From a virus: 22,130 nucleotides of DNA. Position 1 is the first letter of the stretch. Every line of letters begins with the position of its first letter. Below the pieces are notes generated by a model. That model did not search any database, was not told where the DNA came from, and saw only the letters and a program-made list of their open reading frames with translations. The translations under genes were made by a program, and so were the position numbers. The stretch lies in the IMG/VR virus record IMGVR_UViG_3300037264_008088; one strand, 5' to 3'. Below, piece after piece: positions 1 through 22,130 of this stretch.

Positions 1-2
1 TC

Positions 3-81
3 TGGTACTGCGGGCGGGGTTCGAACCCGCACTGTCATGCCCCTCAAGCATGCGCCTCCTGCCAAGTTGGGCTACCGCAGC
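3..81 (-). tRNA. tRNA-like gene at the window edge (79 nt including encoded CCA); anticodon loop reads TTGAGGG (anticodon GAG) but no long variable arm
   Basis: Minus strand reads GCTGCGG-TA-GCCC..(D loop)..GGC-G-CATGC-TTGAGGG-GCATG-ACAGT-GCGGG-TTCGAAC-CCCGC-CCGCAGT-A-CCA. Acceptor 7 bp with G1:U72, canonical T-loop TTCGAAC, 5-bp anticodon stem, encoded CCA at 3..5. The D-stem has only 3 bp, and a Leu identity is inconsistent with the short variable loop, so isotype is unresolved. Confidence 0.55.
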
Positions 82-104
82 GTGTGAAACTTTCTCAATC
101 TCCT

Positions 105-138
105 CCAAAGCAAAGGGGCGAGCCTTCGGCTCGCCCCC
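105..138 (-). terminator. Rho-independent terminator downstream of the 764-aa gene
   Basis: Minus strand: GGGGCGAGCC-CGAA-GGCTCGCCCC (10-bp GC stem, tetraloop) at 115..138, followed by TTTGCTTTGG (105..114). Lies between the stop of the 389..2629 gene and the tRNA-like gene. Confidence 0.5.
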
Positions 139-388
139 AGAATCCCATGTGCCTGACTTGGACTCTTAGGGGCCATCCTCTCCACTCCCGAGCAGCAGCG
201 ACGCTGCCAGGATGGCGGATGAATGCGACAACGCGGCGGCGGCGCCCGCTAGGGCGACCGACGCCGAATGTAAGGATGAATGTGCCTGTCGCATGTTCCC
301 TGAGTCCTGGTGGCTCCAATCGCCACTCACCTACTCTACAATGTAGTTATACGGAAGTCAAGCGTGATTCCTGCAAAATTGTCTGTTT

Positions 389-2629
389 TTATGATTTGAG
401 GATGGAAAGTATCCTCTTGGAGTCCTCGGGGCTTGCCTGGACGTACGGCCCCTGCTTCAGCGCCGACCTGAATGATCCCTTGCCATGGATGATCGGCGGG
501 TTCCCGTCCTCCACAATGACGCCGATGTTCTGCTCCACGCATGCCAGGTATACCCCTGGGGCGTCGGCCCTCACCATCACGAACGGCGAGAACTTCCCTG
601 GCGCGGCGGCCACCTTGGTCGCCGCGCGGCTGGCGGCCGTCTTGGCCTTGGTTCGGGACGGTATCTTGGCGTCCATGAGGGCCTTCGCCGCCTCGGGTGT
701 ACTATTCTCCAGGAACACCATCTCGATGTCCCCAACGGCTATCCCGCCGTGTACCTGGGCCTCGACGTACTGCGTATCGCGCCCACCGCCTTTGTACAAG
801 TCCTCGATCCTAGTGGCCGAGTCAATGTTCTTGATTATCGTCCCCGTTCCGTCCCCAGACGCGCTGGAGTCGAACTGCGCCATTGGAACCGTCGCCCTGG
901 ATCCAGCGACGCGACTCCCTAGCAGCCCGTTAGCCTTGGCCTTGGCGACGTTCGCTGGGTCCTTGTCGTACGTGGTGTTCGTGTCAAGGGAGTCGCCGTA
1001 GGAGATCGTGCAGCGCGCTGCCGCCTCGGGCTTGAGCATGATGACGGCCCCGCCATACCTTGCGGCCTCGCCACCGTCCCCGTCCGGGAAAGACGACAGG
1101 AAGGCGTATACCGGCCTGCCGGAGTCGGCCATCTGCGTCCCGTAGCCCATCGCCTGCAACTCGATGCCCTTCCTCTCCTGGTAGGCGATGCCGCCGCCGG
1201 TAGTTCCGGTCTCGAACTGGGTCTTGAACCTGCCGCTCCCAATCATGCCAGGGAGAGCGTGCACGGGCATCCTGACGAAGACGCGTGCCGCCTGAACCAA
1301 CTGCTTGATCTTCTGGTCCAGCATGGCCTTGAGTTGCTGCGGTGGCAGCCCCTTCTGTTTTGCGCTATACTCGATATGGCTGGCCGATGCCTTGGCTGAC
1401 TGGCTCTTGAAGATGTCGTCCGAGTACATCGGGAGCGCCCTGGCGATCTCGGGGATGGACTTCCAAGCTTGGTCCCCGGACTGGCCTGCGGCGAGCAACT
1501 TGGCCAGCCATGCCGGAGGCTTGCCACCGAGCATGGCGGCCAGGATTTTGTTCCTGATGCCAGGGTTGGACAATAGCGCCGTCGCCGCGGCATGCCTCTC
1601 CACCGGGTTCGCGGACGCCGCCGCAGCCGCGATGTGCTTCTCGGTGGTGAGTGTCTTGGCGATGGCCTTCTCCTTGGATATCTCGCCGCGCACCCACTCC
1701 AGCTCGCTGGACGAGTCGCCCATGACCACGGCCTGGACCGGCTCAGACTCCTGCACGAACTGTAGCAGCGCCTCGTTCCTTGGCTGGGTGGGGACGGACG
1801 CGAAGACCTTCAGTGACTCCAACTTTTCTGGCATCGCCTTCGGCGACACGAGGAACTTTGATCGCAGGAACGACAGGTATATCCTCTTGGGGTCCTTGAT
1901 TGGTAGCCCCATCTTCTCCGGGGCGGCCTTCATGAATCCAACGGATCCCACGGAATCCACGTTCCAAAGGGCGGTCCACAAGGCCGTCTCGACGTTCTCT
2001 GGGTTTTGCAGGTAGGCCTTCAGTTGCTGTTGGACGTACGGCAGGGATGCCTCGTGGTATACCTCCTTGCTTATGCTGCTGGACCCCATCGGCTGGCCGC
2101 TGATGTAGTCCGCTGCCAGGAACCTCATCACGTCGTCCAGCCTTCCCTTTATATGCGGACCGACTTCAGGGTTCTGGATCATCCCCCTGGTGCCCTGCAA
2201 CAACTCGTTCAAGTGCTGCTTGTCATCCTTGAACATGTCCATCATCGCCTTGAGTTGCTGCTGGTTGAACCTCGCATAGTCTAGTTTGGCGAGGTTCTCC
2301 TTCACGAAGGCCTGCAAGTTATAATCCCGGCCGCTGAGGGCTTCCAGCACGCGCTGCGGGGAGGCCAGGTTGACTGCCGTGATGCCTTTGCCATTGAGCG
2401 CTTTGGCGAGGGCCTCGCCTGACTTGGCATCGAATATGTTCCAGTCAAGGCTGTCATTTCTTAACGCCCACCGCAACTCGTCAAATACCTCGTCAATGGG
2501 GCTTTGGGCGTAGTAGAGGACGGACTTAGGATTCCTCACGTCAAGCGGCGGCGGCGGCTTGGCCACCGGGGCCTGCCTGGCGAACTTGCAGTTGGCTCGC
2601 ATCCACGCTGACAGTCGGCTGATCCTCAT
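389..2629 (-). CDS. Large hypothetical protein (746 aa from the ATG at 2629; the ORF track extends to a TTG at 2683). N-terminus MRISRLSAWMRANCKFARQAP carries a motif shared with the next gene
   Basis: Long minus-strand ORF with protein-like composition. ATG at 2627..2629 lies 1 nt after the TGA of the upstream gene, which suggests translational coupling. Stop TAA at 389..391. No family recognised with confidence. Confidence 0.7.
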   Translation of the reverse strand: MRISRLSAWMRANCKFARQAPVAKPPPPLDVRNPKSVLYYAQSPIDEVFDELRWALRNDSLDWNIFDAKSGEALAKALNGKGITAVNLASPQRVLEALSGRDYNLQAFVKENLAKLDYARFNQQQLKAMMDMFKDDKQHLNELLQGTRGMIQNPEVGPHIKGRLDDVMRFLAADYISGQPMGSSSISKEVYHEASLPYVQQQLKAYLQNPENVETALWTALWNVDSVGSVGFMKAAPEKMGLPIKDPKRIYLSFLRSKFLVSPKAMPEKLESLKVFASVPTQPRNEALLQFVQESEPVQAVVMGDSSSELEWVRGEISKEKAIAKTLTTEKHIAAAAASANPVERHAAATALLSNPGIRNKILAAMLGGKPPAWLAKLLAAGQSGDQAWKSIPEIARALPMYSDDIFKSQSAKASASHIEYSAKQKGLPPQQLKAMLDQKIKQLVQAARVFVRMPVHALPGMIGSGRFKTQFETGTTGGGIAYQERKGIELQAMGYGTQMADSGRPVYAFLSSFPDGDGGEAARYGGAVIMLKPEAAARCTISYGDSLDTNTTYDKDPANVAKAKANGLLGSRVAGSRATVPMAQFDSSASGDGTGTIIKNIDSATRIEDLYKGGGRDTQYVEAQVHGGIAVGDIEMVFLENSTPEAAKALMDAKIPSRTKAKTAASRAATKVAAAPGKFSPFVMVRADAPGVYLACVEQNIGVIVEDGNPPIIHGKGSFRSALKQGPYVQASPEDSKRILSILKS

Positions 2630-2630
2630 A

Positions 2631-3662
2631 TCATAGAACTCCAAGCGAAACCATCTGCCTGTACAGGGGGTTGCTGTGGACAAGGAGCACCCCGTTCGCC
2701 TGCGTGACCACCTGGGACTTCGGGGCGATCATCGCCACCTCCCTGAGGACGTCGTCTGGCACCGGGGGCGAGATGTACACGTCGCCAGAGTACGGCCCCA
2801 TAGGGCTGATGCGGCTCCCGTTTGCGTCTAGTTTCAGCGGGGTGTTGTTCCTGCTCATGCCGGTGGCGCTCTCGACTTCCTCCGGGGCTATGCCCCTGTT
2901 GGACATGTGCCTCACGAAGACGTCCTCCCCGCTGTTGTCGCCCTTCGTGACGTAGTTCACGTAGACCTGGACCTTCAGGGACACCTGCCTGTTCGCCGCG
3001 AGCCTGTTCAGCCCCGGGGTCATGCTCATCAACTCCTCCGCGCTCACCCTCTCGCCAGATTGGAGCGAGACCTGCTCCCTGGCAGCCGCCGTGCTCAATG
3101 CCGGACTGGCGTGTGACACGACGTCCGCGGCCGGCGCCGTTATGGACAGGTCCCCGAGCCCGTCCCCGACCGGCTTGAGGACGACGGTCTCGGCCTTGTA
3201 GTCGATCCGCTCGACGTAGGCCTTCTCCCCGGCCAGAACCCCAAGGTCGCCCGGCGCGCCGTCGCCAACGGAGAGCAGCATCCTGCCAGTGCGCAACGGT
3301 TGCCCGTCAGGGAACCTGTGCTTGTCCTCGAAGCCGGATATGAGGGATTCTTGATCCTTCTTTTGGGTCGCCGCCTTGGCCTGGGACAACTCCTCGTCGT
3401 GCCACGGGTGATTGGGCCCGCTGAAATGCTTCCAGGACTTGGTCCTGTCGCTGCTCAGCATTTGCTCCCGCCCCTGCGGGTCCTTGACCCTTGCCTGCCA
3501 GAATGGCTGGCCCCTGGCGTCGCTCCCGGCCTGGGGCTTGTCCACCACGAGGAAGTACTCCCCCGGGCGGTCTGGCAACTCTATGCGGTCTCCCCTTTGC
3601 GGTGGCTGGAACGCGGCGAACCTGCAATTCTCCATGAGCCATGCTTGGGTTTGGCGCGGCAT
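2631..3662 (-). CDS. Hypothetical protein (343 aa from the ATG at 3662; track start 3716 is a TTG). N-terminus MPRQTQAWLMENCRFAAFQPP shares a motif with the downstream gene
   Basis: ATG at 3660..3662 preceded by GGAGGTG 4 nt upstream. Stop TGA at 2631..2633. Protein-like composition. Confidence 0.65.
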   Translation of the reverse strand: MPRQTQAWLMENCRFAAFQPPQRGDRIELPDRPGEYFLVVDKPQAGSDARGQPFWQARVKDPQGREQMLSSDRTKSWKHFSGPNHPWHDEELSQAKAATQKKDQESLISGFEDKHRFPDGQPLRTGRMLLSVGDGAPGDLGVLAGEKAYVERIDYKAETVVLKPVGDGLGDLSITAPAADVVSHASPALSTAAAREQVSLQSGERVSAEELMSMTPGLNRLAANRQVSLKVQVYVNYVTKGDNSGEDVFVRHMSNRGIAPEEVESATGMSRNNTPLKLDANGSRISPMGPYSGDVYISPPVPDDVLREVAMIAPKSQVVTQANGVLLVHSNPLYRQMVSLGVL

Positions 3663-3686
3663 AAAACACCTCCGCAAGTTGCATTC

Positions 3687-3743
3687 TGTTGGCAGGATAA
3701 GGGTTCCTGCCAGCAACGAGTATCGAATGGCGCCAATGGCGCC
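3687..3743. promoter_or_regulatory. Intergenic structured region: 11-bp inverted repeat (3687..3697 / 3705..3715, core TGGCAGGA-TAAGGGT-TCCTGCCA) followed by tandem direct repeat AATGGCGCC x2 (3726..3743)
   Basis: Seen directly in the 80-nt gap between the small ORF ending at 3743 and the ATG at 3662. No U-tract follows the hairpin, so an operator or RNA-structure role is more likely than an intrinsic terminator. Confidence 0.3.
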
Positions 3744-4088
3744 TAGTCAAGAAAATACGTGTACGACTTTTCCAGTGACTTCAGGCGGCTGACGCGAATC
3801 CGCTCGAGGTGCGGCCTCATTGCCTCCTGGAAGGAGCGCGTCGCCTCCCTGACCTTTTCTGGCGTCCCCAAGGCTGGTGCTGGCCCTCGTCCAGCCATCC
3901 CCGACGAAAGAACGATTTTGAACTTCATGGCTCCAATTTCTCCCCTCTCCCCAGGGCCGCGCATCGCACTCCGCCAACCAGGCTCGTCCAGCGGCTTCGA
4001 ACTCCCTGGCGCGCTCGATCGCCTCGTCCATCATCCGGGCCAGGGCGAGTCGGCCCTCCTTAGTCTCCATGGCCCGTGCGATGTTCAT
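3743..4088 (-). CDS. Small hypothetical protein, apparently interrupted by a frameshift in a G-run (MNIARAMETKEGRLALARMMDEAIERAREFEAAGRAWLAECDARPWGEG in one frame, then EIGAMKFKIVLSSG...YFLD in the overlapping frame)
   Basis: Two overlapping minus ORFs (3747..4088 and 3743..3964). Each is protein-like on only one side of the GGGGAGAGGGGAG stretch at about 3936..3950, so a sequencing indel or programmed shift is implied. Confidence 0.3.
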
Positions 4089-4407
4089 GGTTCGTCATCC
4101 TGGTCGGCTCGCCGCTGTCCGCCAACTCCATGATCCGCGCCAGCACCGACTCGACGCTCGCATGAGCCTCGTCGGAACGCTCCCCGTAGAGTACTTCGCG
4201 GTTCATTGTCAGGCCGAAGCCCGCGCTGGCGCTCCATTCCACCTCCACCATGCCCGGGTCAAACCCCGTTCTGGTTGACGGCCCAGGCGAGAATTCCAGC
4301 CACCAGACGCCCAACAACGGCTCGTCCTCGCCAACCGTGGAATCGTCGATCGTGGCATTCGGGTACGCTCGCCGAAGTTCGGCGGCCAGTTGGTTCAGCG
4401 CATTCAT
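4060..4407 (-). CDS. Hypothetical protein (115 aa from ATG 4407, MNALNQLAAELRRAYPNATIDD...)
   Basis: ATG at 4405..4407 overlaps the TGA (4404..4406) of the upstream gene (ATGA coupling). The track start at 4437 adds an Arg-rich extension that is probably not translated. Confidence 0.55.
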   Translation of the reverse strand: MNALNQLAAELRRAYPNATIDDSTVGEDEPLLGVWWLEFSPGPSTRTGFDPGMVEVEWSASAGFGLTMNREVLYGERSDEAHASVESVLARIMELADSGEPTRMTNHEHRTGHGD

Positions 4408-5009
4408 GGCTTGAAGTCGTCCTCGACGTCGGCCCAAGCCTTGTCTGATATTCTCTGTAGGAACTTATGGATCAGGTTGTATATCTCCCGCAGCAGCTTC
4501 CTGACGGGGTCGTTGATTACGGTCCATAGGGCCGACCAGGGCCAGTAGGCGATCCAGAGGTAGATGCGGGCCTTGTGGTCGCCGACCTGGGGCTTGGCAT
4601 GCCTGGAGCGCACGGCGCGCTTGAATGCCTCGCTCAACTCGGCGGGACAAGCGGTGCCTTCAAAACCTGGCGCCGAATATGTGACCCCGTTGGCCCTGAA
4701 CCATTCCGCCTTGAACTCATCGTACAGCCTCCGCTGCTCCCGCACGTATAGGTACCACTTGCACACCGACCAGAGCGTGCCGACCAGGAAGTACCCGCCG
4801 ACGAGGCACGCGGTCAGCCCCGGGTTCGCCGCCATCGGCCTGAGGATGTCCACGCCGCACAACTGGAGCACGGCGATCGCGGCCAGGGCCGAGAAGGTGG
4901 CCCATCCAGCGTGCTCGAGCTCTATCCAGACGAGCAGGAGCACCATCTCAATGGCCAGCAGAGCCCAAAAAGACAGGGTTCCCACGGCGAACCATCCCAT
5001 CGCTTCCAT
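4404..5009 (-). CDS. Integral membrane protein (201 aa, about 4 predicted TM helices: FAVGTLSFWALLAIEMVLLLVWI, ATFSALAAIAVLQL, LVGGYFLVGTLWSV, IYLWIAYWPWSALW)
   Basis: ATG at 5007..5009 preceded by AGGAGAT. Hydrophobic segments seen in the translation. Confidence 0.65.
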   Translation of the reverse strand: MEAMGWFAVGTLSFWALLAIEMVLLLVWIELEHAGWATFSALAAIAVLQLCGVDILRPMAANPGLTACLVGGYFLVGTLWSVCKWYLYVREQRRLYDEFKAEWFRANGVTYSAPGFEGTACPAELSEAFKRAVRSRHAKPQVGDHKARIYLWIAYWPWSALWTVINDPVRKLLREIYNLIHKFLQRISDKAWADVEDDFKP

Positions 5010-5012
5010 GTC

Positions 5013-5432
5013 TTATCTCCTGATTATCACCCGCGCTGTCCCCCTTGCCCGCAGCCGCGCGAGTGGGTCGATGGCTAACCGGTCCAGCAGGGGGAGGTCC
5101 TCCGACGCCTTGATCCTTTCCCCCATCTCAATGCCAAGCCTGAGTGCCTCGTCAGCGGTCGGCGGCCCGTTCACGGCGATGGCCCCGAACACGGGGTGGG
5201 CGCACCCGAACAGCCTCTCCACCCGCTCGCGGGTGGCGTCGTCGTGGTACCCGGCGTAGTACGCCAAGTTCCTGCGCTCGAAGGCGGCGGCCTCCCCGCG
5301 CGACGAGTTCATGTCCCGCATCCTAGGCCCCACGCATGCCTCCAGGATCGCGTCGGCAGAAGCCTGGTCGGTGACCTTCATGGCCAGGTCGTACTTATCC
5401 TTCCAGCCTAGGTCGCTGAGCTTGTCCTGCAT
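5013..5432 (-). CDS. Hypothetical protein (139 aa)
   Basis: ATG 5430..5432 preceded by GGAAGGAGGAAG. Overlaps the 3' end of the upstream gene by 25 nt. Protein-like composition. Confidence 0.6.
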   Translation of the reverse strand: MQDKLSDLGWKDKYDLAMKVTDQASADAILEACVGPRMRDMNSSRGEAAAFERRNLAYYAGYHDDATRERVERLFGCAHPVFGAIAVNGPPTADEALRLGIEMGERIKASEDLPLLDRLAIDPLARLRARGTARVIIRR

Positions 5433-6415
5433 GCTTCCTCCTTCCCTTCATCGGGGAACATGTCCAGTTCTTCCATGAGAGACCTGCTCTCTATGCCCGA
5501 TTTCTTAACCTGTTCACATGTCCATTCCAGGATGGCCTGGACAGAGATTTTCTCGACGATTGGTTCCAGGTCGCACTTGTACAGGCCGGCCCCGTTGAAG
5601 GGACCGCACTCCAGAAGGAAGTGCCCGTCCCCGCAGGAGCAGACGTCGGCGACGTAGACGGAGTCTGGCTGCCACGAATGTTTGGCGATCTTCTCGGCAA
5701 CTTCCCTAGCCTCGGCCGTGAAGCCAGGCTGCGACGACGGCCTACCGTTCTCCTTGTACATGCTGCCGGCGATTACCTCGCCGCGACAAATGACGAAGCG
5801 CCACTCCCCGCCTATCCGCAGCGGCCTGGCGACGACGATTTGAGCGTCGTCGGGGATCTCGTAGCAGTCCTTGTTCATCTCGGCCCAGTGGTCGAACTTC
5901 TCTATGGGAACGACCGAGCCGCTGAACATCTTGAGGTTCTCGTCGGGCTTTATGAAGATGCAGCCGTCAGCCCCTAGCCTCTCGTAGAAGGAGTCCTTCT
6001 CGGCCCTCAAGTCCCCCCACCGGCAGAACTGGTACTCGGTCTGGAGGAGGAGATCCTTCCAGTTGGCGTAGTAGGAAGAGCAGCGCAGGTTCTCCAGGTT
6101 GAACCACGCGGTCGGGGTCCAGCGCCTTGGGCTGCACAGGGCCCTGCAAAGGTTGAGGCTGCCGATGACGACGACGCACTCTCCGTCGAGGTATGGCATG
6201 TTGGACGAGTATAACTTTCGGTGCCCGGACGCGTCCGAGACCTCGAAGGAGTCGCTCATGGGGACGTATTGGACGCGGACGCATTCCATGCCCTTGGAGC
6301 GGACGATGGCCGCCATGGCGTCGGGGTCGTCTCCCCTGAAGAGTTCCTTCTCGATGATCCACTTTGGCTTCATGGCCGTTGCCCTTTTCACTTTCACTAT
6401 AGAGGCCAGAGCCAC
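5408..6415 (-). CDS. Hypothetical protein, possibly an ATP-grasp-like fold (321-335 aa; GTG start at 6415 or ATG at 6373)
   Basis: Long ORF with protein-like composition. The C-terminal half (RPLRIGGEWRFVICRGEVIAGSMYKENGR...) loosely recalls ATP-grasp enzymes; this is not verifiable here. Confidence 0.55.
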   Translation of the reverse strand: MALASIVKVKRATAMKPKWIIEKELFRGDDPDAMAAIVRSKGMECVRVQYVPMSDSFEVSDASGHRKLYSSNMPYLDGECVVVIGSLNLCRALCSPRRWTPTAWFNLENLRCSSYYANWKDLLLQTEYQFCRWGDLRAEKDSFYERLGADGCIFIKPDENLKMFSGSVVPIEKFDHWAEMNKDCYEIPDDAQIVVARPLRIGGEWRFVICRGEVIAGSMYKENGRPSSQPGFTAEAREVAEKIAKHSWQPDSVYVADVCSCGDGHFLLECGPFNGAGLYKCDLEPIVEKISVQAILEWTCEQVKKSGIESRSLMEELDMFPDEGKEEACRTSSAT

Positions 6416-6445
6416 GGCGTCAAGCCTTATTATGGCACCATCAGG

Positions 6446-6730
6446 CTAACGTGGATGTCTGCCGGCAATGGCTTCGAGGAACCTCGCGTCTTCTTCGGCC
6501 ATAATTTCGGCGCATGCGTTCGCCTGAAGCCTCTCGATGATGTCGAATCGCCTGTCCCCGGACGTGGCCGCGGCGCTGGACGCGCTGGCCCTGCCAGACG
6601 GGACCGCACTGGACGCGGAGTGGATGGGCTCTATTGTCTCTGGTACGGCAGCGGCGACTGCCGTGGCGCCCAGGATGGTCGCGAGGAAGCCTCGTCTCGT
6701 CATCATGATGTCACCCATTGCGGCGGGCAT
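6446..6730 (-). CDS. Small secreted protein with a twin-arginine (Tat) signal peptide (TRRGFLATILGATAVAAAVP)
   Basis: RRxFL motif followed by a hydrophobic h-region and AxA-like cleavage region. Two possible ATG starts (6730 or 6706). The 6706 ATG overlaps the TGA of the upstream gene (ATGA). Confidence 0.6.
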   Translation of the reverse strand: MPAAMGDIMMTRRGFLATILGATAVAAAVPETIEPIHSASSAVPSGRASASSAAATSGDRRFDIIERLQANACAEIMAEEDARFLEAIAGRHPR

Positions 6731-7131
6731 CCGCCCCTGGCACGGATGACGACAGGCCCGTCGTTAGTCGGCTTACCGTTGACGCGGTCGATCGTGAACA
6801 CCACTACGTAGCCAAGCCTAAGCCGCTTTGGCTCGTGGTCGGGGTAAACTTCCATCTCGGACACGTGTTTTGGATTGCACGCCTTGATTTCCTTGACGAA
6901 GCTATCAACGAGCCTGTCCATCCCCTCGTCTATTTTCTTGTCCTTGGCCTTCGCTTGGGTGAACCTGTATACTGGGTTGGCCGCGACCTCGACCTGCTCG
7001 AAGCCGTCCTTCCACTTCTTGGTGGGCTTCATGCCCAAGGCTGAGAATATGGCCTTTTCCGCCTTGGCGAACTTCTTCATGAACGCCAGGTCTACCCCTT
7101 TGAACATGTGTGCCTTCATGTATGACTTCAC
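6703..7131 (-). CDS. Hypothetical lysine-rich protein (142 aa) in a lower-GC segment
   Basis: GTG start at 7129..7131 preceded by AAGGAGG at 8-nt spacing, overlapping the TGA of the upstream gene (GTGA). Local GC dips to about 50%. Confidence 0.55.
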   Translation of the reverse strand: MKSYMKAHMFKGVDLAFMKKFAKAEKAIFSALGMKPTKKWKDGFEQVEVAANPVYRFTQAKAKDKKIDEGMDRLVDSFVKEIKACNPKHVSEMEVYPDHEPKRLRLGYVVVFTIDRVNGKPTNDGPVVIRARGGCPPQWVTS

Positions 7132-8045
7132 TTGCCTGCCTCCTTTTTAATGTTCATCGCGTACTCGGCGATGTTGCGCTCCAACTCCTGCCTCACGTGC
7201 AGCGGGTCGAACGTGGCCTCGAAGAACGGGTCTCTCAAGACCGCATCGACCCGCCTTGGCTTGTGCCACGAGTCCAAATCCTGCTTCGTCATCCTCTCCG
7301 GCATCTCGCGGCACCCCGCGTCAGCCAGCAGGACGCCGACCTCGTACGGGGACGAGATCCCCTTGTCGTACACGTTCATCACGCGCCCTGGGATGTGGTT
7401 GGCGTTCCATACGTCAGTGGCGAGGTTCTGGTTCTGTTCCCTGTTTTGCAAGGCGGACAATGCCGTCCAAATGGTCCTGGCAATCGTACCAGCGCTTGTC
7501 ATCGAGTTCGGCGTGTCCAAAAGCCGGTGGTAGCCGTTCAACTTGGCCAGCGTGTTCCTTGGGCTCGGCAGCGGGGAGAAAACCTGCCTCGGGCGCAGGA
7601 TCAGGAGCGGCGACCCCACTTCGTCCATCAGGATGGCGTCGCAGGCGGCCTTTGTCCAGGCGTAGAAGCACGCTGGGGTGGGGGGGTCGCACGGTAGGAA
7701 CGGCCTCCCGTTGCAATATGGGCCGTCCCACACGCAGCCACTGCTCAGGTGGACGAATGGGATGTCCAAGTGCCCTGGCCCGCGCCACGCGTCCTTTATG
7801 GCCCTGTATACCGAAATAGGGCCCTGGACGTTGCACCTGAAGCACTCCGCGTGGTTGGCCTCGCACCACGCCAGGTCGGTCTTACCCGCTGTGTTTACGA
7901 CCGCGTCTGGCCTCAGATCGCCCAAGACGTCGGGGGTGATCCCGGCCATGTCGCCCTTCCAGTGTAGTTCGTCCGTCACAGACTCGCCCCAAGCAGAGCG
8001 CAGGAAGGTTCCAAGGTGCCCCTTGCCAATCAGCAGTATCCTCAT
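7128..8045 (-). CDS. NAD(P)-dependent reductase/epimerase of the RmlD (dTDP-4-dehydrorhamnose reductase)-like SDR family
   Basis: N-terminal Rossmann motif MRILLIGKGHLG and a PDAVVNTAGKTDLAWCEANHAECFRCNVQG segment resembling RmlD (PDVIVNAAAHTAVDKAE...). The ORF track extends to an upstream alternative start; ATG at 8043..8045 is used here. Confidence 0.6.
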   Translation of the reverse strand: MRILLIGKGHLGTFLRSAWGESVTDELHWKGDMAGITPDVLGDLRPDAVVNTAGKTDLAWCEANHAECFRCNVQGPISVYRAIKDAWRGPGHLDIPFVHLSSGCVWDGPYCNGRPFLPCDPPTPACFYAWTKAACDAILMDEVGSPLLILRPRQVFSPLPSPRNTLAKLNGYHRLLDTPNSMTSAGTIARTIWTALSALQNREQNQNLATDVWNANHIPGRVMNVYDKGISSPYEVGVLLADAGCREMPERMTKQDLDSWHKPRRVDAVLRDPFFEATFDPLHVRQELERNIAEYAMNIKKEAGK

Positions 8046-8065
8046 GAACTGGATTATACGCTGGA

Positions 8066-8094
8066 GGGATTTCCGGCCGGAGGCCGGAAATCCC
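8066..8094. promoter_or_regulatory. Perfect 13-bp inverted repeat GGGATTTCCGGCC-gga-GGCCGGAAATCCC in the divergent intergenic region; candidate operator. A TATAAT hexamer (minus strand, 8053..8058) lies 7 nt upstream of the RmlD-like ATG
   Basis: Seen directly. Located between divergently transcribed genes (7128..8045 minus, 8114..8803 plus), overlapping where a -35 element would sit. Confidence 0.45.
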
Positions 8095-8113
8095 TGTGCA
8101 GGAGGACGTTGCC

Positions 8114-22130: not shown

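Follow-up and report, generated by a model that had tools for sequence, protein, structure and literature searches.

An apparently undescribed ten-residue peptide tag on unrelated proteins of probable uncultivated huge phages

Two adjacent large genes in a 22,130-nucleotide stretch of viral DNA (IMG/VR record IMGVR_UViG_3300037264_008088; the whole stretch is referred to as the window) carry a copy of the same short motif near their N-termini, and a third, divergent gene carries it internally. The locus raises the question of whether this motif is maintained as a peptide or as a nucleotide sequence, and what it does for the proteins that bear it.

All three copies of [AS]-W-[VIL]-x-x-N-C-[KR]-[FL]-A reported by the first-pass annotation were recovered, each in frame within a long open reading frame (Table 1). 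A motif HMM detected exactly these three copies in the window, and its scores were bimodal, true copies reaching 15–29 bits versus less than 7 bits for all other sequences; the information content of the motif is approximately 36 bits. At the DNA level the 15-mer AAYTGCARGTTSGCC has three matches with no more than one mismatch, against an expectation of 0.02 derived from 100 shuffles, none of which reached three matches. The shared N-terminal peptide had been put at roughly 20 residues, but measures only 10–11, namely [AS]-W-phi-x-x-N-C-[KR]-F-A. No Pfam, NCBIfam, PHROG or Rfam family corresponds to the motif, and a search of the literature on NCKFA and NCRFA yielded nothing relevant and no paper describing it; it is apparently an undescribed peptide tag of ten residues.

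Table 1. Coordinates of the three tagged genes of the window and of the motif copies that they contain
Feature	Position	Strand	Description
Gene A	389..2629	-	746 aa; tag, then Pro-rich linker (QAPVAKPPPP), helical region and DUF3626 / SopF-like ADP-ribosyltransferase-type domain
DUF3626 domain of gene A	710..1249	-	residues 461-640; PF12294, E=8e-10
Motif copy 1	2579..2605	-	W9-M-R-A-N-C-K-F-A17; motif is gene A residues 8-17; HMM 25.4 bits
Gene B	2631..3662	-	343 aa, without known family
Motif copy 2	3615..3641	-	W8-L-M-E-N-C-R-F-A16; motif is gene B residues 7-16; HMM 26.5 bits
Gene C	8114..8803	+	229 aa; N-terminal domain, then tag and CxxC...CxxC zinc ribbon (8645-8749)
Motif copy 3	8597..8623	+	W162-V-R-R-N-C-R-L-A170; residues 161-170 from ATG 8114; HMM 24.3 bits

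In gene A the motif (SAWMRANCKFA in context) lies eight residues past the initiating methionine. No close homologs of this protein were found in the homolog search, and the sole match in PDB sequence searches was a marginal one to the SopF family (7dn8). Fusions of DUF3626 in other phages join it to proteins whose annotation reads "capsid maturation protease and ADP-ribosyltransferase" or "portal protein". The single-sequence AF2 model of gene A was unusable (pLDDT 41); with low confidence it shows a helix followed by coil across the PPPP stretch. The gene B product (QAWLMENCRFA) was modelled by AF2 as a confident fold of small beta-barrels and alpha/beta units, from which the tag region is detached as a short helix with a mean pLDDT of about 50 at residues 1–20 versus 85 overall. 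The gene C copy (LAWVRRNCRLA) is internal, at the junction of the N-terminal domain and the C-terminal zinc ribbon, and the start codon of this gene is preceded by GGAGGA 8 nt upstream. The source gene calls for A and B begin at internal methionines (MRANCKFA and MENCRFA, respectively), while both the orthologs and the placement of Shine-Dalgarno sites favour starts further upstream, at the ATGs of 2629 and 3662. Since the automatic calls shorten the tag in both genes, the motif is easily missed.

Searches for related loci with gene B revealed nothing among viral contigs and two loci only in the JGI metagenomes. The motif was kept in all eight gene B orthologs (45–58% identity), and in a ten-row alignment (the window sequence, its truncated JGI gene call and the eight orthologs) N12, C13, F15 and A16 are invariant. 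The motif codons vary synonymously in six orthologs (AAT/AAC, TGC/TGT, AGG/AAG/AAA/CGC, TTC/TTT, GCC/GCG/GCA). Likewise, the two copies of an identical 14-aa peptide, RKASSWVRSNCRFA, in protein P0013 of locus L023 differ at six synonymous sites, and the C-terminal copy in protein P0020 has retained its peptide through four synonymous changes. The motif codons had been described as rare in this background, which proved correct for AAT (16%) but not for AGG, the commonest arginine codon here (39%); most of the identity of the 15-nt core therefore follows from the peptide and codon bias. On these comparisons, selection acts on the peptide rather than on the nucleotides.

The distribution of the motif was investigated with a 17-position profile searched against 1.84 billion (1.84e9) proteins. 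At E<=1e-3 this returned 18 proteins, of which some 15 are real and carry 2–5 copies apiece (protein clusters). The idea of a common protein tag is thus borne out, the motif being not only kept by orthologs but also recurring on unrelated modules in other genomes. The adjoining domains include SopF-like/DUF3626, DdrB/ParB-like (ParB_N), GNAT, transglutaminase-like, Pol-beta nucleotidyltransferase and zinc ribbon domains, together with weak PARP/Tpt1 matches. The motif is not tied to one position: the N-terminal location emphasized by the first-pass annotation holds for 16 of 43 copies, while seven are C-terminal and 20 internal, between-domain sites included. Terminal copies are found 3–8 residues past the start methionine or 1–13 residues before the stop. 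Different proteins share modules that have been exchanged, the breakpoints falling at the motif: residues 3–329 of the L003 gene match residues 182–508 of P0019, residues 593–742 of P0013 match residues 11–153 of P0016, and residues 103–223 of P0015 match residues 760–853 of P0016. Several genome pieces possess more than one tagged gene (three in the window and two each in L003, L021 and L108). Proline makes up 10.2% of the 25 residues past the tag versus 6.4% of the background, the x positions are often alike within one protein and unlike between genomes, and there are ORFs of 48–55 aa made of little besides the tag.

A word-indexed profile search returned only four small ORFs. In IMG/VR, DNA patterns back-translated from the motif in three versions matched solely by chance and out of frame, and the 75 stretches from a scan of GTDB genomes were essentially all chance matches in non-coding frames. 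Two Planctomycetia proteins from the latter scan, with WIDWVE[ES]NCKFA, belong to an unrelated family. The tagged genomes are probably those of uncultivated, huge phages; contigs with the tag include the 217-kb JGI contig Ga0452216_000137 and the 141-kb Logan contig SRR21686416_1323. As a candidate partner of the tag, no protein family was common to different tagged lineages, with the exception of the tagged ParB module itself.

We tentatively propose that the motif is a portable recognition peptide situated at the boundaries of effector or enzyme modules, which would be read by one conserved partner and would recruit these modules to a common destination. The tag lies outside the fold of the adjoining domain and would work at the N-terminus, at the C-terminus or between domains. 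Genes B and A are adjacent tagged modules of a kind that elsewhere are fused in one polypeptide, and gene C is a fusion of two modules with the tag retained at the junction. As a first guess the destination may be the assembling virion, the enzymes travelling with the DNA in the manner of the internal proteins and Alt of phage T4 and the Dar proteins of phage P1; alternatively, it could be a conserved host hub. Among the genes of the window and of the sampled flanks, none was recognised as coding for a capsid, portal, terminase or prohead protease, so that association with the virion is suggested by analogy only. The type of cargo fits packaged and delivered proteins, and the pattern at the x positions fits co-variation with a genome-specific partner. 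Three features sit less easily with a docking role: one tag should suffice for a multidomain protein, yet up to five are present; the invariant Asn-Cys hints at a chemistry that docking leaves unexplained; and the tag-only ORFs are not obviously cargo. In addition, N-C-[KR]-F-A comprises five consecutive conserved residues and the helical periodicity of conservation is weak (moment 0.23 at 100 degrees), a pattern equally compatible with enzyme recognition and with a docking helix.

The motif might instead be a processing site, at or beside which the protein would be cut, either by a protease of phage or host origin or through Asn-dependent self-cleavage at N|C, so as to free the modules or trim a leader or trailer; we consider this rather unlikely. 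Copies lie exactly between domains, up to five per protein, as in viral polyproteins, the five consecutive (near-)invariant residues resemble an enzyme recognition site, and one of the tagged modules is transglutaminase-like, a cysteine-protease fold. Intein C-termini and several autocleavages of viral capsids rely on Asn-Cys chemistry. Polyvalent phage proteins are, moreover, predicted to be processed (PMC5512222). However, the near-terminal copies are under purifying selection although cuts there, 3–8 residues from the N-terminus or 1–13 from the C-terminus, would remove almost nothing; no peptidase domain was found in the window or among the majority of tagged proteins, and known phage prohead-protease sites comprise only about three residues.

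It is improbable that the motif serves mainly as an in-frame recombination joint permitting modules to be swapped, deleted or fused without loss of frame, in the way of the VENN and DPxGL boundaries. The homologous modules with breakpoints at the motif agree with such a role, as do the copies flanking P0020, which share 23 identical bases followed by four consecutive synonymous differences and look as if a crossover had taken place within the motif. The longest inverted repeat of the window (35 nt at 80% identity), moreover, is formed by the copies in genes B and C, with each x-position codon differing by one base only. Against this, synonymous sites vary freely between genomes of 46% to 61% GC while the peptide is invariant, whereas a purely DNA-level role would keep the DNA alike inside each genome rather than the amino acids alike from one genome to another; stretches of identity of 15–23 bp are also short for efficient homologous recombination. 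Recombination at the motif is likely a side effect and not the selected function.

Slightly less probable again is a composite reading in which either the Asn-Cys is chemically active, as a minimal self-processing or ligation site (cleavage at N|C leaving a Cys at the new N-terminus, or transpeptidation catalysed by a partner) through which a phage could cut or join effector modules, or anchor them covalently, once they are translated, or the tag loads a phage shell resembling that of the major vault protein (MVP). The vault version taken by itself, with the motif as a cargo-loading peptide for a shell of the MVP-like protein encoded at 13482-16088, must be regarded as very unlikely. This protein is 868 aa long, combines an MVP shoulder domain with a vault repeat and is encoded 10 kb from genes A and B, and the arrangement of tag, linker and varied cargo resembles that of encapsulin cargo peptides. 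The ART-type domain of gene A has a counterpart in VPARP, the ADP-ribosyltransferase carried by eukaryotic vaults. Proximity in one window is, however, the only tie between tag and MVP, and no MVP-like ORF was present in about 170 kb around tagged genes, partially sampled from ten other contigs, so that the vault link drawn in the first-pass annotation found no support. That the motif is a nucleotide-level element (RNA structure or protein-binding DNA site) or a chance repeat, as the 13–14/15 identity of the cores in the window and the rare AAT in two of its three copies might suggest, is scarcely credible and the earlier proposal of an RNA element or recognition site was abandoned, in view of the synonymous variation among orthologs and duplicated copies, the conservation of nucleotides no further than the peptide needs, the constant placement in frame within long ORFs, the lack of any Rfam match at the motif positions and the low expectation given above.

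Three other roles were set aside on reading the sequences: a lipoprotein lipobox (no hydrophobic h-region), a membrane-targeting amphipathic helix (the motif is too invariant) and a degron (internal copies).

If one ten-residue peptide directs many unrelated enzymes of large phages to one partner, it would offer a simple way to list from sequence those effectors of uncultivated phages that are delivered or co-localised, including modules without functional annotation such as gene B. It would also point to a conserved partner (packaging receptor, protease or host hub) that could be fished with a synthetic peptide, and foreign proteins might be loaded by means of so small and portable a tag. Phage multidomain effectors may in this way be built and rebuilt from modules sharing one in-frame joint.

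Comparison with known systems shows both likenesses and differences. Sub-threshold profile matches to ShKT and to the aECM cysteine-cradle (PF23626) concern a W-x3-N-C-x-F/L-like stretch; these domains are extracellular, occur in animals, are rich in disulfides and have several additional cysteines and, since only a ten-residue stretch matches, the resemblance is attributed to chance. An intein or Hint splice junction (...HN|C...) was rejected as well: the Hint fold, with blocks A, B, F and G, places at least some 130 residues ahead of the N|C junction, whereas only 3–8 residues precede the N-terminal copies, and no Hint match was found in the tagged proteins. The VENN motif of CdiA and DPxGL of Rhs proteins are, like the tag, short invariant peptides where variable enzymatic modules exchange, and may serve both processing and recombination. 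Each is found a single time in a secreted bacterial protein, ahead of a C-terminal toxin with a downstream immunity gene, whereas the tag flanks every module, in phage-like genomes and without an immunity gene or secretion domain. Since the tag recurs at either terminus as well as between modules, assignment as a polymorphic-toxin pre-toxin motif was rejected.

Encapsulin cargo peptides share with the tag the layout of a short conserved terminal peptide, a flexible linker and varied cargo, as well as several tagged genes per genome. They have another consensus, copies that are internal or repeated, as seen for the tag, are atypical of them, and no Pfam or PHROG match to an encapsulin or HK97-fold shell gene was found among the 20 ORFs of the window.

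The capsid targeting sequence of the T4 internal proteins and the N-terminal packaging signal of P1 DarB are short peptides on otherwise unrelated proteins. The tagged proteins of T4 include the ADP-ribosyltransferase Alt; the signal lies a few residues from the N-terminus, and the enzymes act in the newly infected cell. The motif resembles these signals in being short, near the N-terminus and on unrelated enzymes, although it is unrelated to them in sequence. The signals of T4 and P1 are confined to the N-terminus, whereas the tag also occurs at the C-terminus and between domains, up to five times per protein, 27 of the 43 copies being internal or C-terminal. The T4 signal (approximately ten N-terminal residues) is removed by the prohead protease at L/I-x-E; no L/I-x-E follows the motif here, no prohead protease was found in the window and no capsid gene was seen nearby. 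The packaging of the P1 Dar proteins and DdrB is discussed in PMC5512222.

DdrB-like ParB, ART and GNAT domains are hallmarks of the polyvalent proteins, which have been argued to be injected with the DNA (PMC5512222, PMC7824862). No inter-domain motif was described for these proteins in PMC5512222, and neither a MuF nor a metallopeptidase domain was found in the window or the tagged proteins. Genes A and B are separate genes of one module each, and gene C has two small ones. The larger tagged proteins P0013, P0016 and P0023, on the other hand, combine two or more unrelated domains in one polypeptide. The signature domains represented among the tagged proteins are ParB_N/DdrB-like, GNAT and ART-like (DUF3626 and the weak PARP/Tpt1 matches), and P0013, P0016 and P0023 are, like the polyvalent proteins (PMC5512222), multidomain mosaics with DdrB/ParB-like, ART-like and GNAT domains.

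Three genes in the window carry the peptide motif, or tag, [AS]-W-[VIL]-x-x-N-C-[KR]-[FL]-A, exactly at the positions reported in the first-pass annotation and in frame in every case. A search of the window with a degenerate form of its 15-nt core, a check proposed there, gave three matches versus 0.02 expected. The copy in gene C precedes a CxxC...CxxC zinc ribbon. In the source annotation genes A and B are shortened to 737 aa and 334 aa, each beginning at an internal Met right before N-C, so that the motif is cut and its tryptophan lost. Good Shine-Dalgarno sequences are present at both upstream ATGs, and these ribosome-binding sites, together with the orthologs, support the upstream ATGs as the better starts. 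The stop-to-start gap between genes B and A is one base, and the pair look like two tag-bearing modules that have remained separately encoded. The N-terminus of gene C (MPRRTASWVSEHGSDY) is similar to that of gene B (MPRQTQAWLMENCRFA); it is without N-C-R-F-A, scores 2.7 bits with the motif HMM, and may be a decayed copy or a chance likeness.

Features of the window and of other fetched loci
Source	Coordinates	Strand	Feature	Details
Window	3-81	minus	tRNA-Leu(GAG)	
Window	389-2629	minus	Gene A, motif copy	MRISRLS-AWMRANCKFA-RQAPVAKPPPP
Window	2602-2629	minus	Part of gene A affected by source start	
Window	2631-3662	minus	Gene B, motif copy	MPRQTQ-AWLMENCRFA-AFQPPQRG
Window	3635-3662	minus	Part of gene B affected by source start	
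Window	3614-3648 and 8590-8624		Longest inverted repeat of window (gene B/gene C motif regions)	35 nt, 80% identity
Window	8066-8094		Perfect hairpin in short spacer between gene C and RmlD-like gene	13 bp, 3-nt loop; GGGATTTCCGGCC / GGCCGGAAATCCC
Window	8114-8803	plus	Gene C, motif copy	...GFLL-AWVRRNCRLA-GSDDRPT-CFEPCG...
Window	8114-8161	plus	Gene C N-terminus	
Window	8804-9486		Spacer between convergent genes	~680 nt, no convincing ORF
Window	9105-9146 and 9294-9335		Strong GC-rich hairpins within that spacer	probably terminators
Window	13482-16088	minus	MVP-like protein, 868 aa	MVP shoulder domain (E=1.7e-24), vault repeat
Window	16107-16781 and 16785-17456	minus	Two tandem HNH-endonuclease-like genes	immediately downstream of MVP-like gene
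Window	20132-21622	minus	Cysteinyl-tRNA synthetase	full-length
L001	2742-3152	minus	136-aa protein	ends ...EEMEQWVQENC-stop
L021	10025-10051 and 11183-11209	plus	Motif copies at both ends of P0020	SWVLRNCRFAG
L023	602-2002	plus	Gene 5' of P0013	ends in Hint/intein-like segment (...ILCHNS)

A 17-position motif profile was run against 1.84 billion representative proteins and matched 18 of them at E<=1e-3. Three were artefacts, of which one was an ShKT-repeat astacin from an animal and two were junk repeats; the remaining proteins possess two to five copies each, with the consensus [AS]-W-V-[RL]-x-N-C-[KR]-F-A-[QAG] (~36 bits). Across all ORFs of the fetched loci the motif HMM left a clean gap between true copies (15-29 bits) and the rest (<7 bits). 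Among 43 instances, 16 are N-terminal, lying 3-8 residues past the start Met, and 7 are C-terminal, 1-13 residues ahead of the stop (for instance in P0014, P0020, P0023, P0024, P0027 and P0029). The remaining 20 are internal; proteins with inter-domain copies include P0013, with five copies over 804 aa, and P0016 and P0023, with three each. The window holds three tagged genes, and loci L003, L021 (a 217-kb contig) and L108 two each. In IMG/VR and GTDB representative genomes the motif family was not found, the only matches being out of frame and due to chance, and no other gene common to different tagged lineages was detectable in the sampled pieces. The 136-aa protein of L001 terminates in the first half of the motif, through N-C; at 6.9 bits, the upper edge of noise, this may be a chance match. 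P0031, P0032 and P0034 (L020 10001-10168) are ORFs of 48-55 aa with little beyond one or two copies; they may represent bivalent adaptors, remnants of decay or fragments produced by frameshifts.

The domains adjoining the motif are mutually unrelated. They include DUF3626/SopF-type ADP-ribosyltransferase (gene A), ParB_N/DdrB-like, GNAT acetyltransferase, transglutaminase-like, Pol-beta nucleotidyltransferase and zinc ribbon domains, PARP/Tpt1 on weak matches, and several unknown folds, gene B among them. In other phages DUF3626 occurs as a fusion partner of proteins that carry the annotation 'capsid maturation protease and ADP-ribosyltransferase' or 'portal protein'. Pairwise comparison revealed an exchange of modules between proteins, the breakpoints falling at the motif: the tag and domain X of the L003 gene correspond to module two of P0019, the ParB module and trailing tag of P0013 correspond to the N-terminus of P0016, and P0015 and P0016 have a tag and C-terminal domain in common. 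Phage polyvalent proteins, which Iyer et al. argued enter together with the phage DNA (PMC5512222, PMC7824862), typically have DdrB-ParB, ART and GNAT domains; both papers are silent on such a motif, and Pfam, NCBIfam and PHROGs hold no entry for it.

The first-pass annotation had also raised selection on the nucleotides themselves, as for an RNA element or recognition site. Gene B has eight orthologs (46-58% identity, mostly from 45-142 kb contigs), and in a 10-row alignment N12, C13, F15 and A16 never vary and W8 hardly does. Synonymous codons within the motif differ among six of these orthologs (AAT/AAC, TGC/TGT, AGG/AAG/AAA/CGC, TTC/TTT, GCC/GCG/GCA), and L023 carries two copies of the same 14-residue peptide (RKASSWVRSNCRFA) with six synonymous differences. 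Since synonymous sites vary while the peptide is kept, and Rfam has no match at the motif positions, selection acts on the peptide, and an RNA or DNA site was rejected. Of the codons held to be rare, AAT is so (16%), whereas AGG is the top Arg codon of the window (39%). The nucleotide identity within the window is largely due to shared peptide and codon bias.

Copies nevertheless seem sometimes to be swapped or duplicated as DNA, as indicated by two cases. The inverted repeat of genes B and C, in which the variable-position codons are one base apart each, points to a recent shared origin of the two as DNA; the copy in gene A falls outside this likeness. The copies flanking P0020 are identical over their first 23 nt and then differ at four straight synonymous sites, as if a crossover had occurred within the motif.

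Several window ORFs have strong PHROG matches (phrog_7313 at 8e-47, phrog_30090 at 2e-91), on which grounds the window (61% G+C, coding mainly on the minus strand) looks like a piece of a large phage or similar element; since it has no capsid, portal or terminase gene, we infer 'phage' from such matches. Besides the SopF-like/DUF3626 protein of gene A it encodes an R2K ATP-grasp protein, an RmlD-like epimerase divergent to gene C and a DUF7873 protein; the majority of the remaining ORFs lack any family match. Related contigs specify peptide deformylase, a ClpB-like ATPase, PTH2, a tRNA-binding domain and RNA ligase/Pnkp, a translation-related load which, with the tRNA-Leu and cysteinyl-tRNA synthetase of the window, is typical of huge phages. 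The MVP-like protein has no PHROG match; viral MVPs in gut phages were reported in a 2023 preprint (10.1101/2023.11.10.566534).

The motif fits a portable recognition peptide, with one conserved partner reading many modules. We tentatively favour such docking, in which the partner would recruit varied modules through the tag, because terminal copies are under purifying selection though cutting there gains little, because the tag stands apart from the fold, often with a linker after it, and because its variable positions tend to agree among the copies of one protein and to differ from genome to genome; they would then co-vary with the partner. In a confident AF2 model of gene B (10 input sequences; overall pLDDT 85) residues 1-20 (mean ~50) form a short helix apart from the fold. 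In a poor single-sequence model of gene A the tag is likewise helical and the Pro-rich stretch is coil, and proline is mildly enriched downstream of tags (10.2% vs 6.4%). Conservation shows only a weak helical periodicity, since the five conserved residues N-C-[KR]-F-A are contiguous. A processing site would account for that contiguous block, Asn-Cys included, and for inter-domain copies; it explains terminal copies more poorly and is a possible but less probable reading. One tag could combine docking and processing. In-frame recombination at the motif is probably a real side effect; as the reason for the motif it is improbable, failing to explain amino-acid invariance across genomes of 46% to 61% G+C. 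The tie to the vault protein proposed in the first-pass annotation, based on proximity in one window, is very improbable.

If the tag does dock its modules, a conserved host hub could be the destination, which would account for the invariance of the core across otherwise unrelated genomes. Our first guess would be the virion, by analogy with the internal proteins and Alt of T4 and the Dar proteins of P1. Within the libraries and literature searchable here, the motif itself appears to be undescribed, as do its independence of position and its multiplicity; short tags and boundary motifs on varied cargo are, as a concept, already known.
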